Shown here: piece after piece, positions 1-64,000 of the stretch
Position numbering within the stretch: the stretch's first letter is position 1
How the letters are laid out: every line of letters starts with the position of its first letter
Virus record (IMG/VR): IMGVR_UViG_2924769383_000001
Location: 2,059 to 66,058 of that record
Source of the DNA: a virus
Taxonomy: Duplodnaviria > Caudoviricetes
Strand: one strand, 5' to 3'
Length of the DNA: 64,000 bases
Program-made: the position numbers and the translations under genes
Notes under the pieces: generated by a model
The model's input: the letters and a program-made list of their open reading frames with translations, nothing else
Told to the model about the DNA's origin: nothing
Databases searched by the model: none

Positions 1-49
1 GCATCCGCCAGCCGGCCTTGCGCGAAAGCTGAACTCTGACAGGTGTCAT
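1..49 (-). CDS. 5' end of a gene running off the window, DUF4326-like N-terminus
   Basis: ATG at 49 overlaps stop of 46..318; translates MTPVRVQLSRKAGWRM, resembling the DUF4326 N-terminus. Confidence 0.5.
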   Translation of the reverse strand, partial: MTPVRVQLSRKAGWRM

Positions 50-318
50 GCTGCACCTGCCTTGGAGGCGCGAAGGCGCTCAACCACGAGGCGGACCTCT
101 TCCGGCACAAGCATCAGGAAGTCTGTCGAGACTTCATCAGACAGTCCGGCTCCGACATTGCGTCCGCAGGCGATCAGCGCTTTCCGCAGATGGGCTATCT
201 CCTCATGGGAGGAGGCGAGGGATGCCTCAGCGCGTTTTGCACGCGACTGCTGTTTTATGGCAGCCTCTATCCACTTGTCGCGTTGGATATGTAATTCTTT
301 GATGGTGTCCGCGCTCAT
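46..318 (-). CDS. Hypothetical coiled-coil phage protein
   Basis: 90-aa ORF coupled by ATGA overlap to upstream gene; ends GAA. Confidence 0.7.
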   Translation of the reverse strand: MSADTIKELHIQRDKWIEAAIKQQSRAKRAEASLASSHEEIAHLRKALIACGRNVGAGLSDEVSTDFLMLVPEEVRLVVERLRASKAGAA

Positions 319-644
319 TCTGGCTTTCTCCCAGAGGTGAGGGCGAGACGGCCGAGGTCATCGACCCGGAATCCGTTTGTGATCTGGTCTCCGTCGTGAC
401 GAAGCGCGATGTTCCAGTCCTGCTTCCTGTGATCCCAGATGATGCCAATGACCTCGCCGACAACACCTGACCACTCTTCGTCAGCCCATTCGTGGTGTGA
501 TTCAATTTTCACAAGATCGCCGAGACTAAACCTCATGCCATCTTCAATCTGCGCTTCTGTCAGCCTCATGGCAGCGATCCTTGCGGGGCGGCGGACTGCG
601 GCTCGGGGATTGCTTCGTATGGCATCCACCATCGGGGCGACCAC
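315..644 (-). CDS. Hypothetical protein, SH3/KOW-like (true start probably near 570)
   Basis: FSLGDLVKI...GVVGEVIGI motif; overlap-coupled to neighbours. Confidence 0.6.
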   Translation of the reverse strand: MVAPMVDAIRSNPRAAVRRPARIAAMRLTEAQIEDGMRFSLGDLVKIESHHEWADEEWSGVVGEVIGIIWDHRKQDWNIALRHDGDQITNGFRVDDLGRLALTSGRKPE

Positions 645-1294
645 ATCTCGTCTTCGTCGTCAGCTTGAACCCAACCGGATTCGTAATCGTCTGGGTCGCC
701 ACCTTCACGTTCCGCCCATTCCTCGGCAGCCGCCCAACGAACAGCCCTGATTCCTGTCTGCTTAAGCCAAGCCCAAATGATCTGGCCATCCTTCGGCGCC
801 GTTTCAATCGGCTGCCATCCCTCCGCAGGGGGAAGGGTAGTGTGGTCGAGGGCGGATAGGATGCGTGCTTCGAAGTCGGCTTGGGCCGCTGCTTTGGCTT
901 CGCCTTGGGTGGCGAAGTGGCCCAAACTATCCAACGGGGACCAGCAACAATACGGCGTTTCAGCCATGTCGTCATCTTCATCGAGATCGATGGTATAGTC
1001 TCCAAACGGACATTCAGCAGTGCCTGCACGCTCAGCAGTGCCTGCACGCCAAGTCAGCGCCTTCACCGCTAGTTCTCCCTGTGTGGGGGAAGCGGATAGC
1101 GATAGGGCTACTCGAATGCTCTCGGCTTGCTCCTGAGCATCACGGAACAATTCCATCAACGCGCCATCAGGGTCGGGGTGATTGCTGCCCGACATAGCAA
1201 CACCAAGTGTGACGCCTTGGACTTTGCCGAGAAAGTCGTAAGCTTCTCGGAGCGCCTCTGTCACGCCCTTGGCGGTTACACGGAGGGCCGTCAC
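566..1294 (-). CDS. Mosaic hypothetical protein with C-terminal DUF551-like domain
   Basis: GWQPIETAPKDG motif and P.WWMP tail typical of DUF551-type phage domains. Confidence 0.7.
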   Translation of the reverse strand: MTALRVTAKGVTEALREAYDFLGKVQGVTLGVAMSGSNHPDPDGALMELFRDAQEQAESIRVALSLSASPTQGELAVKALTWRAGTAERAGTAECPFGDYTIDLDEDDDMAETPYCCWSPLDSLGHFATQGEAKAAAQADFEARILSALDHTTLPPAEGWQPIETAPKDGQIIWAWLKQTGIRAVRWAAAEEWAEREGGDPDDYESGWVQADDEDEMWSPRWWMPYEAIPEPQSAAPQGSLP

Positions 1295-2217
1295 AGCGCC
1301 TCCCCCTCTCCCTTGGGAGCGGAAAGGGCGGCTTCAAGCAGGTCGCGAGATGGGGCTTGCGCAGGCCACGAATGGCCCCAGTGGTACCGCTCGGCAACCT
1401 CGCGGTACTTCTCTTGGAACGCCGCCACCATCGCGTCCGAGATCACCGTCCCCGTGGGAGCTACGGCTTCCGGGGCGGGTGCCTTGAGGGCGGTGTCGAT
1501 AGCAGCAACCGCATGCGCCGTGTCGCAGCCAGTAATGATGCTCTCGCGAGCGGCTATCAAAGCCTGCACAAGCGCATCCGTTACCCTCGCTTCGGAGACA
1601 GTAGGGCATGCGTAGAGCGGGACATCAAAGCCGGGTTCCGCAGTCTTCGACGCGGGGATGGCGTTGCATGGACCGTCGATATCGCGCTGCCGAATATAAG
1701 CAATCACTCCCTCGCCAGCGGGTTTGGGCGCGAGGGCGGCCAAGCGAGTGCGCGTGCTTTCCCATGGCTCGTTTGCGATGCCGCGTACTGGCTTCCTGTC
1801 GAGTATGTCGTTGACCAGTTTGCAGAACACGGTCGCAGTATGGTCATGACCTCGCCACCACGCGGGATGCGCTCCATCCGTCGCGTCGAGTTCGGGGTCA
1901 TCCACCGCCGCTGTCGGGGCGGGCGGGGCGGCTACGAGAGCGGAGCGGAGTGATGCGAAGCGTCCTGCAAATTCCCTCAACTCGGATGGCCAGTAGTTTG
2001 GTCCGATCGGCTCGCTGTCCTGCTCTGCGTCGGTCGCCTCACCGTCCCGTAGGGCGGAGAGGGCGCACCATAGCGCCTCAATGTCGTGTTTGGCGTCGAT
2101 CAGGGCATATTCGACTTGGGCGACGGACCCGGCAGCTACCGCAACTGGAACCATGTTGCGCCACTGGTCCATCGACCGAACCATGCCTTGAACTCGGTTC
2201 TTCGCATCCTGGGTCAT
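1291..2217 (-). CDS. Hypothetical mosaic phage protein
   Basis: 308-aa ORF, ATGA-coupled on both sides; HPAWWRG motif common in phage accessory proteins. Confidence 0.7.
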   Translation of the reverse strand: MTQDAKNRVQGMVRSMDQWRNMVPVAVAAGSVAQVEYALIDAKHDIEALWCALSALRDGEATDAEQDSEPIGPNYWPSELREFAGRFASLRSALVAAPPAPTAAVDDPELDATDGAHPAWWRGHDHTATVFCKLVNDILDRKPVRGIANEPWESTRTRLAALAPKPAGEGVIAYIRQRDIDGPCNAIPASKTAEPGFDVPLYACPTVSEARVTDALVQALIAARESIITGCDTAHAVAAIDTALKAPAPEAVAPTGTVISDAMVAAFQEKYREVAERYHWGHSWPAQAPSRDLLEAALSAPKGEGEAL

Positions 2218-2447
2218 GTACGGGATCCTTTCGAGCGCTCGGCAAGCATGGCGTCGGCTTGCGCTCGCCGGCCGTAAATGTCGCAGCGGCGGATTTCCTT
2301 GGCGCCAAGCTCGTGCTTCAGGCGGCGGACATTGACGCCGTGCCAGTCGCAGCGAATGACCTTGCCGTCCGCGACATACAGGTAGTCGGCATAAACCGGA
2401 TAATCGTCTTCCAAAATCGGTTCGTGCAGTTCTCTGGTCTTGTTCAT
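2214..2447 (-). CDS. Hypothetical protein
   Basis: 77-aa ORF, coupled to 1291..2217. Confidence 0.7.
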   Translation of the reverse strand: MNKTRELHEPILEDDYPVYADYLYVADGKVIRCDWHGVNVRRLKHELGAKEIRRCDIYGRRAQADAMLAERSKGSRT

Positions 2448-2495
2448 GTCGTTGTCCTCGATGCGTAGATGAGCTTGGGAGCGAGAGGTGCGGTA

Positions 2496-2708
2496 TTAAG
2501 CCGCCACCCTACGTCCCTTACCCGGCACGTTGTCATTAGCCGCAAGCCGCAAGCGGCGGGCCATGCCAGTCGACCAGGCTTCCCCCTTGGCACCATAGTA
2601 GTTGGCGATATTGCGCGCCGTCTGTGGATCGATGTTTGGGTCTATGGCGTTGAACGTGCCGCCTTCGCAGTATGGGCCGATGCCGTTGTAGTCGTTGTTG
2701 TCGTTCAT
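2496..2708 (-). CDS. Small protein ending in ssrA-like tag
   Basis: SD GAGGAGAG upstream; C-terminus AANDNVPGKGRRVAA. Confidence 0.8.
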   Translation of the reverse strand: MNDNNDYNGIGPYCEGGTFNAIDPNIDPQTARNIANYYGAKGEAWSTGMARRLRLAANDNVPGKGRRVAA

Positions 2709-2762
2709 TGTGTCTCTCCTCTGGTTGCGGGTTATTGCTGCGCAATAAGCGGCAAGGGCTAG

Positions 2763-2948
2763 CTAGATTGCTGGCATCTCGAACCGGCAGCCGCGCAACC
2801 AACCCACTATGCTGCGCTCGCCTACGACCACAGCATAAAAGCCAAGATCGATAAGCCGCTCTTGCGCGTTGATGGCCGGTATGTTGCCGCACCGCCAGAA
2901 TCTGGCTATGCGGTCAGCGTTGTTGATTGTGTCGATGAGGGTAGCCAT
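2763..2948 (-). CDS. Hypothetical protein
   Basis: ATG at 2948 (MATLIDTINNADR...) overlaps stop of upstream ORF. Confidence 0.6.
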   Translation of the reverse strand: MATLIDTINNADRIARFWRCGNIPAINAQERLIDLGFYAVVVGERSIVGWLRGCRFEMPAI

Positions 2949-3127
2949 TAGCGCGCACCTACGCGTTGCCGCCAAGCGGTCTCGCCGTGCTGCTCAATGA
3001 AATTCTCGAGCCTGTCGGCAAGCGCACTGAACAGCAGCGCTGTTTGCTTCTTGCCGTGCGACTTCTCGCATCCGCGTGCCAGTTCGGTTATGGCGCGCAA
3101 CTCGGCTTCGGCTTGTTGGTTGATCAT
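2948..3127 (-). CDS. Hypothetical 59-aa protein (below ORF-track cutoff)
   Basis: Read manually: MINQQAEAELRAITELARGCEKSHGKKQ...VGAR*. Confidence 0.55.
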   Translation of the reverse strand: MINQQAEAELRAITELARGCEKSHGKKQTALLFSALADRLENFIEQHGETAWRQRVGAR

Positions 3128-3372
3128 GACACACCAGCCGCAACACAGATAACGCCGACCGCAAAGCAGGCCAAGACAATGCCAGCCATAACCGCCTGCG
3201 GGAAGCTTACGGATGACTCCTTGCGGTGCATCTGTCGGGCATATGCACTCCCATTGACCATGAAGGAGCGGCGGGGGTCGCGCCCAACAAAAAGCCCGCC
3301 GTGTGCCAACAGCGGGCTGCTAGTGTTCCTGTCCATGCGAATCTCCTAACGACATTGCGTTAGGAGCATCAA

Positions 3373-3388
3373 TAGGCGCTTTCGCCTA
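3373..3388. promoter_or_regulatory. 16-bp operator overlapping leftward promoter
   Basis: TAGGCG-CTTT-CGCCTA perfect 6-bp inverted repeat; TTGACT on minus strand at 3392-3397. Confidence 0.8.
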
Positions 3389-3430
3389 ATTAGTCAACAA
3401 CATAATATAAAAACGCCTACCGCCGCCTAC

Positions 3431-4258
3431 CTACTGCTCACGCCGGGGCTTGCGGCCTGCATTCTTCGCAATTACGCGCACGCGCTCACGCGAAAGGCCG
3501 TGGCTTTCGGCGATAGACGACAATGACTCGCCGTTATCAAAACGGGCCAATATATCCCTATGTCTGTCGTCGCCCTTCTTGGTGACGCTCTCGGCGCGAC
3601 GCGGCCTTGTAATGAACGAAGCCTGCACAATGCCGGTAATGGTTACTTCTTCCGCGCCGCCATATTGCAGCGGCGCCTGATGCTGTGGGTCTGACGAGCG
3701 AGGCCACAGCCAGCGAACACCGTCTTCGCCGAGAACGTATTCTTTCAGGGATGCCTCGACCAAGCCTTGGCGGTCCCGCCGCGTGACAATTACGTGGTCG
3801 CCATGCACAGGCCGCAGGCCGTTCGCAATCGTCGCAGCTACGAATACCACGGCACCATCTGGATAGTAGTTATTCATCGACGTGCCACGTACGATATAGC
3901 CCTGTAGCGGGTAGCCGGGCATGTCTGGATCCAAAAGGGCAGGAACCTTGTATTGGTCGTCGTGGTCCCACTCGATAGCCTCCCGCCAGTCGCCTGCACA
4001 AAGCTCGCCGACAACAGTGACCATCCTTGCCCGAACATCGTCCGGCTCGACCGGCTCGACGCCCACCCACTCGCCATAGGCGACGCCAGCCAGGTCGGCC
4101 AGCTTCATGTTGGGTTCACGCTTCGGCTCCTGCACACCCCGCTCGTACTTAGACACGGTGGATTGATCGACGCCGATTTTGGCGCTCAACTCTTTTTGGT
4201 CGATCCCAAGCCTCGCACGGAGCGCTTTGATTTTTTCAGCCATGCTTTCCATGGACAT
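3431..4258 (-). CDS. CI-like repressor: XRE HTH + S24 autopeptidase + extra C-terminal HTH
   Basis: IKALRARLGIDQKELSAKIGVDQSTVSKYERG; GTSMN Ser and ASLKEY Lys of S24; tail GESLSSIAESHGLSRERVRVI. Confidence 0.9.
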   Translation of the reverse strand: MSMESMAEKIKALRARLGIDQKELSAKIGVDQSTVSKYERGVQEPKREPNMKLADLAGVAYGEWVGVEPVEPDDVRARMVTVVGELCAGDWREAIEWDHDDQYKVPALLDPDMPGYPLQGYIVRGTSMNNYYPDGAVVFVAATIANGLRPVHGDHVIVTRRDRQGLVEASLKEYVLGEDGVRWLWPRSSDPQHQAPLQYGGAEEVTITGIVQASFITRPRRAESVTKKGDDRHRDILARFDNGESLSSIAESHGLSRERVRVIAKNAGRKPRREQ

Positions 4259-4311
4259 TCCTCATTTTGTTTTCAGCCCGCTTTTGCGGCGCCGCTACCC
4301 GATTCGCCATA

Positions 4312-4476
4312 TATGCGAAAGCGCCTATTTAAGCAATACAAATAGAATAAAACGCCTTTGGTTCCATTCACGCTTAGTTAATTTCTGAAACTGACTGGCC
4401 GCGGCGCGGCTTTTTGCGGTGCCGTAGGCGGTTTCGCATATCGCTGGTTGACATACAAGGCGAAAACGCCTACAAC
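4312..4476. promoter_or_regulatory. Divergent switch region with three operators and rightward sigma70-type promoter
   Basis: TATGCGAAAGCGCCTA 4312-4327, TAGGCGGTTTCGCATA 4425-4440, AAGGCGAAAACGCCTA 4457-4472; TTGACA 4448-4453, 17 nt, TACAAC. Confidence 0.8.
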
Positions 4477-4536
4477 TGGAATTGCGGTTAACGAGTCGCT
4501 TTGTTCTGACCGCCAGGAACCAAGGAAACCAATCAA

Positions 4537-4809
4537 ATGAACAAGACTGGGCGAGCCCGCTTGATGCGGGCCGAGGGGATGTCTTTTGCCGGGATTGCAA
4601 GAGACTTGGGAGTTGGATTGCAATGGGCTTACAAAATGGCCGGTGACGTTCTCTGCAATAACGACAATTCAGCCGTTCGCGGCGCGGAACTGAAGCCTAC
4701 CGCTCAGACGGTGGTCCGCCATGGCGCGATCAACGGCGGATGCTCAACGCAATCCGGCCTCATCGCAATTTCAATGCCGCGGATTACCGCGCTTCACGGT
4801 GCAGCATGA
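4537..4809 (+). CDS. HTH protein, Cro position
   Basis: RAEGMSFAGIARDLGVGLQWAYK HTH; first gene after rightward promoter; contains NNDN, ends GAA. Confidence 0.75.
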   Translation: MNKTGRARLMRAEGMSFAGIARDLGVGLQWAYKMAGDVLCNNDNSAVRGAELKPTAQTVVRHGAINGGCSTQSGLIAISMPRITALHGAA

Positions 4810-5006
4810 GCGCGGCGGGAGATAAGCCGCAGGTGGCCCTTGGCGCCACGGTAGTGCTTGAGGGTGTCGTGGTTGGCGTAACCAAGTTCCAAGACAGGCG
4901 CGACACCTACCTTGTGCAGTTCAAGCGTAAGGGGCGCTCATTCGAGGACTGGTTCTTCCTCGAAGACCTTGATGTTTTCACAGAGCAGGATGGGACCGGC
5001 ATATGA
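4806..5006 (+). CDS. Small SH3-like hypothetical protein
   Basis: ATG at 4806 overlapping upstream stop; GVVVG...YLVQF...EDWF, similar to next gene. Confidence 0.6.
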   Translation: MSAAGDKPQVALGATVVLEGVVVGVTKFQDRRDTYLVQFKRKGRSFEDWFFLEDLDVFTEQDGTGI

Positions 5007-5209
5007 TCGGCGGAAGGTGCAGAATTCTACTAGGCGAGTACGACGGCAATGTCGTCGGTAAGCGGACCTATATCGGCGAGGCAGACCGTTACGCGGTTCG
5101 CTACTTGGACGATAGCGGGCCGCAGGAACGCTGGTTCCAGGCGCATGAGATTTCATTCGATGGCCGCGAGGCCGAAGGCAATGTGGTGGATTTTAGGAGG
5201 ACGGCATGA
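5003..5209 (+). CDS. Small SH3-like hypothetical protein, probable paralog of 4806..5006
   Basis: GNVVG...YAVRY...ERWF pattern. Confidence 0.65.
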   Translation: MIGGRCRILLGEYDGNVVGKRTYIGEADRYAVRYLDDSGPQERWFQAHEISFDGREAEGNVVDFRRTA

Positions 5210-6687
5210 ATATGCATGTGAAGGCGGAGCTTAAGCTGGAAGCCGGTAAGTCCTATCGCGGCAAGTCTGGCGCAATTCATCGCGTCGAGACGAACGACAA
5301 TTCTGCGTGGCCGTTCAAGACTGCCGACGAAGACCTTGGCGTTAGCCGCTTTTGGAAGATCGACGGCAGCGGGTACAATACCGATGGCTGGAATAGCCGC
5401 GCAATGATCGGCGAAGATCTTGTCGAACTCGCCCCGCGCTTCTCCGTTGGTGACAAGGTGCGTCGTATCAATTTCGACAACAACCCTGTGATGCGTGTTG
5501 GCACTGAATGGATCGTGTCTGGATTCAAGAAGTATCGCGGTGATGACTACCTGGTCTTTCACGGCGGAAGCGACGGAAACGTCAATAATTTCGAACTTGT
5601 ATCTCCCGCCACCTACACCTCCTGCGCCGCAGCCGAAGTCGACAACCCGGCCGACGAGTATGGTGGCGGGAAGAAGTTCAAGGTTGAAGCAGGAAAATCC
5701 TATATCGGTGACGATGGCAAGACGTATGGGCCGCTAAAGGATTACGATTTCGCCGCTGGCCCCTTCATAATCGAACTCGGCGACGGCAACGTTTGGGATG
5801 CTGACGGCAAGTACGGCAAGGGTAATAACATCCGCGTCAACCTCGTTGCCGTTGCGCCAGCAACCGCAACCACATCGTCGGTAAGCGCGCTCCGCATCCA
5901 GCCAGGGCGCTACTACAAGACGCGCGACGGGCGGAAGGTCGGGCCGATGGAAGCGCGCGATGCCTGCGGCAGTAAATACGTGTGGCAATACGATTATGGA
6001 CGTCGCATCTTCCTGCCGGACGGGACCAACTTCGCCGGCCCTAATTCACCGGAAGACCTCATCGCCGAATGGCAGGACGAGCCAGCCGCAGCCGGGTTCA
6101 AAGTGGGGGATCGGGTAGAGAACGTCATTCCCGGCAACGATTACGACATGCTTGGCACAGTCACGGCACTTAAGGGTGAGGCATATCGAGTTCGGTGGGA
6201 CGGCCATTCAAGCGACGAAGGTCTGTCTTGGCGCCCGAACGAATTGCGCCTTGTTGCGTCAGCAACAATCGGCAATCGACCAACCACCATCGCCGACATC
6301 GTGCGCAAGCACAGCGGCAAGGCAGTCGTCATGCTTATCGAGGACGGCCAGCCGAAGCCTTCAACCCTGCCGTTTGTTCACTCTTCTCAGAGCGCAGCCG
6401 CGACCGAGGCCAGCCGCCTTGCTGGCATCAACAAGGGCAAGGAGTTCGGCGTCTACGTGTGCGTCGACGTGAAGAAGGTGGAAAAGACGTATGAGCACGA
6501 ATGGCAGCGGTTGGCGGCGCGGGGTAGCAAGATACCGGCAATCAAGGCTTACCGTGATGCAGGTGGCAAGCGGCAGACCTTCGTCGCGGCCGAATGGGGC
6601 TTCCCGGCACGTTATGAAGATCACCACGTCATTGGCCTAAAGGAAGCCAAGGACGCCGTAGAGCACTGGCTGGCCACAGCCGCATAA
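5206..6687 (+). CDS. Modular repeat protein with C-terminal ribosomal L7/L12-CTD-like motif
   Basis: Repeats xxxGKSY/GRYY and F(S/K)VGD(K/R)V; KIPAIKAYR...IGLKEAKDAVE near C-terminus. Confidence 0.8.
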   Translation: MNMHVKAELKLEAGKSYRGKSGAIHRVETNDNSAWPFKTADEDLGVSRFWKIDGSGYNTDGWNSRAMIGEDLVELAPRFSVGDKVRRINFDNNPVMRVGTEWIVSGFKKYRGDDYLVFHGGSDGNVNNFELVSPATYTSCAAAEVDNPADEYGGGKKFKVEAGKSYIGDDGKTYGPLKDYDFAAGPFIIELGDGNVWDADGKYGKGNNIRVNLVAVAPATATTSSVSALRIQPGRYYKTRDGRKVGPMEARDACGSKYVWQYDYGRRIFLPDGTNFAGPNSPEDLIAEWQDEPAAAGFKVGDRVENVIPGNDYDMLGTVTALKGEAYRVRWDGHSSDEGLSWRPNELRLVASATIGNRPTTIADIVRKHSGKAVVMLIEDGQPKPSTLPFVHSSQSAAATEASRLAGINKGKEFGVYVCVDVKKVEKTYEHEWQRLAARGSKIPAIKAYRDAGGKRQTFVAAEWGFPARYEDHHVIGLKEAKDAVEHWLATAA

Positions 6688-6748
6688 CCCACCACCACCC
6701 GCACACCAACAACCCTGCTGCACGCTGTGCAGCAGGCAGGAGGGACTT

Positions 6749-6958
6749 ATGTCAACAATCAACGGAACGCTGCGCAACGCGCGCATGATCTTCGACGGTG
6801 ACTCGCGCTGCCCTTGCCTTCGCGGCGAGGTTTACGGCGACACCAAGGGGCGGTTCGCGGACGGAACACCCATCACCACTAGCCGCTTAAAGGCACAGGA
6901 GGATGGCCTTGTCTTCCACACCACCTTTAGCGTCTACAAAGTGGAGTCGTGGGCATGA
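6749..6958 (+). CDS. Conserved small phage protein
   Basis: SD GGAGGG; GEVYGDTKGRFADGTPITTS motif. Confidence 0.75.
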   Translation: MSTINGTLRNARMIFDGDSRCPCLRGEVYGDTKGRFADGTPITTSRLKAQEDGLVFHTTFSVYKVESWA

Positions 6959-7146
6959 CCTATCACGACCAGCACGACCCCGAACTGCACGGCGCACCGC
7001 CCGACACCATCCCGCCAGCCGCGCAGCGCTACATGGCGGTGTGGCTGACTATCGCCATTGTCATCCTGCCGCTTGCCGTGTGGTGGCTGCTATGACCCGC
7101 TCACTGCCACCGGCCTGGTTGCTTGGCCTTATCGTACTGACACTCA

Positions 7147-7971
7147 TTGCAGCATGGAGCATTCACATTGGCTATTAGTCTTTCATCCTTGAAGTCCACC
7201 GTCGAGGTGTCGGCAAGCCGCGCACCAATCGTGCTTGTCTATGGCATCGACGGTATTGGAAAAACCAGTTTCGCCGCCGAATTCCCATCGCCGCTGTATG
7301 TACCCACGGCTGGCGAGCGCGCGCCGTCTGACATCGACATGGCAACGCCCGGCACCATCGAAACCATTGACGATCTCTGGAACGTCATCGGCGAGTTGAT
7401 GGCCGGCGACCATGAATTCAAGACGCTCATTATCGACAGCATGGATGGGCTGGAGCCTATCATGAACGGCGTTACCTGCGCGCGTATTGGAGCGGCTTCG
7501 ATCGATGACAACAGCCAGGGATCCCCCGCAGCCTTCGGGCGAGGTGACGTGGCGTCTGACGTCGAGTGGGCGCAATTTATGGACGCCTGTGACGATCTGG
7601 CTGAGGCTGGCATTTCAGTTGTGCTTGTTGCGCACCCTGAAATCAAGCGCTTCGATAGTCCGGTTACGGATCCTTACGACCGCTATCAAGTGAAGCTCCG
7701 CAAGCGAGCGGCCGCACTTCTTAGGGAGCGTTCCGACATCGTAGCCTTCATGAACACGCGTGTTTCGCTCAAGTCCAAGACTGTCGCCCCCAAGAAGGAC
7801 GTCACACACGCTGAGGGCGGCAAGGAGCGCCAAATCCACCTGACCGAGGCGGCGGGCTTTATGGCCAAGTCGCGTTATCCGACGCCAGACACAATCGTCT
7901 ACAAAAAGGGACAGGGATACGCCGAGTTGGCGAAGTACTTGCCGCAAGGCCAGGAGGCGCCGACCGAATAG
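7147..7971 (+). CDS. Sak4/AAA_24 P-loop ATPase (recombination)
   Basis: YGIDGIGKTSFA Walker A, TLIIDSMD Walker B, VVLVAH, AKSR motifs. Confidence 0.9.
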   Translation: MQHGAFTLAISLSSLKSTVEVSASRAPIVLVYGIDGIGKTSFAAEFPSPLYVPTAGERAPSDIDMATPGTIETIDDLWNVIGELMAGDHEFKTLIIDSMDGLEPIMNGVTCARIGAASIDDNSQGSPAAFGRGDVASDVEWAQFMDACDDLAEAGISVVLVAHPEIKRFDSPVTDPYDRYQVKLRKRAAALLRERSDIVAFMNTRVSLKSKTVAPKKDVTHAEGGKERQIHLTEAAGFMAKSRYPTPDTIVYKKGQGYAELAKYLPQGQEAPTE

Positions 7972-8016
7972 GCTTCCTTTTCCCCGCACCACCATCCGAC
8001 CAACAAGGAATCAATC

Positions 8017-8637
8017 ATGGCCAAATTCGGCGTATCAATTGCAGTCACTGAAGAGAGCACAGAGCAGCGCGGCGAGTACGACAATCTCCCAAATGGCGTA
8101 TATCGCCTTGAGATCAGCGCGGCAGAAGTTAAGCGTAAGAACGAGGGCACGCAGCAAGAGGCGTCTGGCTTCAAATGCACCTTTGACGTGGTAGACCCAG
8201 AAGACCTGCGCGGACGCAAGGTGTTCGGCTACTACAATCTCAGCAACCCGTCAGCGCAAGCGCAGGAGATCGGCCAGAAGCAGTTTTCGCAGCTGCGTCG
8301 TGCCTTGGGTTTCGGCGACGTCGATGCCGAGATGGAAGAGCAGGACGTCATTGATGAAATGCGCCTGGTACCATTCGTTGCCACCATCGGCATGGGCAAG
8401 GTCCAGTACGAGAAAAAGCCGAATGGCGAAATCGTCAAAGACGCCGCTGGAAATCCAGTCGTTAAGTACGAAGCATCGAACGAAATCAGGCGCTACTGGT
8501 ATCCCGACCTGGACGACGCGCCGCCCATCGGCGTGACCGCCGCAGCGAATGACAACAAGGCTACGGCGAAGGTCGTGGCAAAGCCTGCGACCGTGGAGGC
8601 TAAGCCCGCCGTGGGCAGCAAGCCGTGGAAGCGGTAG
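8017..8637 (+). CDS. DUF669-like ssDNA-binding protein
   Basis: Follows Sak4; LPNGVYRLEI...GRKVF...SNEIRRY; internal AAANDN. Confidence 0.8.
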   Translation: MAKFGVSIAVTEESTEQRGEYDNLPNGVYRLEISAAEVKRKNEGTQQEASGFKCTFDVVDPEDLRGRKVFGYYNLSNPSAQAQEIGQKQFSQLRRALGFGDVDAEMEEQDVIDEMRLVPFVATIGMGKVQYEKKPNGEIVKDAAGNPVVKYEASNEIRRYWYPDLDDAPPIGVTAAANDNKATAKVVAKPATVEAKPAVGSKPWKR

Positions 8638-9212
8638 CAATTATTGCTGGCGGGGATGTGGATGATCCCCGCCAGCATCTTAACTCCAAAGATCAGGCCA
8701 TAACCAATGGAGAGCACATCTACCAAGGCAAGCCGTGCATCTACGGGCACTCTGGCCGACGATATACGGGGAACAACGTATGCGTCGATTGTTCGAAAGA
8801 ACACAGGATAGCGCGTCGGGCCAAATTCCCGAAGGAGCATGCGCAGCGAGAATCCGACTATCGGCAACGTTTCCCTGAAAAAGTCAGGGCGAGGGAGCGG
8901 GACTATCTTAAGAGAAATCCAGACGTAAGACGAAGGAAGAACACAAGCACAAGGGCGCGCCGTGCCGGTGTTCCTGGATCATACACAATGGACGAGGTTC
9001 GGGCCATCTTGAAAAGACAGAACTACAAATGCGTAGAGTGTGGTGTATCTGTCAGAAAGAAGGAAAGTCGCCACGTGGATCACATCATGCCTGTGGCTTT
9101 AGGCGGTCACAATTACGCCACCAACCTGCAAGTCCTGTGTAAGCAATGCAATTTATATAAGGGCGCGAGAGACCCCATAGACTTCGCCAGGATAAAGGGC
9201 CGACTAGTTTAG
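8625..9212 (+). CDS. HNH endonuclease (homing-type)
   Basis: CVECG...HVDHIMPVALGG.NYATNLQVLCKQCN; N-terminal GKPCIYGH..RY..N.CVDC. Confidence 0.9.
   Translation: MEAVAIIAGGDVDDPRQHLNSKDQAITNGEHIYQGKPCIYGHSGRRYTGNNVCVDCSKEHRIARRAKFPKEHAQRESDYRQRFPEKVRARERDYLKRNPDVRRRKNTSTRARRAGVPGSYTMDEVRAILKRQNYKCVECGVSVRKKESRHVDHIMPVALGGHNYATNLQVLCKQCNLYKGARDPIDFARIKGRLV
8643..8675. repeat. Inverted repeat/hairpin at start of HNH insert
   Basis: TGCTGGCGGGGAT-gtggatg-ATCCCCGCCAGCA. Confidence 0.8.
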
Positions 9213-9246
9213 TCCGCCACCTACTACACAACATGAGGAGATTGCC

Positions 9247-10281
9247 ATGCTTGTTTCCAAGCAGGATTTCGCGCGCCTACTGGCAAGCGTCGCCAAGGCC
9301 GTGCCCACACGCAACACAATTCCTATCTTGGCTACAGTTCGGCTTGTTGCCGCGTCCGGTCGCTTGACGGCAACCGCAACTGACCTCGATGTCGAGATCA
9401 CCGGCAGCATTGAGTCCGAAGGCGACTTCTCTGCGTGCATCGATGCAAAGTTGCTTGCAGGAATCGTTGCCAAGGTGGCTGGCGACGCCATCGAAATTGA
9501 TGCTGGCGAGGGCGGCGCTACGCTTAAGGCAGGACGTTCAAAGTTCAAACTCGAGACGCTACCTGTTGAGGATTATCCTTCGCTGGACCACGGCAAGTTC
9601 GACGCTGAGTTCGAGGCCGACTTGGCGGCGCTGCTCGGCGCAGTGTCTTTCGCCATGTCGCAAGAGCAGAATCGCCACTATCTTTGCGGTGTGTTCCTGC
9701 AGCCTGAAGCCGTGACGGCAACGGACGGACATCGCCTGGCCACGCGCAAGCTCGATAAGCTCGGCAAGTTTAAGCCGGTCATTGTGCCGCGTAACCTGGT
9801 GCCAATGCTGCCCGCAGGCAAGGCGGTTGTTCGCTTGTCTAGCGGCAAGATCCAGATTGAGCATGCGACTTCCACAATCACATCGCGCTTGGTGGACGGG
9901 ACGTTCCCCGACTACGAGCGCGTCATTCCTGCCAATAACAACAAGATTGCAACCGTCGATGCTGACGCTTTGCGGCAGGCGGCTGGGCGTGTGGCGCTGA
10001 TCTCCAACGAGCGAGGCAAGGGCGTCAAGCTTGTCGTCAACAACGACGGAATCGGCCTGTGGGCGCGTGGCAGCGGTGAGGCCGAGGACTCGGTTGAAGC
10101 CACATACGAAGGCGAGCAGGTAGAGGTTGGCATGAATGCCCAATACCTGGCCGACATCCTTACCGCCATGCCGGACGGCGCCACATACGTTGCAATTAAT
10201 GATGGCGGTTCTCCCGTGCTGTTTACGTCGCCGGCTGATGCGTCTCTGCGCATTGTAGGCATGCCAATGAGGGTCTGGTGA
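9247..10281 (+). CDS. dnaN: DNA polymerase III beta sliding clamp
   Basis: RNTIPILATV, TATDLDVEI, ATDGHRLA, RLVDGTFPDYERVIP, GMPMR C-terminus. Confidence 0.95.
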   Translation: MLVSKQDFARLLASVAKAVPTRNTIPILATVRLVAASGRLTATATDLDVEITGSIESEGDFSACIDAKLLAGIVAKVAGDAIEIDAGEGGATLKAGRSKFKLETLPVEDYPSLDHGKFDAEFEADLAALLGAVSFAMSQEQNRHYLCGVFLQPEAVTATDGHRLATRKLDKLGKFKPVIVPRNLVPMLPAGKAVVRLSSGKIQIEHATSTITSRLVDGTFPDYERVIPANNNKIATVDADALRQAAGRVALISNERGKGVKLVVNNDGIGLWARGSGEAEDSVEATYEGEQVEVGMNAQYLADILTAMPDGATYVAINDGGSPVLFTSPADASLRIVGMPMRVW

Positions 10282-10502
10282 TGGGGTGGAAACACGAAGA
10301 GACAAAAGACCTCATTTGGGAGGCTATCGAAGCAATTAAAGATGGTCGCACTGACGATGCGCTCGTCACGTTGGAGCGCGCAGGCCGTCCGAAGTGGCAC
10401 AGCAGCGCGCAGGCCGCAGAGAAGTACGCAGAGGGCAAGGCGAAGGCACTCACGAAGGCTGACGCGGCATACTGTGCAGCCATGACTGCGGTATCCGCAT
10501 GA
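10278..10502 (+). CDS. Hypothetical protein
   Basis: 74-aa ORF coupled on both sides. Confidence 0.65.
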   Translation: MMGWKHEETKDLIWEAIEAIKDGRTDDALVTLERAGRPKWHSSAQAAEKYAEGKAKALTKADAAYCAAMTAVSA

Positions 10503-10889
10503 CATGCCTCGCCGCACTCATCCATGGCGGCAAAGTCTTCATTGGCGGCGATAGTGCCGCCAGTGTTGACGCCGCCGTAGAGGTTCGCCTCAACCGCAAG
10601 GTCTTTCGTAACGGCGCCTATGTGATCGGTACCCGCCATCCTGAAGCTTGCCGGCAAGGAGATGGACGAGCTTCTTATGGGGGAGGGCGGCAGGTTATTC
10701 AAAATCTCGTCTGACTATAGCGTTGCGGAATATCCGTCTTACGCCGCAGCGGGTCAAGGTGAGCCATATGCGCTCGGCAAGCTTCACGGTTCATTGGGCG
10801 CACCAGAACAGCGTGTGGTGGCCGCCCTGGCTGCTGCTGAGGCTCATTGTGGTGCAGTGCGTGCGCCGTTTCATGTTGAGGTAATATAG
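10499..10889 (+). pseudogene. HslV/proteasome-beta-like Thr protease, internally deleted and frameshifted
   Basis: MTCLAAL...GGDSA...RKVF in one frame; AAAGQGEPYALGKL...AAAEAHCGAVRAPF in another; junction near 10628-10631. Confidence 0.65.
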
Positions 10890-11848
10890 TGCCAGCATTC
10901 CCGCGCCCAACGCCGTCGACTGTCCGCGCTATCTATGCGGCGTATGAGGCCGCTAACGAGCATTACGATAGCTTGGGCATCAGCGTTGGTGAGATCGGCA
11001 CGGAGTGCGACAGGGCGCTTTGGTATACGCTGCATTGGGCAAGCCAGCCGGAGCAGCTTGACGGGCGCAAGCTGCGCCTGTTCCAGACCGGCAACCTCGA
11101 GGAAGAGCGGCTTGTCGCCGACCTTGAGCGCATCGGCGTCGAAGTCTACGGCCAGCAAGATCGCATTCGACTTGTCTCCGGGTTCGTCCGCGGCAAGTGC
11201 GACGGCAAAGCGATGGGCATCATTGAAGCGCCAAAGACCGAACACCTGCTGGAGTTCAAGTCGACCAACGAAAAAGGAATGAAGGAACTCCAAAAACTGA
11301 AGGTCAAGGAAGCTAAGCCTCTTCATTACGGCCAGTGCCAAATCGGAATGCACGCCTTCGGACTTAGCAGGTGCTTCTACCTGGCCGCATGCAAGAACAC
11401 TGACACGCTCTACAGCGAGAGGATCGAGTACGATGCGGAATACTGCCTCCGGCATCTAGCGCGCGTTGAGCGCCTTGTGCTGGCCGCCGAGCCGCCATCG
11501 AGAATATCGGAGAAGCCCGACTTTTTCGGATGCATGTTCTGTTCGCACAAGGACGTATGCCACAGCGGAAAATGGGCGCGGGTGACCTGTCGTTCTTGCG
11601 TCCACTCGACGCCCGAGTTGGGTGGGGATTGTCATTGGTCTTGTGCCCGGTTCAGCAAGCCATTGTCTATCGATGAGCAGAAGGCCGCATGTCCTGCGCA
11701 TCTGTACCAGCCCGCCTTAGTACCAGGCACAGTCGAAAGCGTGGACGAAGAAGCAGAGCAAATAACGTATCGCCTTAGCAATGGCGAGCTATGGACAGAC
11801 GGCGAAACTAGAGAAGACACCAAAGACAACGCACAGGAAGCAGCATGA
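10889..11848 (+). CDS. Cas4/YqaJ-like PD-(D/E)XK exonuclease
   Basis: GTECDRALWY, GKCDG, LLEFKS, HYGQCQ, CMFCSHKDVC; no CRISPR array in window. Confidence 0.85.
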   Translation: MPAFPRPTPSTVRAIYAAYEAANEHYDSLGISVGEIGTECDRALWYTLHWASQPEQLDGRKLRLFQTGNLEEERLVADLERIGVEVYGQQDRIRLVSGFVRGKCDGKAMGIIEAPKTEHLLEFKSTNEKGMKELQKLKVKEAKPLHYGQCQIGMHAFGLSRCFYLAACKNTDTLYSERIEYDAEYCLRHLARVERLVLAAEPPSRISEKPDFFGCMFCSHKDVCHSGKWARVTCRSCVHSTPELGGDCHWSCARFSKPLSIDEQKAACPAHLYQPALVPGTVESVDEEAEQITYRLSNGELWTDGETREDTKDNAQEAA

Positions 11849-12363
11849 CACGCCCCAAAGAGTTTGATGCCAAGGTCATCCAGTGGCTGCCCTTCTTAAG
11901 GAAAATGGCGTTCAAGATGGAGCGCAGTGCGCAGGACCGTGAAGACCTGGTCAATGAAACTGTCGTGACCGCCTTGCATCGCTGGGCGTCCTATAGAGAG
12001 GGCGGCAGCTTTCCGGGTTGGCTGGTGTTTCAAATGCGCGAGCGTTGTCACGCCATGAGGTCTAAGAAATCTTCCGCAGCAGCGCTAAGCCTTGATGCGA
12101 AGGAGGAAATGGCCGGCAGCAACGACAATCATGCGCCTTGGTTCAGGGATCTTTCGGCCGCTTCATTGCCAGCCACCCAATCTGATGCTGTCGAGCTTGC
12201 TCAGGTATTCGACGCCATACCAAGGCGGTATCATACGGTTATGGCAAAGCTTGCCGCAGGTTACGAGCAGAAGGAAATTGCCGCATCGGAAGGCGTGTCG
12301 AGGCAAGCCATCCATCAACGCATTACAGCCTGTCGCGCACGTTTGAAGAAAGTTGCTGCTTAA
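11845..12363 (+). CDS. ECF sigma-factor-like regulator
   Basis: DREDLVNETVVTAL, FPGWL (region 2); GYEQKEIAASEGVSRQAIHQRI (region 4). Confidence 0.85.
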   Translation: MTRPKEFDAKVIQWLPFLRKMAFKMERSAQDREDLVNETVVTALHRWASYREGGSFPGWLVFQMRERCHAMRSKKSSAAALSLDAKEEMAGSNDNHAPWFRDLSAASLPATQSDAVELAQVFDAIPRRYHTVMAKLAAGYEQKEIAASEGVSRQAIHQRITACRARLKKVAA

Positions 12364-14093
12364 TGGCGCTCCGCTACTACCAGACCGAGGCTAAGCAGGC
12401 CGTGATGGACTACTGGGCAGAGACGCCCGGTAATCCATTGGTGGTCGCCGCCACCGGCACTGGCAAGAGCATGATGCAGGGATCCTTGACCTGCGACTTG
12501 CTCGACGGCTGGTCGGACCTTCGTATCATGAACACGACTCACGTCGTGGAGCTGGTCGAATCCAACTTCAAGGAATTGGTGGGCATGCGCCCCTTCGCGC
12601 CCGTCGGTATATGGGCAGCGTCTTTGGGCCGTGCTGACAGGCAGGCGCAGGTTCTGTTCAGTCAAATACAAACCGTCCACGACAAGGCCGAAGCCATCGG
12701 CCATGTCGACATCCTTCAAATTGATGAAGCCCACCTGGTGCCCTTTAAGCAGGCTACGATGTATCGCCGGCTGATCGACGCCTTGCTGGTGGTCAATCCG
12801 GACATGAAAATCAACGGCTTTACGGCCACCGATTTTCGCCTTGACGGGGGGCGCCTGACCGAGGGCGACGGCAAGCTGTTTGATGAGGTGGTTTATGACT
12901 ACGGCCTGCGGCGCGGTATCGATGACGGATATCTAACGCCGATCACCAGCAAGCCTGTTGGCACGAAATACGACATGACCGGCGTTGGTCGCTCGATGGG
13001 CGAATATAAGGCAAGCGACTATCGCGCAGCGGTAGATACAGAGACGCTAAATCAGCGCGTCATTGAGGAAGTTCTAGATACAGAAGGGCACCGCAATAAG
13101 GCTCTTATTTTCTGCCGCGGCGTCGAGCACGCCGGGCACATCAGGGATGCTTTCCGGAAGGCTGGGCGCAACGTCGAATTGGTCCACGGGGGAACGCCAG
13201 GCGGGGAACGTCGAAGGCTCATTGACAGGCTGAAGTCGGGCGAGATTTGGGGCCTAGTCAACGACAACATCCTTAGCACTGGAACGAACATCGTCGGCGC
13301 CGATCTACTGGTGGACTTATATCGAACGATGTCGGCTAGCCGCTATGTGCAGCGCGCCGGACGCCTAACGCGCGTCATCTACCCGCCAGGATTTGATCCG
13401 GAGGCGGTCGACGCCGAGGCTCGCCGCGCCGCGATCGCGTCATGGATCAAGCCAAACGGCAGGTACATGGATTTCGCCGGCAACATCAATGAGCACGGCC
13501 CGGTAGACATGGTTCAGCCGCGTAAGCCTGGCAGCGGTCAAGGCGAGGCGCCTATCAAGCTTTGCCCTTCGTGTGAGGAGATTTGCCACGCATCGGCTCG
13601 AGTTTGCCATTGCTGTGGGCATCAGTTCGTCTTTGAGGAAAAGCCTAAGTTTGCCGAGCGGGCAAGCGACGCGCCTATCATTTCCATTCAGTCAGACATG
13701 TGGCGCACTGTCACCGGCCGCCGCTTCTTCGAGCATCCCGGCAAAGAGGGCAAGCCGCCTAGCGTGAAGTGCTCGTACACTTGCGGGTTCCTTAATGTGA
13801 ATAGCTGGTACTGCCCGCAGCACCAGGGCTTTGCGAAAACAAACTCTGACCGCTTCTGGAAAGCTCACGGCGGTAAGACACCTTATCCTGACAACGTGGA
13901 GTCGTTCTTACTTCGCCAACACGAATTGAACGACACCGCTGAAATCGAGATTGAATACAACGGCAAGTGGCCCAACGCCAAGGCGTACAGGGCTGCCGCT
14001 ACGAACGACAATCAACGACAGGCGGATAACGATAATGAGCCGGTATCGGCTGGAATGAGGGACGTACTAGACGGAGATTTCATACCGTTTTGA
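12363..14093 (+). CDS. SF2 DEAD/DEAH-like helicase with C-terminal Zn ribbon (RadD/UvsW-like)
   Basis: AATGTGKS, IDEAH, GFTAT, YVQRAGRLTR, KLCPSCEE...CHCCGH. Confidence 0.92.
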   Translation: MALRYYQTEAKQAVMDYWAETPGNPLVVAATGTGKSMMQGSLTCDLLDGWSDLRIMNTTHVVELVESNFKELVGMRPFAPVGIWAASLGRADRQAQVLFSQIQTVHDKAEAIGHVDILQIDEAHLVPFKQATMYRRLIDALLVVNPDMKINGFTATDFRLDGGRLTEGDGKLFDEVVYDYGLRRGIDDGYLTPITSKPVGTKYDMTGVGRSMGEYKASDYRAAVDTETLNQRVIEEVLDTEGHRNKALIFCRGVEHAGHIRDAFRKAGRNVELVHGGTPGGERRRLIDRLKSGEIWGLVNDNILSTGTNIVGADLLVDLYRTMSASRYVQRAGRLTRVIYPPGFDPEAVDAEARRAAIASWIKPNGRYMDFAGNINEHGPVDMVQPRKPGSGQGEAPIKLCPSCEEICHASARVCHCCGHQFVFEEKPKFAERASDAPIISIQSDMWRTVTGRRFFEHPGKEGKPPSVKCSYTCGFLNVNSWYCPQHQGFAKTNSDRFWKAHGGKTPYPDNVESFLLRQHELNDTAEIEIEYNGKWPNAKAYRAAATNDNQRQADNDNEPVSAGMRDVLDGDFIPF

Positions 14094-14103
14094 GGAGCTA
14101 ACC

Positions 14104-14283
14104 ATGAAGCTGACAGGCCGTACTCGCTACCGCACGAACTGGCGCGGGAAACTCATCCTTCAAATTGAATACACGCGTTACTACTGTCACGATCTTAACG
14201 GCAGCGGTTACTACGATGAAGGCCACACGACACATTGGCGCGACGCTAAAGCTGTTGACCTAATCAATAAGGACAACCAATGA
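14104..14283 (+). CDS. Hypothetical 59-aa protein (not in ORF track)
   Basis: SD GAGGAG; MKLTGRTRYRTNWRGKLILQIEY...WRDAKAVDL. Confidence 0.6.
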   Translation: MKLTGRTRYRTNWRGKLILQIEYTRYYCHDLNGSGYYDEGHTTHWRDAKAVDLINKDNQ

Positions 14284-14449
14284 AAACACCAACCGAAGTT
14301 CTTACGGCCAGCTTGCGCGGCTGCTATGCCGCTTATCCTGGCGCTCCGGCATTAGCAGTGCAGTTGGTTGCTGCACTAAGGGCGGCTGGCTGGATTATCG
14401 TAAGGAATGACGCCATTAAGTTGGCGCAGGCACATGCGCGGGAGGAGGT

Positions 14450-14833
14450 GTGATGGGCAGGGAAACAATAGCGGTATTCTTTCCGCCACTAGGTGGACCT
14501 TCGGACGCGGACGTGGCGCAAGCCGAAGCAGTTCTGAACGCCCGGGAAACGGCTGTTGCTGAGCAACGTTCAGCCGCACTTGTGCGTTGCACGTCGCAGA
14601 CGGCAACTGGCAAGGGATGCGGCACAATGCATCCCGTGGGGCAGTTGGATTACATCCAGACGCACTCATACGTCGAGCCGCACGGATGCACTGGCGGTGA
14701 CTACTGGCGCGAAGGTGAAGGCAACTGGATATGCCCGACATGTGGACATCGCAACAGGCTTTACGACAGTCCTGAAGTCGAAAAGCTTAAGCGAAGCTTC
14801 AAGTCGATAACTAAGACACACGACAGGCGATAG
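14450..14833 (+). CDS. Hypothetical Zn-ribbon protein
   Basis: WICPTCGHRNRL motif. Confidence 0.65.
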   Translation: MMGRETIAVFFPPLGGPSDADVAQAEAVLNARETAVAEQRSAALVRCTSQTATGKGCGTMHPVGQLDYIQTHSYVEPHGCTGGDYWREGEGNWICPTCGHRNRLYDSPEVEKLKRSFKSITKTHDRR

Positions 14834-14843
14834 GGGCACCATC

Positions 14844-15551
14844 ATGTTGACCACACCCGGCATCGGCCACAACCAACCACCAGACCCCATTGACGAAGCG
14901 CTTACCGCCATCCACGACCTATACGACGAAGCGCTAAACTTCGCGGACGGCGCCGCCATCGACTCAGAGGCAATGCACGACACCGTGACAGCATTGCGAG
15001 ACGCGATCCACGAGGCCGGTAAGGCTGCGGATGCATTGCGCGTAGAGGCCAAGCGCCCATTGGACGAGCAGATTGCCGCCATTCAGGAGCGGTTTAATCC
15101 GGCCATCCAGCCTAAGAAAGGCATGGTCGACCGCGCTAAGGCAAGCCTAGGCGAACTGCTCGCCGCATGGCGCAAACAAGAGGCCGACAAGAAGGCCGCC
15201 ATTGCAGCCGCAGCACGCCTTGAGGCCGAGCGCATCGCCAAGGAAGCACAGGATGCTATCCGCGCCAGCGCCGGCAATCTTGCGGCACGCGAGGAAGCGG
15301 AAGCGCTTTTGGTGGAGGCTAAGCAGGCCGAGAAGCAGGCTAAGCGCGACGATAAGGCTGCGACTAGCGGGTTGGGCTTGCGTACCGTGTGGCGGGCCGA
15401 GTTGGTTGACGTCGAGAAAGCGCTGGACTGGTGCTATGGGCGCGATCCCGATGCTTTCCGTGCGCTGTGCCAATCGCAGGCGGATACCGTCGTGCGGGCC
15501 GGTATGCGGTCTGTGCCGGGGTTTAGGGTGTTTGAGGATAAAATCGTATGA
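14844..15551 (+). CDS. Coiled-coil protein, Gam/gp157-like
   Basis: GIGHNQPP N-terminus, long helical body, GLRTVW...VPGFRVFE tail. Confidence 0.7.
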   Translation: MLTTPGIGHNQPPDPIDEALTAIHDLYDEALNFADGAAIDSEAMHDTVTALRDAIHEAGKAADALRVEAKRPLDEQIAAIQERFNPAIQPKKGMVDRAKASLGELLAAWRKQEADKKAAIAAAARLEAERIAKEAQDAIRASAGNLAAREEAEALLVEAKQAEKQAKRDDKAATSGLGLRTVWRAELVDVEKALDWCYGRDPDAFRALCQSQADTVVRAGMRSVPGFRVFEDKIV

Positions 15552-16927
15552 CGACCGAACTAGCACCAACCCAAGTCTTCCTCGACGGCAAGGTAGAACT
15601 GCGCCCCGGTGATTGCCGCGACGTTATCAAAGCTATGCCGGATAATAGCATTGATAGCGTTGTTTGCGACCCGCCTTACGCACTGGTGAGCATCGTTAAG
15701 CGGTTCGGGGGGCCGAATGCAGCGCCATCGAACGATGGCGACGTGTATTCGCGTGCCTCAGCCGGCTTCATGGGCCGCACTTGGGACACAGGCGAGACGG
15801 CATTCGCCGAGACGTTTTGGGCCGAGGTGCTACGCGTCCTCAAACCTGGCGGGCATGTCGTGGCGTTCTCCGGCACGCGCACCTATCACAGGATGGCGGT
15901 TGCTATCGAGGATGCGGGGTTTGAAATCCGTGACCAGTTGGCTTGGTGTTACGGCTCGGGATTTCCGAAAAGTCACGATGTCAGCAAGGCTATTGATAAG
16001 CATTTTGGTGCGGTGCGCGAGAAGGAGCGGCACACCAACGTGCGCAACCCGAAGGCTACCGGTGGCGGAAAGGACGGAACAGAAGGTGCGACGCGTCCAT
16101 GGATAGAGGCTGCCATGGCGCGGGGATACCACGAGAAGGATGGCGACGAAGCTGCCACTCCGCAGGCTGCGGAGTGGCAAGGCTGGGGCACCGCTCTGAA
16201 ACCAGCATGGGAGCCTATATGCCTTGCGCGCAAGCCGCTGATTGGCACGGTTGCCGCCAACGTGCTCGAGCGCGGTACCGGCGCACTGAATATCGACGGG
16301 TGTAGGGTGGGAACAGAAGGCGGAACGGCCAAAGGCCGTTCCGCTGACAAATCAACCACGGACAGTGTTGGCTGGTATCTCAACGCAAAAGCCGGAACAC
16401 CAATCGACGCCGGCCGCTGGCCTGCCAACATCGTGCACGACGGCAGCGACGAGGTTGTGGCGTGTTTTCCTGATGCTCCGGGACAGCAACGTGCGGTTGG
16501 CCCGCAACATGGCGCAAAAGCCAGCGTTAACACATACGGCGACTATGGCCCTCGCGACGATTTCCAGCCGCGTCTAGACCAAGGCTCCGCCGCCCGCTTC
16601 TTCTACACCGCCAAGGCGGACAAGCTAGACCGCATCGGCAGCAAGCACCCGACCGTAAAGCCTGTCGACCTGATGCAATGGTTGGTGCGGCTCGTAACGC
16701 CGCCTGATGGCGTTGTGCTAGATCCGTTTGCAGGCTCTGGCTCGACTGGCGAGGCGGCTTGGCGCGAGGGGATGCGCTGCATCCTGATTGAGCGCGAGGA
16801 GGAATATCAGACCGACGTCGCCGCCCGTCTCAGCCTGGCCGACAAAGGGCCGACTACGCGCAAGGCGAGGGCCATCAAGCAGGCAGCGAATGACAACGAC
16901 CTGCCGTTGTTCGGAGCAGCCGCATGA
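15548..16927 (+). CDS. N4/N6 DNA methyltransferase with large internal insertion
   Basis: VCDPPY, HPTVKP, VLDPFAGSGSTG; ends AANDNDLPLFGAAA. Confidence 0.92.
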   Translation: MTTELAPTQVFLDGKVELRPGDCRDVIKAMPDNSIDSVVCDPPYALVSIVKRFGGPNAAPSNDGDVYSRASAGFMGRTWDTGETAFAETFWAEVLRVLKPGGHVVAFSGTRTYHRMAVAIEDAGFEIRDQLAWCYGSGFPKSHDVSKAIDKHFGAVREKERHTNVRNPKATGGGKDGTEGATRPWIEAAMARGYHEKDGDEAATPQAAEWQGWGTALKPAWEPICLARKPLIGTVAANVLERGTGALNIDGCRVGTEGGTAKGRSADKSTTDSVGWYLNAKAGTPIDAGRWPANIVHDGSDEVVACFPDAPGQQRAVGPQHGAKASVNTYGDYGPRDDFQPRLDQGSAARFFYTAKADKLDRIGSKHPTVKPVDLMQWLVRLVTPPDGVVLDPFAGSGSTGEAAWREGMRCILIEREEEYQTDVAARLSLADKGPTTRKARAIKQAANDNDLPLFGAAA

Positions 16928-17265
16928 CCACCCCCAACCCACACCCCAACGTCTGCCACGTCTGCGGAATGACCGGCTGCGGCCTCGGCATTGGCTTTTC
17001 CCATTCCCGCGACGCAGACCCAAAGTGGCTTTGCATTGAGTGCAGCCTGATCATTGAGGATATCAAGAAGGTTAAAAGGCTCGACGTCTACGAGCTTAAG
17101 GCGAGGGAGGGCGGCGTAGAGGCCGCCGCGCCTGTTGTGGAGGCTTACGGCACGGACCTGGCGGAATATACCGACGAGCAGGCGGCCATGTTGGCAGGTG
17201 CCATCTGGAAAGGCTGCGCGGCACGGTTGAGGGAACTGATTAGAGATGGGAGCGCGCCGTTTTGA
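16924..17265 (+). CDS. Conserved phage protein (DUF6511-like)
   Basis: CHVCG...WLCIEC; frequently near primase genes. Confidence 0.6.
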   Translation: MTTPNPHPNVCHVCGMTGCGLGIGFSHSRDADPKWLCIECSLIIEDIKKVKRLDVYELKAREGGVEAAAPVVEAYGTDLAEYTDEQAAMLAGAIWKGCAARLRELIRDGSAPF

Positions 17266-17385
17266 TGGAACATGCGACAGCACAAACGGAATGGATCAGC
17301 GTGCCGCGCGCCCTAACCTTCGGAATGCGCATCGCGCTGGAGGAGGCAATTATCCGGCACGATAAAGACTTGGATAGAGTGTGGC

Positions 17386-17631
17386 GTGAGGTGCTTGACT
17401 TCGCTCCCAATTACGAGAGCAAAGACAATGTTCCGCGATAGGAGCAATTGGCATCGGTGGTTCGCCTGGTATCCGGTCAGATTGCTGCCCTATCAGGCGC
17501 AACTTACCGTCGATCCTATACGCAGATGGGTCTGGCTGCAGGTCGTGGAGCGCATCTGGTTTGACGAGGTTCCACTCTACAGGAGTTTCAATCGCGGCTG
17601 GGTGTATCAGCGCAAGGGGTGGAGTACATGA
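17386..17631 (+). CDS. Hypothetical Trp-rich protein
   Basis: WHRWFAWYPVRL...WVWLQVVER motif common in phages. Confidence 0.65.
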   Translation: MRCLTSLPITRAKTMFRDRSNWHRWFAWYPVRLLPYQAQLTVDPIRRWVWLQVVERIWFDEVPLYRSFNRGWVYQRKGWST

Positions 17632-18431
17632 AACACGACAATGACAACGTGACATATCCTGTATCTCATTCAAATGACACCCAGTATATGTCACATCACG
17701 ATGTCACAAACCCTACTACTAAATCACATTCACGCCCAGAATATGTGACACCTGCGGCAAACGACAATTTTCCGACAAAGATTGCCGCGCTCTACGTGGA
17801 AACCAATGGTGCTTACTATGGTTTGCCTGACATATATCCATGGGATGAAGCTAGGGACGCACGCAGGTACAGCGGACCGTATCCAGTAATCGCTCATCCT
17901 CCGTGCCAACGGTGGGGCAAACTGTGGGCCGGCCAACCTCTCTGGATTGCGCGCACTGGTGAGCGCAAGATTAAGGGCGACGATGGCGGTTGCTTTGCCG
18001 CGGCGCTGTCGTCGGCGCGTACCTATGGAGGCGTTATCGAACATCCGTGGGGTAGCCATGCGTGGGCGCATTTCGGCATAAACAAGCCGCCTCGATCGGG
18101 TGGGTGGATTGCGGCCGACTTCCATGGAGGATGGACGTGCTGCGTCGAGCAAGGAAGGTATGGGCACTACGCGCGCAAGCCAACAATGCTGTTGGCATAC
18201 CGAGTTACCTTGCCGGAACTTGATTGGGGCATTGGCGAGCCGCGCCTTGATCCGGCAGTAATTGAGCGTATGGGCCTTAAGCGAGCAAAGCGCATGGGTG
18301 AACTTGGACAGCGCGGAGGGGGGCAGAACAGCACGCCACGCATTCACACTCCGATTCCGTTCCGCGACCTTCTTATAGCTATGGCACGCACCGCGGCCAA
18401 CGGCAATCAGGAAGCGCGCCGTGCGGCCTGA
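17619..18431 (+). CDS. Divergent C5-cytosine methyltransferase-like protein
   Basis: VIAHPPCQRWG (PC motif), GVIEHP (ENV-like), RKPT; SAM-binding motif degenerate. Confidence 0.6.
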   Translation: MEYMKHDNDNVTYPVSHSNDTQYMSHHDVTNPTTKSHSRPEYVTPAANDNFPTKIAALYVETNGAYYGLPDIYPWDEARDARRYSGPYPVIAHPPCQRWGKLWAGQPLWIARTGERKIKGDDGGCFAAALSSARTYGGVIEHPWGSHAWAHFGINKPPRSGGWIAADFHGGWTCCVEQGRYGHYARKPTMLLAYRVTLPELDWGIGEPRLDPAVIERMGLKRAKRMGELGQRGGGQNSTPRIHTPIPFRDLLIAMARTAANGNQEARRAA

Positions 18432-18598
18432 TCTTCCAGCAACTCAAGCATCACGGCAAGCCATTGAGGTATCGGCCTATCTCCGTTCGCCCAATGGCGG
18501 ATGGTCCGCACGGGAACGCAGATACGGCGTGAAAGCGCCGTCTGCCATTGCGAACCGAATAGGGCGGTGGTGCGCGTTGATAGTTCGGCGGGTGTCAT
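18407..18598 (-). CDS. Small HTH regulator
   Basis: WQTALSRRICVPVRTIRHWANGDRPIP. Confidence 0.8.
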   Translation of the reverse strand: MTPAELSTRTTALFGSQWQTALSRRICVPVRTIRHWANGDRPIPQWLAVMLELLEDQAARRAS

Positions 18599-18837
18599 GC
18601 TGAAAACGCATATTTCTTGCCGTTTGAGGCAAGATTGTCTGCGAAAATTTCAGCGCGAAGTCGGCTGTTGAATGACCACTCGTCACGCGCGCCGTCGTCC
18701 CTGATGAATTGGACGTTAAAACCATTAGAGCGGTTTGAATACCACGCCCTATCCATGGCTGCAGCAATCTGCGGGATGAGACCTTCGCGGTGAGGCTTGA
18801 AGCTATGATCGAAGCTAAATTCCTTGGTGGCGCTCAT
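18595..18837 (-). CDS. Hypothetical protein, upstream partner of HTH gene
   Basis: ATG at 18837 with GGAG SD; own promoter TTGACA(18887-18892)-17-TAAGTT. Confidence 0.7.
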   Translation of the reverse strand: MSATKEFSFDHSFKPHREGLIPQIAAAMDRAWYSNRSNGFNVQFIRDDGARDEWSFNSRLRAEIFADNLASNGKKYAFSA

Positions 18838-18914
18838 GTCAGTAACTCCGTTTCCGTTCCTATAACTTAGGCCCACTGGTCCTTTATGTCAACAGCTAAT
18901 TTGCGAGCCGCAGC

Positions 18915-21119
18915 ATGACCCCACTCGACCTGGCCCTCTCCTACGCCTCTGCTGGCATACCTGTTTTCCCCTGCCGCGCAGCCGACGAGGACACGGACGA
19001 ATTCGACCCCGTAACTGGCGAGGTGATCGTCCTAAAGCCGAAGACCCCGCTTACCGTTGACGGCTTCAAGGCCGCAACGCGCAGTAAGCCTCTCGTGAAG
19101 CGCTTCTGGGCTAAGTTTCCCGAGGCCATGGTTGGTGCGCCTTCCGGCGAGCCAATGAAGGCATGGATACTGGATATCGACGTCAAGAAACTTGATGACG
19201 GAACCACCATCAATGGCTTCGAGACGCTGTCCGCAATGGAGGAAGACAACGACGTTCTGGACACGGCCATGGCGACGACGCCCCGCGGCGGTCGGCACTA
19301 CTATTTCGCCTACGATGAGCGCGTCACAAATCGCCGCGGCAATCTCGGTCAAGGTGTAGACGTCCGCGGCAATGGTGGCTTCGTTTGCCTGCCTGGCAGT
19401 GTTATGGCTGACGGCGGACGATATGAGTGGCTCGACTACGATGGAGAAGGATTACCTCCGCTCAGGCCCGCCCCTAAGTGGTTGTTGGACATTATCCTGC
19501 CTCCGCCAACACCGCACCGCCAGCCCTACACCTACCAGGCCAACAATGACAACGAACCGTACGTCACCGCAGCGGTAGAGGCCGAACTGTCCAATCTGGC
19601 CGCAGCACCACAAGGCGGACGTGGCGAGGCACTGAACCGTGCCGCCTTTAGCTTGGGAACATTGGTTGGAGCCGACGTTCTATCACGCCACGAGGCGGAG
19701 GACGGCCTGTACGCCGCGGCAGCGTCCAATGGCGTGTTGGCGAAGGATGGCGAGAAGTCAACTTTGGCGCGGATCAAGCGCGGGCTGGACGCCGGATCCC
19801 GCCAGCCACGGGCAGTCCCTGAGCGGCAAGGTGACGACACGCCGATTGTTGGGTTGGGCAGGCTGGTGAAGAAGGCGAAGCCGGCGCCCGTGTCCGAAAA
19901 ACCTATACAAACTTCGGACAGCGAACCAGTAGCCAACTTGGAGCATGTATCGGCGCAGCCCTCAGAACCACCCGCCTTCACGGCCACGCCGTACACCTTC
20001 AAGGATCCACGCTCACTACCGCGGCGCGAGTTTGCGTTTGGTACGCATTACATCCGAAAATATGTGTCCGTCACAGTGTCGCCAGGCGGATTGGGCAAAA
20101 CCTCGAACAGCATCGTTGAGGCGGCGTCCATGGTGTCGGGCCGTGACCTGACGGGCATCAAGCCGCCCGCCAGGCTTAAGGTGTGGCTTTTCAATGCCGA
20201 GGATCCGCGCGACGAGATGGAGCGACGCATTCAGGCGGTATGCCTTCACTACAAGCTAAAGCCCACCGACATCAACGGCCATCTCTTTCTCGACACCGGC
20301 CGTGAGCAAGACCTGGTTATTGCTGTAGATGACAAGCGGACAGGCACAAAAATCCAAGTGCCAATCGTCGAGGCTGTGGTCGACCAAATTCGCCGCAACC
20401 AAATCGATGTGATGATAGTTGATCCATTCGTGTCGACACATCAGGTCAACGAGAATGATAACGGCGCGATCGACAAGGTTGCCAAGCTATGGGCGCAGAT
20501 TGCCGATGATACGAACTGCTCTATCGATATCGTCCATCATCTACGCAAGGTGGCAGACCGCGAGGCAACGGTTGAGGACGCTCGAGGCGCAGTGTCGCTG
20601 ATTGGTGCTGCCCGCTCAGTGCGCGTCTTGAACCGAATGTCGGAGGAGCAAGCTACGGCGTCCGGCGTTCCTGTGCAGGAGCGATTCTCCTATTTCAACA
20701 TCCACCAAGGTAAAGCCAATCTGACCAAAATGTCGACTAGCCAGGACTGGCGGCGCCTGGAGAGTGTGCCACTGGGCAACGGCACGACTTGGAAGCCGCA
20801 AGACTTTGCCGGTGTGGTGACGGAGTGGAAGTGGCCATCTCCGGAAGAAGCGGTTGGCGAAGTGACTGGAGACCAGTTGGAACAGATCAAGTCGCGCATC
20901 AGCAATACCGATTGCAAGTTGCACGCAGCGGCTGACAATTGGGTGGGGCGAGAGGTCGCCTACGTGCTTGGTCTGGATATCGCAATAAAGGCCGACAAGG
21001 CGCGTGTGGCTCGTCTCGTCAAGGCGTGGATAGAGGACGGAACGCTGCTCATTGTGAACCGTCGCTGCCCTATAAAACGCGAGAACAAAGACTTCGTAGA
21101 AGTTGCAGAGCTGTCCTAG
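18915..21119 (+). CDS. Bifunctional primase-polymerase + AAA_25 (RepA-like) helicase
   Basis: GIPVFPC, ILDIDVK, TPRGGRHYYF, DVRGNGGFV; SPGGLGKT, IVDPF, IVHHLRK. Confidence 0.92.
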   Translation: MTPLDLALSYASAGIPVFPCRAADEDTDEFDPVTGEVIVLKPKTPLTVDGFKAATRSKPLVKRFWAKFPEAMVGAPSGEPMKAWILDIDVKKLDDGTTINGFETLSAMEEDNDVLDTAMATTPRGGRHYYFAYDERVTNRRGNLGQGVDVRGNGGFVCLPGSVMADGGRYEWLDYDGEGLPPLRPAPKWLLDIILPPPTPHRQPYTYQANNDNEPYVTAAVEAELSNLAAAPQGGRGEALNRAAFSLGTLVGADVLSRHEAEDGLYAAAASNGVLAKDGEKSTLARIKRGLDAGSRQPRAVPERQGDDTPIVGLGRLVKKAKPAPVSEKPIQTSDSEPVANLEHVSAQPSEPPAFTATPYTFKDPRSLPRREFAFGTHYIRKYVSVTVSPGGLGKTSNSIVEAASMVSGRDLTGIKPPARLKVWLFNAEDPRDEMERRIQAVCLHYKLKPTDINGHLFLDTGREQDLVIAVDDKRTGTKIQVPIVEAVVDQIRRNQIDVMIVDPFVSTHQVNENDNGAIDKVAKLWAQIADDTNCSIDIVHHLRKVADREATVEDARGAVSLIGAARSVRVLNRMSEEQATASGVPVQERFSYFNIHQGKANLTKMSTSQDWRRLESVPLGNGTTWKPQDFAGVVTEWKWPSPEEAVGEVTGDQLEQIKSRISNTDCKLHAAADNWVGREVAYVLGLDIAIKADKARVARLVKAWIEDGTLLIVNRRCPIKRENKDFVEVAELS

Positions 21120-21300
21120 GTTTTGCAACCATAGGTAACGCCCCAGTCGATGCGCCCCAGTCAGATTTTCAGCGCGTGGCATCGGGGCACACTACTGCCC
21201 CGCCCCACCCTTATAGGGAGGGTGCGGGGGTAGGGATGCAGCGCCCCAGTGAGTAAAATCAGGTGGGGCACTTTTGGTTGGGCAAGAAGGAAAATTAGAA

Positions 21301-21810
21301 ATGGCTAAATCATCGAAATCCACCCGCCGCCAGACCACCACCCGCATCAACGGCAAGCGCATGCGCCTCGTTACACAGAACGGCAAGACGGTCGTGTCCG
21401 ATGCTCCGATAGAGGAATGGCGCTTGCAGGCTGAGGCTGTCCGCCAGCTTAGGGCGATGCCGGAATATGCGGCCAGCGCAGAAGACGCCACAACGGCAAG
21501 CTTCACCCTGGCTGCCGACTTCAACGCGGGCAAGCGGGACGCAGCCAAGGCCAAGGCTACCGGCGTAACCGCGGGCGAGACGGATCTTCGCGTGTATGGC
21601 TCTGCGGGCCGCCTGCTGCTTGTCGAGTACAAGAACGCGGAAGGCCGGTTGAGCGGCGACCAGAAGGACAGACACGCTCTCCTCCGCGCCTTGGGCTATC
21701 GCGTTGAGGTTATCAAGGCCTCGACGCCAGAAGAGTGCGCCGTGGCTTCGGTAAGCCTAGTCCGCTCATGGCTCGCGGCAAACGACAATAATTGCTCATT
21801 AGCCGCCTGA
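21301..21810 (+). CDS. VRR-NUC domain nuclease
   Basis: GVTAGETDL...LVEYKNAEGRLSGDQ; ends AANDNNCSLAA. Confidence 0.85.
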   Translation: MAKSSKSTRRQTTTRINGKRMRLVTQNGKTVVSDAPIEEWRLQAEAVRQLRAMPEYAASAEDATTASFTLAADFNAGKRDAAKAKATGVTAGETDLRVYGSAGRLLLVEYKNAEGRLSGDQKDRHALLRALGYRVEVIKASTPEECAVASVSLVRSWLAANDNNCSLAA

Positions 21811-21821
21811 AGCCTATATAG

Positions 21822-22256
21822 TTGGTATGGGACTGTAAGCCGCTAAATATGGGGACTGGGATGCGGAACGATGCGACAATTACGATATTGGATATCCCGG
21901 AGAATGTTACGTTGCCGGACGGAGCAACAGTGAGCAGACATGACGCAGATGCGCACATAAAAAAATCATATGGGAAGCCCTGTGTCGGCTATGTATTGCC
22001 AGCAAAGGGCAATGGCCTGATTGTCTATGCGGCATTTTCACCCAATGTAGAGCGCGACGAAAACGGCGACTGGCAGCGCGATGGTGAAAACATAACGTGG
22101 CATGCTACATTCAAGTCGGCATCCAGATTGGTGAAGAAGGGGTATCGCTCGCTAGACCGCATTGAAAATTGCGACGAAGAAGATTGGTGGGTAGGTGATT
22201 ACGCGGAGGACAACGATAACGACAACGAAGACGATTATTATTTGGAGGCCGCATGA
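21822..22256 (+). CDS. Acidic hypothetical protein (start probably near 21850-21861)
   Basis: ORF ends DNDNDNEDDYYLEAA, coupled to next gene. Confidence 0.65.
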   Translation: MVWDCKPLNMGTGMRNDATITILDIPENVTLPDGATVSRHDADAHIKKSYGKPCVGYVLPAKGNGLIVYAAFSPNVERDENGDWQRDGENITWHATFKSASRLVKKGYRSLDRIENCDEEDWWVGDYAEDNDNDNEDDYYLEAA

Positions 22257-23134
22257 CTCGCCACGCATCAATGGCTGACCAACTTAAAGCATTGCTGGCG
22301 TATCGCAATCGACCGGAAGGACCAATTGAAACCGTAAAGACGAACTGGAAGACGATAGCGGCCAACGACAATAATCCAGAGGACTTGGACGGGCTGTACA
22401 TCGAGCGAGAACGCCCAATCCGCCCAAGACTTGGCGAGATAATGGAGTCAGTCAAGAGCAAATACGTCGAGCATAGCGATGATGGCAAGATTATCCGCAT
22501 CGGCAAGCTACGTTTTAGCGACGGCACGCAAACGGAAAAGGCACACCGGTACAGCGTTGACGGTAAGCTCATTGAATATGATGCCGTGATGCCTATCGGG
22601 GCGATGCTGGGGACATCTGAAAAGCAAGAGCGCATTCTGGGCGGCGATACCATATCGAGCAACGGCGCTTACACTGCGGCATATGGCGGTCGACACCCCA
22701 ATAAGGTTAGACGAAAGGACAAGGATAAGCGGGCCTCAGAGAAGCCGGCGCCAGAACGCTCAAAGGCAGACATGCGAGCTGAGATTGCCTCACTTCCCTC
22801 CTTCCCTGTGAAAATGTACAAAAAGGGATTTCCGTGGAAGCCGTCTAATCTGCGTGAATTGTTCATGGGACTGGAGAAGGGAAGGAAAGGCGAATCGGGT
22901 TCAGTGGCGTGGGAGGATATTTCAACGCACATCGTTGAGCGCGAGGTTTGGGCGGAGACGATGGCTGCCCTGTCGAACGAAGATAAGGTCGATTTGGATA
23001 AAGTCATGACAGCCGACAACGTTTCAGATTTTGGCGGTACAGGCCACAGACGCACAAATGAGAGGCGCGGCAAGAGGCGACTGAAGGCAATGAACGACAA
23101 TTTTTATGCATCATATAAAAAATCAGCAGCGTGA
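22253..23134 (+). CDS. Hypothetical protein in late-regulator position
   Basis: Last gene before the non-coding/tRNA region and packaging genes; internal AANDN and C-terminal AMNDNFYASYKKSAA. Confidence 0.75.
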   Translation: MTRHASMADQLKALLAYRNRPEGPIETVKTNWKTIAANDNNPEDLDGLYIERERPIRPRLGEIMESVKSKYVEHSDDGKIIRIGKLRFSDGTQTEKAHRYSVDGKLIEYDAVMPIGAMLGTSEKQERILGGDTISSNGAYTAAYGGRHPNKVRRKDKDKRASEKPAPERSKADMRAEIASLPSFPVKMYKKGFPWKPSNLRELFMGLEKGRKGESGSVAWEDISTHIVEREVWAETMAALSNEDKVDLDKVMTADNVSDFGGTGHRRTNERRGKRRLKAMNDNFYASYKKSAA

Positions 23135-23166
23135 TTTGCCGCTTTTGCCGTGTTTCATGCGGAGTA

Positions 23167-23650
23167 TAGGTGAGGGGTAGCGATACCCCAAACCTATCCG
23201 TGCGCTTATGCGACGGACGGGTCGTTATGTGGCGGGACGGTTGCGCTAGCAACAGGCGCCACCGCTGAACGTGCCCGTAACTATCATCCAGTGCGCGTCC
23301 TCCTCCGCTGCCGGATGATTGCCCGCTCCTGCTGTTTGCCTTTCGGGGCGTGGCAGTGAGCGGGCTTCAATTTGCCCGAAGCTTAGACGTGAAGCTGAGA
23401 TGACGTCCAGCGCGGTGCAAGGCCGCGACAAAATTGGACAAGCGACACGATGATAAAGTGGAATGCTGCCATACTTGCACGATGCAATTTCGTGCACGGT
23501 GCTGAAGCTCGTAACGTTCAGTAGGCCACATGATGTGAAGGTGGCAGCCACACGCTTGGCTAAACGGGCCTTTGTCCGATGCGCACCATTCATAACGGTC
23601 GACGTATGGGCAATGCCTCGCGTCGATAACCAAGATCCGTAATCGGGCGC
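23167..23650 (+). ncRNA. Candidate structured RNA(s) upstream of tRNA cluster
   Basis: No convincing CDS; dense hairpins with GCGA and UUCG tetraloops; nested multi-branch stems at 23433-23580. Confidence 0.5.
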
Positions 23651-23664
23651 CGTTCTTTTTATAA

Positions 23665-23742
23665 CGCGGGCTAGCTCAATCCGGTAGAGCGCCAGGCTCA
23701 TAACCTGGAGGTTTCGGGTTCAAATCCCGAGTTCCGCAACCA
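23665..23742 (+). tRNA. tRNA-Met(CAT), initiator-like
   Basis: C1.A72 mismatch, CCAGG-CTCATAA-CCTGG, TTCAAAT T-loop, encoded CCA; one extra nt in acceptor 3' strand. Confidence 0.88.
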
Positions 23743-23784
23743 AATAAGGGAATATCCCATGTCGTCGTCCAGTACCGCCAATCA

Positions 23785-23872
23785 GGAGAGGTGACAGAGC
23801 GGTAATGTGCCTGTTTGCTAAACAGTAGCCAACCGAAAGGTTGCGTGGGTTCGATCCCCATACTCTCCGCCA
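23785..23872 (+). tRNA. tRNA-Ser(GCT)
   Basis: Loop TTGCTAA, long variable arm with GAAA loop, G73, CCA. Confidence 0.88.
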
Positions 23873-23885
23873 ATTTTCATAGTTT

Positions 23886-23971
23886 GGAGGGTGCCGCTGA
23901 ATGGCCGGCAACTGGTCTTGAAAACCAGGGTATCCGAAAGGTTAAGGGTTCGATTCCTTCACCCTCCGCCA
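23886..23971 (+). tRNA. tRNA-Ser(TGA)
   Basis: GGAGGGT/ACCCTCC acceptor, loop CTTGAAA, long variable arm, GCCA end. Confidence 0.88.
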
Positions 23972-23976
23972 ATTAA

Positions 23977-24052
23977 GCCGGCATAGCTCAGTAGGTAGAG
24001 CGGTGCTTTTGTAAAGCGATGGTCGTTGGTTCAATTCCGACTGCCGGCTCCA
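23977..24052 (+). tRNA. tRNA-Thr(TGT)
   Basis: GCCGGCA/TGCCGGC acceptor, loop TTTGTAA, U73, CCA. Confidence 0.88.
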
Positions 24053-24079
24053 TTTCGTAGTGCATGCCAACAGAGGAGA

Positions 24080-24424
24080 ATGAGCATGGACGGATCACCT
24101 TGGTATATGGCCACGGATGGCATGGGCAATAGCGAGTCCATTGGTGACTACTTCGTTAGAGAGCCTGCCGCACCTACTGCATGGCACGACTATAGCATTG
24201 GCGACCATGTAGAGCTTACCACTGGTGGGCCTACCATGGTGGTTCTGGACGTATGCGACGAGTGTGGTGATATCGACGTGGCGTGGTTCAACGGCACGAC
24301 GATGGAGATCGTCACACTGCCGTCCGCTGCTGTGTGGCATGCATACGATGATTATAAGCGCCTCCTAGACAAGGTGCGCACCACGCTAGGCGATTGGTAC
24401 ATGCGTGACGCAGTACCAGCCTAA
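24080..24424 (+). CDS. YodC/DUF2158 family protein
   Basis: SD GAGGAG; IGDHVELTTGGPTMVV...VAWFNG. Confidence 0.8.
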   Translation: MSMDGSPWYMATDGMGNSESIGDYFVREPAAPTAWHDYSIGDHVELTTGGPTMVVLDVCDECGDIDVAWFNGTTMEIVTLPSAAVWHAYDDYKRLLDKVRTTLGDWYMRDAVPA

Positions 24425-24713
24425 CCGGCCTTGGAAGGGCTGGTATAAGCTTGCTGCCTGGGAGGCTAGGCGGCAAGCACTGTTCGCGGTCGAGCCTCTG
24501 TGCCGTATGTGCATTCAGCGCGAAGAGGTAACGATAGCTACCACTGCTGACCACGTTGTCCCTCATCGCGGCGACCCCGAACTGTTCTGGCATGGGGAAC
24601 TACAGCCGCTATGTGCGTCGTGTCACTCGAGCCAGAAGCAGGCCGAGGAGAGAACCGGCATCGTTCGAGGCAATGACACCGATGGATGGCCCGCTTGGCG
24701 CGAAGGCGAATGA
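24405..24713 (+). CDS. HNH packaging endonuclease (HK97 gp74-like)
   Basis: PLCRMC, TADHVVPHRGD, LQPLCASCHS; immediately upstream of terminase. Confidence 0.92.
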   Translation: MTQYQPNRPWKGWYKLAAWEARRQALFAVEPLCRMCIQREEVTIATTADHVVPHRGDPELFWHGELQPLCASCHSSQKQAEERTGIVRGNDTDGWPAWREGE

Positions 24714-24900
24714 CCGCGCCGTTATAACATTACATTGTGCAATGCACAAAACATGTGACATTTATGCAACTGTTGCAATCATGCAACATGTTGCAAATCT
24801 GCCACACCTAGGGGGTGTTGCAAAAGTGCAACACTGCCCGACTAAGGACCGGCGTGGGCCAAGAGTTGTGCTAAACCTGTATTTTTTTTCATTTTAGTGG
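24714..24900. other. Probable cos/packaging initiation region
   Basis: AT-rich spacer between HNH and TerS, the usual cos position in HNH-assisted packagers; four TGCA palindromes. Confidence 0.55.
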
Positions 24901-24910
24901 CGGGGAAAAT

Positions 24911-25342
24911 ATGGCTGTGCGCGGACGAAAGTCGGCGGCAAGCACTGAGATTACAATAACCTCTTCTGTCGAGGTTGTACAGCGCCCATTACCGCCAAGT
25001 GAATTAACACTGGAACAATCTGAGGAGTGGTGCGCGGTTGTTGACCGCATGCCTGCGGACTGGTTTCCGCGCGAGACGCAAGCGCTGCTTACGCAATATT
25101 GCCGGCACGTTGTTGCGGCACGCCGTATCGCGCAACTCATCTCGAAGGCTGAGAAAGCCAAGGCTTTTGATGTCGACGCTTATGACAAGCTTCTGAAAAT
25201 GCAGGAGCGCGAGGGGCGGGCAATTTCTTCGTTGTCGACGCGCATGCGCATCACGCAGCAGGCGACAGTTAGAGCGGAGCAGGCTCGCAAGCCGGGGCAA
25301 ATAATTGCGCCATGGGAAAAAGATGGCGAAGAAGACGATTAG
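24911..25342 (+). CDS. terS: Terminase small subunit (P27-like)
   Basis: MAVRGRKS, PPSELT, LLTQYC; position. Confidence 0.85.
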   Translation: MAVRGRKSAASTEITITSSVEVVQRPLPPSELTLEQSEEWCAVVDRMPADWFPRETQALLTQYCRHVVAARRIAQLISKAEKAKAFDVDAYDKLLKMQEREGRAISSLSTRMRITQQATVRAEQARKPGQIIAPWEKDGEEDD

Positions 25343-26888
25343 CCGTGCCGAGCGGAATATCCGTTGGCTAGAAAAGCATATTCGCATCCCAGAAGGGCGC
25401 TTCGTTGGTCAGCCACTAAAGTTGGCTGAGTTCATGAAGGAAGACCTTCGGGCTATTTACGACAACCCAAACGGGACACGTCGAGCTATCATCAGCCGTG
25501 GGCGAAAGAACGCCAAGACAACCGAATCGGCCATGATCCTCTTGCTGCACCTGTGCGGCCCGGAGGCTAAGCGGAATGCGCAATTGTATAGCGCAGCGCA
25601 GTCACGCGAGCAGGCCGCAATCTTGTTCGAACTTGCCGCCAAGATGATCCGCATGTCGCCTGTATTGAAGGCGTATGCATTCCCGAAAGACAGCGGCAAG
25701 CGCATTGTCTGCCCCGACTTGGGCACCGTCTACCGGGCGCTCTCTGCAGACGCATCTACGGCTTACGGACTTTCGCCATCGTTGACCGTTCACGATGAGC
25801 TTGGCCAGGTCAAAGGTCCGCGGTCGTCGCTGTATGATGCGCTCGAGACTGCCACCGCAGCGCAGAGCGAGCCGCTGTCGATTATCATCTCGACGCAGGC
25901 GCCGACAGAAAATGACTTGTTGTCCATTCTGATTGACGACGCCGCCAAGGCGCGAGATCCGCGCACGGTGTTGCGGTTTCAGACCGCACCAGAGGATATG
26001 GATCCCTTTACGGAAGAGGCTATCCGGGCAGCAAATCCAGCATTCGATCTGTTCATGAACCAAGAGGAAGTCTTGGGCATGATGGAAGATGCGCGGAACA
26101 TGCCATCTCGCGCTTCAGAGTTTGAAAACCTTGTCCTTAACCGGCGTGTCGAGACGAGCAATCCGTTCGTGTCTCGCAAGGTTTGGATGGAGAACGCTGC
26201 CGAGCCGAATCGGGACTTCAAAGGCAGGCCGGTATATGGCGGGCTTGACTTGTCTGAGACGACCGATTTGACAGCCTTAGTCCTGGTGGCTCCTGAAACT
26301 GTCGACGGAGTTGTCGTGTGGGATGTGCGCCCGCACTTCTGGCTGCCAGGTGTCGGCCTTGATATCAAGGCGCGATTGGACCGCGTGGAATACGATGTTT
26401 GGGCGCGCGACGGGCTTCTTGACGCTGTGTCTGGTTCAAAGAGCATCGAATACGAATTCGTTGCGGAGTACCTGCGGGAAGTCTGCGATGACTATGACGT
26501 CAGGCAGATTGCCTTCGACAGATCGTATTTCAAGCACCTACGCCCTTGGCTGGCAAAGAAGGGTTTTGGCGACGAAGAGATAGAGGCAAAGTTCGTAGAG
26601 TTCGGCCAAGGCTTTGTGTCTATGTCGCCAGCTTTGCAAACGGCTGAAACTTTGTTGCTCAACAACCGCATACGCCACGGCGACCACAAGGTATTGACCA
26701 TGTGCGCCGGCAACGCAGTCGTCAAGAAAGACGACGCGGGCAATCGCAAGCTCACTAAGGCCGGAAGCCGAGGGCGCATCGACGGCATGGTCAGCTTGGT
26801 GATGGCACTGGCCGTGGCCGAACAGCATTTGCCTGATGAAACCAACCTGGACGACTTCGTAAACAACATGATCACCGTTACATGGTAG
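25323..26888 (+). CDS. terL: Terminase large subunit
   Basis: GRKNAKT, YSAAQSREQA, VHDELG, GGLDLS..TDLTA, RIDGMVSLVMA. Confidence 0.97.
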   Translation: MAKKTISRAERNIRWLEKHIRIPEGRFVGQPLKLAEFMKEDLRAIYDNPNGTRRAIISRGRKNAKTTESAMILLLHLCGPEAKRNAQLYSAAQSREQAAILFELAAKMIRMSPVLKAYAFPKDSGKRIVCPDLGTVYRALSADASTAYGLSPSLTVHDELGQVKGPRSSLYDALETATAAQSEPLSIIISTQAPTENDLLSILIDDAAKARDPRTVLRFQTAPEDMDPFTEEAIRAANPAFDLFMNQEEVLGMMEDARNMPSRASEFENLVLNRRVETSNPFVSRKVWMENAAEPNRDFKGRPVYGGLDLSETTDLTALVLVAPETVDGVVVWDVRPHFWLPGVGLDIKARLDRVEYDVWARDGLLDAVSGSKSIEYEFVAEYLREVCDDYDVRQIAFDRSYFKHLRPWLAKKGFGDEEIEAKFVEFGQGFVSMSPALQTAETLLLNNRIRHGDHKVLTMCAGNAVVKKDDAGNRKLTKAGSRGRIDGMVSLVMALAVAEQHLPDETNLDDFVNNMITVTW

Positions 26889-26906
26889 CGGCGCAAGGGA
26901 GCGGCC

Positions 26907-28172
26907 ATGGGCCTATTCGATAGATGGCTTGGCCGCCCTATCGACCTGAACGCGGATAGTGCGCCTTTCTGGCGCGGCTTCTTCGGATTAGGCACGACTA
27001 GCGGCGAGACGGTTACGTTTGATACAGCCATGCAGCTTGATGCTGTGTGGGCATGCGTGCGGCTGATTGGCAATTCGGTAAGGACGCTTCCATGCCTTGT
27101 TTACAAGGATGACGGCGTTACGGTCGACAAGGACAATCCGCTCTACGAAATCATGCACGACATGCCGAACCTGGACAATACGGCGTCCGAGTTTTGGGGC
27201 ATGGTGGCCCTTTGCCTGTGTCTGGATGGCAATTTCTTCGCAGAGAAGAAGATGTCTGGATCCAGACTGGTATCGCTGGAGCCGTTTCACCCTCTCTGCG
27301 TCGATGTAAAGCGCGACGAGCGCAACAACCGTTACTATGAAGTGACGGAGCGCATGAGTGCCAATGGCAAGAATGGCGGCAAGCGGCGCATAAACGAAGA
27401 TAGGATGTTCCACGTCCGCGGCGAGTTGCTTCCGGGCTGCGACCGAGGGCTTTCGCCTATCGGGATGGAGCGGAACATCATCGGCAATGCGCTTGCCGGT
27501 GAGAAGGCCGGGGCCAAGATTTACAAGAGCGGGTTGATCGCAACCACATTCTTGATGACAGACCAGAAGCTTGACGCGCCGCAGCGGAAGCAGATTTCTG
27601 AGACGCTGTCGAGCTTCATGGGCGCAGAGAAGGCAGGCGGAGTCGCTGTTCTTGAGGCCGGGTTCGAGCCTAAGGCAATAAGCATCAACCCAAAAGACGC
27701 ACAGATGCTCGAAACGCGCCAATACAGCGTTGAGCAAATTTGCCGTATCTTTGGCATCCCGCCTGTCATGATAGGCCACGCGGCCAATGGAACAACGACT
27801 TGGGGCAGCGGTATAGAGCAGTTGATTCTGCAGTTCACGAAGACGTGCCTGACGCCGCTGCTTAGGTCCATTGAATCGGCGGTTTACCGCGACTTGCTTG
27901 ATGTCAGGACGCGCAAAACAACGGTGGTGAAGTTTTCTATGGAAGGACTCTTGCGCGGCGATAGCACCGCAAGGGCTGCTTTCTTGTCCAAGATGGTGGA
28001 TTCAGGCATTTATACGCCGGACGAGGCCCGCGCTTACGAAAACAAGGCCGCTATGGATGGCGGAGACAAGCTTATCGTCAACGGCACAATGACGCGACTG
28101 GATAAGTTAGGCGAAGAGCCGGTTGTTCCGCCCGCCGCTAACCAAAACGCACCCACAACGCGCGCTGCTTAA
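26907..28172 (+). CDS. HK97-family portal protein
   Basis: AVWACVRLI, LCLDGNFF, GLSPI, QICRIFGIPP; ends AANQNAPTTRAA. Confidence 0.97.
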   Translation: MGLFDRWLGRPIDLNADSAPFWRGFFGLGTTSGETVTFDTAMQLDAVWACVRLIGNSVRTLPCLVYKDDGVTVDKDNPLYEIMHDMPNLDNTASEFWGMVALCLCLDGNFFAEKKMSGSRLVSLEPFHPLCVDVKRDERNNRYYEVTERMSANGKNGGKRRINEDRMFHVRGELLPGCDRGLSPIGMERNIIGNALAGEKAGAKIYKSGLIATTFLMTDQKLDAPQRKQISETLSSFMGAEKAGGVAVLEAGFEPKAISINPKDAQMLETRQYSVEQICRIFGIPPVMIGHAANGTTTWGSGIEQLILQFTKTCLTPLLRSIESAVYRDLLDVRTRKTTVVKFSMEGLLRGDSTARAAFLSKMVDSGIYTPDEARAYENKAAMDGGDKLIVNGTMTRLDKLGEEPVVPPAANQNAPTTRAA

Positions 28173-28181
28173 GGGAAAAAG

Positions 28182-29294
28182 ATGAAATTCAACCACCTTT
28201 TGGCGGCGTTTTGCGCCGAGCCATGGGCGATTCAGCGCGAGAAATTGGGCGTTTTGGCCGACATTCTCGTTGCGCGCGCCGAAGGCGACAAATTGTTTTC
28301 GACGGAGATGGCAACCGCCATTTCTGACGCTCGAGCCAAGGAAATCGCGGAAATCGACGGCAAAGTGGCCGTTATCCCGGTTTATGGCGTTCTGGCGCAG
28401 AAAATGGACATGATGTCCGCAATGTCGGGCGGAACTTCGTATGCTGGGCTGAAAAAGTCGCTGCATTCGGCGCTTTCGAACGAAGACGTCAAGGCTATTG
28501 TCCTTGATATCGACAGCCCTGGCGGTTCAGTGCCGGGCACCGAAGAGCTGGCGACCGAAATTCGCCGGATTCGCGGTGGTGACAAGCCGATTATTGCGCA
28601 GGTCAACAGCCTTGCGGCCAGTGCCGCGTACTGGATCGCGTCAAGTGCTGACGAGATTGTTGTTACGCCGTCTGGGCGAGCTGGATCCATCGGCGTCTAT
28701 ACGGCGCATGATGACGTTTCGGCTGCGCTGGAAAAGCGCGGTATCAAGCGAACCTACATTTCGGCCGGCGAGCACAAGGTCGAAGGCAATGAGACCGAGC
28801 CGCTGGGCAAGGACACGTTGGCTTTCATCCAAGATGGCGTCAATCGCTCATACGGGCGGTTTGTAGCGGCTGTAGCCGAAGGACGCGGCACGACTGTCGG
28901 CAAGGTCGAGGACGGCTTTGGGCAGGGCAGGGTGTTCTACGCAGAGCAGTTGCTAGATCGCGGCATGGTGGACGCCGTTGCCACGATGGATGAGACGCTG
29001 GAGCGCTTCGGCGCCGTCACGCAGCCCGCCTATGTGCGCCGCGTGAAAGCGGCTAACCAGGCTAGGGCCGGCGCGGCTGAAGTGCTGGCCGCAAAGATGG
29101 CTGCTGGAGACAAAATTACAATTCGCGAATTCGAGCATGGCATCAGGGGACTGATCGGCCTTTCGAAGTCGGAAGCAGAGCACGCTGCAAAGCTCTACTT
29201 CAAGGATAGTCAGGGGGAACCTGACGCAGATGCGGCAACTCTTGCCGCGCTAGACCGTCTGTTAGCGGCTGCGCGTTCTCCTCTGTTTAAATAA
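28182..29294 (+). CDS. S49 (SppA/ClpP-like) prohead protease
   Basis: LDIDSPGG, AASAAYWIAS, GSIGV. Confidence 0.95.
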   Translation: MKFNHLLAAFCAEPWAIQREKLGVLADILVARAEGDKLFSTEMATAISDARAKEIAEIDGKVAVIPVYGVLAQKMDMMSAMSGGTSYAGLKKSLHSALSNEDVKAIVLDIDSPGGSVPGTEELATEIRRIRGGDKPIIAQVNSLAASAAYWIASSADEIVVTPSGRAGSIGVYTAHDDVSAALEKRGIKRTYISAGEHKVEGNETEPLGKDTLAFIQDGVNRSYGRFVAAVAEGRGTTVGKVEDGFGQGRVFYAEQLLDRGMVDAVATMDETLERFGAVTQPAYVRRVKAANQARAGAAEVLAAKMAAGDKITIREFEHGIRGLIGLSKSEAEHAAKLYFKDSQGEPDADAATLAALDRLLAAARSPLFK

Positions 29295-29303
29295 GGAGCC
29301 ACT

Positions 29304-30527
29304 ATGGCTGACTCTAATCCGCTTGCCGACAAGATCGGCGAGCTTGGTACTTCGCTTGCCTCCATTAAGGAGCAGGTTGGTAATCTCGGCGCCGACTTCA
29401 CCGCTAAGCTCGCCGCGACCGGCGAAGTTTCCGCCGAACTGAAGGGTAAGGTCGACAAGGCTCTGACCGAGCTTGGTGAAGCCACCACTCGCGTTAGCGA
29501 GCTTGAGAAGCGCGCCGCCCGTGAGCGTGACGTTGTTGAGTCCGAAAGCATGGACCTCGGCGACCACCTCATTGCGTCTGAGGCGTTTAAGGGCACCGAC
29601 AAGTCGGGCGGCTGGCGCGGCGCCATTCGCGTTGGCGTTGAGCGTGCGGACATTACTTCCGGCAACACCACCGTTGGCGCAGGCCGCTCGGCTGGCACGT
29701 CGCTGGTTCCTGGCGCTCGTGTTCCAGGCATTGTCACGCCTCCGAATCGTCAGCTCACCATCCGCGACCTGCTTGCCCCCGGCCAGACCGTATCCAGCTC
29801 GGTTGAGTACGTGAAGGAAACGGGCTACACGAACAACGCCCGCCCTGTGACTGAAGGCACCACCAAGCCTAAGTCGGACCTGACCTTCAACCTGGTCACC
29901 ACTCCGGTGCGCACGATTGCCCATATCTTCAAGGCTTCGCGCCAGATCATGGACGATGCGCCGGCCCTGGCCAGCTACATCAACGCTCGTGGCACGTATG
30001 GGCTGAAGTTTGTCGAAGAGACGCAGCTCCTGAACGGCAATGGCACTGGCCAGAACCTGAACGGCATTCTGCCGCAGGCTACTGCGTTCGCTCCTGCGTT
30101 CAATCCTACGGGCGAAACCGCAATCGATCGCGTGCGCCTCGCACTCCTTCAGGTCATCCTGGCTGAGTACCCGGCGAGCGGTATCGTGCTCAACCCGATT
30201 GATTGGGCGCGCATCGAACTGACCAAGGACAACGAGGGCCGCTACATTGTCGGCAACGCGCAGTCCCCGATCGGTCCGACGCTGTGGGGTCTGCCGGTTG
30301 TGCAGACGCAGGCGATGGCCGCGGGCGAGTTCCTGACTGGTGCGTTCAACCTGGCTGCTCAGATCTTCGACCGCATGGGCGTCGAGGTTCTTCTGTCGAC
30401 CGAGAACTCGGACGACTTCGAGAAGAACATGATGACTCTGCGCATCGAGGAGCGCCTTGCTCTTGCCGTGTATCGTCCAGAGGCGTTCGTGACCGGCGAT
30501 ATCGACACTATTACGACTGCGGCTTAA
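29304..30527 (+). CDS. HK97-fold major capsid protein
   Basis: N-terminal coiled-coil delta domain; TIRDLL, LWGLPVV, RIEERLALAVYRPEAF. Confidence 0.97.
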   Translation: MADSNPLADKIGELGTSLASIKEQVGNLGADFTAKLAATGEVSAELKGKVDKALTELGEATTRVSELEKRAARERDVVESESMDLGDHLIASEAFKGTDKSGGWRGAIRVGVERADITSGNTTVGAGRSAGTSLVPGARVPGIVTPPNRQLTIRDLLAPGQTVSSSVEYVKETGYTNNARPVTEGTTKPKSDLTFNLVTTPVRTIAHIFKASRQIMDDAPALASYINARGTYGLKFVEETQLLNGNGTGQNLNGILPQATAFAPAFNPTGETAIDRVRLALLQVILAEYPASGIVLNPIDWARIELTKDNEGRYIVGNAQSPIGPTLWGLPVVQTQAMAAGEFLTGAFNLAAQIFDRMGVEVLLSTENSDDFEKNMMTLRIEERLALAVYRPEAFVTGDIDTITTAA

Positions 30528-30535
30528 CGGCCAAA

Positions 30536-30557
30536 GGGGCGGCTTTCGGGCCGCCCC
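30536..30557 (+). terminator. Stable hairpin after capsid gene
   Basis: GGGGCGGC-TTTCGG-GCCGCCCC; U-tract weak. Confidence 0.6.
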
Positions 30558-30575
30558 ACCTTATCCGGAGCAATA

Positions 30576-30869
30576 ATGAGAATCCAAGCCCTGAAAACCC
30601 TTCTTGACGGCAACGTCACCACAAAGAAGGGCACTGTTTACGAGGAAGACGACTTCAAGGCGCGCGATCTCATTAACATGGGCTACGCGGTGCATTTGCC
30701 TGAGCCAGACGAATCTGTCGCGGCGCCATTGGTTGGCAAAGACAACGTGGATTTTCTTCTGCTCCAAGCTGGTGGCCACGTTGGCTTGGAGAAACCTGCA
30801 TCATCGTCGCAGGAGGACCAAGCGCGGCCGAAGCGGACCTACACGAAGCGCGCGGCAAGCACAAAGTAA
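30576..30869 (+). CDS. Small post-capsid protein (0-frame product)
   Basis: SD GGAG; KGTVYEEDDFKARDLINMGYA resembles small capsid-associated domains. Confidence 0.8.
   Translation: MRIQALKTLLDGNVTTKKGTVYEEDDFKARDLINMGYAVHLPEPDESVAAPLVGKDNVDFLLLQAGGHVGLEKPASSSQEDQARPKRTYTKRAASTK
30749..30791 (+). promoter_or_regulatory. Candidate -1 programmed frameshift signal
   Basis: In-frame G-GAT-TTT (30749-30755), 6-nt spacer, 8-bp stem CTCCAAGC/GCTTGGAG. Confidence 0.7.
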
Positions 30870-31396
30870 TAGTCGTAAACAACGGCTATCGGCTAGCGCC
30901 GTGGGCTGACGTTCTTTACGCCTGTGACTACGACTGGTGGGCACATAATGGCGGTCGGACTGATTTCGCCGGCCTACGAATTGGCGGCGATGTACGTGAC
31001 GGCAAATGGGGCGTTCGCCCCGTTAAGATCGACATGCGCCGGGATGAAATCCTTGTGCATAAGTTCGGGACCATTGGTTGCGGTGGCAATTCGGGGTTCC
31101 AGGCCCTAAACCTTGCCGTCCAATTCGGCAGCCGGAACATAATTCTGGTTGGGTACGACATGCATGACCGAGCCGGTGTCCATTGGCACGGGAAGCATGG
31201 CAGCGGGCTTAATAACCCGAGTCGCGCGAGTTTGGCGCGGTGGCGCGGTGTAATTGACGGCCAAGCGCCGATGCTGGAGCGCATGGGCGTGCGCGTGATT
31301 AACGCGAGTCCAGACAGTGCGCTTACGGCATACCCCAAGATGACATTTAGCGCCGCGCTTGCGGCATGTACGGAGCGCGCCAATGTCGTTGCTTGA
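30755..31396 (+). CDS. Maf/MptE-like (CstII/GT42-type fold) transferase domain, start-less, likely a -1 fusion
   Basis: Frame open from 30704 with no ATG/GTG/TTG before ETCIIVAGGPSA; VNNGYRLAPWADVLYACD, NSGFQALNLAVQFGSRNIILVGYDM. Confidence 0.75.
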   Translation, partial: SSAPSWWPRWLGETCIIVAGGPSAAEADLHEARGKHKVIVVNNGYRLAPWADVLYACDYDWWAHNGGRTDFAGLRIGGDVRDGKWGVRPVKIDMRRDEILVHKFGTIGCGGNSGFQALNLAVQFGSRNIILVGYDMHDRAGVHWHGKHGSGLNNPSRASLARWRGVIDGQAPMLERMGVRVINASPDSALTAYPKMTFSAALAACTERANVVA

Positions 31397-31742
31397 TATT
31401 GCCTTGGTGAAGAAGCACCTCCGCATCGACTTCGATGATGATGACGACACGATTTCCGCCTACCAGGCAGCGGCAGAGACCATCGTAACGGAATATGTTG
31501 ACCGCGCCGTCTATGCCGCTGGCGGCATGCCGGCCACTGGTGACGACGGAACGGCAATTGAGGTTACACCGGCTATTACGGCTGCGATATTGCTCCTTAT
31601 TGGCGACCTTTACGAAAGTCGTGAGGCGGATCCTGAAAGCAAGGGTGATGCTGTGCTGCCGCGTGCGGTCAGGGCGCTGCTTGCGCCGTACCGCGTGTGG
31701 CGCGTGCTAGATGAATGCACTTACGTGGAAGTTACGACGTGA
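31383..31742 (+). CDS. Head-tail connector (HK97 gp6-like)
   Basis: VKKHLRIDFDDDD...AILLLIGDLYESRE...LLAPYR. Confidence 0.92.
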   Translation: MSLLDIALVKKHLRIDFDDDDDTISAYQAAAETIVTEYVDRAVYAAGGMPATGDDGTAIEVTPAITAAILLLIGDLYESREADPESKGDAVLPRAVRALLAPYRVWRVLDECTYVEVTT

Positions 31743-32674
31743 CGATTGCCGAAAAGCGCCACCTCTTCATCCGCGGGATGCATGGCCTTGGCGACAACCT
31801 CCACCAGCGGGCGATCATTCGCCAACTGATGCCGCGCTTCGATGTCTATCTCGAGAGTTCATGGATTGCTCCGTATCATGATTTGATTGCGGGTGGCCTG
31901 AAGGTTCTGCACAAGCGCACCTCACTGCGGACCCAGGCCAAGAACGCCGACCGGGAGCGCAATCTGTTCTGGCGCGGCAGTGTCCCGATCGCACGGCAAA
32001 TGCAGATTTCCTACTCGCCTGACCTGGTGCGCGAGTGCGGTTCTGTCCTTGCCGCAATGTGTCGAACGGCGGATGTGGATTACGCGCGGGCGGATTTTCG
32101 CCTTCCAATTCCGGCAGAGTGGCGCGAGCGAGCCGACAGGCTTATTGACTTTTGGCAGCCAACCAAGCCGATCCTGATTTACAGGCCGCTCAATGAGCGG
32201 ACGGAATGGGGCGGTTGCCAGGCAAGAAATCCAGACTATGACGCTTATGCTTCGCTGTTTGCGTCGATCAGAGATCAGTTCTTCGTCGTGTCAGTTGCTG
32301 ACCTTGTTCCAAAAAAAGAGTGGATGGTCGGCCATCCTATCAAGGCTGATGTCGAATGCCACTCTGGCGAACTGGATTTCGAGACGTTGGTTGCGTTGGC
32401 ATCGCGTTCTGCCATGGTCTACTCCTCGCCGGGCTTTGCCGTGATTCTTGCGCAGGCTGTAGGCACTCCTGTCGCTTGTATATTCGGCGGCTATGAGGAC
32501 TCGACGTCCTTCGCCGGAGGCGCGCGCTATAGCCCGTATCTCGGCATTGACCCTATCAAGCCGTGCCAGTGTTTTAGCCACAAGCATGACTGCCAGAAGG
32601 AAATAGACATTGGCGCCGCAACCGAACTTCTACAATCCTTCGTCACTGCAAATACCGGCCGTCTCGCAGGATAG
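31739..32674 (+). CDS. Glycosyltransferase, GT9 (heptosyltransferase-like)
   Basis: GMHGLGDNL N-terminal motif; LVALASRSAMVYSSPGFAVILAQAVGTP..IFGG. Confidence 0.8.
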   Translation: MTIAEKRHLFIRGMHGLGDNLHQRAIIRQLMPRFDVYLESSWIAPYHDLIAGGLKVLHKRTSLRTQAKNADRERNLFWRGSVPIARQMQISYSPDLVRECGSVLAAMCRTADVDYARADFRLPIPAEWRERADRLIDFWQPTKPILIYRPLNERTEWGGCQARNPDYDAYASLFASIRDQFFVVSVADLVPKKEWMVGHPIKADVECHSGELDFETLVALASRSAMVYSSPGFAVILAQAVGTPVACIFGGYEDSTSFAGGARYSPYLGIDPIKPCQCFSHKHDCQKEIDIGAATELLQSFVTANTGRLAG

Positions 32675-33233
32675 TATTGGCGTGCAGCCAATCGACAAGA
32701 CTGGACTAAATACACGGTTCATGAACCCCGGTGAGTTGGAGGCCGCTGTTGCGTTAGCGCGCCTGGCTAAGCCGAAAGTCGTTGTTGAGTTCGGCGTCAG
32801 CGAGGGCCGCACCGCCAAGGCTTTGCTGCTCAACATTGACACAATAGAGCGCTACGTCGGCATTGACGTGCCGCAAGGATATGTCACAGACAAGGCTGTT
32901 CAGCGGCGGGAGGTGCCGCAACAACCGGCGCACTTCGCATTGGACGACCCGCGCTTCCGGCTTCTGATTGCGCGTCGTGGATCGCATGATTTGGCCACCG
33001 ACGATTTGCCCGAGTGCGACTTCGTGTTCATCGATGGCGATCACGGGCGCGCTGGCGTTACAAAGGATACGCTCCTGGCCACGCGCATCGTTCGTCCGGG
33101 CGGCATGATTGTTTGGCACGACTACCACCACCTCGGCAGCGTCGACGTTAGGGATGTGCTTGATGAGTATTACGACGCGGGCCGACCAATCCAGCACGTG
33201 GAGGGCACATGGCTGGCGTTCATGAGGGTGTAA
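32610..33233 (+). CDS. Class I SAM methyltransferase (Methyltransf_24-like)
   Basis: VVEFGVSEGRT, DFVFIDGDH, GGMIVWHDY. Confidence 0.9.
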   Translation: MAPQPNFYNPSSLQIPAVSQDSIGVQPIDKTGLNTRFMNPGELEAAVALARLAKPKVVVEFGVSEGRTAKALLLNIDTIERYVGIDVPQGYVTDKAVQRREVPQQPAHFALDDPRFRLLIARRGSHDLATDDLPECDFVFIDGDHGRAGVTKDTLLATRIVRPGGMIVWHDYHHLGSVDVRDVLDEYYDAGRPIQHVEGTWLAFMRV

Positions 33234-33463
33234 GCGTGTGGGTTAGGTTTATCGAGCCATACGACTATCGCCTGCCGTCTTCGACTGTGGCGTACAAGCC
33301 GGGTGACTATAATGTCCCGCAACGGTGCGCCACGCTGGCCGTCGCTGCGGGTAAGGCTGTGAGGCTTCGCAAGGACAACAAGAATGAGGAGCCGCAGCCG
33401 TGGCAAGAACCCGCAGTGGCCAACTCAACGCCAAAATTATCTTCCAGCGAAGAGGCGATGTAA
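33209..33463 (+). CDS. Small virion-associated protein
   Basis: VRFIEPYDY...YKPGDYNVPQRCATLAVAAGKA; position among head-completion genes. Confidence 0.65.
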   Translation: MAGVHEGVSVWVRFIEPYDYRLPSSTVAYKPGDYNVPQRCATLAVAAGKAVRLRKDNKNEEPQPWQEPAVANSTPKLSSSEEAM

Positions 33464-33795
33464 CTGACGATTACGGGAATGTTTCCGTTGGTGCAGGTCC
33501 CTTTGAAGATGTAGGCGCGCCGTTCTCGGCCCGCCTCCAGCCGATCTATGGCAGCAGCCAAAATGTGGAGGGTGTCTTCGCTTCCCGCCTGTCCGCCAAG
33601 CAGCCGTACAACCTCATCGTAAGGAACTGCGCCGCTACGCGGGCAGTTCGCACTGATTGGCGCGTTGTGGATGCACGGCAGGCGCAGGATGTGAATGGGG
33701 CAATTCCACGCGTTTTCAACATCAAGACAATTGTTGATCCTGGTGAGGATCGTGCGTGGCTAGAGTTTTTGGTGGTCGAAGGCGAGGCGTCCTAA
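33400..33795 (+). CDS. Head closure / head-tail adaptor
   Basis: SGQLNAKIIFQRR..DDYGN, DWRVVD, FNIKTIVDP. Confidence 0.88.
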   Translation: MARTRSGQLNAKIIFQRRGDVTDDYGNVSVGAGPFEDVGAPFSARLQPIYGSSQNVEGVFASRLSAKQPYNLIVRNCAATRAVRTDWRVVDARQAQDVNGAIPRVFNIKTIVDPGEDRAWLEFLVVEGEAS

Positions 33796-34301
33796 TGGCG
33801 CTCACGACTAAAATCATTGGCCGCGAGGCACTACAGCGCCGCCTTGACGAACTTGTTCCGGAAGCCGGCAAGGCGGCTGCGGCGGCTAAGCTTGAGGTGG
33901 CTCGAGAGGCTGCCAATCGCATTGCGTCGAGGGCGCCAGTTGGCGTGACTGGTGTTCTGAAAGACAGCATCATCGGTGCGCGACAGGCCGACATGCCGGG
34001 CAAGAAGGCGATCGGAGAGAATCCTTCCAAGGATCCGGACGCTACGGGCGTCTACGCTGATTTCACTTGGAAGTTTGCTGAGTATGGGACTGCGCCGCAC
34101 GTTATATCAGCCAAGAGCGGCAAGAACCTTGTGTTCACGGCCAAGGACGGGGCGCGGGTTTCTATTCCTTCGGTCAACCACCCCGGCGCTCGCGCACAAC
34201 CGTTCGTCTTCTACACATGGAAGGCTTACCGCAAGGCGGCCAAGGCCAAGATAGCGCGCGCTATTAGCGCGGCGGTGAAGGCCGCCACGAAGGGCAAATA
34301 G
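33795..34301 (+). CDS. HK97 gp10-like neck protein
   Basis: APVGVTGVLKDSI, FAEYGT, HPGARAQPF. Confidence 0.9.
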   Translation: MALTTKIIGREALQRRLDELVPEAGKAAAAAKLEVAREAANRIASRAPVGVTGVLKDSIIGARQADMPGKKAIGENPSKDPDATGVYADFTWKFAEYGTAPHVISAKSGKNLVFTAKDGARVSIPSVNHPGARAQPFVFYTWKAYRKAAKAKIARAISAAVKAATKGK

Positions 34302-34318
34302 GGCTACAGGAGTACCGC

Positions 34319-34750
34319 ATGGCCGCGCCGATGCACGAGATGATTGGCGTGGCTACGGCCCGCCTAAAGGCATACGCAGGGCTAACCGCGCTCGTACCCG
34401 CAACGAACATCTTCTATCGTCCGCCAGCGAGCTACGTGCCGCCTTATGTGACCTTAGACGATGCCTTTTCAGTTCGCGATGATATGTCTTGCGTCGATTC
34501 CATTGAGATAACGCTCAACGTCCACGTGTGGACAGATGACAGCCACCCGCTCGCGGGCGGCGGGGGTGCGTTGCAGGACGCGCGCGCTATCGGATGGCAA
34601 GTGGTCAAGGCGCTGCACCATTACGATTTAGTGCTGCCCAACAATCGACTAGTGACATTGGCAAACACTGGCGAGCGGTACTTCTATGACCAGGATGGCG
34701 TGACGGGCCATGGCGTCGTTTCTATGTCCAGTGTTATCGAGGCGACTTGA
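34319..34750 (+). CDS. Tail terminator (DUF3168-like)
   Basis: PYVTL, NVHVW, DGVTGHGV; position before tail tube. Confidence 0.85.
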   Translation: MAAPMHEMIGVATARLKAYAGLTALVPATNIFYRPPASYVPPYVTLDDAFSVRDDMSCVDSIEITLNVHVWTDDSHPLAGGGGALQDARAIGWQVVKALHHYDLVLPNNRLVTLANTGERYFYDQDGVTGHGVVSMSSVIEAT

Positions 34751-34834
34751 TACACGGCAATCCTAAGCCTATATAAGAAGCGAGCCGACGCGGTACTTGC
34801 AATACCTAGCCGGCTCTAACCTTACGAAGCTGGA

Positions 34835-35737
34835 TTGGAGCTACGCATGGCTGACGACGCAATTAGTGCGCTATTCGATGGCGCGCAAGACCCACCGCTG
34901 AAAACTATTGTCTGCGCCAGGTGCGGTTGTGAAACCCTGCGCCGTAAGGCTACTGGCCCACAGAAGTATTGTGACGCGTGTCGATCGGTTCGTAAGACGG
35001 AGACGTCTCGCGAGGCATCAAGAAAGTTTTCTTATAGGCACAACGGCACGGCGCCATCTGGAACCGAGTGCGCGTGCGAGTGGTGTTCCCAACCCTTTGA
35101 GTCGCGCAAGGGCAGGAACATATTTTGCAGCGAGGCATGCAGGGCCGAGTCGTGGCTGGCAAAGCGGTGGAGGAAGAGACTCCGTGGCGCCATCAGGACT
35201 GTCGGCCAAATTGTTATCTGTGAATGCTGTTTCGAGACATATGAATTCGGTGTGCGATCGGACAAGAATAGATGCGAAACATGCGTATCGTCCGGCACCA
35301 ATCCAACCTTGCGTGAGTTGTGGAGCGCGTATCGGCATAAGAAAACGTCCGTTGGCGTGGCAGAGCGGAAAAGGAAATACTTCCGACACTATAAAGATAG
35401 AAGGCGAGAGGATGACCCTCGCTATGTGCTCGACGAGCGTATGAGCGATGCCATTCGGAGCAGTCTGAAGTTAGGCAAGCAAGGCGTATCGTGGAAGTTG
35501 ATGGTCGATTACTCGGTCGGACAACTCAAGAAGCACATTGAGCGTCAATTCTTACCCATGATGACTTGGGAAAATTATGGCGAATGGCATATTGATCACA
35601 TAGTCCCGAAGGTGTCGTTCAACTACGAGGATCACACAAGTCCTGATTTTAAGGCGTGCTGGGCTTTAACCAATCTTCGCCCCTTGTGGGCATTAGACAA
35701 CATCAGCAAAGGTGGCCGAAGGATACATTTGATCTGA
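34835..35737 (+). CDS. HNH-type endonuclease with tandem Zn ribbons, inserted in tail operon
   Basis: Multiple CxxC; MTWENYGEWHIDHIVP...CWALTNLRPLWA.DN.SKG. Confidence 0.88.
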   Translation: MELRMADDAISALFDGAQDPPLKTIVCARCGCETLRRKATGPQKYCDACRSVRKTETSREASRKFSYRHNGTAPSGTECACEWCSQPFESRKGRNIFCSEACRAESWLAKRWRKRLRGAIRTVGQIVICECCFETYEFGVRSDKNRCETCVSSGTNPTLRELWSAYRHKKTSVGVAERKRKYFRHYKDRRREDDPRYVLDERMSDAIRSSLKLGKQGVSWKLMVDYSVGQLKKHIERQFLPMMTWENYGEWHIDHIVPKVSFNYEDHTSPDFKACWALTNLRPLWALDNISKGGRRIHLI

Positions 35738-35763
35738 CCGCCAGTAACAAATATCAACTTATG

Positions 35764-35791
35764 AGGCCGCCAAGTGTGCGGCCTTTTCTTT
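35764..35791 (+). terminator. Intrinsic terminator-like hairpin after HNH
   Basis: AGGCCGC-caagtgt-GCGGCCT followed by TTTCTTT. Confidence 0.55.
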
Positions 35792-35806
35792 GAAAAGGAA
35801 ACTCAC

Positions 35807-36244
35807 ATGGCAGTTACTCCCGGTCAACAGACGGGCAGATTGTTGCTCCTGCAAATCGGCAACGGCGCGTCCCCGGAACTCTTCAACAATCTCTGCGGCG
35901 TTCAGACGCGCAGCTTCAACATGTCGGCCAATGACGTCGACACCACGATTCCTGATTGCGAAAACCCTGGCGACACGCCGCAGAAGACTGGCGTTCCAGG
36001 CATCAAGAATCGTACCTTCACCGGTTCGGGCAAGTTCGTTGCCGGCGCCGATCAGACGGCGTTCATGCAGCATGTGATTGACGCCACTGTGTTCAACGCC
36101 AAGGTTATCGTGCCTGGATTGGGCACGTTTACCGGCTCCTGGTATGTGACCGACTTTACGCTGAATGGCGAGCAGGAAGGCACAATGGGCTTCGACGCCA
36201 CGTTTATGGCTGCCGGTCCTCTGGAATTTGAGGCCGAGGTATAA
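35807..36244 (+). CDS. Major tail (tube) protein, GTA gp9/TP901-1-like
   Basis: GRLLLLQIG, FSMSANDVDTT-like, GTFTGSWYVTDF. Confidence 0.9.
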   Translation: MAVTPGQQTGRLLLLQIGNGASPELFNNLCGVQTRSFNMSANDVDTTIPDCENPGDTPQKTGVPGIKNRTFTGSGKFVAGADQTAFMQHVIDATVFNAKVIVPGLGTFTGSWYVTDFTLNGEQEGTMGFDATFMAAGPLEFEAEV

Positions 36245-36246
36245 TC

Positions 36247-36585
36247 ATGGCGTTAGAGGTAAACGGCGCACGAGGGGAAGTCGCACTTACGGTGGGCGGC
36301 GTCGACCTCGTTATTGCGGCCACCATGGCCGGGCTTGCGGCTGTGTCTACAAGGCTTGAATGCAAGTCCATGGCTGATCTATTTCAACGCCTTTCTGGCG
36401 TTGAACCTGCCGCAACCACTGCAGCACTTGAGCTTCTTACGGTTCGTGGCGACAAGGCCGCAGCCGTAAGCAAGCTGAAGTTGAAGCACTTTAGGGCGTG
36501 TGCGGAGGCTATTAACGCAGCCCTCGCCCATCAGTTCATGGACGATGAGGGAAACGACGAAACCGCCAAACCAAAGGCGGGGTAA
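36247..36585 (+). CDS. Tail assembly chaperone G (GTA gp10-like)
   Basis: NGARGEVAL...LVIAATMAGLA motif. Confidence 0.85.
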   Translation: MALEVNGARGEVALTVGGVDLVIAATMAGLAAVSTRLECKSMADLFQRLSGVEPAATTAALELLTVRGDKAAAVSKLKLKHFRACAEAINAALAHQFMDDEGNDETAKPKAG

Positions 36586-36788
36586 AAGTCGATCAACCAT
36601 TTCCGTGGCGTGACTGGATGAAGGGCGCGTTTGGCGGCCTTCAGTGGTCGCCGGAAACGTTTTGGCGATCAACAATCACAGAATACATGCTGGCGATTGA
36701 GGGCTTCAACGACCTAAATGGCGACGGCAAAAAAGACGAAGGGCCAAGCGATGATGATATGTCGGACCTTGTGGCTAGATACGGCTAG
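36579..36788 (+). CDS. Tail assembly chaperone GT extension in -1 frame
   Basis: After GCG-GGG-TAA the -1 frame reads GVKVDQPFPWRDWMKGAFGGLQWSPETFWRST...; lambda G/GT arrangement. Confidence 0.75.
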   Translation, partial: GVKVDQPFPWRDWMKGAFGGLQWSPETFWRSTITEYMLAIEGFNDLNGDGKKDEGPSDDDMSDLVARYG

Positions 36789-37099
36789 CCCGCTGATATC
36801 CTGGCCGATACACACTTGAATGCGCCAACAAAATTAACGCCGCTGCCTGGCTCTGGATATTGTCCAGTCGCGCAAAGGCGAAAAATGCCATCAACTATCG
36901 GGCCTCGCACTCTCTTAAGGGCTTCGATACGGATTAGAGCGCCGCTTTGATCCTGAATGCATTTCGACACATCGCTGCCGCTGAATGCATGAGTGCAGTA
37001 TGGTGCGATCTTTGTAAGCACGTTTTCGCCATCGGCACGAGCATCCGCTGTCCAGACAGACATCGCAGTCACAAAAGCTGCACCTACAAGCCACTTCAT
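36785..37099 (-). CDS. Antisense moron, secreted Cys-containing protein
   Basis: Signal peptide MKWLVGAAFVTAMSVWTADARA; four Cys; opposite strand to tail operon. Confidence 0.7.
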   Translation of the reverse strand: MKWLVGAAFVTAMSVWTADARADGENVLTKIAPYCTHAFSGSDVSKCIQDQSGALIRIEALKRVRGPIVDGIFRLCATGQYPEPGSGVNFVGAFKCVSARISAG

Positions 37100-37126
37100 T
37101 TTAGCCTCACATAAGAAGGTTCATTT

Positions 37127-40066
37127 ATGGCCGATAGAACCGACGACCTTCTTATTAGCGTCAGTACTGATCTCACTACCATAAAAAGACAACTTAAGCA
37201 ACTCGGTCAGGATGTAGGTACTGCAACCTCCGGAATCCAGAAGCAGTTCGAAGGTGCGGGGAGGGGCATCGACAAGTCGATGTCTTCGCTACAGGACACC
37301 ATCAATCGCGTGACTGGAATTGCCAGGCAGTCCGGCAAGGAGTGGGCGGGCGCTCTTGCGGCTCCGGCCAAGCAACTTGACGATCTTAGGCGCGCGTATG
37401 TTCCGGCCTATGACGCGGCCAGAACTCTTCAGGAGCAGCAGCAGGAACTTACCCGCGCGCTTAGTATAGGGGCGATTAGCCTCGAGGAGTACTCCGGGCA
37501 CCTAGACAAGCTCGCCATTAGATACGATGCAACTGTTGCAGCAGCGGCCAAGCTTAAGGCTGAGTACTCTTCACTGGCGGAGGCCGAAAGGCTCGCTGCT
37601 AGCTCAAGCGATGGGCAGCGTGATATCAATGCGCTTACGGGCGTTGGCGCCGGAACGGCCAAGAGCGCTAGAGACTCTGCCGCTCTGTTTGCAGCAGAGA
37701 TGGATCGTCTTGATACAATAGCGTCTCAAAAGGCTCGCCAGATTGGCGACACATTTGGGAGCGATCTTGAGCAACGTTTGGTCCCCGGAGTAAAGTCGGC
37801 GGCCCGAGATTCCGCAAGCGTTTTTGAGGCGGAGCTTTCTAAGCTTGATGAAATTGCGCGCCTGAAGTCGGCTCAGGTCGGCTCCAACTTCGCTGCCGAT
37901 CTAAATGCTTCATTCGGGATTGGAGCTAAGTCTGGCAGCGCTGCTGCATCCGCATCCGTTTTTGAAGAATCGGCGCGCGACATGGATGAGATGGCCAGGA
38001 AGGCCACTTATCTTAAGGCGCTTATCAATCCGCTGGCTGCTGCACAGGATAGATACAACGCTGAACTGGCGGAATACTCCGCCCTTGCAAGTCGCGGTGC
38101 ACTAACTACTGACGAGCTAGCGCAGGCGCAGACGATGGCGAAGGCCAAGTTTGACGCGACAACCGCAGCAATGCGGAACCAGGCCAAAACTCTTGGTCAC
38201 GGCGCCGGCAACTTCAACACAGCCAACATAGCGGCGCAGTTTCAGGATATCGGCGTCACCGCAGCTATGGGCATGAACCCTCTGCAGATTGCGCTTCAGC
38301 AGGGCACGCAGCTTTCAGCCGTACTCAGTACGATGGGTGGCACTAAGAACACAATCGCAGGTTTGGGTGCTGCGTTCGCGTCAATAGTTAGCCCGGTATC
38401 ACTGGTTACGATAGGCGTTGTCGGTCTAACTGCTGCTGCCATCGAATATTTCACGACCTTCGAGTCCGGCTCCAGTAAAAGCGAGGAGACACTAAAAACT
38501 GAAGCAGACCTCATTCAGAAGGTCGCGAGTCAGTGGGGGGTAGCTCTACCGGCCCTCAAAGCATATGCCGACGAGCAGGCCGGGCTAGCCGATCAGCAAG
38601 ACAAACTAAACGCCCTAGTCGCAGCCCGCGAGAACTCTGGCGCCCCCTTGCTGGAAGGCTTCACTGATGCCACAGCTGAGGTTGCCGACCTTCAGGACAA
38701 GCTAAACACACTTGGCGAAAATAGCGCGGCACAGCAATTGCGCGACAAGTTCGAGGAGTTGAAAAAAGAGGTCGGCGAAGGCACGGTAACACAACAGAGC
38801 TTCAATGACGTCATTGAACTAGCTAAGGCAACTTTTGCCGACGCGAAAATAAATGGCGACGGCTTCATAGCCATGCTCTCCAATCTAGCGGGCCGGGCGT
38901 CGGCGCTGATCCCCACCATGGCTTCGCTTGCAGGCGAGGTTGATAAAGTTTTCGGTGGCAGCGGTTCTCCTAATGGCAGGTCGGTACGCGGCAAAAAGAA
39001 TGGGTACGACCCAAGATTTGGTGAATTGCCGGACACGGCACCTACGCCAGACAAGGCTCCTAATCGTGAAGATCAGGGCGCTTATGAAGACAAAATTGCC
39101 GCACGCGCAGCCAAAGCCGCCAGCAAGGCGCCAGCCAAAACCGCTGATGATCGCTTCTTTGAAGACATTGAGGCGATCCGTCAGCGCACAGCAGCGCTCG
39201 CGCAAGAGCAGGCAATCATGGGCCTGTCCTTTGAGCAGCAGCAAAAGCGAAAAATCGCCTTTGATCTAGAAACTACGGCCCTAAAGCAGGTCCGCGAGGA
39301 GGCTCGTAAAAAAGGCGAGGCCGACTGGCAAAACGCGCAGTTGACGCCCGATCAAATTGCCAAGATCAACGCCGTTTCAGACGCCTACGCAAAGCAGGCC
39401 GACGAACTGCGCAAGGCGCAGGACATGCAAGACCTTCAGCGGGATGTGCTGAAGGGAACGTTTGACGACCTGCGTTCCGCCTTGGATGATGGCAAACTTG
39501 ATTGGCAGGATTTCGCCAAGATCGCCGAAGGCGCCTTGGACAAGATCATCGACAAGATCGAAAACGATCTCATCGACTCCATCATGCAGGCTAACGGCGC
39601 TGCCGGTGGTGGCGGTGGCATTCTGGGCGGCATCTTGGGACTGTTTGGTGGTGGATCGAGCAACGTCTTCCCTGGCGGCGGCGTACTCAACAGCACTGGC
39701 GGCCTCTACGCTGACGGCGGCTTTACCGGAGCGGGCGGTAAGAACCAGCCCGCAGGCATCGTTCACAAGGGCGAGTACGTCTTTGACCAGGACGCAGTGA
39801 AGCGCATTGGTGTCGGCAACTTGGCCATGCTTCAGCGCGGTTACGCCAATGGTGGGCTGGTTGGTGCTCCGAGCTTGCCGCGCATTCAGGCGCCGGCAAA
39901 TCAGAATGGTGCGCCAAACATCACCTTTGCGCCAACCATCAACATGCCAAACGCTCAGAAGGGCGCGGGGGAAGAGGTGACGCAGGCGCTGAAGAAGTTT
40001 GAGCGGGAGTTCACACCTCGCGTCTTGAAGTCCTTGCGGGACGCCAGAACGACAGGAATGATCTAA
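37127..40066 (+). CDS. Tape measure protein
   Basis: 979 aa helical; AQFQDIGVTAAMGMNPLQIALQQGTQL; YADGGFTG..VHKGEYV tail. Confidence 0.95.
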   Translation: MADRTDDLLISVSTDLTTIKRQLKQLGQDVGTATSGIQKQFEGAGRGIDKSMSSLQDTINRVTGIARQSGKEWAGALAAPAKQLDDLRRAYVPAYDAARTLQEQQQELTRALSIGAISLEEYSGHLDKLAIRYDATVAAAAKLKAEYSSLAEAERLAASSSDGQRDINALTGVGAGTAKSARDSAALFAAEMDRLDTIASQKARQIGDTFGSDLEQRLVPGVKSAARDSASVFEAELSKLDEIARLKSAQVGSNFAADLNASFGIGAKSGSAAASASVFEESARDMDEMARKATYLKALINPLAAAQDRYNAELAEYSALASRGALTTDELAQAQTMAKAKFDATTAAMRNQAKTLGHGAGNFNTANIAAQFQDIGVTAAMGMNPLQIALQQGTQLSAVLSTMGGTKNTIAGLGAAFASIVSPVSLVTIGVVGLTAAAIEYFTTFESGSSKSEETLKTEADLIQKVASQWGVALPALKAYADEQAGLADQQDKLNALVAARENSGAPLLEGFTDATAEVADLQDKLNTLGENSAAQQLRDKFEELKKEVGEGTVTQQSFNDVIELAKATFADAKINGDGFIAMLSNLAGRASALIPTMASLAGEVDKVFGGSGSPNGRSVRGKKNGYDPRFGELPDTAPTPDKAPNREDQGAYEDKIAARAAKAASKAPAKTADDRFFEDIEAIRQRTAALAQEQAIMGLSFEQQQKRKIAFDLETTALKQVREEARKKGEADWQNAQLTPDQIAKINAVSDAYAKQADELRKAQDMQDLQRDVLKGTFDDLRSALDDGKLDWQDFAKIAEGALDKIIDKIENDLIDSIMQANGAAGGGGGILGGILGLFGGGSSNVFPGGGVLNSTGGLYADGGFTGAGGKNQPAGIVHKGEYVFDQDAVKRIGVGNLAMLQRGYANGGLVGAPSLPRIQAPANQNGAPNITFAPTINMPNAQKGAGEEVTQALKKFEREFTPRVLKSLRDARTTGMI

Positions 40067-40674
40067 TGGCAATAGCACTCCCCGCCGTTCCGTTTCAGGT
40101 CAGCTATCCGCAGCTTGTGGAGTCTGTATCGGTAAGCCGGTCAGGCACACGCGCTATGGCCTTTGTCGAGTACGCCGACGCGTACTGGACCGTCCAGATG
40201 AAGACCGTGCCCCTGTCGGCGGCGCAGCGGCTACTGGTGGAGGCGTTCAAGGACGCCTCCCGCGGCGGCCTTACGACTGTCACGTACACACCTAAGCATA
40301 TGTGCATCCCGCGCGCGTATTGGGGCGACGCAGACAACGCCGCGCTGGCCAACACCGGCAACCTGGTTTCAATCACCGGCAATGGCCTGGTGATCAATAG
40401 CGTCAACAACGGACTTACGCTTTCGGCGGGCGATCTTATCAGTCTGACGACGGGCGGCTATAACTCGCTGTTCCGGGTCCAAACTGGCGCGGTTGCGGCG
40501 AGCAACTCCGTGACCATCACGGTTGAGCCTACGGTGCCGTCGTACATCACGGCCGGCGCAGTTGTGACGTTTAAGAATCCCGTTGCCAACATGCGCGTTA
40601 TGCCCGGTTCGTTCTCTATACCGGACGACTTCCTTCCTGTCGCGACGTTCACATTGGTTGAGATTCCCAAGTAG
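40066..40674 (+). CDS. Distal tail protein
   Basis: Directly after TMP; beta-rich. Confidence 0.7.
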   Translation: MAIALPAVPFQVSYPQLVESVSVSRSGTRAMAFVEYADAYWTVQMKTVPLSAAQRLLVEAFKDASRGGLTTVTYTPKHMCIPRAYWGDADNAALANTGNLVSITGNGLVINSVNNGLTLSAGDLISLTTGGYNSLFRVQTGAVAASNSVTITVEPTVPSYITAGAVVTFKNPVANMRVMPGSFSIPDDFLPVATFTLVEIPK

Positions 40675-40683
40675 GAAGCCAGC

Positions 40684-41250
40684 ATGACCTTTCCAACGCG
40701 CCTGCAAGACGTCCTTACCGAAGGGCGGGCAGTTATCCGTTCCGGTATCAAGATCGTCTGCACGACGGGCACATATGGCTTCTGGAACGGCAAGGGTGAC
40801 ATCACGGTCGATGGTCAGTTGTACTGGCCAAACACGCTCATCGAAGTATCTGAGCCGGTCTACGGCTTGGGTACCGCTGCGTCGACATTCACCATGAGCC
40901 TTGTCGCCAAACGCGACTCTGGCCTGACGCCCGACAAGCTACTGCTTATCGAAAACGAAGGCTACAAGGACGCACCTGTCACGGTATTCGATTTCTATTT
41001 CGATCCGGATGACCGTTCGTTCTTGCACGCCGAACCTGGCGCTTACGGCTTTATAGACACCATCGACCATTCGCGAGATGGCGGTGAGAAGAAGCTTGTC
41101 GCCAATGTGCGCTCTGGTGCCATCGCTAACCACCGCGATGGCTATCGCACGGCAAGCGATGCTGACCAGCAACTGGTTTCACCTGGCGACAAGTTCTTTC
41201 AGTACGCCAGCAAGGTGAAGCACGAGAGCTTTGACATCACGTTCGACTAG
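40684..41250 (+). CDS. Tail tip/hub-associated protein
   Basis: Position; ASDADQQLVSPGDKFFQY motif. Confidence 0.7.
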   Translation: MTFPTRLQDVLTEGRAVIRSGIKIVCTTGTYGFWNGKGDITVDGQLYWPNTLIEVSEPVYGLGTAASTFTMSLVAKRDSGLTPDKLLLIENEGYKDAPVTVFDFYFDPDDRSFLHAEPGAYGFIDTIDHSRDGGEKKLVANVRSGAIANHRDGYRTASDADQQLVSPGDKFFQYASKVKHESFDITFD

Positions 41251-41274
41251 CCGCCCGCCTTATCAAGGATTCCT

Positions 41275-41697
41275 ATGCTTACCCTAACCCGGTTGCCAGA
41301 CTGGGACCGGCGCCTTGCGCGCTTGGTCTCCAGCATCACCGACGCGCCTGGCGTGTGGGGCGAATCCGACTGCCTGCTTACGGCTGCGGCCGGCATTGAA
41401 GCCATTACTGGCGAAGACATAATGGCTCCGTGGCGCGGTCGATACACAACCGAAGTCGGCGCCGCGCGCCTTATGCGCAAAGAGGGCTGCGAGAACGTCG
41501 AAGACGTACTCGGCAAGTTCTTTGGCTTGCCTACGATTGGCAGACTCCTGGCGCGCCGCGGTGACGTAGCCGTTGTCGAACAGGGCGGCGTCCTTTGCGC
41601 AGGCTTTGTCTGCGACCGCGGCTTCCTCGCCCGCACCGAGACCGGTCGCACCTTCCTTCCACAGACAGCAATAAAGACCGCCTTTCGAGTCGGCTAA
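41275..41697 (+). CDS. NlpC/P60-like tail tip assembly protein (DUF6950-like)
   Basis: WGESDCLL, ARRGDVAV. Confidence 0.8.
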   Translation: MLTLTRLPDWDRRLARLVSSITDAPGVWGESDCLLTAAAGIEAITGEDIMAPWRGRYTTEVGAARLMRKEGCENVEDVLGKFFGLPTIGRLLARRGDVAVVEQGGVLCAGFVCDRGFLARTETGRTFLPQTAIKTAFRVG

Positions 41698-41713
41698 ACG
41701 GGTGGGCTAGCTT

Positions 41714-44416
41714 ATGGGTTTTCTTGTCCCGGTCTTTGCCGCCATTGGTTCGGTAATTACGGGCGCTGTCAGCTTGCTGGGCGGATCCACTATCCTGGCA
41801 GGCTTGGCCCGCTTTGGCTTGGGTCTCGCCGCCAAGTACGCGCTCGGTGCACTGCTTGCACCCAAGCAGCAAGCGCAGGCTTCTCAGCTTGACACTACCT
41901 ACGGCGAAGATCTTGCGCGTACCGTTGCCATGGGCAAGGTCGGGACTGCCGGGCAACTGGTTTACCGCAACGCTTATGGCTCCGGAAACCGTAGGGTTCA
42001 GGACGTCCGCATCCTGTCTCACTTCAGGATCACGGGCATAACGCGCGTTCGCGTCGACGGCGAATGGAAGACTCTCGGCGGGACTGAGAATCCAGAATTG
42101 GGCTTCCGCGTTCAGGGTACAGACGCCGAAATCTGGGTCAAACTCTACATCGGACGGCTCGACCAGGTTGCCGATCCAAATCTCATAGAGGAAAGCAACC
42201 CGCCAGGCCGTTGGACTGCGGACCACCGCGGCGCCGGCATCGCTTATGCCGTCATCACGAGCATGCTCGATCGTGAGCACCTGACGCAGCCGTGGGACGC
42301 GTTCTTCGAAATCGAGGGCGCCCCACTATACGATTGGCGGCTTGACGACACGGCTGGTGGCGACGGCGATCAGCGCTGGAGCGATCAGGACACTTGGGCG
42401 TTCTCAGAGAACCCCATTCTGATGGCCTACGCGCTCGAGCGCGGGTTCTTCAACGGCACAGAGATGATGGTCGGCAAGGGTGCGAATCCCTCTCGCCTTC
42501 CACTCGCACTTTGGACGCTCGCTGCGAACATCTGTGATGAGGTGGTCGGCAGCGGTGCAAGGTACTCGGCGGCGGTTATTGCTGCGGCCGGTTCTTCCAT
42601 CACTCACGACCAGAACTTACAGCCTCTCCTTGAAGCAAGCGCGGCAACGTGGGTCGAAGACGCTAACGGCGAGTACCCCATAGCAGGAGCCGCGCAATCT
42701 ATCGCGATGACGTTCACCGATGACGACATCATGGTGGATGAGCCTTTCAGGTTTTCTGTCTTCCGCACCAAGTCCGAACTGATCAATACGTTGTCCGGTA
42801 CCTATCTCGAGCCGGACAATTTTTATGAACAGACGCCAATGACCATCCGCATCGACGCGGCGGCTCTGGCGGAGGATGGTGAACGGCTGGCGGTGTCCGT
42901 GCCCTATGCCGCAGTAAATCGCTCTGATGTGGCCGACAGGCTGGCGGACATTGCTTTCAAGGCGAGTCGTTACCAGGGCAATGCCGAGATTACGATTCAC
43001 CCCAAATATCTGGCCGACGCGAGTGCGGGTCGGTGGATTGATTGGGACTCCGCAGAATACGGCACACGCACGTTCCAGATCCTGGAAAAACGCCTTGGTC
43101 CGTTGGGTGACAAGGGAGCGCGCAACATCACGCTGACTTTGCAGCAGGTGAGTGACGCAATCTTTGATCCTTCAGCCTATGTGACCGTTCCCACCATCAC
43201 GGATCCACCTGGCGCACCAAATTATGCATCTTCTGCCGCAAACTTCAGTGCTGTTGGCGTGCAGATCAAAGTTGCAGGATCGCCAGACCGCAAGTCAGCT
43301 ATCCGCTTCGCATGGGATGCATTTGACGATGTGACAGTTACCGCGGTGGATGTGGAATACCGTCCCGAGGCTGTTGGCGTGACCATATCCATCGCCGACC
43401 CGGCCGTAATCACATGGCCTAGCCATGGCTTGGCTGCCGGCGACTTGTTTTATCTGGCCACAACGGGTGCGCTTCCTACTGGCCTGACCGCCAATAGTCC
43501 ACTCTACGTCAAGACGGTGTTGACGTCCGGAACCTTCACTGCATCGTTGACGCCAGGCGGCGATGCAATAGCCACAAGCGGCACGCAGTCCGGCATACAG
43601 AGCGGCTATGTCGATAGCATCATAAAGCGGGCGGAGATGCCCGTGCAGGTACTTACGGTCTCTGAGGCTGTGCTACCCAGCAAGACCTACGAATATCGGC
43701 ACAGGATCATTACAAGTCCAGTGCGAACCACGTTCTTTACGGCATGGGGTAGCGTATCAACGCCAGCCGATGTGTTCGATGTGTCGGTCGATTTGGCGCA
43801 GACGCAACAGGACATCAGGGATTTCCTGACGTCACTTTCGCTTGGTTTGCAGGACGCTCGCGACAAGCTTGCGCAACTAGCTGCGGCTGCCACTGAAAAC
43901 GCAGGCAGGCAAGTACAAGACAACGCCGTTGCGGTTCGCACAGCGCGCGCCAATGCGGCTGCATTCACTGAACTTGACGCCAATATTGTTGAACTCGATG
44001 GGCAGATAACGGCAATTGGCAGCGCCGTTACCGCAGTCGAAGCTTCCGTTGACAACGTGTCTGCTGACGGCCTGTTTCAACTCCGCGCAGAGGCAGGGAC
44101 GGGCGATGTTGTGTCTCGTATGGTTGCCGAAGTCAGAGCAAGCGTTAATGACGTTTGGGTTTCTGCTGGGTGGGTTATTGAGGCCGGCTTTACTGGCGGA
44201 AACCCCGCAGCCCCATTCTCCAACTTCATCGTTATCGCCGACAGGTTTGTCGTAACGGACGGTACCAACAGCGGTACGCCGCTGACGTTTGAGAGCGGTG
44301 TGTTGAAGTTGTTGGTGGCGAACATCGGCACGGTTACGGCGGGGCTTCTGCAAAGCCCAGACGGCTCTGTGAAGCTCGATCTAAATAACGGCTTCTTCTC
44401 GATCTCTGTACCTTAA
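41714..44416 (+). CDS. Central tail tip / host-specificity protein J-like
   Basis: N-terminal hydrophobic stretch, GIAYAV, ENPILMAY; FCCH-like insert (SHGLAAGD..TTGALPTGL); DUF1983-like end (ADRFVV). Confidence 0.9.
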   Translation: MGFLVPVFAAIGSVITGAVSLLGGSTILAGLARFGLGLAAKYALGALLAPKQQAQASQLDTTYGEDLARTVAMGKVGTAGQLVYRNAYGSGNRRVQDVRILSHFRITGITRVRVDGEWKTLGGTENPELGFRVQGTDAEIWVKLYIGRLDQVADPNLIEESNPPGRWTADHRGAGIAYAVITSMLDREHLTQPWDAFFEIEGAPLYDWRLDDTAGGDGDQRWSDQDTWAFSENPILMAYALERGFFNGTEMMVGKGANPSRLPLALWTLAANICDEVVGSGARYSAAVIAAAGSSITHDQNLQPLLEASAATWVEDANGEYPIAGAAQSIAMTFTDDDIMVDEPFRFSVFRTKSELINTLSGTYLEPDNFYEQTPMTIRIDAAALAEDGERLAVSVPYAAVNRSDVADRLADIAFKASRYQGNAEITIHPKYLADASAGRWIDWDSAEYGTRTFQILEKRLGPLGDKGARNITLTLQQVSDAIFDPSAYVTVPTITDPPGAPNYASSAANFSAVGVQIKVAGSPDRKSAIRFAWDAFDDVTVTAVDVEYRPEAVGVTISIADPAVITWPSHGLAAGDLFYLATTGALPTGLTANSPLYVKTVLTSGTFTASLTPGGDAIATSGTQSGIQSGYVDSIIKRAEMPVQVLTVSEAVLPSKTYEYRHRIITSPVRTTFFTAWGSVSTPADVFDVSVDLAQTQQDIRDFLTSLSLGLQDARDKLAQLAAAATENAGRQVQDNAVAVRTARANAAAFTELDANIVELDGQITAIGSAVTAVEASVDNVSADGLFQLRAEAGTGDVVSRMVAEVRASVNDVWVSAGWVIEAGFTGGNPAAPFSNFIVIADRFVVTDGTNSGTPLTFESGVLKLLVANIGTVTAGLLQSPDGSVKLDLNNGFFSISVP

Positions 44417-44432
44417 AATCAGTGGGTGGCGA

Positions 44433-46028
44433 ATGCCGAATCTGGCAATTGGCGAACGGTCTGGTGTGCCGTTCGCCAAAATCATGAAAAGCAACAGCGA
44501 CGACCCGCTGACGACGCCCAACACCAACACCGGAAAGTTTTATTTCAATTCTGAGTACCAGAAGGTAGGATACATTAAGGACATCTTCGCCGTCGAAATC
44601 GATGATGCGACATACCCATCGTCCGGCGGAACTGCCCTTTCCCCGAATAAATACTATTACCCTTCAGGTTCAAACCAAAATAACTGCCAAATAAGGATTG
44701 AGAGCTTTAGGGGTGGTGCTGGTGGACCGTGTCAAAACTGGTACTTCTTCTACGAGTATTTTAATTCGGCCTATGGGTTCACCTTCTTTCCACTTGTTGA
44801 GTATCGTCCAACAATCAATTTTAGCACTAATCAGTTCCGAGGGCCGTATATCGACATATCGGGCAACAGCAACAGCAACGGGCAGATTTTTTCGCTCACA
44901 GGCTCCACCAGCAAAACCAATATCATTCTCAGTTCGGGTTCCTCTGGACCTGCCGCGCGAAACAGGCCGGCTGTGTCCGCATTTGTCAGTGATCCCGTTG
45001 GAAACCCAGCTGTGCGCCGCTGCCTAATGACTGTCTTTGATCTGCCAATGCACTCTGAGGCGATCCCGAACAACTCGGCAACTCCGGCATCGGGTCAGGA
45101 AGTCGTGCGTATCGATAAGGTGTCGCCAGGAATTGCTCGCGTGGCGCTGCCTGGGCGCACAGTTACAGATACAGACCCAAACCACTATATTTTGCACGAA
45201 GGAAGAATACCGGCGAAGGTAATGGCCTCGGGTGTGGTCACAGTCGCGGCGGGCGCAACGGTGAATATCACCACGCGCCTGCCTATGACAGCGCTAACGT
45301 ACATGGACTACATCTGCAAAAAGACTACGGAACCGACCTTCTGGAATCCGCCATTTATTAACAGTTTCACGTCAAATGCCAACAGCTTCACTTACACGGT
45401 GTCAGGAACTACGCTGGCAATTACCAGCACGTGCGGATTCTCCATCGACATCATCTACGCTGTTTACGCCGATTCAGGTGAGGCGCCAACAACGGGCGGC
45501 AAGAAGATACTGCTGAAGGGCAACGACGGAACTGGCGACTACGTTCAGGTCAAACGGCCAGGTTCATCCGATCTAGGGCCGAACCTTAATGATATCATGA
45601 TGGATACGCGACTGACGTATCTGCCGATCTTGGCGGAAGGCTTTCTAAACTGGACGGGCGATTTCCCAACTGTGCTTTCCGGGTCCGATCTCTTTAAGGG
45701 CGTTCGGTCTGCCAATATCACTGTGCCAAATCCAGACGGATTGATGCTCTTCCCAAAGGTGGGGGCGGTTTACAACCCGCCGCCAAGCGGTGGTGACTTC
45801 GACGAGCCTTCGGCGGTGTGGGGAGAACACGCAGTCTTCGTGAACAATACAACGTGGGCTGGGCAGACCGCGGGGTACTCGATCTGGTCAAACATTCTTT
45901 CAAGCACCAGCATCGACCTCTACGCGGCCAATAACAACCCTTGGACCATCCAGCCCGCTGCGGCCTTCTATAACGCCCAGCTCAAGGGCCTTCGCTACTA
46001 CATTTTCGGCATACCGCAGAGCTTATAG
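44433..46028 (+). CDS. Tail fibre / receptor-binding protein
   Basis: 531-aa beta-rich, Ser/Thr/Asn/aromatic-rich ORF after J; lower GC. Confidence 0.65.
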   Translation: MPNLAIGERSGVPFAKIMKSNSDDPLTTPNTNTGKFYFNSEYQKVGYIKDIFAVEIDDATYPSSGGTALSPNKYYYPSGSNQNNCQIRIESFRGGAGGPCQNWYFFYEYFNSAYGFTFFPLVEYRPTINFSTNQFRGPYIDISGNSNSNGQIFSLTGSTSKTNIILSSGSSGPAARNRPAVSAFVSDPVGNPAVRRCLMTVFDLPMHSEAIPNNSATPASGQEVVRIDKVSPGIARVALPGRTVTDTDPNHYILHEGRIPAKVMASGVVTVAAGATVNITTRLPMTALTYMDYICKKTTEPTFWNPPFINSFTSNANSFTYTVSGTTLAITSTCGFSIDIIYAVYADSGEAPTTGGKKILLKGNDGTGDYVQVKRPGSSDLGPNLNDIMMDTRLTYLPILAEGFLNWTGDFPTVLSGSDLFKGVRSANITVPNPDGLMLFPKVGAVYNPPPSGGDFDEPSAVWGEHAVFVNNTTWAGQTAGYSIWSNILSSTSIDLYAANNNPWTIQPAAAFYNAQLKGLRYYIFGIPQSL

Positions 46029-46049
46029 CACACCGTAAGGAATCCTACA

Positions 46050-48509
46050 TTGTCAACTTACAGAACCGGCACGGTTTCCGTGACGAATGGCAGCGCTGTG
46101 ATTGCGGGCAGCGGTACGGCGTGGGCTGTCGCGCTTGTTGCGGGAGGCATGTTCTCGAGCGCAGGCATTGCTGTTCCTATAGCGTCCGTCGATAGCGATA
46201 CGCAGATTACACTGGACTATGAGTGGCCAGGTATTACGGCTAGCGGCGCGACTTACAGCATTGCGCTGGAGAATGCAGCCGCAGCTAGTGTTGTCGATCT
46301 AAATACCACCCTTAGCCGAGTGCTTGTCACGCTGTCGCTGGCAGGCATCCATCCGGATGCCTCAGGTACTATTGCGGAGCGCGACGCCATTTCGCTTGGC
46401 GTGGGCGATAAGGGCTTCCTGTTCCTTCATGCCGAGATCGGCGTTGGCTTTGCGTTCTATCGCTGGACGGGTACGGCTTGGGAGGGGCCGTTTGCTGTTC
46501 AGGGTGCGACTGGTCCGCATGGCGATCCAGGCATTATCGGTACATGGCTTGGACCATGGGCCACGGCCACCGCATACGTTGTGAATGACGTCGTTAGCGA
46601 GGATGGCTCTAGCTATATTTGCGTAACGGCGCACACGTCCGGCACGTTCGCCGCCGACCTTGCTGCCGGGAAGTGGGAGATTGTCGCACAGAAGGGCGAT
46701 GTCGGCGCTCCTGGCGGTGTCACGAGTATCGCTGGCCTAACTGGAACCGTGACGGCCGCTGACGCCAGGGACGCACTCGACACTCCGGCCTATGTGGCCG
46801 ATCGCGCCGCCTTGAAAGCGCTCACTGTCGCCAAGGACACACTGGTGTTTTTGAAGGAGGCCAGCCGCGAAGGCTGGTTCCGCTTCAGTTCCAGCAATCT
46901 GTCTAGCCTAGTTTCAGCAGACACCCGGGAGGGCCTTTACATCGCCCCGGCCAGCGACGCGACCGGCGCTTCCGGCGCGTGGATTCGTCAGCGCGATAAC
47001 CTCGATGTGCAGGCAAAATGGTTTGGCCAGACCGGCGACGCTATTGTCGTCACCGGCAACACGTCGATCACGTCAGGTACTGCGGCTCTGACGGTGGCGG
47101 GCGCAGCTTTCGCCACGTCAGACGTCGGCAAGCTTATCATTGTCCCCGGCGCCGGTGCCGCGGGCATCCCTCTTGTAACAACGATCTCAGCACGGACCAG
47201 TGCGACGCAAGTCACTTTGGGTGCCAACGCCGGAACCACTCTTTCGGCTGTATCCAAAACGGTCACTTATGGCACCGACGATGCAACAGCGATCAACAAA
47301 GCCATTCTGGCCCTCCCCACGACCGGTGCCACCTGCTGGCTCAGTGGACAATCAGCCATTGGCTCGGCAATTCAGGTGGGCAACGGTTCCGCTGCCGGGT
47401 CTTCGACGCGGTGGGGAATTCGCCTGACCGGCGTCAGCGTCGGCGGCGGAGGCAACGCCGGCAACGGTCTCCACTGGCTTGGTGCTTATAACACAAGCGT
47501 TATCGTCTCGGTGAACGGCCCGATGAACGGATGGGAGGTCAGCAGCCTTTTCATCGATGGCAAAGACAGCGTTCAGTACGGCTTTCTTGCGCAGAGCGCC
47601 GGGCAGGGCCGGACCGATTTCCTCTACATCCAGAACTGCCGTGTCGCGCATTACGCCACCATCTGCTACGCCACCGGTACTGCCCGCAATTGCGAAATGA
47701 TCCAGGGCAATAACATCACCATCGCCATGGGATCGGCATCTGGCGCAATCGGCATCCTATTCGATGGTAGAACTGATGGCGCGGCCTCAAGTTGTTTCAT
47801 CACGCTGACGACCATTAGAATCTATCCACAATCTGTCGCCGTTGCAAAGCCAATCATTTTCAAGGTCGCCGACACTTGTACCGTCAACGATTTGCTGATC
47901 TTCCACGCAGCGCCTGCCAATGCCAGCACTGTTAACGTTACTTACGACTACAGCGGCAATTCGGTATTCCCTTGCGGCAACATATTGAACGGGGTGGATG
48001 CCGGCTGGAATACTCCGGTAGCCCAACAGTTTGCTAACAACGGAGTTTCGACAGGGGCTTCATCGGCGAACCTCATCAATAATCTGACGGAGTTGAACGG
48101 GTGCAGGTACCCGACCAAGCTCGCTAACGTCACTCTTGATCTGCCACGCAAATATTCAGAAGACGTTGCGCTGACCGGTCAGACTGCCGCAATCGGATTT
48201 ACCACCCTACACACTCCGCAATACGCATCCCGGTACAGGGTGAACTATCTCCTGGCTGTTACCGCCGTAGGCACGGCAGGGACGGTCGATCTGCGCATTC
48301 GGTGGAAGGATCCGAACAACGTGGATAGGACTCAGGTCGTTGGCACAGTAACGTTAACTAACGCAGTTGGCGGGAACCAAATATCTGGTTCCATCTCGGT
48401 GACGACATACCTCCTGGCGGGCACTTATATTGCTTACCAGACCATCCATACGGGTGTCACCGGGAGTCCACAATACTCTCTGGATCTCAGCGTAGAGAGG
48501 CTGAATTAA
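46050..48509 (+). CDS. Tailspike with carbohydrate-binding module and beta-helix depolymerase-like domain
   Basis: YRTGTVSVTNGS anchor; WATATAYVVNDVV..DGSSYIC..AH (CBM5/12-like); TDDATAINKAI (pectate-lyase-like start). Confidence 0.8.
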   Translation: MSTYRTGTVSVTNGSAVIAGSGTAWAVALVAGGMFSSAGIAVPIASVDSDTQITLDYEWPGITASGATYSIALENAAAASVVDLNTTLSRVLVTLSLAGIHPDASGTIAERDAISLGVGDKGFLFLHAEIGVGFAFYRWTGTAWEGPFAVQGATGPHGDPGIIGTWLGPWATATAYVVNDVVSEDGSSYICVTAHTSGTFAADLAAGKWEIVAQKGDVGAPGGVTSIAGLTGTVTAADARDALDTPAYVADRAALKALTVAKDTLVFLKEASREGWFRFSSSNLSSLVSADTREGLYIAPASDATGASGAWIRQRDNLDVQAKWFGQTGDAIVVTGNTSITSGTAALTVAGAAFATSDVGKLIIVPGAGAAGIPLVTTISARTSATQVTLGANAGTTLSAVSKTVTYGTDDATAINKAILALPTTGATCWLSGQSAIGSAIQVGNGSAAGSSTRWGIRLTGVSVGGGGNAGNGLHWLGAYNTSVIVSVNGPMNGWEVSSLFIDGKDSVQYGFLAQSAGQGRTDFLYIQNCRVAHYATICYATGTARNCEMIQGNNITIAMGSASGAIGILFDGRTDGAASSCFITLTTIRIYPQSVAVAKPIIFKVADTCTVNDLLIFHAAPANASTVNVTYDYSGNSVFPCGNILNGVDAGWNTPVAQQFANNGVSTGASSANLINNLTELNGCRYPTKLANVTLDLPRKYSEDVALTGQTAAIGFTTLHTPQYASRYRVNYLLAVTAVGTAGTVDLRIRWKDPNNVDRTQVVGTVTLTNAVGGNQISGSISVTTYLLAGTYIAYQTIHTGVTGSPQYSLDLSVERLN

Positions 48510-49402
48510 GCGATTAGGCCGATTCGCCTGTAATGCTCAAGCATGTCGTCATGCACATAATACGTGTTGTAGTGTATGTTCTGGACGGGTCGGATCTTAT
48601 CTTCCACTCTTTCGAAGGGGCGATAGCCGACATCGGCCATAGCCTCTTTCATGCTAGCGAAATCAGTGATCTCGATCATGACTAGCGGCTGATGCTCTCT
48701 AAGTATGCGCTGCGCGCCAGCGACGGCAGATAATTCGTGACCCTCAACATCGATCTTCAGCCCGACGATGCGTCGGCCATGATGTCTCCACGGAGCATTT
48801 GGCAGTAGCATGTCATCAAGGCGAACCGTCTCAAAGTCAGCCCTCAACACCCTGGCCTCGTATCGGTCAACGAGAGGGATCATTTGCTCACCGACCCGCC
48901 CTGACAGGTAGGTTGAAAACCAACTGGCGAAGGTGGCTCCCCGGATCGTTGTCGTGCCGCCTATAAGATTTCCATTTACCACGAGATTGTAGGCGTCGAC
49001 GGTTCCACTATGATCGCTACAGGCCAAACGAGAGTAGGTGAATTTCGGGTCTATGGCGGCAAGCCGATCAAGTACTGGATGGCAGACGATAAACGGCTCG
49101 AAAGAGTGGATGTGGTTTCGAACGGGTAGATTACGAATTGTGGCTGCGGTGTAGCCGAGGTGCGCGCCGACATCGAGAATGACCGATTCTGTGTCGTTCA
49201 AATGCCGGAACGGCAAGACGTCAATTTCATATATCTCCTTGGAGGCAAGCCAATAGTCGGCGCCTTCAGGATTGGCATCTACCGTCAATTCAGTGATATC
49301 CGCGTAATCTTCTGGCTTCAGTGTCCCCGTGCGGAAACGGTCGAAAAGGCCGTCAACGGCTGACATCATCTCGGTTCTTGCATCTACTAGTGAAATATCC
49401 AT
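48506..49402 (-). CDS. FkbM-family methyltransferase moron
   Basis: ILDVGAHLG, HSFEP, LKIDVEGHEL; convergent with tailspike. Confidence 0.9.
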   Translation of the reverse strand: MDISLVDARTEMMSAVDGLFDRFRTGTLKPEDYADITELTVDANPEGADYWLASKEIYEIDVLPFRHLNDTESVILDVGAHLGYTAATIRNLPVRNHIHSFEPFIVCHPVLDRLAAIDPKFTYSRLACSDHSGTVDAYNLVVNGNLIGGTTTIRGATFASWFSTYLSGRVGEQMIPLVDRYEARVLRADFETVRLDDMLLPNAPWRHHGRRIVGLKIDVEGHELSAVAGAQRILREHQPLVMIEITDFASMKEAMADVGYRPFERVEDKIRPVQNIHYNTYYVHDDMLEHYRRIGLIA

Positions 49403-49499
49403 CTGGTGCCTAATCCTCCCCTTTTGCGCAACGTGTAGGCGAATAGGCGCACCCAGACAAGTCTCAATACGCTAACATCTACCATCAGGAACCAGCCAA

Positions 49500-49709
49500 A
49501 TGACCATCTTTGGCAACATCTCCCGTGCGCTCAACCGGCTATCGGGCGGCCCGCGCGGCCAAACCCTATGCGCCCGCATAGCTGCAAAGTGGCCCGATTG
49601 CCTCTTCTGCCGGCTCCTTAACCACTACGAACCGAACCACTGCGTGATTGAATTAGCGCGGTGGGATAGGCGCGGGACGTCAATGACTGGCCGTCTGCGC
49701 TGGGGCTGA
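49500..49709 (+). CDS. Small conserved phage protein
   Basis: SRALN..GG..QTLCAR...CRLLN.YEPNHC. Confidence 0.6.
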   Translation: MTIFGNISRALNRLSGGPRGQTLCARIAAKWPDCLFCRLLNHYEPNHCVIELARWDRRGTSMTGRLRWG

Positions 49710-49734
49710 GCACCTCTACACGAAAGACAAGACC

Positions 49735-49929
49735 ATGAAACTCATACCCGACGTCGAGCGGGTGCTTAAGCGCGCCTGGTCCCTGCGGCTCATCGAGCTT
49801 GCTGCCGTCACAGACATCATCCTGAACACAGTTCCCGCGATGGAATTCCTGCCTTGGTGGGCAACGCTTGCGCTGCTTGCTGGCGCTTGGACGGCACGCC
49901 TGCTGTGGCAGCCCGACAAGGAGGCTTAA
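49735..49929 (+). CDS. Putative holin
   Basis: 64 aa with hydrophobic segments, KRAWSLRL motif, directly before endolysin. Confidence 0.7.
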   Translation: MKLIPDVERVLKRAWSLRLIELAAVTDIILNTVPAMEFLPWWATLALLAGAWTARLLWQPDKEA

Positions 49930-50504
49930 TGCCCATCCATAAGATTGTATCGAGCAAGCGGGCCAAGGCGGCCATTGCAGCCGTGCTTGCGGCGGGCATT
50001 GCGGTTGGTGGCTTATGGCCGGCATCGACATCGCCTGCTGTTATCCTGGCTACCGACCACCTGATTAAGCCGTGGGAAAGCCTGGTGCTGAAGTCGCATT
50101 GGGATCGTTTTTCCAAGCGGTGGGACATCTGCTACGGCGAGACCAAAGGCATAACGGCCGGCATGACTAAGACCAAGGACGAATGCGACGCGATGCTGAT
50201 CAAGCGCGTCACAAACGACTTCTACAAGCCTCTCACCAGATGCATTGCCGACTTCGACAAGAAGCCGGTCAGCCTTCAGGCGTCGATGATTTCCCTGGCG
50301 TACAATTACGGCGCAGAGAGAACGTGCGCCACGAATGCAGCGCGCCTGACGCGGGCGAGCAAGTTCCGAGCGGCATGCGAAGCGGCGACGGCTATCAACA
50401 AAGCTGGCGGCCAGGTTGTTGAGGGTCTAGTGCGACGCCGTGAGATGGGCGACGCACAGCGCATTGGTGAGGCGGAGCTTTGCGTTAGCGGGCTGCCGGC
50501 ATGA
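49929..50504 (+). CDS. GH24 lysozyme endolysin with SAR-like N-terminus
   Basis: ATG at 49929; KPWESL (Glu), WDICYGET, SLAYNYG, GLVRRR. Confidence 0.92.
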   Translation: MPIHKIVSSKRAKAAIAAVLAAGIAVGGLWPASTSPAVILATDHLIKPWESLVLKSHWDRFSKRWDICYGETKGITAGMTKTKDECDAMLIKRVTNDFYKPLTRCIADFDKKPVSLQASMISLAYNYGAERTCATNAARLTRASKFRAACEAATAINKAGGQVVEGLVRRREMGDAQRIGEAELCVSGLPA

Positions 50505-50875
50505 AATGGCTTGACTTCCTCACAGGCGGCTACGCCAAGCTTATCATTTACGCCATTGCGGCAGCCGCGATCATTGGCGCCTTTGGCTACACGTATCATG
50601 CGGGCAGCGCCCATACCGCTGCCGCTTGGCAGCTAAAATACGACCAGCGTGAAGTCGCCATCACCGCGGCGACCAATGCCGAAATCAGCCGCCAGGCTCA
50701 AGCCAACGCTCTTGCTAAGGCACTCGAGGCCAAGCGGCTCGAGGAACTGGCCGCCGACAACGCGGCGCTTGAACAGAAAATCAAGGAACTCTCAGATGAA
50801 GCGAACGCTGACCCTGATCGTGATCGCGTTTGCCTGTCTGACGGCAGCGGGATGCGTATCGACTCAGTCCATTAA
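50501..50875 (+). CDS. i-spanin (Rz-like)
   Basis: N-terminal TM + coiled coil. Confidence 0.8.
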   Translation: MKWLDFLTGGYAKLIIYAIAAAAIIGAFGYTYHAGSAHTAAAWQLKYDQREVAITAATNAEISRQAQANALAKALEAKRLEELAADNAALEQKIKELSDEANADPDRDRVCLSDGSGMRIDSVH

Positions 50876-51095
50876 GGTGCTGCCTCCGCCCGCCCTGAGC
50901 GAGCCGGACCGCTCCTTGCTCATTGCCTGTCTCGGCCCGGTTCGCCTGCCGAAAGGCGAGCTAAGGCAAAAGGACGTCGAGCGGTTGTGGATTAGTGACA
51001 GGAAAGCGCTGCTGGAGTGCGGACGGCGCTTTGGTGCGCTCCGAGATTTCTACGCGGACAGGGACAAGGCTATCCGCGGAGCGGCGAAGAGATGA
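50796..51095 (+). CDS. o-spanin lipoprotein (Rz1-like)
   Basis: Overlaps Rz 3' end; lipobox TAAGC; Pro-rich. Confidence 0.8.
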   Translation: MKRTLTLIVIAFACLTAAGCVSTQSIKVLPPPALSEPDRSLLIACLGPVRLPKGELRQKDVERLWISDRKALLECGRRFGALRDFYADRDKAIRGAAKR

Positions 51096-51427
51096 CACCT
51101 GAACAGATAGCGGCGGCGGTTGCATTCTTTATCATGGTCTCTGGCGCCATGTGGGCCATCTGGTGGCGCATTGAGGGTAAAGTTGACGCCGCCCGCAAGG
51201 ATGCGCAGGCAACCGCCTCCACGGCGCAGATGACAGCAATGTTGGCACGGGAGGAGTTGTCAAAATACATGCTCCACGTTTCCGAGACCTTTGCCACCAA
51301 GGCTGGAATGCAGGAGCAGACGACTCAACTGCTTCGAGCGATTGAGGGCGTAGGCAACCGCATCGACGGGCTGCACGAACGCCTAGACCGCGCATTTGAG
51401 ACACGTCCTGTCCGCCGCACATCATAG
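51092..51427 (+). CDS. Single-TM coiled-coil protein at end of lysis cassette
   Basis: VAFFIMVSGAMWAIWW TM; RIDGLHERLDR tail. Confidence 0.75.
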   Translation: MTPEQIAAAVAFFIMVSGAMWAIWWRIEGKVDAARKDAQATASTAQMTAMLAREELSKYMLHVSETFATKAGMQEQTTQLLRAIEGVGNRIDGLHERLDRAFETRPVRRTS

Positions 51428-51433
51428 ACCCAC

Positions 51434-51465
51434 GCCCGTCAGCCGAAAGGTTGGCGGGCTTTTTT
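51434..51465 (+). terminator. Intrinsic terminator of late operon
   Basis: GCCCGTCAGCC-GAAA-GGTTGGCGGGC-TTTTTT. Confidence 0.9.
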
Positions 51466-51471
51466 GCGTTT

Positions 51472-51522
51472 TAGGCGGTTTCGCATGTGATTGTTGACAA
51501 GAAAGGCGAAAGCGCCTATAAG
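51472..51522 (+). promoter_or_regulatory. Second operator pair and promoter matching the immunity switch
   Basis: TAGGCGGTTTCGCATG 51472-51487, TTGACA 51494-51499, AAGGCGAAAGCGCCTA 51503-51518, TATAAG 51517-51522. Confidence 0.85.
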
Positions 51523-51565
51523 TTGGAATAACAGCATATTTGATTCCAACCACAGGGGAACACCA

Positions 51566-52243
51566 ATGCGCATTCTTGCCGCCACCCTTCTTGCTGCCTC
51601 GGCCCTGTGTGTTGTGGGGTGCGCCACAGGTATCCAGTCCAGTGCGCCGGTTGCAGGTTCGTCCGTTCGCATCGAACTGCCTACCAGTTTGGGCAGTGGC
51701 GTCTATATCGGGAATGGCGTCATCATCACCGCGGCGCATGTTGTTGACGGTGCGCCGCAGTCAAGAGTTGAAGTGCAGCCTGGCGTAACAATTTCAGGCC
51801 CGCAGACAGTTCGTCTTATCAGTGACCAGGGCGACGTCCAGACCGGCGAAGTGCTCTGGCTCAACAAAGAGTACGACATCGCGGCCATCAGGCCAGCGAA
51901 TGCGCGCCGCTTTGCCGCAGCGGGACTTGCCTGCCGCGAGCCTGACTTGGGCGAGGCGCTTGTTGCGGAGGGCAACCCGGCAGGCGTGAAGTTCATTCAA
52001 ATGCACGGCTATGTTTCCGGCGACACCCGTCCATTCTTGCCAAACTGGAAGTCAGGTTTCGTTACCGACATGACGGTGATTTCCGGAATGAGCGGTGGTG
52101 GCGTTTACGACCAGTTCGGCGCCGTGATCGGCATTACTGTTGGCGCATTCGACCCACACGGCCAGCAAGGCCAAACAGCGCAGGGCGGCATGGGCTTTGC
52201 GGTGCCGTCGAAGGTGGTTTGTGAACTGCTTGGCCGCGCTTAA
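51566..52243 (+). CDS. Lipoprotein trypsin-like serine protease (HtrA-type domain, no PDZ)
   Basis: Lipobox VVGC; TAAHVV, YDIAAI, GMSGGG triad. Confidence 0.9.
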   Translation: MRILAATLLAASALCVVGCATGIQSSAPVAGSSVRIELPTSLGSGVYIGNGVIITAAHVVDGAPQSRVEVQPGVTISGPQTVRLISDQGDVQTGEVLWLNKEYDIAAIRPANARRFAAAGLACREPDLGEALVAEGNPAGVKFIQMHGYVSGDTRPFLPNWKSGFVTDMTVISGMSGGGVYDQFGAVIGITVGAFDPHGQQGQTAQGGMGFAVPSKVVCELLGRA

Positions 52244-52249
52244 GGGGAG

Positions 52250-52570
52250 ATGGCAATGTCAAAGTCCGAAACCAAGCAGCAATCTCGCACCATGCCGTTC
52301 ATCATTGCAGCCTATGCAATCGGCGCATTCCTGACGTTCGGCCATATCTTCAATCAGAATTACGTTGAGCCGACTCCCGTTGTCGACTGCGGGCAGATGC
52401 CCGAAGTCTTGGGTCACGGATGGGATGCTTACTGGGATTGTAGGCAGTCCAACATCTATGCTCCAGGCACCGGCACTTCCCGGTTTGAGGCCGGATTCCC
52501 CGCCGCCTATGCAGCCATCGCCTGGCCCATCTATTGGGGTGGCCACTTCGCCATCAAGGTGACGAAATGA
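52250..52570 (+). CDS. Membrane protein
   Basis: AYAIGAFLTFGH and AAIAWPIYW hydrophobic segments. Confidence 0.7.
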   Translation: MAMSKSETKQQSRTMPFIIAAYAIGAFLTFGHIFNQNYVEPTPVVDCGQMPEVLGHGWDAYWDCRQSNIYAPGTGTSRFEAGFPAAYAAIAWPIYWGGHFAIKVTK

Positions 52571-52709
52571 CCGCAAGTCTCGCACTGTCAATCCCTAGCG
52601 CAGTCGCCTTTGCTTTCGCTGGCGTGCTCGCTTACCGCGGCACCGAAGGTTGGGGCTGGTTTCTCTTTGCCGGCCTGCTTGCTGCGGGCAGCATGAAGGT
52701 TGTTGCATC

Positions 52710-53219
52710 ATGACCCTCACCCGCAAATTGTTCATCATCAATTTCGCTTGGGCGGCACTCGTCGCTTGGGCGTGGTTTATGGGGTATGTGCAGCGCGTTA
52801 CGGAAGCGGACGCTGTGCATATGGCTTATGTCATTGCGGCAGTCTTTGCGGCTGGCCTTGCGTCGACGTTCTGGCAGGCACGGAAGGTGGACGAGCGGAT
52901 GCGACAGCGCTCATGGACTGGTAATGAGCGAGAGCGCGGGTACACGTCCATTGTTCGGGAAAGCGCCCATCTGTATGATGTCTTCGTCGCGCTGTTCCTT
53001 CTCGGTATCATTGGCAACGCGATCGGCTTCCTTGTGGCATTCGGCGGCGTTGACGTCGGCGCGCTGTCGGACCCGGAAGGTATCCGCAAGGCTGGCGCGC
53101 AACTCCTATCCGGTGCAGGCACCGCCTTCGGCTCAACACTAGTTGGACTGACGCTCGCACTTTGGACTTCTGTCAATCTGCGCATCTTGGCTACGGCTAC
53201 CGATCGGCTCGCGCCATGA
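52710..53219 (+). CDS. MotA/TolQ/ExbB-like membrane protein
   Basis: LLGIIGNAIGFLVAF...LLSGAGTAFGSTLVGL resembles ExbB/TolQ TM signature. Confidence 0.7.
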   Translation: MTLTRKLFIINFAWAALVAWAWFMGYVQRVTEADAVHMAYVIAAVFAAGLASTFWQARKVDERMRQRSWTGNERERGYTSIVRESAHLYDVFVALFLLGIIGNAIGFLVAFGGVDVGALSDPEGIRKAGAQLLSGAGTAFGSTLVGLTLALWTSVNLRILATATDRLAP

Positions 53220-53785
53220 GCCGACCGTCGCACGCTTCACACGTATGGTTGTTTGCGTTCGTTGATGTGCTTCTGGTGCTGACGTTTGTGCTTGCGTCGT
53301 TTGTGTTCCTTGCCCTTCCGCAAATCAACCCGCCAGCACGAGACAACCCCGACGCCCTGCCGCCTCCGGGTAGCCTAGCTGTAGTCGCTGCATGGCCGGA
53401 AGGCAGCGTGGATGTTGATCTATGGCTTAAGTCGCCAGACGACGACAAGCCGGTTGGCTACTCCAGAAAAGACGGCACGGTCTGCGCACTACTGCGTGAC
53501 GACCTCGGCACCACGAACGACGGCAGCCCGTTTAATGCTGAAAATGCCTTCTGCCGCGCGCTGCCTGCCGGCGAATATGTGGTGAACACCCACGCATATT
53601 CGGTGCCTGCGGAGGGCGTGAAGGTGCATGTCGAGATCGCGCTTAACGGTCGGCTGCTTGTGTCAAGGGATATGGATTTGCGCCCCAAGCAAGAGCGCAC
53701 TGTGGCGCGGTTCACGTTGGATGGGGGCGGCCAGGTTGTGAGCAGTAACGAGGTTTATTTGCCGCTCCGCTCAGCGAACAAGTAG
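53216..53785 (+). CDS. ExbD/TolR/MotB-like single-TM protein
   Basis: FAFVDVLLVL with Asp in TM, Pro-rich linker, periplasmic beta domain. Confidence 0.65.
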   Translation: MSRPSHASHVWLFAFVDVLLVLTFVLASFVFLALPQINPPARDNPDALPPPGSLAVVAAWPEGSVDVDLWLKSPDDDKPVGYSRKDGTVCALLRDDLGTTNDGSPFNAENAFCRALPAGEYVVNTHAYSVPAEGVKVHVEIALNGRLLVSRDMDLRPKQERTVARFTLDGGGQVVSSNEVYLPLRSANK

Positions 53786-53794
53786 GAGGGAATT

Positions 53795-54121
53795 ATGTGC
53801 GCAGTTAGCATGGTTGGCGATCACTACAATGAGAAATGGCACGACCAGCCTTGGGCTAAGCCGCTGCAGCCATTTCGCGTCTATCCCGAAGGGTGGCCCT
53901 TGACGCCAACTAAGGTTGAGGCGGTTCCATCCGTTTATGTGTCGAAGCTAGAATTTGACGCTCTTAAGAAGGACGTCGAAGAAATGAAGGCGCTGCTCAT
54001 TCGCGCCAAGGAATACGATGAGCGCAACAATGAGCCGCACTGCGAAATCGAAGACAAGGTTGCCTTACTCAAGCGCGTCGCCGAGGCGGTAGGCGTAGAC
54101 CTGTCAGAGGTATTCAAATGA
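53795..54121 (+). CDS. Hypothetical protein
   Basis: SD GGAGGG; MCAVSMVGDHY...EPHCE motif. Confidence 0.75.
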   Translation: MCAVSMVGDHYNEKWHDQPWAKPLQPFRVYPEGWPLTPTKVEAVPSVYVSKLEFDALKKDVEEMKALLIRAKEYDERNNEPHCEIEDKVALLKRVAEAVGVDLSEVFK

Positions 54122-54312
54122 AGATCAAGAATGATGGTGGTCAGGCTTTCCCATACAATACGGCATGGGGCACGCCAGGCATGACGCTGCGCGACTGGTT
54201 CGCGGGGCAGGTTATTGCCGGTCACTTCCACATTGATCCGGCAGTCCAGTACAGTTACGCGCAGACGGCTTACACAATGGCCGACGCCATGCTCGCGGCT
54301 CGCGACAAATGA
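54118..54312 (+). CDS. Conserved small phage protein
   Basis: DGGQAFP..GMTLRDWFAGQ..AYTMADAMLAAR. Confidence 0.8.
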   Translation: MKIKNDGGQAFPYNTAWGTPGMTLRDWFAGQVIAGHFHIDPAVQYSYAQTAYTMADAMLAARDK

Positions 54313-54597
54313 CCCAGTTCGCATGGGCCGGCGTCTGCTTCGCGGCGTTCCTGGTTGCGGCGGGCACGTTCAGTGCTGTCGGTCTTTGGTGGTTGGGAGA
54401 GGAGGAGGAGGTGTGATGGATATCTGGCATGGCGCGCAATGGGTGTTGGCAACCTATTTTGCGATGATGACGGCGATCAATTTCTTCGGCGTTACGCTAC
54501 AGAAGACATCCTATCCGACACGGGCAGGGTGGCTGTTCGGAAAGCTTGCGACGCGGTCGGCTCTAGTTGCCGTACTATATTGGGGAGGCTTTTGGTC

Positions 54598-55017
54598 ATG
54601 ATCGCCTCAACCTGGCTCTGCCTTATGCTCACACTTGCCGCCTACGCATGGTTCGCCTATCGCACACCTTACGTGCTTCCAATCCTGGCCGCAGCGGCAG
54701 CCTTTGCGATGTACGTGCCAACCGGCACGCCGCGCCTTACGGCGCCGCCCGCTGGACACTACGAAGTGCTTGGCGCCGACATCGTGGTCGACCAGTACAT
54801 TGATGCGCTGCTTAAGCCGGAGGGTGGCGAAGCCATGCTTTACCGCCTGCCGTATAGCACAGCGCAAGCCAATGCATTGCAGGCTGCCAAGGATGGCGGC
54901 AACGGCGTTAGCGCCGAAGTCGGCACCGATGGTGGGGTTGCTTATGACGGCGACCCGCCCGTTACCGACACTGAGAATAAGCATGCGGAAGAGCCGCAAT
55001 TGAACGTTGGAGGGTGA
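54598..55017 (+). CDS. Membrane-anchored hypothetical protein
   Basis: Two N-terminal TM segments then GTPR..YRLPYS. Confidence 0.7.
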   Translation: MIASTWLCLMLTLAAYAWFAYRTPYVLPILAAAAAFAMYVPTGTPRLTAPPAGHYEVLGADIVVDQYIDALLKPEGGEAMLYRLPYSTAQANALQAAKDGGNGVSAEVGTDGGVAYDGDPPVTDTENKHAEEPQLNVGG

Positions 55018-55229
55018 TTATGGACGACGGATGGATTGAGTGGCGCGGCGGGGAGTGTCCGGTTGATGGCGACGTGACTGTTGAGGTTCGTTTTCAAAAT
55101 ATGCGCCACGAAGAGGGCGAGCCAACTACGATCGAGATGGCGGGCGCTATGTGGTGGGACCATCGCGAGTACGGAGGTGTAGACAGCCCTGGAAATATTC
55201 TGGCCTACCGCATCCACAAGGAATCCTGA
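55014..55229 (+). CDS. Small conserved phage protein
   Basis: GWIEWRGGECPV..VEVRF..ILAYRI. Confidence 0.75.
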   Translation: MIMDDGWIEWRGGECPVDGDVTVEVRFQNMRHEEGEPTTIEMAGAMWWDHREYGGVDSPGNILAYRIHKES

Positions 55230-56497
55230 TTTTGCCAACACCATCAGTCACAGACGAAGCCATCGCCGCGACCGTAGCGGCGCGCCAGGCGCACAAGACC
55301 AATGTCGACGCAGCCAAGGCGCTCGGCATTGATGAGAAGACCGTGCGCCGCCACATGACGCTTGCTGCGGAGCGGGGGATGTTAGGCTTCAATCCTGTGC
55401 TCGACGGCTTTGCCGTGTCTCAGGTCTCGGGCAAGGTCGACGGCCATTGGGTCAAGCAGCGTAAGGCGGCTGGCGAAGTCTTTGAAGTGCCGGTCGGCCA
55501 AAAAATCAAGGGCGTCAGTGCGCTCGTGGATCCCGATGGGCGCGAGCTTATCAAGTGGATTAAGACTGATGCCGCGCGCGAAGTGCAACAGAAAGCCTTT
55601 GAGGCGATGGTTGCGGCTTTTGCAGACGCGCTGCCTCGCGCTGAACCGGTTCCTGTACCGCGATGGACTAACGCCGACTTGCTCTGCCAGTACACCATTA
55701 CGGATGCACACCTTGGCGCTCTGGCATGGAATGAGGAAACGGGAGGCGGGGATTACGATCTCTCAATTGGCGAGGAACTGCTGATCGACTGGTTTGCGGC
55801 GGCTATTGCAACATCGCCACCGGCCAAGCGAGCCGTCTTTGCTCAGCTTGGCGACTTCCTTCACTATGACTCGTTCAAGAGCATAACGCCGGAACACGGT
55901 CACTTGCTCGACGGCGACACGCGCTACCCAAAGATGGTGCGGGCAGCCATTCGCGTGGTGCGTACCGTAATACGCCTCTTGCTCGAAAAGCACGAGCAAC
56001 TCGACATCATCATGAGTGACGCCAACCACGACCCATCAAGCGAGGTGTGGCTGCGCGAGATGCTTGCCGCATTTTACGACCATGAGCCACGTATCAAGGT
56101 AGATACCAATCCCGGCACATACTCGATGCTCGAGCATGGCGACGTCACGCTCTTTTATCATCACGGTCATCGTCGCGGTGTCGGCCAAGTCGACTCAGTG
56201 TTCGTCGGCAAATTCCGCGAAGCCTATGGTCGCACTCGTTTCTCATATGCGCACGTCGGTCATAAGCACGCCGATGAATTGAAGACCACCAATCTAATGA
56301 AGGTTGAGCAGCATGAGACGCTAGCCGCGCCCGACGCCTACGCGGCGAACGGCGGATGGCTATCCGGTAGGTCGGCCAAGGTCATCTACTACCATTCGAA
56401 GTTCGGATACGTGGGCCGCAACATCATGACTCCGGAAATGGTTGCCGGTGCCTACCTGGCCGCTAATGACAACGAACCGAAGGAGATGGCGGCGTGA
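55151..56497 (+). CDS. HTH + calcineurin-like metallophosphoesterase (start probably TTG 55232)
   Basis: ITDAHLG, LGDFLH, DANHD, YHHGH, GHKH; ends AANDNEPKEMAA. Confidence 0.85.
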   Translation: MVGPSRVRRCRQPWKYSGLPHPQGILILPTPSVTDEAIAATVAARQAHKTNVDAAKALGIDEKTVRRHMTLAAERGMLGFNPVLDGFAVSQVSGKVDGHWVKQRKAAGEVFEVPVGQKIKGVSALVDPDGRELIKWIKTDAAREVQQKAFEAMVAAFADALPRAEPVPVPRWTNADLLCQYTITDAHLGALAWNEETGGGDYDLSIGEELLIDWFAAAIATSPPAKRAVFAQLGDFLHYDSFKSITPEHGHLLDGDTRYPKMVRAAIRVVRTVIRLLLEKHEQLDIIMSDANHDPSSEVWLREMLAAFYDHEPRIKVDTNPGTYSMLEHGDVTLFYHHGHRRGVGQVDSVFVGKFREAYGRTRFSYAHVGHKHADELKTTNLMKVEQHETLAAPDAYAANGGWLSGRSAKVIYYHSKFGYVGRNIMTPEMVAGAYLAANDNEPKEMAA

Positions 56498-56694
56498 CAG
56501 TCCTATACGATCCACCAAGCGGTTGGAGGTTTGGCTTCCCAAAGCCTTATGAGCCTTCAAATCCGCTTGAGCCTATCGAGCACACGTTGCGACGCGACGG
56601 CTATCCAGACGAGTTGCTGGCGCAAGGCTTGGCGAAATATTGCCGGTTCATGGGTAGCGATGAGGAATTGGAGGGCTTGCCGGATGCCGCTTAA
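56494..56694 (+). CDS. Small conserved phage protein
   Basis: YDPPSGWRFGFPK motif. Confidence 0.75.
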   Translation: MTVLYDPPSGWRFGFPKPYEPSNPLEPIEHTLRRDGYPDELLAQGLAKYCRFMGSDEELEGLPDAA

Positions 56695-57517
56695 TTGGGA
56701 CTCCGCAGCCCGCCGCTACGTCGAGCACGACACGCTGCCGCAGGAGACGTTTGGGCCGATGACCCGCGCAGAGTTCGATGCGGCACCGGTAGAATTCACC
56801 AACGACAACGTTGGCTTGCGAGGCGCGGCAGCCGAGGGCGCACGTGCCGTGGCGTCGACAGTCCATGTCCGCATTCCATCCAACGACAACACCGCTCGCC
56901 GGGGCGACTTCATGCAGACTTTCACGGCCCGCCAGTTCTGGCCGTTGGACGCTCGCAACGACGAGGTGCATATCGAGGACATTGCGCACAGTTTGAGCCT
57001 GCAATGTCGGTATGCCGGCCACTGCAAGCAGTTCTACAGCGTGGCGGAGCACTCCGTCCTGATTGCTAACTGGATCTGGTGGCACGGTTCCGCTGCCGAT
57101 GCGCTGTGCGGTCTGCTGCATGACGCTACCGAAGCCTATCTGGTCGACATGCCGCGACCTGTGAAGCGTAGCTTGCACGAGTATAGGCTGCACGAGGCGG
57201 CGCTCTGGAAAGTGATCGCCGCGCGCTACGGCTTGCCAGGGGTAATGCCAGATGTTGTGCACGAGGCTGACAATCGCATCATCGCAGACGAACTCGTCAA
57301 CATGGCGCCGATGGCATGGCACGCAAAGCATGACGACCCCCTTGGCGTCGAGTTGCAATTCTGGTCGCCGGCAGAGGCTGAGGCGAATTTTCTGGCGACG
57401 TTCGCGGCTTTGCAGAAGTTGGGCACACCAACAAACGACGACCACTACCCCGAACATGACCGCGCGGCGTCTGCGTCCGACCGCGCTTATCAATTGGCGA
57501 AGGAGGATATGGGGTGA
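56684..57517 (+). CDS. HD-domain phosphohydrolase (YfbR/5'-deoxynucleotidase-like)
   Basis: YSVAEHSV, LLHDATEAY, HEADNR. Confidence 0.88.
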   Translation: MPLNWDSAARRYVEHDTLPQETFGPMTRAEFDAAPVEFTNDNVGLRGAAAEGARAVASTVHVRIPSNDNTARRGDFMQTFTARQFWPLDARNDEVHIEDIAHSLSLQCRYAGHCKQFYSVAEHSVLIANWIWWHGSAADALCGLLHDATEAYLVDMPRPVKRSLHEYRLHEAALWKVIAARYGLPGVMPDVVHEADNRIIADELVNMAPMAWHAKHDDPLGVELQFWSPAEAEANFLATFAALQKLGTPTNDDHYPEHDRAASASDRAYQLAKEDMG

Positions 57518-57928
57518 CACCTAAGCAAAAGTACGATGAGCGGAAGCGCCTGCGGCTTGAGAACGACTTGCGGCTCGAACAGCGAAGATCATACGACCTA
57601 GACCGCGATGATGAAATGCAGCGCCAGTTCACCCGAGTCCTCAGTGCCATAGAGCGCATCGCCGAAGTGATGGAACTCTGGGCGGACAAGCAGGTGGACG
57701 CATGAGCGAGATTCCGAAGGATATTGAGAGCGCGGCGACTGTCGCCTTCTACTTGGCTTGGGACGCTGGCCACTATGCGCCCATTGCCGACGCCATCCTC
57801 GCCGAGCGCAAGCGGTGTGCGGATATAGCGACGGCTAATCTCCGCAACACAGGCCAACTGCTGTCTAGCCCGCCGCAGTCGGGTGCCGCTTGGGATATCC
57901 GCAACGCCATCCTTTCCGGTGAGCAGCC

Positions 57929-58306
57929 ATGAACACCTTCCACGTTGGGATGCAGGTTGTCTGTGTTGATGCGAAAGTGCCGCCGCATGTGACCATTCCT
58001 CTTGGGCTTAAGGAGGGCGCGATTTACGTCATCCGCTGGATAGGTCCGCACAATAGCTATGTAGACGGCGAGTTCATAGGTGTGCGCCTTGAAGGCGTCG
58101 AGCGCGGCCAGTGCCCAACCTATGGGCATGACGATCCGCCATTCAATGCCAAGCGCTTCCGTCCGCTGGTAAGCGACCCGCTTGCCATCTTTAGGCGCAT
58201 AGCCACGGATCCAGATTTTAAGATCGATGCACCAGAAGGTCCGGTGCGCGATCGACCGACGAGAGAAGGCGCGCCGAGGCGCAAGGTCAAGGAGGAGGTG
58301 GAGTGA
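57929..58306 (+). CDS. Hypothetical SH3-like protein
   Basis: FHVGMQVVCVD...RFRPL. Confidence 0.7.
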   Translation: MNTFHVGMQVVCVDAKVPPHVTIPLGLKEGAIYVIRWIGPHNSYVDGEFIGVRLEGVERGQCPTYGHDDPPFNAKRFRPLVSDPLAIFRRIATDPDFKIDAPEGPVRDRPTREGAPRRKVKEEVE

Positions 58307-58698
58307 TGGACAATCCAATGTGGACGCCATGGGGCAATACCGAGGACGCATTTGAGGTGCCCCCTGCGGCCAACGATAGCTTCTGTGACCGCGTGCTTAC
58401 CGTTGACACCGACGTCAAGGCGGCGATTGCCGACGATGCCAAGCGTATCGTGTCAGGTGCTCGGCGCGCCGCCTACGGCAAGCCGGAAGACAACTTTGAG
58501 CGGATTGCCAAGTTCTGGCAGGCGTTCTTTGAGAATACCGGTAGGCCGGAGGCCAATGTTACTGCGGCCGATGTGTCGCCGCTGATGCGCCTGATGAAGG
58601 AGGCTCGGCTCTGCGAGACGCCAGACCATCGCGATAGCTTCGTAGATCTGGTGGGCTATGCACTGACCGGCGCCGAGATCAATAAGGTTGCCGCATGA
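58303..58698 (+). CDS. DUF6378-like protein
   Basis: RRAAYGKPEDNFERIAKFW, MRLMKEAR, DSFVDLVGY. Confidence 0.8.
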   Translation: MMDNPMWTPWGNTEDAFEVPPAANDSFCDRVLTVDTDVKAAIADDAKRIVSGARRAAYGKPEDNFERIAKFWQAFFENTGRPEANVTAADVSPLMRLMKEARLCETPDHRDSFVDLVGYALTGAEINKVAA

Positions 58699-59429
58699 CG
58701 CTTCCGCTGCCCAAACTTCTTGAAAGGTTCTTCGTCAGTTTCACCGTTGACGAGGAGACCGGATGCTGGAACTGGACCGGAGAAGTTAAGCCCAACGGAT
58801 ATGGCGTCATTTCAAAGAAGGTCAAAGGCAAGCGACATCGGTTCTACGCGCATAGGTTTTCCGCAGAACACGTTGCTGGTAAAGATGTGCCTGCTGACAT
58901 GGACGCTTGTCATGAGTGCGACAATCGCAGATGCGTCAATCCAGACCATCTATTTGTAGGCACAAGAAAGAAGAACATGGAGGATTGCGTCGCTAAAGGC
59001 AGGCAGGCTAAAGGCGATATGCTTCCTCAAACAGTTCTGACTGAGGAGCAAGTTCAGTCCATCCGGGCTGACGACCGCGACTACGAGACGATTGCTGACG
59101 CATTCGGAGTTGGATGCTCCAGCGTAAGCAACATCAAGAACCTGAAGGAATGGTCATGGCTACCGGTGGCTTGTCATATTGCCAAGTGCGAGACTGGCGA
59201 TCGTATAGCAGGCGAGGCGCATTATTGCGCCAAGCTAACAGAGGAAAAGGTGGCTCACATTAGAACTTCAGATGAACCGCTTGCCGCCTTGGCTGTTCGA
59301 TATGGGGTCTCCTACAACACAGTTCTTTCAGCATTGACTGGAAAGACATGGAGGAGGGTTACTGTGGCTGCTAACGACAATCGCCTCAAGGCTAGCAAGG
59401 TTGACGAAGCGCTGGTGAGGTGGGGATAA
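58695..59429 (+). CDS. HNH endonuclease with duplicated C-terminal HTH modules
   Basis: GCWNWTG..NGYG, HECDNRRCVNPDHLFVGT..NMED. Confidence 0.92.
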   Translation: MTLPLPKLLERFFVSFTVDEETGCWNWTGEVKPNGYGVISKKVKGKRHRFYAHRFSAEHVAGKDVPADMDACHECDNRRCVNPDHLFVGTRKKNMEDCVAKGRQAKGDMLPQTVLTEEQVQSIRADDRDYETIADAFGVGCSSVSNIKNLKEWSWLPVACHIAKCETGDRIAGEAHYCAKLTEEKVAHIRTSDEPLAALAVRYGVSYNTVLSALTGKTWRRVTVAANDNRLKASKVDEALVRWG

Positions 59430-59494
59430 AAGAAATAGTAGCCAGACAACAGATTTTGGTGTATTGCTGTTCCGTTTATCAAATGAGGGGCAAT

Positions 59495-59647
59495 ATGCGA
59501 TACATCTTTACTGTTGCCACAAGTCTCGTTCTGGTCCTTGGGTTTTTTGAGGACGCATACGCCAGCTGCGGCTATAAAAGCGATGGTCAATACCATTGTG
59601 GAGAAAACTGTGGCTACAAGAGCGATGGGCAGTACCACTGCGAATGA
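59495..59647 (+). CDS. Secreted 50-aa peptide with two CGYKSDGQYHC repeats
   Basis: SD GAGGGG; signal peptide ending AYA; repeats 59567-59599 and 59609-59641. Confidence 0.8.
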   Translation: MRYIFTVATSLVLVLGFFEDAYASCGYKSDGQYHCGENCGYKSDGQYHCE

Positions 59648-59653
59648 GTAATT

Positions 59654-59681
59654 AAAAGGGCGCCTTTATGGCGCCCTTTTC
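59654..59681. terminator. Bidirectional intrinsic terminator
   Basis: AAAAGGGCGCC-TTTAT-GGCGCCCTTTT between convergent genes. Confidence 0.9.
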
Positions 59682-59683
59682 TG

Positions 59684-60091
59684 TCAAGCCACACCAGCCT
59701 TCCGCGCAGCCTTAGACGGCACATACTCGCCGGTCTTCGGATCTTTGCGACGCCGGAACCTCTTCTCGCCCTTCGGCGCAGCGGCACGCGGCACCAAGCT
59801 CTCGGCGGTAGGCGCCCGCAAAATCATGCCTGGCACAAACATGCCGTCGCCGCGGCTAAAGCCCTGCGCTACGCGCTCGGGCAGCAGACCGTTGTCGTGA
59901 AGCCACTTGATGTCGGCCACGACTCGTTCCACGCGGGTAGCGGCCTCTGCGGCAAGCTCTTCCTTGGCAGCGATATCGGCGCGGCGCTTCTTTTCCGCCA
60001 TAGCCATGGCGATCTCATTAGCCAGACGCTCGAGTTCTGCATCGGACTTGTCAAGAAGTTCAGGGCGGAGTTTATCAATCGTAGCGGCCAT
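59684..60091 (-). CDS. Coiled-coil, basic-tailed protein, possibly H-NS-like
   Basis: N-terminal amphipathic helices (SDAELERLANEI...KKRR), basic C-terminal RRRKDPKTGEY. Confidence 0.55.
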   Translation of the reverse strand: MAATIDKLRPELLDKSDAELERLANEIAMAMAEKKRRADIAAKEELAAEAATRVERVVADIKWLHDNGLLPERVAQGFSRGDGMFVPGMILRAPTAESLVPRAAAPKGEKRFRRRKDPKTGEYVPSKAARKAGVA

Positions 60092-60169
60092 GCATTATCC
60101 CTCGTTAATGCATGGCCCTATAGCGCGCTTATGAGCGCCTAGCAAGCGGCTGGCGGGCCGCCCGTCGCA

Positions 60170-60469
60170 CTACTGACCGGGGCAAATGCCCGTTAGGAAC
60201 AACAGGCAATCATGGCATGGTTCGCTTCCTGGCACTACGTCCACCAAGCTATCGCCCAGCATCATCCTGTCTCTGTTTGGATCCACGATCGCAAAGGAGC
60301 GAACGCCGTAGATTTCTCGGCCCTTGCTGGTCGTAGTCCGAGACATGACCAGTGAAGGCATGCTTTGCTCTTTATGTGAAATGCACTGCCCAAGTCTGAA
60401 CCGCCAGTCAACCTGCCCGTCTGAACGCACTGCTACGGAGCCGGCTACTTTCGGCTGTACCATGTTGCC
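60170..60469 (-). CDS. Hypothetical protein
   Basis: MGNMVQPK... ORF with FRLGQCISH, EPCHDCL. Confidence 0.55.
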   Translation of the reverse strand, partial: GNMVQPKVAGSVAVRSDGQVDWRFRLGQCISHKEQSMPSLVMSRTTTSKGREIYGVRSFAIVDPNRDRMMLGDSLVDVVPGSEPCHDCLLFLTGICPGQ

Positions 60470-60845
60470 CATAACCCAAACCCTACTTTCTCTTAGTTGT
60501 TGCAAAGTCCCTTTCTTTGTCGGCGCAGAGCGCCAGTCCGCATCTCAATGCTTTGTCGACCGTCCGTCGTAGGGCGCGGCAAGCCGGGGGTTGATAACCG
60601 GATCGGCATCCGGCCGGGGTTTTTAGCTTTCGCCTGGACAGCACACACCGCCCCCGGCCAAAATTGGCCAGGACGTGCGCTGCTGCCGAACAGTCCGCAC
60701 AAGGGTCGACGTAAGGTACGTTCGCCGACCAAAAACCGGGTTATCAAGCCCGTTAGCACCCTGTTATATTTGCATACCTTCTGCAAGTGCTAATTGGTCG
60801 GACCAAACTTGCTTTCGAGATGTACCCCAGAAGCCACACTTACAG

Positions 60846-61082
60846 TTAAGGGTGGGCTAATGCGAAGAGGCGATTGTGATATTTGTTTGAGCATTTAGTG
60901 CAGCGGACGAAACGTGCTGCAAATCGAACGTAAGCCTCGCCTGACCGCTTGCGGAGACGTTCGCGGTCAATAGGAGCCTCATGGTCGCAGCAGCCGCACC
61001 TTGCGCCAAGCTGGGTGCCTGGCGGTATGTCATCAAAGCGGATTTCATAATATACCTTGCCGGTGAGCGCTGAGAGTTCCAT
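60846..61082 (-). CDS. Small Zn-binding protein next to ligase gene
   Basis: ARCGCCDH and RCTKCSN. Confidence 0.65.
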   Translation of the reverse strand: MELSALTGKVYYEIRFDDIPPGTQLGARCGCCDHEAPIDRERLRKRSGEAYVRFAARFVRCTKCSNKYHNRLFALAHP

Positions 61083-61189
61083 GCGGGCATGCTAGCACCT
61101 ATGGGATATTATTCCTAGTATGAGATTTATCTAAATTGCGACGGAACGGAATCGTGCCCAAGGATTTGAGTCGCGTTCGTTGGAGTTCG

Positions 61190-61904
61190 CGTATGCACAG
61201 AGTACCCGCCAAAGACCGGCTGAAGTTCATTCCTCCGCAATTGCCGCGGCTGGTGGAAGAGCCTCCCAAAAGTGACGACTGGATCCACGAAATCAAATAC
61301 GACGGCTACCGTACACAGGTCATCATCGATTGGGACGGCGCCCGCGCTTACACCAAGACCGGAATTGACTGGACATCGCGCTACTGGCCGATTGTAGCCG
61401 CGGCAGAGGAGCTTGGTGCGCGGTCAGCGATAATCGACGGCGAAGTCATTGCGCCGACGTCAAGCGGCGCTCCTGACTTCCACGCGCTGCGATCGGCGAT
61501 GACTTGGAATGCGGAGCGTCTGGCGTTCGTCGCGTTCGACCTGCATGGTGTCGAAGCGCCGCGGCGCGGCATACCGGAGCGGCGAGTCCGACGCTTGGCT
61601 GAAGATCAAGTGCTACGAGTTTTCCGAAATGGACCTGCTAGGCGTGAAGCGCGAGCCAGGGAAGCCTGCCATGGCACTCATGGGGCAGGACGGAAAGTAT
61701 GCCGGCTCGGCTTTTCTAACGCTGCCGAAAGATATCCGCGAGCGCCTGTGGAGGCGCGTCCAGGCTGGCAGAGAGGCTCCTGCGGGTGTGCCTGCCACAA
61801 AGGGTGTCGAGTGGCTGAAGCCGGGGATACGGGCGCGCGTGAAGCACCTGCGCGGCGAGGCTAAGTTGCGGCATGCGTCCGTGAAGGGGATTGTGGAGGA
61901 TTAG
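61190..61904 (+). pseudogene. ligD: LigD-type ATP-dependent DNA ligase, internally deleted and frameshifted
   Basis: HEIKYDGYR, IDGEV, AFDL in one frame; MVSKRR..YRSG..WLKIKC and OB domain in another; junction CTGCATG near 61541-61547. Confidence 0.8.
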
Positions 61905-62173
61905 GGGCGCTCGATGAATGCGGGTATTTCGTCGCTGCTGTCGGGTTGCGCGGTAAGGGCGCGGATTAGCGAGCGATAGCACTCCGCGAAAGACTCCTTG
62001 GTGTTGGAGGTGCGCATCGACCACACAGCAGACATCATCTCGTCGTTTGGCTCTGCTGCCTCAAGCGCCTTCACCACAGCCTCAGCGGCGCCCATGTAGT
62101 TCGCCCACATGGCGTCCGTGCCGTGCCTGGCTTTGGCGATCGTGCGGGCAAGGGATTCTAGGGAGATGGTCAT
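61901..62173 (-). CDS. Hypothetical protein
   Basis: 90-aa ORF, EPNDEMMSA motif. Confidence 0.6.
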   Translation of the reverse strand: MTISLESLARTIAKARHGTDAMWANYMGAAEAVVKALEAAEPNDEMMSAVWSMRTSNTKESFAECYRSLIRALTAQPDSSDEIPAFIERP

Positions 62174-62413
62174 TGTCTTACCCGGATTTCTGTGTCCTTG
62201 CCGTCTTTGCGGGTGATTAGCCGATTCTCATAGTCGATATCGAAAATCGCCTCAAATTCATCGGACGTCCATGACTCTGGGTCCAGACGGGATATTCTGT
62301 GCCACACAGGCGTGCCGCAATGCGGACAATCATCTTGCAGCCATGCTGGTGTCTTGTCGGGAACTCCGAGCGCCAAACTTCCATCGCAGCAGGGGTACGC
62401 TCCGAATATCATA

Positions 62414-62746
62414 TCACTTCCCTCCGCGCGCAAGCGCAAGTGCGGTGTCGATGTCTAGATCGATCTTGGCCCACGCCTCACGCCGTTTGTCGATTTCTGA
62501 CTGGTAGGCAGCCGGCGCAAGCGCTTCTATGGTTCGCATCGACCTAACCAATTCAAGCGCAGCAACGAGCGCGTCGATGGTGGATTGTTGGCTAACGATG
62601 GCAGAAGCTATGGACGGCTCGAACGTAGGCGTAAGGACGTTGCAACCGCGCTCCTCGTCGTATGATGGCGTGATATCAACGATTGATGCGCCATGCGCAT
62701 CAAGGATGACCGCACGGTCTTCGCTCAACTTCATTTCGTACGTCAC
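62414..62746 (-). CDS. Hypothetical protein
   Basis: 110-aa ORF ending ALALARGGK. Confidence 0.6.
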   Translation of the reverse strand: MTYEMKLSEDRAVILDAHGASIVDITPSYDEERGCNVLTPTFEPSIASAIVSQQSTIDALVAALELVRSMRTIEALAPAAYQSEIDKRREAWAKIDLDIDTALALARGGK

Positions 62747-62981
62747 TTCTCATCCTCCATCATCTCTTTCGCCAACCCAACCCCGTGGTTAGGTGGCGGG
62801 CCGTCGGGATTGCTCGATGCTCGCATAGTCGATGCGATAGCCCAGCCACGGCTCGTATTTGCCGTATGGCTTTGTCGTGAAGATGTCACCCGTAGTCGGC
62901 TCATTCGGGCTAATGCGCAACGAGTACCCGATAACAGGATACCATTCGCCACCGACCAGAACGTCATCCCCTCGTTGAAGA

Positions 62982-63206
62982 TTATCCATCACCCTCCCTT
63001 TCCATAAATTCCCTGGCAACCTCCACCCCGTAGCGCTCGATGTAGGCGAGCAGGCGGGCCATTGATTTAGATCCAACTCCGTGCCGTTTCATATTCAAAA
63101 CCTGTCGCGCCGTGATGCCTAGCAGCCTGCCGCACTCCGCATCTGACCTCGCCTTGCCCGCCGCTTGCGTGGCGGCAAGCCATTGGGAAAATGACTCAGG
63201 CGTCAT
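62982..63206 (-). CDS. Small HTH protein
   Basis: MTPESF...SDAECGRLLGITARQVLNMKRHG. Confidence 0.65.
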   Translation of the reverse strand: MTPESFSQWLAATQAAGKARSDAECGRLLGITARQVLNMKRHGVGSKSMARLLAYIERYGVEVAREFMEREGDG

Positions 63207-63335
63207 CGCGTAGTCGCTTTATCTCATCGATCGCCAGACCAACCGTGTTGGCTTTCACATACCAACCTTCATCCTCTAACTTGCGCCATAGGATTTCTAG
63301 GCGGGCCAATACCTCGTCGGTGGTGGGCGCGGCCA

Positions 63336-63638
63336 TTAGGCCGCCTCCCGTGTTTCGCTCAACCATGCCTCAAACTCCTGAATTGAATAGCTGCAACCGT
63401 TGGGATGCTTCGGTACTGGACCAGCACCCACATAGGCACGGAAGGTCTCAACGGAAACGCCTTGCTGCTTAGCCATTCGGGCGTCGTGCTTGAGTGTGCG
63501 TTGGCGGTGTATCTCGGCGCGCTCAGCGGAGGTAAGCGTGACGCCGGTTCCCTCGCACTTGAAGCAGGTGCCGTTCTCGACGCCGCTGAATTTCTGGATG
63601 TAGCCAGCGCCGCCGCATTTGTTGCACTTGTTTGCCAT
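63336..63638 (-). CDS. CxxCxGxG Zn-finger protein
   Basis: CNKCGGAG...CFKCEGTG; SD AAGGGAG; promoter TTGACC-17-TATATA at 63666-63694; ends EAA. Confidence 0.75.
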   Translation of the reverse strand: MANKCNKCGGAGYIQKFSGVENGTCFKCEGTGVTLTSAERAEIHRQRTLKHDARMAKQQGVSVETFRAYVGAGPVPKHPNGCSYSIQEFEAWLSETREAA

Positions 63639-63744
63639 TTCCGTATCTCCCTTTCTTGTGACCCATATATAGAAATAATTTCCATATTGGTCAAGAGGGA
63701 ATATAGAAATAATTGCTATTATTTTTCGGCTCGGCTCCACCCCA

Positions 63745-63891
63745 TAACGCGCTCCGTAACGCGGGGTAACGCGCCACCAGTAACGCCTTGTTCCTGCTTT
63801 TCTATTTTTTCAGCAACGCTAACAACGCGTCAAACACGTTGACGCCAGGATTGTGAGAGGCCAAATACAGTATTCGTACAAAATCCGTACA
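63745..63891. repeat. Short direct repeats flanking att core (candidate arm-type sites)
   Basis: TAACGC at 63745, 63757, 63767, 63781; TACA at 63866, 63877, 63888 (11-bp period). Confidence 0.55.
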
Positions 63892-63951
63892 GTTCCCAAA
63901 AGATGACCCCTCAAACCCTTATGGTATAAGGCGTTGTGAAACTAAACCCTA

Positions 63952-63999
63952 CCCTTGGTAAGGGAGAGGTCGAGAGTTCAATCCTCTCTCGCAGCACCA
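63952..63999 (+). mobile_element. att core: 3' half of tRNA-Thr(GGT)
   Basis: CCCTTGGTAAGGG-AGAGGTC-GAGAG-TTCAATC-CTCTC-TCGCAGC-ACCA; 5' acceptor strand and D-arm absent upstream. Confidence 0.9.
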
Positions 64000-64000
64000 G

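Follow-up and report, generated by a model that had tools for sequence, protein, structure and literature searches.

A candidate virion glycosylation and methylation cassette in a tailed phage head operon

Introduction

What function might be served by two putative sugar transferases and a methyltransferase whose genes lie between the capsid gene and the head closure gene of a tailed rhizobial phage? The question is raised by a locus in the window, i.e. the whole stretch of 64,000 nucleotides of viral DNA (Caudoviricetes) that was analysed here. Virion glycosylation encoded by the phage itself is, to our knowledge, demonstrated only for actinobacteriophages, in which the virion glycosyltransferases are accessory and non-essential; Freeman et al. 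(2023) reportedly described these enzymes, for which decoration of capsid and tail proteins is said to be either proposed or demonstrated. The present locus differs from those systems in its enzyme families and its Gram-negative proteobacterial hosts, in being known from genes alone, and in combining a dedicated methyltransferase with a putative frameshift link to a head-operon protein. If the particle is indeed decorated, this would affect how immune systems and the surface sensors of bacteria recognize phages, as well as particle stability and the design of therapeutic phages. In the full-text literature, no paper on the function of this cassette was found.

Gene organization of the locus

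The region follows the gene for an HK97-type major capsid protein (29304–30527, on the plus strand like all features described here; Pfam Phage_capsid, E 4e-61), which shares 77 % nucleotide identity with the capsid gene of Sinorhizobium phage NV1.1.1. Its downstream boundary is the gene for the head closure or head completion protein (33400–33795; Pfam Phage_HCP, E 2e-9). The original prediction of a Maf/CstII-like domain, a GT9-like transferase and an S-adenosylmethionine (SAM) methyltransferase between these two genes was borne out. The head–tail adaptor Ad1 (gp6-like; 31383–31742; Pfam Phage_connect_1, E 1e-10; phrog_40, E 4e-27) is a structural gene interleaved with the enzyme genes, between the Maf-like and the GT-B gene. 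The capsid protein is both the upstream neighbour of the cassette and a candidate acceptor.

Translational coupling around Ad1, which had also been predicted, is borne out by the gene overlaps: the ATG of Ad1 (31383) lies within the 3' end of the Maf-like gene (stop codon at 31394–31396), the GTG start of the GT-B gene at 31739 overlaps the Ad1 stop codon as GTGA, and the methyltransferase gene overlaps or abuts the GT-B gene. All genes of the cassette region overlap or abut their neighbours, and candidate sites for an internal promoter or terminator in this region were not above chance. These observations support late, coupled expression of the three enzymes inside the head operon, as was originally proposed.

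The Maf-like (DUF115) enzyme

The first enzyme of the cassette, a Maf/CstII-fold (DUF115, MptE-like) transferase, is encoded by an open frame at 30704–31396. Both motifs by which it had been recognized, AGGPS (approximately 30806–30820) and GGNSGFQALNLAVQFGSRNIILVGYD (approximately 31082–31159), lie in this one frame, and the Maf/CstII-like assignment holds at the level of the fold. The frame matches phrog_4603, labelled 'alpha-2,3-sialyltransferase' (E 1e-45), and weakly the Pfam MptE-like/DUF115 family (PF01973), with 22.4 bits against a gathering cut-off of 34.6 and coverage of the C-terminal NSG...GYD segment only; many 50 %-identical homologues have a precomputed PF01973 match. For structural assignment, fold comparison alone was informative: searches of solved structures returned only chance matches, both with single sequences of all three enzymes and with profiles of the Maf-like and GT-B enzymes. 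Fold comparison revealed the central catalytic domain of the Maf fold and the GT42 fold with its N-terminal nucleotide-binding loop, as in the sialyltransferases CstII and Cst-I. The invariant His of HWHG and Asp of GYD in the Maf-like enzyme are candidate catalytic or CMP-binding residues only.

The enzyme differs in several respects from the Maf flagellin glycosyltransferases (e.g. Magnetospirillum Maf, PDB 5mu5, approximately 630 aa). Its core comprises approximately 200 aa, the flanking N- and C-terminal Maf domains are absent, and it aligns only with the central part of the 632-residue Maf chain; its sequence similarity is below the Pfam cut-off, and it appears to be expressed joined to a small domain of the phage head operon, via frameshift or fusion. 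Whereas the donor of Maf enzymes is CMP-pseudaminic or CMP-legionaminic acid, among five bacterial genomes whose prophages carry the three-gene cassette, the NeuB family was present in two and a NeuB-type synthase was missing from three. A nonulosonic-acid donor is therefore doubtful, and this part of the original prediction is weakened; ADP-heptose synthase, by contrast, was found in all five of these genomes.

The Maf-like frame remains open for 230 codons, keeps all invariant residues of the family and shows dN/dS values of 0.07–0.11 against relatives at 95 %, 75 % and 73 % identity. The frame is under purifying selection.

The GT9-like enzyme and the methyltransferase

The second transferase (31739–32674; phrog_6804 match) is a GT-B protein for which ORF lengths of 311–319 aa were obtained. 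Its fold is closest to GT9 structures, in line with the initial GT9-like assignment. At a Pfam threshold of E 0.01 it has no family match and hence none to Glyco_transf_9 (PF01075), which sets it apart from GT9 heptosyltransferases such as WaaC and WaaF; in eight related loci, a different partner enzyme passes PF01075 with 36.3 bits against 22. The protein also differs from the autotransporter heptosyltransferase TibC (BAHT family) in the absence of the N-terminal beta-barrel (TibC residues 1–97): its model aligns with TibC from residue 89 on, and the phage protein begins at the catalytic domain (PMC4358343). Cysteines and histidines are conserved as a cluster (C160, C276, C278, H281, H283 and C285) in a structured loop at 271–290; metal binding by this cluster is putative, as is its equivalence to the four cysteines (Cys339, 342, 358 and 370) of the iron finger that TibC has inserted ahead of its C-terminal helix. 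With regard to a possible donor, the ADP-heptose synthase of the five cassette-bearing bacterial genomes was identified by rfaE domain II, above the cut-off in each. CMP-Kdo and ADP-heptose are universal host precursors. In the ten other large ORFs of the window, which include replication genes and one FkbM methyltransferase, no sugar synthesis genes were found.

The third enzyme (32610–33233) is a class I SAM methyltransferase, as was anticipated, with a Methyltransf_24 match above the Pfam cut-off (46.2 bits versus 26.3). Its 207 aa ORF, with a start at TTG 32610 or GTG 32682, covers the full profile, and its translation contains SAM-type motifs (VVEFGVSEG and FIDGDH). In the Atlas, the closest clusters consist of viral Methyltransf_24 families, some with CmcI, TylF or Methyltransf_3; the Atlas record of the protein itself begins at residue 25. 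A tblastn search against the phage collection gave no match to the methyltransferase, because D3-type phages use another methyltransferase family.

A putative -1 frameshift

In the frame of the Maf-like enzyme, no ATG, GTG or TTG occurs before 31034, far 3' of the conserved N-terminus. A canonical start is missing from the window and from 40 further distinct loci; the DUF115 frame is start-less in 41 distinct relatives, in most of which it is the -1 frame of a small post-capsid ORF. In the window, this zero-frame ORF (30576–30869; phrog_2616 and phrog_5463 match residues 1–47) encodes a conserved domain of approximately 45 aa followed by a disordered basic tail. In phage NV1.1.1, which lacks the cassette, the capsid gene is followed by a homologous ORF of 57 aa; since cassette-less relatives also have it, the small ORF is a head-operon gene in its own right. 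Relatives P0129–P0131, P0134 and P0153 carry its domain as an in-frame fusion with the Maf-like enzyme, and the N-terminal part of the small ORF is the predicted N-terminus of a frameshift fusion.

Slip sites of the C_CCT type were found at a fixed distance and place in 31 of the 41 start-less relatives, and canonical X_XXY_YYZ heptamers in 24, against a background rate of 0.0007–0.0011 per codon. In place of the C_CCT_TTN, C_CCT_TCN, C_CCT_AYN or A_AAC_CCT of relatives, the window has the putative slip site G_GAT_TTT (30749–30755), which is non-canonical and in which only U_UUU can re-pair. A hairpin of 13 bp (30762–30791; minimum free energy -16.9 kcal/mol, z -1.9), a candidate frameshift stimulator, begins 6 nt downstream of this site; the closest relative, whose slip site is canonical, has 10 bp. 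When pairs were counted on the helix of the window across 27 relatives, 66 % of cells paired as against 24–41 % in slid controls, and the covariation score was reached by 9 of 500 shuffles, which lends the hairpin modest support. The mean z-score of downstream folds was only -0.75, and RNAalifold yielded no family-wide consensus RNA structure downstream of the slip site.

The start-less -1 frame, the conserved slip sites, the in-frame fusions and the low dN/dS together indicate that the Maf-like enzyme is probably made by programmed -1 frameshifting from the small ORF. The arrangement resembles the G/GT type of tail chaperone frameshift, in which there are likewise an upstream ORF, an overlapping -1 ORF without a start of its own, a conserved slip site at a fixed place and two products with a common N-terminus. 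It differs in that the extension would be an enzyme and not a chaperone domain, and in that the commonest motif is C_CCT followed by TTN, TCN or AYN, with a degenerate site in the window. Such a frameshift, by which an enzyme is appended to a protein of the head operon, would represent a new, conserved case of recoding among phage head genes.

Distribution, synteny and partner exchange

The module is widespread in phages of Proteobacteria, with more than 560 viral-contig matches and approximately 880 protein clusters at 90 % identity; in an order-level sample of 301 genomes, the cassette occurred in the seed genome only. In many prophages of alpha-, beta- and gammaproteobacteria, the three enzyme genes are contiguous right after the capsid gene; Pseudomonas phages D3 and PAJU2 and a Klebsiella jumbo phage likewise encode all three enzymes. 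The trio of jumbo phage Eowyn is located outside a head operon. Two metagenomic proteins join parts of the module in a single chain, namely the small domain, DUF115 and GT-B (P0242) and DUF115, GT-B and methyltransferase (P0243).

The methyltransferase differs between loci, being of the Methyltransf_24 family here, Methyltransf_23 in D3, PAJU2 and Eowyn, and FkbM elsewhere, and comparison of these families shows a methylation step that is apparently retained through non-orthologous replacement. Other loci differ in what occupies the slot after the DUF115 gene, with glycosyltransferases (PmgQ-type, GT8-like or matching Pfam GT9), a hexapeptide acyltransferase or different methyltransferases. 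Synteny, fusions and partner swaps strongly support the view that the three enzymes build one tailored glycan.

Homologous modules are present in well-known phages. The D3 genes orf6.5-orf7...orf12-orf13 correspond to the small ORF, DUF115, GT9-like and methyltransferase genes and lie in the D3 head operon; D3 differs in its Methyltransf_23 enzyme and in having a conserved GTG/TTG as well as a C_CCA_AAG site. The P1 genes pmgN-pmgO-pmgP-ppp-pmgQ form a homologous variant with a small ORF, two DUF115 paralogues and the PmgQ glycosyltransferase, which differs in lying away from the capsid gene and in having annotated starts. The module thus occurs in laboratory-tractable phages (D3, and P1 in variant form), and a role in particle decoration would give the long-standing 'pmg' and 'orf' genes a function. 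The PAJU2 homologue ORF010 was labelled 'structural protein' by its depositors.

Virion glycosylation as the tentatively preferred reading

Among the readings considered, virion glycosylation is the best, although our confidence in it falls a little short of even: the cassette may be a late-expressed module of the head operon that builds a methylated glycan on a protein of the phage particle. The original prediction of a methylated glycan on the particle thus stands in part, in that a three-enzyme glycan unit is supported by synteny, fusions and swaps, whereas the virion acceptor is still inferred. A virion protein is favoured as the acceptor by the position of the cassette, the putative frameshift link to a head-operon protein and the timing of expression. 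Moreover, phages whose capsids are closely related may have or lack the cassette, and PMC10695390 describes the P1 homologues of the cassette genes as non-essential; both observations fit an accessory function in particle tailoring and not an assembly function. Against a virion acceptor stand this same dispensability in P1 (PMC10695390) and the virion proteins of P1 named in the main text of PMC9024508, among which PmgO does not appear.

According to the proposed mechanism, a fraction of ribosomes would shift to the -1 frame within the small post-capsid gene, giving a fusion of the small head-operon domain with the Maf-like transferase. This enzyme would attach a first sugar to a particle protein, possibly that of the capsid or, in head or tail, a different one contacted by the small domain. 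The GT9-like enzyme could then add a second sugar, possibly heptose from host ADP-heptose, and the SAM methyltransferase might subsequently O-methylate the glycan. A bolder version, for which we see only an outside chance, is that in many phages of Gram-negative bacteria, D3 and P1 among them, a virion protein is coated with a short glycan that is methyl-capped and similar to the inner core of LPS, the Maf-fold enzyme adding an ulosonic acid (e.g. Kdo) and the GT9-fold enzyme heptose from host CMP-Kdo and ADP-heptose, while the priming enzyme reaches the assembling head as a frameshift fusion with the small head-operon protein. Cassette-bearing capsids end in tails containing Ser/Thr; such C-terminal tails were rejected as an acceptor marker, as most cassette-less relatives have them too (79 loci).

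Alternative explanations

An unlikely yet substantial alternative, already named in the original prediction, is remodelling of the host envelope in the course of lytic growth, in which the enzymes would add and methylate sugars on the nascent LPS/LOS core from the cytoplasmic side. CstII-type and GT9 enzymes, whose folds both match, classically act on the LOS/LPS core, ADP-heptose is made by all five host genomes tested, the P1 variant is dispensable in the laboratory and is driven by C1-controlled and late promoters at a distance from the capsid gene, and Eowyn carries its trio outside a head operon. The purpose of such remodelling might be to prevent adsorption of progeny to debris or to block superinfection, with the head operon providing timing only. 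However, LPS made late is slow to reach the surface and cannot replace existing receptors, and the genes appear to be silent in lysogens (no promoter of their own here; C1-repressed in P1), unlike known conversion genes. Envelope remodelling also leaves unexplained both the conserved frameshift or fusion with a head-operon protein and the preference, in dozens of phages, for a site immediately 3' of the capsid gene. Somewhat less probable again is a non-virion target, such as a small molecule, a phage protein without a structural role or a host protein (e.g. flagellin, pilin or one involved in defence). Maf enzymes modify flagellin, TibC modifies an adhesin (PMC4358343), and the silence of the PMC9024508 main text on PmgO as a virion protein would fit, but the phage enzymes lack the parts implicated in substrate binding, namely the flanking domains of Maf and the N-terminal barrel of TibC, and the position beside the capsid gene is kept across hosts with very different surfaces.

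Other alternatives concern single enzymes or a different substrate. It is improbable that the DUF115 protein is an MptE/TPK-like pyrophosphokinase or other nucleotide-dependent enzyme that makes a precursor for the GT-B enzyme and the methyltransferase. Even less credence is given to the Maf-like gene of the window being an untranslated, start-less remnant with a slip site decayed to GGATTTT, which would leave the GT-B enzyme and the methyltransferase as the sole active members of the cassette; the missing start codon upstream of 31034 and the non-canonical heptamer agree with decay, but the 230 open codons, the intact invariant residues and the low dN/dS against all three relatives do not, and U_UUU is still slippery, with a hairpin longer than that beside the canonical site of the closest relative. 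Glycosylation and methylation of phage DNA around packaging is very improbable. Some GT-B enzymes glucosylate phage DNA, as established for T4, and the PHROG match of the methyltransferase is labelled 'DNA methyltransferase'; nevertheless, the GT-B enzyme is specifically GT9-like, the methyltransferase lacks a DPPY/NPPY-type motif (by eye) and belongs to Methyltransf_24 with CmcI- and TylF-like neighbours, and Pfam scans of the ten other large window ORFs revealed no hydroxymethyl-pyrimidine pathway.

The second small ORF

The two small ORFs that flank the cassette, at 30576 and 33209, had been described as similar-looking, which was not sustained: homology between them was rejected on the basis of a BLASTP E value of 9.6 and their assignment to different PHROG families. 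The second ORF (33209–33463; phrog_29233, E 4e-10, residues 11–61) probably starts at GTG 33236. Relatives have it ahead of the head closure gene whether or not they carry the GT-B and methyltransferase genes, and it is a head-operon gene, not a homologue of the 30576 ORF.

Three enzymes embedded in the head operon

The IMG/VR phage record (66,058 bp, with direct terminal repeats) is almost completely covered by the window, and among bacterial genomes the closest gene copies (86–94 % identity) are found in Mesorhizobium. The plus strand between approximately 24.9 and 40 kb carries a standard HK97/D3-type late operon encoding terminase, portal, protease, capsid, connectors, tail and tape measure. 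The capsid gene (29304–30527; Pfam Phage_capsid, E 4e-61) is followed, on the same strand, by a small ORF of 97 codons (30576–30869), an open frame with the Maf/CstII-like motif (30704–31396), a gp6-like head–tail adaptor gene (Ad1, likely ATG at 31383), a GT-B ORF of 311 codons (31739–32674), a Methyltransf_24 gene ending at 33233, a second small ORF ending at 33463 and the head-closure gene, which starts at 33400. The GTG start of the GT-B ORF matches that of the public gene call P0001. All of the elements named in the original prediction are present in the window, and the proposed translational coupling of the enzymes inside the head operon is borne out: the Ad1 start overlaps the end of the Maf-like gene, the GT-B start lies within the Ad1 stop (GTGA), and promoter-like and terminator-like sites between 23.0 and 37.5 kb show no excess over the shuffled expectation. 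With genes that overlap or abut and no excess of such signals, the enzymes are embedded and translationally packed in the head operon, the first convincing terminator being located at 35763, past the major tail gene. The two small ORFs had been described as similar-looking, a likeness that was not recovered (BLASTP E 9.6 between the two; different PHROGs).

Long out-of-frame overlaps recur in the head operon: the head-closure gene starts 64 nt within the disordered tail of the second small ORF (33400–33463), while the overlap at the GT-B/methyltransferase junction reaches up to 65 nt. Immediately past the capsid stop lies an 8-bp GC-rich hairpin (GGGGCGGC / GCCGCCCC; 30536–30557) that lacks a T-run and may serve as an attenuator or mRNA stabilizer setting the ratio of capsid to downstream product.

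Folds of the enzymes

The earlier fold calls (Maf/CstII-like, GT9-like and SAM methyltransferase) proved right, by fold comparison and, for the methyltransferase, by Pfam and protein-atlas assignments, while sequence-only searches against solved structures returned no informative match. The predicted GT-B structure is closest to Veillonella GT9 (3tov; value 19.5), TibC (19.2), WaaF (17.6) and WaaC (16.4), followed by the next GT-B families with values of ≤11.6. The Maf-like fold was assessed on a model of a 55 %-identical homologue instead of the window protein. The methyltransferase lies above the Pfam cut-off for Methyltransf_24, and nearly all of the protein-atlas clusters closest to it are viral Methyltransf_24 families, some with CmcI, TylF or Methyltransf_3 signatures, which are those of sugar or small-molecule O-methyltransferase families. 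The GT-B enzyme also contains a conserved Cys/His cluster (C160, C276, C278, H281, H283 and C285) in a loop, modelled with confidence, that precedes its last helix; the cluster may form a metal site in a position comparable to the TibC iron finger.

A modular locus with a constant DUF115 member

The layout recurs in the head operon of Pseudomonas phage D3 (capsid, small orf6.5, DUF115-encoding orf7, adaptor, head closure, a KilA-N gene, GT9-like orf12 and methyltransferase orf13), and the three genes are adjacent in PAJU2 and in the Klebsiella jumbo phage Eowyn. Among 25 bacterial-genome loci found with a GT-B profile, in hosts including Bradyrhizobium, Achromobacter, Bordetella, Solimonas, Phenylobacterium and Thermomonas, the DUF115 gene is present in 22 and a methyltransferase in 20, the three genes being mostly contiguous and right after the capsid gene. 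Two metagenomic proteins join members of the unit in a single chain, namely P0242 (554 aa; small domain, DUF115 and GT9-like GT-B) and P0243 (775 aa; DUF115, GT9-like GT-B and Methyltransf_24); in other long forms, DUF115 is joined to uncharacterized extensions of 175–320 aa. The methyltransferase of D3, PAJU2 and Eowyn belongs to another family, Methyltransf_23, in the same place and of the same size, and this non-orthologous replacement shows that the methylation step itself is under selection.

In 89 viral contigs found with a DUF115 profile, the DUF115 gene usually lies just past the capsid gene and small ORF, whereas the slot behind it varies. It is occupied by a PmgQ-type glycosyltransferase (phrog_1962; 27 loci), a GT9-like enzyme with methyltransferase (approximately 17 loci; GT9-like gene in 21), a GT8-like protein (17), a hexapeptide acyltransferase (10), an enzyme passing Pfam GT9 (8) or an FkbM methyltransferase (6). 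Because the surveyed loci are related, these numbers do not represent independent events; at 45–60 % protein identity, however, synonymous sites are saturated. A modular composition of this kind marks a locus that builds and tailors glycans, in which the DUF115 enzyme is the constant member. The pmgN–pmgQ operon of phage P1 (4838–7493 of the P1 locus), comprising the small pmgN, the MptE-like (DUF115) paralogues pmgO and pmgP, then ppp and pmgQ, looks like a variant of the cassette, since its DUF115 paralogues are accompanied by PmgQ, the phrog_1962 glycosyltransferase found behind DUF115 in the 27 viral loci.

Within the phage collection, the Maf-like protein is matched best (40 % identity) by a gene product of Tetraselmis viridis virus S20 (HQ632857/NC_020840, 32135–32779), a 39-kb record deposited as a green-alga virus whose gene content is phage-like.

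Predicted frameshifting into the Maf-like gene

The Maf-like frame, shifted by −1 with respect to the small ORF and open from 30704, contains no ATG, GTG or TTG before 31034, a position well beyond the enzyme's conserved N-terminal strand and its GPS loop. Five close relatives share this −1 arrangement, with conservation of the −1-frame peptide from about PF.GAP.WWPRWLGETC, and among the 89 loci, 41 distinct ones have a DUF115 frame without a plausibly placed canonical start. In 31 of these start-less loci, CCC-T (zero-frame xxC CCT, then TTN, TCN or AYN) occurs approximately 18–29 codons, mostly 20–24, upstream of the GPS motif, and a canonical heptamer (X_XXY_YYZ) is found in 24 of the 41. 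The low background in capsid genes of the same loci (heptamers 0.0007 and C_CCT 0.0011 per codon), together with the scarcity of CCC (20 % of proline codons) and CCT (9 %), places the constraint at the nucleotide level, as expected of a slip site. In the window, the site is degenerate (G_GAT_TTT, 30749–30755), allowing re-pairing of the Phe tRNA only, while a 95 % relative has C_CCT_TTT; a 13-bp hairpin (30762–30791; −16.9 kcal/mol, z −1.9) lies 6 nt past the slip site, with a 10-bp version in that relative, and family-wide support for such a hairpin is modest. Strong purifying selection on the Maf-like enzyme in the window lineage (dN/dS 0.07–0.11) argues that it is expressed. These features indicate that the start-less Maf-like gene is read by −1 frameshifting from the small ORF.

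In some of the other relatives, the small domain and the enzyme share one frame (P0129–P0131, P0134 and P0153); in others, the DUF115 enzyme has an ATG of its own precisely at the conserved core, usually where the gene lies behind Ad1 and not behind the small ORF. In D3-type phages, a GTG/TTG codon and a C_CCA_AAG heptamer are both conserved, 22 and 14 codons upstream, respectively, making either an own start or a frameshift possible. In D3 itself (locus 5813–6409), the annotated orf7 start (5951) trims the conserved DUF115 N-terminus, homology beginning at 5864 inside orf6.5 in the −1 frame, with the conserved GTG/TTG at 5813.

The small ORF is a conserved gene of the head operon independently of the cassette: in Sinorhizobium phage NV1.1.1, which lacks the cassette, the capsid gene is followed by a homologue of 57 codons, and many other cassette-less relatives have similar ORFs. 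Its product is confidently modelled as a small, beta-rich domain with one helix, for which family and fold searches gave no informative match. The domain might dock on a head component, in which case frameshifting would keep part of the enzyme pool attached to its substrate or to the particle being assembled.

Sugar donors

No sugar-nucleotide synthesis genes were found among ten other large phage ORFs, and donors are therefore presumably supplied by the host. In five bacterial genomes with prophages carrying the GT-B and Maf-like genes (the methyltransferase being detected in four, including three in hosts without NeuB), all five have ADP-heptose synthase (rfaE domain II) and only two a NeuB-type nonulosonic acid synthase. 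The absence of NeuB from three hosts makes it unlikely that the Maf-like enzyme generally uses pseudaminic, legionaminic or sialic acid as its donor. CMP-Kdo, which is universal in these hosts, is by elimination a candidate.

Acceptor of the glycan

Glycosylation of virion proteins is the leading, if tentative, candidate role for the cassette. It is favoured by the tendency of the cassette to lie between capsid and connector genes, the joining of the enzyme to a head-operon protein by frameshift or fusion, the presence or absence of the cassette among phages with closely related capsids, and silence in lysogens, as inferred from position and from C1 repression of the module in P1. Proteins are also what Maf and TibC, the two closest relatives by structure, glycosylate, and the label ‘structural protein’ given to PAJU2 ORF010 by its depositors may point the same way. 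Other observations are neutral towards a virion acceptor or speak against it: CstII and WaaC/WaaF act on lipooligosaccharide, the jumbo-phage and P1 modules lie away from capsid genes, and Ser/Thr-containing capsid tails do not track cassette presence. In P1, pmgO, pmgP and pmgQ are non-essential (PMC10695390), and PmgO goes unmentioned in the main text of the virion proteome paper (PMC9024508). Remodelling of the host envelope is a less probable, rather unlikely role, and the remaining probability falls to other acceptors or chemistries.

The labels ‘alpha-2,3-sialyltransferase’, ‘GT9’ and ‘methyltransferase’ already exist on some database records, and full-text literature searches found no paper on the function of the module. 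New here are the recognition of a three-gene unit with fused forms, the slot of variable enzyme content, the link to the P1 pmg genes, the conserved recoding signal and the donor constraint. Phage-encoded virion glycosylation is known in actinobacteriophages; if virion-glycosylating, the module would be a distinct variant of it, found in phages that infect Gram-negative bacteria.

The phage encodes a second glycan-type methyltransferase, of the FkbM family (48506–49402, minus strand; Pfam E 4e-14), which lies tail-to-tail with a tailspike-like ORF (46050–48509).

Follow-up and report, generated by a model that had tools for sequence, protein, structure and literature searches.

A phage-borne three-gene cassette that probably encodes a minimal ion-driven membrane motor

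Three phage genes, here called A (52710–53219), B (53216–53785) and C (54598–55017), probably encode a minimal branch, not described before, of the ion-driven 5:2 membrane motors represented by MotAB, ExbBD, TolQR and ZorAB. The proposal draws on the family membership of A, on an aspartate which is invariant in the membrane helix of B, and on the strict co-occurrence of the three genes. Motors of this 5:2 type drive flagella, nutrient import and gliding, maintain envelope integrity and serve in Zorya defence. To our knowledge, each newly recognised branch has so far brought to light a new route by which energy reaches the envelope. The A-B-C trio would be the smallest form of such a motor known to us, lacking a cytoplasmic domain and combining a TerD-like axle head with a partner that has two transmembrane (TM) helices.

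The initial annotation of this DNA had proposed that the phage encodes a MotA/ExbB-type subunit whose gene is coupled in translation to that of a partner with one TM helix and a conserved membrane Asp, a lipoprotein protease lying alongside. All of this was borne out, and every ORF that it named is present on the plus strand. The pair is indeed carried by a phage, but it is not a phage-only system, as a chromosomal form occurs among housekeeping genes. The roles first suggested for it, namely hijacking of the proton motive force, jamming of Ton/Tol and stripping of receptors, are guesses.

Gene content, co-occurrence and distribution

The window, i.e. the whole 64,000-nucleotide stretch analysed, derives from a complete 66-kb IMG/VR virus record with direct terminal repeats. 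The phage is rhizobial. The features of the locus are the following:

51434–51459, plus strand: intrinsic terminator closing the upstream, lysis-side unit (11-bp stem with 8 GC pairs, then TTTTTT)
51472–51522, plus strand: promoter (GTTGACA, 17-nt spacer, TATAAG), with two 15-bp operator-like palindromes that flank and overlap it (motif counts, alignment to 4405–4530)
51566–52243, plus strand: periplasmic trypsin-like serine protease, a lipoprotein, accessory to the trio (Pfam Trypsin_2 2e-18, PHROG 9683 'protease' 8e-40)
52250–52570, plus strand: small hydrophobic ORF of 106 aa, lineage-specific filler (no Pfam or PHROG match; homologue in 2 of 93 related loci)
52567–52713, plus strand: small 2-TM ORF of 48 aa, lineage-specific (no family match; homologue in 0 of 93 related loci)
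52710–53219, plus strand: subunit A, minimal 4-TM protein of the MotA/TolQ/ExbB/ZorA superfamily (AF2, Foldseek, VIA, PF01618 via relatives, PDB profile matches)
53216–53785, plus strand: subunit B, with a predicted short N-terminal segment in the cytoplasm, a single TM helix, a linker rich in Pro (about 15 residues) and a periplasmic beta-sandwich (alignments, AF2, Foldseek, VIA)
53795–54121, plus strand: inserted ORF of 108 aa, PHROG 10166 (function not annotated), outside the trio (not present in related loci, in which C directly follows B)
54118–54312, plus strand: inserted ORF of 64 aa, PHROG 2201 (function not annotated; homologue in 8 of 93 related loci)
54418–54601, plus strand: inserted hydrophobic ORF of 61 aa (no family; no homologue in related loci)
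54598–55017, plus strand: subunit C, a 2-TM hairpin at the N-terminus followed by a small domain of some 80 residues and a Pro-rich tail (co-occurrence, alignment)

A, B and C were found as a set in about 80 of 80 phage loci. The gene order is equally constant. A precedes B in 79 of the 80 phage loci and in all 20 chromosomal ones, and C comes after B in all 79 phage loci with enough flanking sequence; C homologues also follow B in chromosomes. The protease was present in only about half of the phage loci (39 of 80) and in no chromosomal locus. By this distribution the protease is a lineage accessory and not a core part of the trio. It has a VVGC lipobox and is trypsin-like, as had been recognised initially; its NCBIfam matches are of the HtrA/DegP type, without a PDZ domain, and His58, Ser176, Cys123 and Cys219 do not vary among 38 homologues. 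The ORFs at 52250 and about 52567, earlier grouped with it, exist and are hydrophobic but do not belong to the system. Co-occurrence ruled out all three as core parts.

The trio is common in phages, with 286 IMG/VR stretches matching two B motifs, and its chromosomal form was found in 42 of the 301 alphaproteobacterial genomes sampled (~14 %) and in 15 of 401 Pseudomonadota genomes. The chromosomal neighbours are housekeeping genes, e.g. rpoZ, tldD, moaB and a DEAD-box helicase, in neighbourhoods which are unrelated to each other. In a quick tree the phage and chromosomal B sequences formed largely separate lineages (6 label changes, compared to 23 in shuffles), and phage and chromosomal proteins are about 28 % identical for A and 39 % for B. 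The position of the module varies among phages; one copy (L085) is located inside a head operon.

Homologues are found in the same order in Rhizobium phage 16-3 (protease p036, 35 % identity; A p038, 31 %; B p040, 42 %; C p042, 39 %), in which they belong to a syntenic operon that spans p033 to p050. These four genes are annotated there only as pNNN/hypothetical and no published function was found for them, nor did literature searches on DUF2135, phage 16-3 and phage-encoded ExbB/MotA find a description of an A-B-C cassette. Recent surveys go no further than 'generic ion transporters' left without a name (PMC12505986) and further new transducers (PMC12204202).

Properties of the three subunits

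Subunit A is 169 aa long. In its AF2 model (pLDDT 90) the C-terminus lies about 15 residues past the last TM helix, so that the protein is almost without a cytoplasmic domain. The best Foldseek matches of the model were ExbB, ZorA and TolQ, at weak E-values (0.03 and above), and VIA comparisons with ZorA, ExbB, TolQ and MotA gave Z scores of about 10, with an rmsd of about 3 Å over about 140 residues and 13–16 % identity. Helical-bundle decoys, designed ones included, likewise reach a VIA Z of about 10, and because of this structure alone is not decisive for A.

The family assignment of A came through its relatives. The window's own A had no family match in Pfam (E ≤ 1), PHROG or NCBIfam scans, its own-clade profile found nothing meaningful among PDB sequences, and the PADLOC ZorA model matched it weakly (8e-5, residues 91–155). 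A homologue with 47 % identity (L017:1486-2151) scored 24.1 bits against PF01618, for which the gathering threshold is 22.9, and the same family was matched by 18 of 30 close relatives at E ≤ 1 and by 46 of 54 wider relatives at E ≤ 0.01. When the A-family profile was searched against the PDB, it matched type I ZorA (1.1e-8), ZorA (2e-4), MotA (4e-4), TolQ (2e-3), ExbB (0.012) and also PomA. The sole other row was the de novo designed TM nanopore TMH4C4 (E 0.024), and no unrelated natural family was better than E = 1. These matches make a solid case for A as a diverged member of the MotA/TolQ/ExbB family (PF01618), by transitive homology rather than by direct score, and the ExbB/TolQ-like character first ascribed to this protein is supported by them.

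The A family has two C-terminal channel helices with motifs of the G-x-x-G-T and A-x-x-T-T-x-x-G type, and the wider-family consensus of these helices, LGLIGTVxGF ... GMxxALxTTLVG, aligns to the helices of ZorA and MotA. In the clade of the window phage the Thr of the first channel helix is replaced by Asn103 (GIIGNAIGF, compared to GTV in the wider family), while that of the second, Thr143, is retained. The Asn in place of a channel Thr, the lack of a Pfam match for the window's own protein and the empty own-clade PDB search weigh against the motor reading.

Subunit B starts 4 nt upstream of the end of the A stop codon, the two genes overlapping in ATGA, and its single TM helix carries FVDVLLVL; the coupling and the motif were both correctly identified in the initial annotation. 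Asp17 of this motif is invariant in 45 relatives, and again in 22 diverse phage and chromosomal sequences with identities down to 26 %, in line with the conservation predicted for a membrane Asp. A is thus adjoined by a small subunit with one TM helix and a conserved acidic residue. The AF2 model of B (pLDDT 91) consists of a helix at residues 10–37, a Pro-rich coil and then beta strands, with no plug helix after the TM segment.

In a wide VIA search, residues 52–188 of B matched the TerD fold (Z 10.2 and 9.8, 133 residues aligned), the next match being at 6.1. Foldseek gave TerD homologues at 6e-5 to 1.5e-4, and the Atlas neighbours of B are named YfaP/DUF2135. As modelled, the periplasmic domain of B is a TerD/DUF2135-like beta-sandwich at the level of fold. 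It contains an invariant acidic cluster (D66, D68, D95, D96, D102, E109, E160) and probably binds cations. Pfam, PHROG and NCBIfam scans of the window's B gave no match, and its own-clade profile found nothing meaningful among PDB sequences. None of the 45 family members had a Pfam family match, including OmpA; for B and these relatives there was likewise none to TerD (PF02342) or DUF2135 (PF09906). A single member gave a MotB_plug match at E 0.24. ExbD/TolR (PF02472) was not matched by any of the 45 at E ≤ 1, and the periplasmic domain is all-beta rather than of the ExbD alpha/beta type. The earlier view of B as an ExbD/MotB-type protein consequently holds for the TM helix but not for the periplasmic domain, which resembles neither the ExbD nor the OmpA fold.

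In its alignment, subunit C has a pair of hydrophobic helices at the N-terminus, and none of its TM residues is invariant; its domain of about 80 residues is probably periplasmic. A search for longer versions of C gave none, although this negative is weak evidence. Pfam, PHROG and NCBIfam scans gave no family match for C, and no TonB/TolA C-terminal domain was detected in it by Pfam or PHROG. The initial annotation had stated that no TonB/TolA-like partner was recognisable. This is right in that C is not TonB/TolA-like by sequence, but a strictly co-occurring third subunit was overlooked: the membrane ORF listed at 54598 is real, has two TM helices and is conserved beside B.

Regulation, proposed mechanism and alternative explanations

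The two operator-like palindromes at the trio promoter are located at 51472–51486 and 51504–51518. The 15-mer occurs six times in the window, compared to 0.2 expected, and the other four copies flank a CI-like repressor gene (3431–4258); the composite pattern of promoter and operator occurs three times, compared to 0 expected. Since the 15-bp operator at the promoter also surrounds the CI-like repressor gene, the trio operon is probably an early unit under the control of the phage's own repressor. As the module is found at variable positions in other phages, e.g. the head operon of L085, early timing may not be general. In this lineage the module is directly downstream of a holin, SAR-type endolysin and spanin cassette. 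That the trio is part of the lysis cassette was ruled out by the terminator, by the separate operator-bearing promoter and by its other locations in other phages.

We propose that A would form a pentameric channel ring, its four TM helices including the two channel-lining helices of the family, with two copies of B in the centre. Ion uptake and release at Asp17 of B would result in relative rotation of A and B. Because A has no cytoplasmic output surface, the work would be delivered in the membrane or the periplasm, and candidates for the output are the membrane-proximal TerD-like beta-sandwich of B, on its short linker, and C with its small domain and Pro-rich tail. The present phage would transcribe the trio together with the periplasmic lipoprotein protease. 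As the promoter bears operators of the immunity repressor, the trio is expected to be silent in the lysogen and to be switched on early once infection or induction has taken place. The purpose, we would guess, is an envelope change aiding the infected cell, e.g. the exclusion of superinfecting phages or another periplasmic task. The proposal can be tested, because the classical, genetically tractable phage 16-3 carries p038/p040/p042 and because the repressor-operator promoter in the present phage predicts the time of action.

It is possible, if doubtful, that the trio is a Zorya-related defence or exclusion device which senses envelope or cation perturbation by an incoming phage and blocks DNA entry or collapses the proton motive force (PMF), the phage copy acting in early superinfection exclusion. 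Such a device would be a functional view of the same machine and not another structure. ZorA being the closest solved relative of A by sequence speaks for it, as do the patchy bacterial distribution in unrelated neighbourhoods, typical of accessory cassettes, the moron-like variable position in phages and the early, repressor-controlled promoter. However, the ZorA tail, ZorB, ZorC and ZorD are all missing, PADLOC giving only weak ZorA matches and nothing for B or C. The chromosomal copies sit beside housekeeping genes and not in defence islands, and the trio, if repressed in the lysogen, could not protect that lysogen. We consider it unlikely that A-B-C constitutes a new functional class, an ion-driven envelope motor whose output is a membrane-hugging, cation-binding TerD-like domain with a 2-TM partner and which acts early, under the immunity repressor and powered by the PMF, as a barrier to superinfecting phages or to host defences that sense the envelope, such as Zorya; if true, phages would have in the trio their own equivalent of the stator-like defence motors.

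The homologous chromosomal trio among housekeeping genes, and the few switches between the phage and chromosomal lineages of B, would also be expected if the phage copy were an auxiliary envelope-maintenance set, replacing or boosting the host A-B-C so that the envelope keeps working during infection. With the chromosomal trio in a minority of genomes only, and with the low identities of the phage proteins to their chromosomal counterparts, this appears distinctly unlikely. Least probable to us is a regulated ion leak instead of a work-producing motor, by which the PMF would be lowered early to shut off host functions or to help time lysis. The model of B, running directly from the TM helix into the Pro-rich coil with no plug, the missing cytoplasmic domain of A and the location just downstream of the lysis genes would suit a leak, but a strong terminator and a promoter of its own divide the trio from those genes, from which the module is distant in other phages. 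Moreover, a leak would not need elaborate and highly conserved periplasmic domains in B and C or strict three-gene linkage, and the chromosomal form is maintained in many bacteria.

Comparison with known systems

With MotA-MotB and PomA-PomB the trio shares the four-TM topology of A, the profile matches of the A family to MotA and PomA, and an Asp near the cytoplasmic end of the B helix. Unlike these stators it has no torque-generating cytoplasmic domain, plug helix or OmpA-like domain, and its genes are carried by phages and have no relation to those of flagella. TerD proteins are soluble proteins of the cytoplasm. The domain of B has the TerD/YfaP (DUF2135) fold, and its invariant acidic cluster is in the manner of the TerD Ca2+ sites, whereas it is membrane-anchored, predicted to be periplasmic and without a Pfam TerD/DUF2135 match.

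The ExbB-ExbD-TonB and TolQ-TolR-TolA systems have the same three-gene logic of a channel subunit, a single-TM subunit with an Asp and a third membrane partner. The C-terminal pair of TM helices in A can be aligned with the Pfam MotA_ExbB core, structural Z scores are 9–10, and FVDVLLVL of B resembles the TM helix of ExbD/TolR. In contrast, A begins with an additional TM helix and has hardly any cytoplasmic domain, the beta-sandwich of B sits on a very short linker in place of the ExbD/TolR alpha/beta fold, and C has two TM helices and, in the family scans, no TonB/TolA C-terminal domain. Pfam gave no ExbD, TolR, MotB, TonB or TolA family match for B or C.

ZorA-ZorB (PDB 8vvn, 8qyd) differs in the long cytoplasmic tail of ZorA, which is absent from A, and in the peptidoglycan-binding domain of ZorB, which is replaced in B by the TerD-like domain. 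Instead of the ZorC/ZorD effector genes of Zorya the trio has a 2-TM third gene, and PADLOC found no Zor partner genes among the neighbours scanned. ZorA is nevertheless the closest solved relative of A, by profile, by structure (Z 10.4 over 144 residues) and by the PADLOC match, and both systems combine a pentamer-type subunit with a small subunit carrying a TM Asp.

Subunits of the A-B-C trio

The ORFs listed in the initial annotation were all found, on the plus strand. The genes 52710-53219 (A), 53216-53785 (B) and 54598-55017 (C) make up the trio, in which A and B share an ATGA overlap and three small non-conserved ORFs separate B from C. The Pfam scan of the window's own A gave no match, and its matches to ZorA were weak (PADLOC 8e-5, residues 91-155; NCBIfam 0.025). 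However, a 47 % identical homologue from a Mesorhizobium MAG (L017:1486-2151) is above the PF01618 gathering threshold (24.1 vs 22.9 bits), and 18 of 30 close relatives match this family at E<=1. An exhaustive profile search gave 633 representative clusters at E<=0.001; 54 of these were sampled, and 46 matched PF01618 at E<=0.01 (best 2e-12). Among PDB sequences the wider-family profile found type I ZorA (1.1e-8), E. coli ZorA (2e-4), MotA (4e-4), TolQ (2e-3), ExbB (0.012) and also PomA, and no unrelated natural family, the sole other match being the de novo designed TM nanopore TMH4C4 (E 0.024). The consensus of the wider family carries the channel-helix signature LGLIGTVxGF ... GMxxALxTTLVG; in the clade of the window the first channel Thr is replaced by Asn103, while Thr143 is retained. 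Judged from these profiles A is a diverged MotA/TolQ/ExbB/ZorA-type protein, linked to the family via its relatives, in agreement with the ExbB/TolQ-like motif noted initially.

Four long helices make up the AF2 model of A (pLDDT 90), for which the positive-inside rule predicts an N-in/C-in topology as in MotA and a cytoplasmic stretch of only some 30 residues from TM2 to TM3. The similarity to MotA and ExbB on which the initial annotation had made its proposal depend was present: ZorA, ExbB, TolQ and MotA matched with Z 9-10.4 and rmsd of approximately 3 Å over some 140 residues (13-16 % identity), although designed helical bundles reach similar scores and the structural match is thus corroboration only.

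B has one TM helix containing Asp17, which is invariant in 45 relatives, even where its neighbours are altered (LVRDLLMN, LKLDALFN), and also in 22 phage and chromosomal sequences with identity down to 26 %. The coupled single-TM protein with FVDVLLVL was correctly recognised, whereas its assignment as an ExbD/MotB-type partner holds for this helix only. Beyond it, a Pro-rich coil of approximately 15 residues (INPPARDNPDALPPPG) is followed in the AF2 model of B by a nine-strand beta domain, for which Foldseek found TerD homologues (6e-5 to 1.5e-4). An independent all-against-representatives search also gave TerD (Z 10.2 and 9.8 over 133 residues; next match 6.1), and the ESM Atlas neighbours of B are automatically named YfaP/DUF2135. 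No convincing Pfam family, including ExbD, MotB_plug, OmpA, TerD and DUF2135, was found among the 45 members. The acidic residues D66, D68, D95, D96, D102, E109 and E160, invariant in the phage and chromosomal alignment (n=22), suggest a TerD-like cation site.

The C product begins with two hydrophobic helices, which are followed by a domain of approximately 80 residues and a Pro-rich tail; it matches no Pfam or PHROG family. Its gene lies downstream of B in each of the ten closely related viral loci and in 79 of 79 broader phage loci with sufficient downstream flank, and the phage-C profile finds a gene directly 3' of B in chromosomal loci (E down to 1e-12). C, which the initial annotation had listed as a membrane ORF without recognising it as a partner, is thus a constant neighbour of B.

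Conservation and distribution of the trio

Of 80 phage loci, 79 have A upstream of B, and the remaining one shows only a 66-aa fragment at a distance of 4 kb; in all 20 chromosomal loci A is directly upstream, so that the co-occurrence of the pair was confirmed by synteny. In IMG/VR 286 stretches encode a B relative, as matched by just two B motifs; B was found in 42 of the 301 alphaproteobacterial genomes sampled and in 15 of 401 from Pseudomonadota. The trio alone is shared by the six chromosomal regions compared; it is flanked there by housekeeping genes, namely rpoZ, tldD, a DEAD-box helicase and an SLT transglycosylase, together with an NYN-domain and a molybdopterin gene.

The B proteins were split by a quick maximum-likelihood tree into a mainly phage clade, with 68 phage members and 1 chromosomal, and a mainly chromosomal one, with 19 chromosomal members and 4 from viral contigs; 6 label changes were needed compared to 23 in shuffles. 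In this tree the B of viral-labelled IMG/VR contigs L090, L112, L128 and L130 lies inside the mainly chromosomal clade, and that of the chromosomal locus L046 (genome G567) adjoins the window's B inside the phage clade. Either rare exchange or misclassified contigs or prophages would account for these placements. One Mesorhizobium MAG (G001) has two differing phage-type A-B copies, L017 on contig C7 and L012/L018 on C9, and for this reason probably holds two related prophages. In a phage of 48 % GC (L085:1721-8196) the same trio lies inside a head operon, with packaging-type genes on one side and a major-capsid-like gene on the other; the location of the cassette in phage genomes is therefore highly variable.

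With tblastn, A and B were found in Rhizobium phage 16-3, Sinorhizobium phages AP-16-3 and NV1.1.1, and Rhizobium phages RHph_X2_25 and RHph_TM3_3_14B. The 16-3 gene order p033, p036 (annotated trypsin-like protease), p038 (A), p040 (B), p042 (C), p044, p048 (HD hydrolase), p050 corresponds to window 51092 to approximately 58300. The trio homologues of 16-3 are annotated by number only, and the protease and trio homologues are not discussed in the AP-16-3 paper.

Genomic setting and the associated protease

The source virus is a complete 66,058-bp IMG/VR record with direct terminal repeats, the window being bases 2059-66058. As close relatives of its proteins occur in Mesorhizobium and Aquamicrobium genomes and soil metagenomes, the phage is rhizobial, and probably temperate; a CI-like repressor with an HTH and an S24 peptidase-like C-terminus was read from the translation of 3431-4258, minus strand. 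A 53-nt direct repeat (72 % identity) is present at 19531-19583, inside a 734-aa ORF, and at 56451-56503, over the 3' end of the 55151-56497 gene, where it encodes a C-terminal ...AANDNEP... tail.

Lysis cassette (49735-51095) and regulatory features
49735-49929, holin-like small ORF with two TM segments
within 49854-50504, endolysin, N-terminus resembling a signal-anchor-release segment
50501-50875, Rz-like spanin
within 50649-51095, overlapping lipoprotein ORF (MKRTLTL...AAGC) after the Rz-like spanin
51434-51459, strong terminator closing the unit of holin-like ORF, endolysin, spanins and 51092-51427
just 3' of this terminator, promoter (GTTGACA, 17-nt spacer, TATAAG)
3373-3387, 4313-4327, 4425-4439 and 4458-4472, 15-bp sites, four copies bracketing the CI-like repressor gene
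51472-51486 and 51504-51518, 15-bp sites upstream of the protease-motor operon, one in the promoter spacer

Six copies of the near-palindromic 15-mer TAGGCGnnnnCGCMT are present in the window compared to 0.2 expected, and three of a composite of -35 box plus operator compared to 0 expected, one directed leftward (from 3398) and two rightward (from 4447 and 51493). The six 15-mer copies, at three promoter-like sites, are probably immunity operators. We infer from this pattern that the immunity repressor would control the protease-motor operon through a third early promoter, which would be shut off in the lysogen and become active early once infection or induction has taken place.

The protease gene (51566-52243) matches Pfam Trypsin_2 (2e-18) and PHROG 9683 'protease' (8e-40), as well as NCBIfam models of the HtrA/DegP type, with no PDZ domain. 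The trypsin-like lipobox protease of the initial annotation was borne out by a signal peptide followed by the lipobox VVGC; with His58, Ser176 (GxSGG) and two cysteines invariant in 38 homologues, the sequence fits an active periplasmic enzyme. Of the 80 phage loci, 39 carry the protease with the trio; no match to the window's protease was found in the chromosomal trio loci. The ORFs 52250, 52567, 53795, 54118 and 54418 are sporadic among related loci; thus, of the membrane ORFs initially grouped here, 54598 (C) is conserved as part of the trio and 52250 and ~52567 are not. Part of ORF 53795-54121 (53949-54115) resembles hypothetical genes of BUDD and X1, two Xanthomonas phages of 200 kb, at approximately 70 % nucleotide identity.

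Proposed function and relation to known motors

On the pattern of homologous 5:2 motors of solved structure, a B dimer would sit inside a ring of A, and protonation of Asp17 would drive relative rotation of the two. As the linker of B is short its head would be held near the inner membrane, and since A is without a cytoplasmic surface, the output would have to be periplasmic or intramembrane, via C and the TerD-like heads. For this phage, the predicted timing and co-transcription with a periplasmic protease point to modification of the envelope early in infection. Superinfection exclusion or defence-related roles rank first among what are guesses at function. A simple ion leak or a role in lysis timing is less likely, because the periplasmic domains of B and C are conserved, the promoter of the trio is separate, a chromosomal form exists and the position of the module varies in other phages, e.g. 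the head operon in L085.

Two recent surveys, PMC12505986 and PMC12204202, which mention many unnamed 'generic ion transporters' and new vWA transducers, respectively, do not include the trio. The core of the trio is a new, minimal variant of the ion-driven motor machines. B has only the Asp-bearing helix in common with ExbD, TolR, MotB and ZorB, and the two partner domains of the trio differ from those of the described Ton, Tol, Mot, Zor, Agl and Gld systems.

Follow-up and report, generated by a model that had tools for sequence, protein, structure and literature searches.

A prophage cargo gene predicted to encode an exported peptide of two disulfide-closed hairpins, related to a rare family of bacterial CGYKxDGxYHC-repeat peptides

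The gene at positions 59495 to 59647 of a 64,000-nucleotide stretch of viral DNA (hereafter, the window) encodes a peptide, P0001, whose two cysteine-bounded repeats, judged by their sequence, belong to a real, rare and patchily distributed bacterial family of CGYKxDGxYHC-repeat peptides that is undescribed in the resources we searched. The explanation that we favor, and that we hold to be moderately probable as a whole, is that this is a cargo gene for an exported double-hairpin peptide that acts as a stand-alone binder in the cell envelope. Under this model, an integrated 16-3-like prophage would have taken up the gene horizontally, into a variable slot where a rightward operon ends, just ahead of a shared terminator. 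The Sec pathway would export the product, signal peptidase I would cleave it after Ala23, and oxidation in the periplasm would then yield a 27-residue acidic mini-protein of two identical 11-residue hairpins, each with a disulfide of its own and linked to the other by a tight G-x-N turn. This peptide would work alone as a multivalent binding module, each hairpin offering to its target a face composed of paired tyrosines and the disulfide, as well as a tip, K-[S/A]-D-G.

The reading frame was assigned from the sequence itself and from its homologues. On the plus strand, the pre-peptide coding sequence, stop included (59495..59647), runs from an ATG at 59495 to a TGA at 59645-59647 and specifies 50 amino acids; a Shine-Dalgarno sequence, GAGGGG (59485..59490, plus strand), lies 4 nt ahead of the ATG. 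The program-made list of open reading frames instead opens the frame at a GTG at 59420, 75 nt upstream, where it overlaps the end of an HNH endonuclease gene. The Shine-Dalgarno position and the relatives, most of which reach their first cysteine after 22-35 residues, both favor a start at ATG 59495, in agreement with the preliminary description, which had held the listed start to be 75 nt too early. An alternative in-frame ATG at 59483 would add four residues and leave the mature product unchanged, and is a minor option. A 108-aa antisense ORF (59312-59638) was rejected as an artefact of the repeats, the substitutions between which are synonymous in the plus frame alone.

Downstream of the gene, a bidirectional intrinsic terminator (59654..59680, given no strand) consists of a perfect 11-bp stem and a 5-nt loop; its arms (59654-59664 and 59670-59680) carry an A-run in one and a T-run in the other. 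The predicted folding energy is -20.5 kcal/mol (z = -4.6), and none of 200 shuffled sequences folded equally well. Because it lies between the peptide gene and a convergent ORF on the minus strand (59684-60091), this terminator can serve both strands. The gene therefore has, as had been proposed, both a Shine-Dalgarno sequence and a bidirectional terminator of its own. The 65-nt spacer between the stop codon of the HNH gene and the peptide start (59430..59494, plus strand) contains neither a terminator nor a convincing sigma-70 promoter; a consensus promoter scan of the plus strand upstream of the peptide gene found no site, and no terminator separates the gene from the upstream rightward operon. 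By eye, only weak elements, TTGACG-N18-GATAAA and TATCAA, were seen upstream of the gene.

Inspection and hydropathy indicated that the first 23 residues (59495..59563, plus strand) form a Sec-type signal peptide. The segment has an n-h-c layout, with M-R followed by 16 hydrophobic residues (mean Kyte-Doolittle value 2.17) and then by E-D-A-Y-A, and has a predicted signal peptidase I site after A-Y-A. By inspection, the M-R n-region, the h-region and the A-Y-A that precedes Ser24 are those of a Sec/signal peptidase I substrate, and P0001 is probably a Sec export with cleavage after Ala23. A lipoprotein reading was rejected: Tyr at -3 and Glu and Asp upstream break the lipobox, and most relatives have Asp or Glu at -1. 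In the predicted 27-aa mature peptide (59564..59644, plus strand; computed from the inferred cleavage site), Ser24 is followed by unit 1, the G-E-N linker, unit 2 and a final Glu (S-CGYKSDGQYHC-GEN-CGYKSDGQYHC-E), so that the signal peptide and two cysteine units reported earlier were both recovered. The computed monoisotopic mass is 3013.08 Da with two disulfides and 3017.11 Da in the reduced form, the pI 5.4 and the net charge approximately -2.4.

Repeat unit 1 (59567..59599) and repeat unit 2 (59609..59641), both on the plus strand, encode the same 11 residues, CGYKSDGQYHC, on either side of the linker (59600..59608, plus strand; family consensus G-x-[N/D]). A recount agreed with the original observation of seven differences, all synonymous, between the two 33-nt repeats, and placed each of them at a third codon position. 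Of the 99 single-base changes possible in each unit, just 15 are synonymous, and seven of seven would arise by chance with a probability of approximately 1.8e-6. Seven of the 11 codons differ between the units, where we estimate that full synonymous saturation would give about six of 11; the units of P0001 are not the product of a recent duplication. When the 27-codon mature part was compared with that of three two-repeat relatives, 10-13 synonymous codon differences and three amino-acid differences were found, the latter at the residue before the first cysteine, at unit position 2 or 8, and at the middle residue of the linker. The signal peptides of P0001 and its relatives have diverged freely. 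With no non-synonymous versus seven synonymous differences within the gene, and with pS of about 0.9 versus pN of about 0.08 for pooled comparisons of unit with unit within genes of the family, the data support the earlier contention that the exact peptide is under strong purifying selection. In some relatives (L009 and L011), the units are nearly identical at the DNA level, which suggests that units are also duplicated or homogenized recurrently and fits the varying copy number. An arrangement in which unit 1 and unit 2 are each orthologous to the same unit in the relatives received no support from a distance matrix and was rejected.

After removal of redundancy, the family comprises 47 proteins and 160 units, with 2, 3, 5 or 6 units per protein; the six-unit members are built of two triplets with a Pro-rich linker between them. 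A search for homologues by tblastn, with attention to repeat number, had been suggested in the preliminary description, and relatives that vary in this way do exist. A word-indexed search identified about 9-10 relatives of similar length (E values of 1e-10 to 1e-19), with which P0001 aligned over its full length, in addition to longer forms. Among 1.8 billion cluster representatives, a profile search gave 33 matches at E up to 1e-3, of which approximately 25 clearly contain the same unit. Family members are carried by 20 metagenome loci and by two bacterial genomes, namely those of a Nitrospirota MAG and of Methylovulum psychrotolerans Sph1, and one of 201 genomes from the order of Methylovulum has the gene. 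The hosts span several phyla and range from 36 to 63% GC. Searches by tblastn of 50,697 phage records and 72,556 plasmids yielded a best E value of about 4 and no match, respectively.

The consensus of the unit is C-G-Y-K-[S/A]-D-G-x-[Y/F]-H-C, which both units of P0001 match at every position. Over the 160 units, positions 1 to 5 are C (100%), G (94%), Y (87%), K (95%) and S/A (90%), and positions 6 to 11 are D (97.5%), G (97%), a variable K/N/Q, Y/F (98%), H (91%) and C (100%); conservation is at least 87% at nine of the 11 positions. The three linker residues across the family are G (100%), a variable residue, and N/D (95%). Position 4 is K or R in 158 of 160 units, and position 5 is small (S/A/G) in 152 of 160. 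Exactly two cysteines, spaced C-x9-C, occur in every one of the 160 units, and the loss of the cysteine pairs that the preliminary description had named as evidence against its reading was seen in none of these units. Of the 44 complete members, 43 have a hydrophobic stretch at the N terminus, ahead of the first unit. Two fusions suggest that the module resides outside the cytoplasm and can be used as an appended domain: (i) P0028, which is lipoprotein-like, has an unknown domain of ~130 aa and a C-terminal two-unit module that ends like the phage peptide, and (ii) P0015 has a long N-terminal part and one membrane helix, followed by five units.

No described family could be attached to these proteins. 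Searches of Pfam, NCBIfam and PHROGs with P0001 gave no credible family; the Pfam rows for DUF7070 and NOG1 fell far below the cut-off, over the signal peptide, and were rejected. For eleven five- and six-repeat members, Pfam and NCBIfam returned noise alone (Vanabin-2 at E 0.89, and low-complexity rows for ClfA/ClfB). A sequence profile search of the PDB had no matches at E up to 10, the ESM Atlas gave unnamed clusters with scores of at most 0.82 and no usable named match, and a full-text literature search with unit motif strings found no paper.

Structure prediction is consistent with a hairpin in each unit. In an AlphaFold2 model of P0001 (from a 20-sequence alignment; mean pLDDT 70), the signal is a helix, and strands are formed by residues 25-27 with 33-35 and 39-41 with 47-49. 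In the model of a six-unit member (pLDDT 63), every unit forms this hairpin and the central linker is disordered; confidence in the models is moderate, with pLDDT of 63-70 and pTM of about 0.3 (0.27). Within each modeled unit, the C-G-Y strand pairs with the Y-H-C strand and the two cysteines face each other. As the count of residues between the cysteines is odd, a three-residue S-D-G turn would fit, with pairs C1:C11, G2:H10, Y3:Y9 and K4:x8. In this geometry, one face of the hairpin would bear the disulfide and both tyrosines, and the opposite face G, K, x and H. Intra-unit disulfides, Cys25-Cys35 and Cys39-Cys49, are likely from the models; alternatives are a different pairing, for example of Cys35 with Cys39 across the C-x3-C turn, and cysteines left as free thiols. 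The two disulfide-closed beta-hairpins that had been postulated thus accord, by inference, with the C-x9-C spacing in 160 of 160 units and with the strands seen in two AlphaFold2 runs at pLDDT of ~63-70. Fold searches gave no named relative: the best Foldseek matches were at noise level in the PDB (E 2.2, the top row being an EGF domain) and at E 0.4 in BFVD, and a wide fold search with the six-repeat model reached a best Z of 2.2.

Two known designs share parts of this framework. The twin Cx9C (CHCH) proteins, such as Cox17, are likewise short, have C-x9-C twice and are oxidized outside the cytoplasm, as is predicted for P0001; however, they form two alpha-helices cross-linked C1-C4 and C2-C3, whereas the peptide family has predicted beta-hairpins, a three-residue joint and members with three to six copies. 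A helical reading of this kind was rejected, given the strands that AlphaFold2 places in every unit and the G and D-G inside the units. The C-terminal hairpin of EGF-like domains and the insect ENF peptides (C-x-x-G-Y ... D-G-x-C) resemble P0001, as modeled, in having a disulfide-closed hairpin, an early G-Y and a D-G/G turn, but they are eukaryotic, single copy and built on other cysteine frameworks.

The IMG/VR record from which the window (bases 2059-66058) was taken is 66,058 bp long and carries a flag for direct terminal repeats. The terminal repeat is 49 bp long and is the 3' part of a tRNA (the T-arm and the end GCACCAG); the end of the window matches tRNA-Thr in other phage records, and a tyrosine integrase gene (157-1536 of the genome, minus strand) adjoins the left repeat. 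A tRNA-derived repeat with a neighboring integrase gene indicates that the "terminal repeats" are the attL and attR sites of an integrated prophage. The peptide gene lies ~4.4 kb from attR, among genes for an HNH endonuclease, a DUF6378 protein and unknown ORFs, and a gene upstream of it has 68-70% DNA identity to Rhizobium phages 16-3 and RHph_TM3_3_14B. The host would be a rhizobium-type bacterium.

We compared this region with that of relatives identified by gene sharing, namely 31 viral contigs with the upstream DUF6378 gene and two with the downstream 135-aa gene. The peptide gene was absent from all 33. In five of them (L024, L025, L027, L055 and L056), the flanking genes are kept and the peptide gene is missing. 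The closest relative, L024, whose flanking proteins have 83-87% amino-acid identity, has in the slot a small unrelated ORF and a terminator, bounded by the DUF6378 gene and a convergent gene; the slot holds a tRNA-Gln in L027 and a T-arm-like sequence in L055, where ARAGORN calls no tRNA. In L055 and L056, a dNMP kinase gene occupies the position that the HNH endonuclease gene has in the phage studied here, and the HNH ORF ends with the last ten residues of the kinase, suggesting an in-frame replacement of the body of the gene. Among 2.9 million IMG/VR records, no other contig matched a degenerate 33-nt pattern representing the canonical unit. The GC content is 48.4% for the peptide gene and 51.6% for the HNH gene, versus 57.3% for the genome. 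Its absence from relatives, together with this foreign base composition, suggests that the peptide gene was captured as cargo, and we conclude from these comparisons of sequence that its source was probably a bacterium and its destination a hypervariable slot.

In several respects the gene resembles the phage morons, such as bor and lom of lambda: it is absent from close relatives at the locus, deviates in GC, has a strong terminator and is predicted to encode an envelope product. Unlike the morons, it has no promoter of its own that we could find, its predicted product is a soluble 27-aa peptide, and its family was not found in the other phages searched. Two candidate features of the locus were rejected. 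Linkage to an ATP-dependent DNA ligase gene, which is downstream both here and in L018, was discounted because the ligase gene is also present in L024, which has no peptide gene. A 5' leader common to L005 and L006 had been suggested by a tblastn match that ran upstream, but alignment of the DNA showed no real conservation before the Shine-Dalgarno sequence.

The surroundings of the relatives are equally varied. Among 12 family contexts examined, no neighboring gene recurred, and no receptor, immunity, transporter or maturase gene was adjacent in the contexts examined. Genes of mobile elements are frequent nearby, including those for integrase, Rep_trans, rve transposase, invertase, PIN and HNH proteins. 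For instance, one locus (L021) has a tyrosine integrase, Rep_trans and a transposase, another (L014) a PIN protein and a third (L017) a UvrD-like helicase with DUF2290. The Methylovulum copy (L003) directly follows a gene for a YdjM-like membrane protein and has a divergent multicopper oxidase gene ~1 kb away; at the Nitrospirota copy (L002), an OmpR-type two-component pair lies upstream and an SRAP peptidase gene downstream. At L005, an invertase gene is present and the peptide gene precedes a Rap1a-like ORF, a weak assignment (E 3.4e-5, under the Pfam cut-off); at L008, the gene is convergent with, and 4 nt away from, one for a dual peptidoglycan hydrolase, whose domains are a lytic transglycosylase and an M15C peptidase. 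Taken together, these surroundings fit an accessory gene that is self-sufficient and moves along with mobile DNA.

We favor a multivalent envelope binder on the basis of the near-invariant unit, the absence of a partner gene, the variable copy number and the ability of the module to be appended to anchored proteins. As the unit is nearly invariant across hosts of 36-63% GC, the target would be one common to very different bacteria. Alternatively, the near-total conservation of residues could reflect fold stability in a domain that has no core, instead of a binding surface. Regarding the target within this model, we can offer guesses: multi-headed, substrate-like inhibition of an envelope-attacking enzyme (a Lys/Arg-specific protease or a peptidoglycan hydrolase) is the possibility that appeals to us most, though still a minority one, glycan or peptidoglycan binding a somewhat slimmer one and metal binding slimmer again, with something else accounting for the rest.

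As an explanation in its own right, a periplasmic multi-headed inhibitor is fairly unlikely. Here the hairpin would plug either a Lys/Arg-specific serine protease, with K at P1 and S/A at P1', or, as Ivy does, lysozymes and lytic transglycosylases, and would shield the wall of the lysogen from phage lysins, T6SS effectors and foreign enzymes. The protease version draws on SFTI-1 and the Bowman-Birk loops, which are disulfide-closed hairpins with K-S at the scissile bond. P0001, as predicted, shares with them tandem, near-identical disulfide-closed loops, a Lys-Ser near the tip, small size, secretion and multiple heads, and the family-wide K/R at position 4 and small residue at position 5 are as such a site would have them; heads number 2, 3 or 6, and the gene is stand-alone and mobile, with a product predicted to be extracytoplasmic. 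The differences are considerable: the loop of P0001 has 11 residues instead of nine and no cis-proline, the seven-disulfide scaffold is missing, and the origin is bacterial or phage. The Bowman-Birk loop C-T-P1-S-x-P-P-x-C, set in a 14-Cys scaffold (PF00228), was not found in P0001, which has no proline, four cysteines in total and no Pfam match at E up to 1-5. Moreover, known protease inhibitors tend to vary in their reactive loops, and paralogous heads normally differ in their reactive sites, whereas the loop here is invariant.

Ivy is a periplasmic inhibitor of lysozyme and lytic transglycosylases that acts through a CKPHDC loop; like P0001, for which a periplasmic location is predicted, it is stand-alone, patchily distributed and provided with a disulfide-closed loop containing K, H and D. 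It is, however, a folded protein of ~130 aa with a single six-residue loop, and has no sequence or fold match to P0001. More broadly, neither the Ivy, MliC and PliC families (CKPHDC or SxSGAxY) nor any other inhibitor family was matched by sequence in Pfam or the PDB or by fold, the query model being small and of middling confidence. The copy convergent with the lytic transglycosylase/M15C gene and that preceding the Rap1a-like ORF would suit an inhibitor, but convergent neighbors are weak evidence, and these are two of ~12 contexts. A bolder form of the proposal, in which the peptides are new miniature periplasmic inhibitors whose hairpins plug virion lysins, wall-degrading T6SS effectors or trypsin-like proteases, and so provide a portable 27-residue shield for the host together with superinfection exclusion at the step of wall penetration, we consider quite unlikely.

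Binding to glycan or peptidoglycan as the peptide's whole role is also unlikely. In hevein and the CBM1-type mini-domains, a flat aromatic strip stacks on sugar rings, and the tyrosine pairs of neighboring hairpins could form such a strip, with more repeats giving more avidity. On geometric grounds, the C1:C11 pairing would put Y3 and Y9 on the disulfide face, for a total of four rings in the two-repeat form; repeat number ranges from two to six, and in a lipoprotein-like and a membrane-anchored protein the module is appended at the C terminus, an arrangement common among binding modules. The side-by-side packing of hairpins that this requires is nevertheless unsupported by the model (pTM 0.27), no carbohydrate-binding family was matched, and a free module with neither enzyme nor anchor would bring no obvious benefit.

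A periplasmic copper or zinc binder, which would use His, Cys, Asp and Tyr and might treat H-C-G-x-N-C as a Sco-like C-x3-C plus His site, is improbable. Each unit does supply two Cys, one His, two Tyr and one Asp, and the multicopper oxidase gene near the Methylovulum copy and the OmpR-type pair upstream of the Nitrospirota copy are in keeping with such a role. Metal genes are found, however, in only one or two of ~12 contexts, and the histidine is not fixed: 9% of units have R, L, Q, K, W or D in its place, and in some members, such as P0015 and P0011, it is replaced throughout. The cysteines are always paired, and opposed in the model, as disulfides in an oxidizing compartment would be, and there are no Met-rich motifs.

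The preliminary description had offered a receptor-blocking exclusion peptide among its possible roles, and a phage-specific peptide that excludes superinfection by masking the phage's own receptor or blocking DNA entry now appears very unlikely. Known exclusion factors are encoded by prophage cargo genes that have a terminator of their own, and they reside in the envelope; all of this applies here, the location by prediction. The proposal is nonetheless weakened by the absence of the gene from the 33 related viral contigs and by the occurrence of its relatives in bacteria and mobile elements, as a near-invariant family that is found mainly in unrelated bacteria of several phyla is unfit for a host-specific receptor.

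Still less probable is a dead or unexpressed passenger, that is, a recently captured fragment with no role in the phage. The gene is unique to this phage lineage, lacks a promoter of its own that we could find and adjoins a homing-type HNH gene in a recombination-prone slot, and selection at the level of the family says nothing about selection after capture. On the other hand, the frame is intact, the Shine-Dalgarno sequence good and the terminator clean, and every difference between the units is synonymous. Were the peptide inert, the locus would still document a slot in which 16-3-like prophages swap tRNAs, small ORFs and foreign genes.

The arbitrium-like signaling and antimicrobial roles that had also been put forward are barely credible: a short signal-peptide precursor in a temperate phage recalls both a processed communication peptide such as AimP and a Sec-dependent antimicrobial peptide, but neither this gene nor any of the relatives examined has a receptor, immunity or transporter gene next to it, the units are not separated by processing sites, the peptide is acidic and, at 3 kDa, would not cross the outer membrane unaided, and fused and anchored forms exist, with no other IMG/VR virus carrying the unit. 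No AimR-type receptor gene was found beside P0001 or in the 12 other contexts, and P0001 differs from AimP further in what would be a Gram-negative host, in being predicted as a structured disulfide peptide instead of a hexapeptide and in having its family outside phages. A RiPP precursor (SCIFF/ranthipeptides) was rejected as well, given the Sec-type signal and the lack of any maturase, radical-SAM or other, in the contexts examined.

The exported, stand-alone envelope binder thus remains the explanation that we prefer. That prophages carry cargo genes for small exported proteins is familiar; the tandem disulfide-hairpin design predicted here is, like the family itself, described in none of the resources we searched. 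The mature peptide has only 27 residues and is cheap to synthesize, so its binding, inhibition and structure are directly testable; peptide engineers could also use such a compact, disulfide-locked and repeatable hairpin as a scaffold. Provided that the peptide is made, few known structured and exported products of phages with Gram-negative hosts would be as small, and it would provide a first handle on the tandem disulfide-hairpin mini-proteins of soil, peat and freshwater bacteria.

The peptide gene lies in a slot that runs from the last rightward gene to a shared terminator (window 59430-59683) and is hypervariable across related phages. The matching slots of three related viral contigs (L024:6411-6664, L027:6595-6668 and L055:4406-4535) hold, respectively, a small ORF, a tRNA-Gln gene, and a T-arm-like sequence in which ARAGORN calls no tRNA. 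A 108-aa ORF on the opposite strand spans the peptide gene (window 59312-59638, minus strand). We rejected it as a real gene: the substitutions between the two repeat units are silent in the plus-strand frame only, indicating that the antisense ORF is an artefact, the product of an open reverse frame.

Upstream of the peptide gene, an ORF encoding an HNH endonuclease (window 58695-59429, plus strand) occupies the position held by a dNMP kinase gene in L055 and in a further relative, L056. The last ten residues, KVDEALVRWG, are common to the HNH ORF and the kinase of both relatives, and the GC content of the HNH ORF (51.6%) is below the genome value. From these sequences, the body of the kinase seems to have been swapped in frame for the endonuclease. 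Separately, the gene encoding an ATP-dependent DNA ligase (window 61136-61904, plus strand) looks truncated or frameshifted: its 242-aa ORF covers only positions 19-99 of the 204 in the profile, and a second, overlapping ORF follows. The ligase of L024 was likewise found by tblastn in two separate pieces.

The IMG/VR record carries a 49-bp direct terminal repeat (genome bases 1-49 and window 63952-64000), which corresponds to the 3' part of a tRNA and matches tRNA-Thr in other records. A reading of this repeat as packaging ends was rejected, given its tRNA identity and the tyrosine integrase gene (L061:157-1536, minus strand) that adjoins the left copy; the two copies are instead attL and attR of an integrated prophage.

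Members of the repeat family were also found at other loci. On a metagenome contig of 63% GC, a two-repeat gene (L008:27-134, plus strand) is convergent, across a 4-nt gap, with a gene (L008:138-2321, minus strand) for a 727-aa protein with phiKZ gp144-like lytic transglycosylase and M15C L-Ala-D-Glu peptidase domains; this contig may be phage-derived. At the Methylovulum psychrotolerans locus (features at L003:5351-6288, plus strand, and L003:2598-4886, minus strand), a six-repeat gene lies 42 nt downstream of a gene encoding a YdjM-like membrane protein and near a divergent gene for a 762-aa multicopper oxidase. Only one of 201 genomes of this bacterium's order carries the repeat gene. The repeat module also occurs fused, in two metagenome cluster representatives (P0028 and P0015): P0028 is lipoprotein-like, with an unknown domain of ~130 aa and a two-repeat module at its end, whereas P0015 spans the membrane once and carries five repeats after its helix, with Q or L in place of His.
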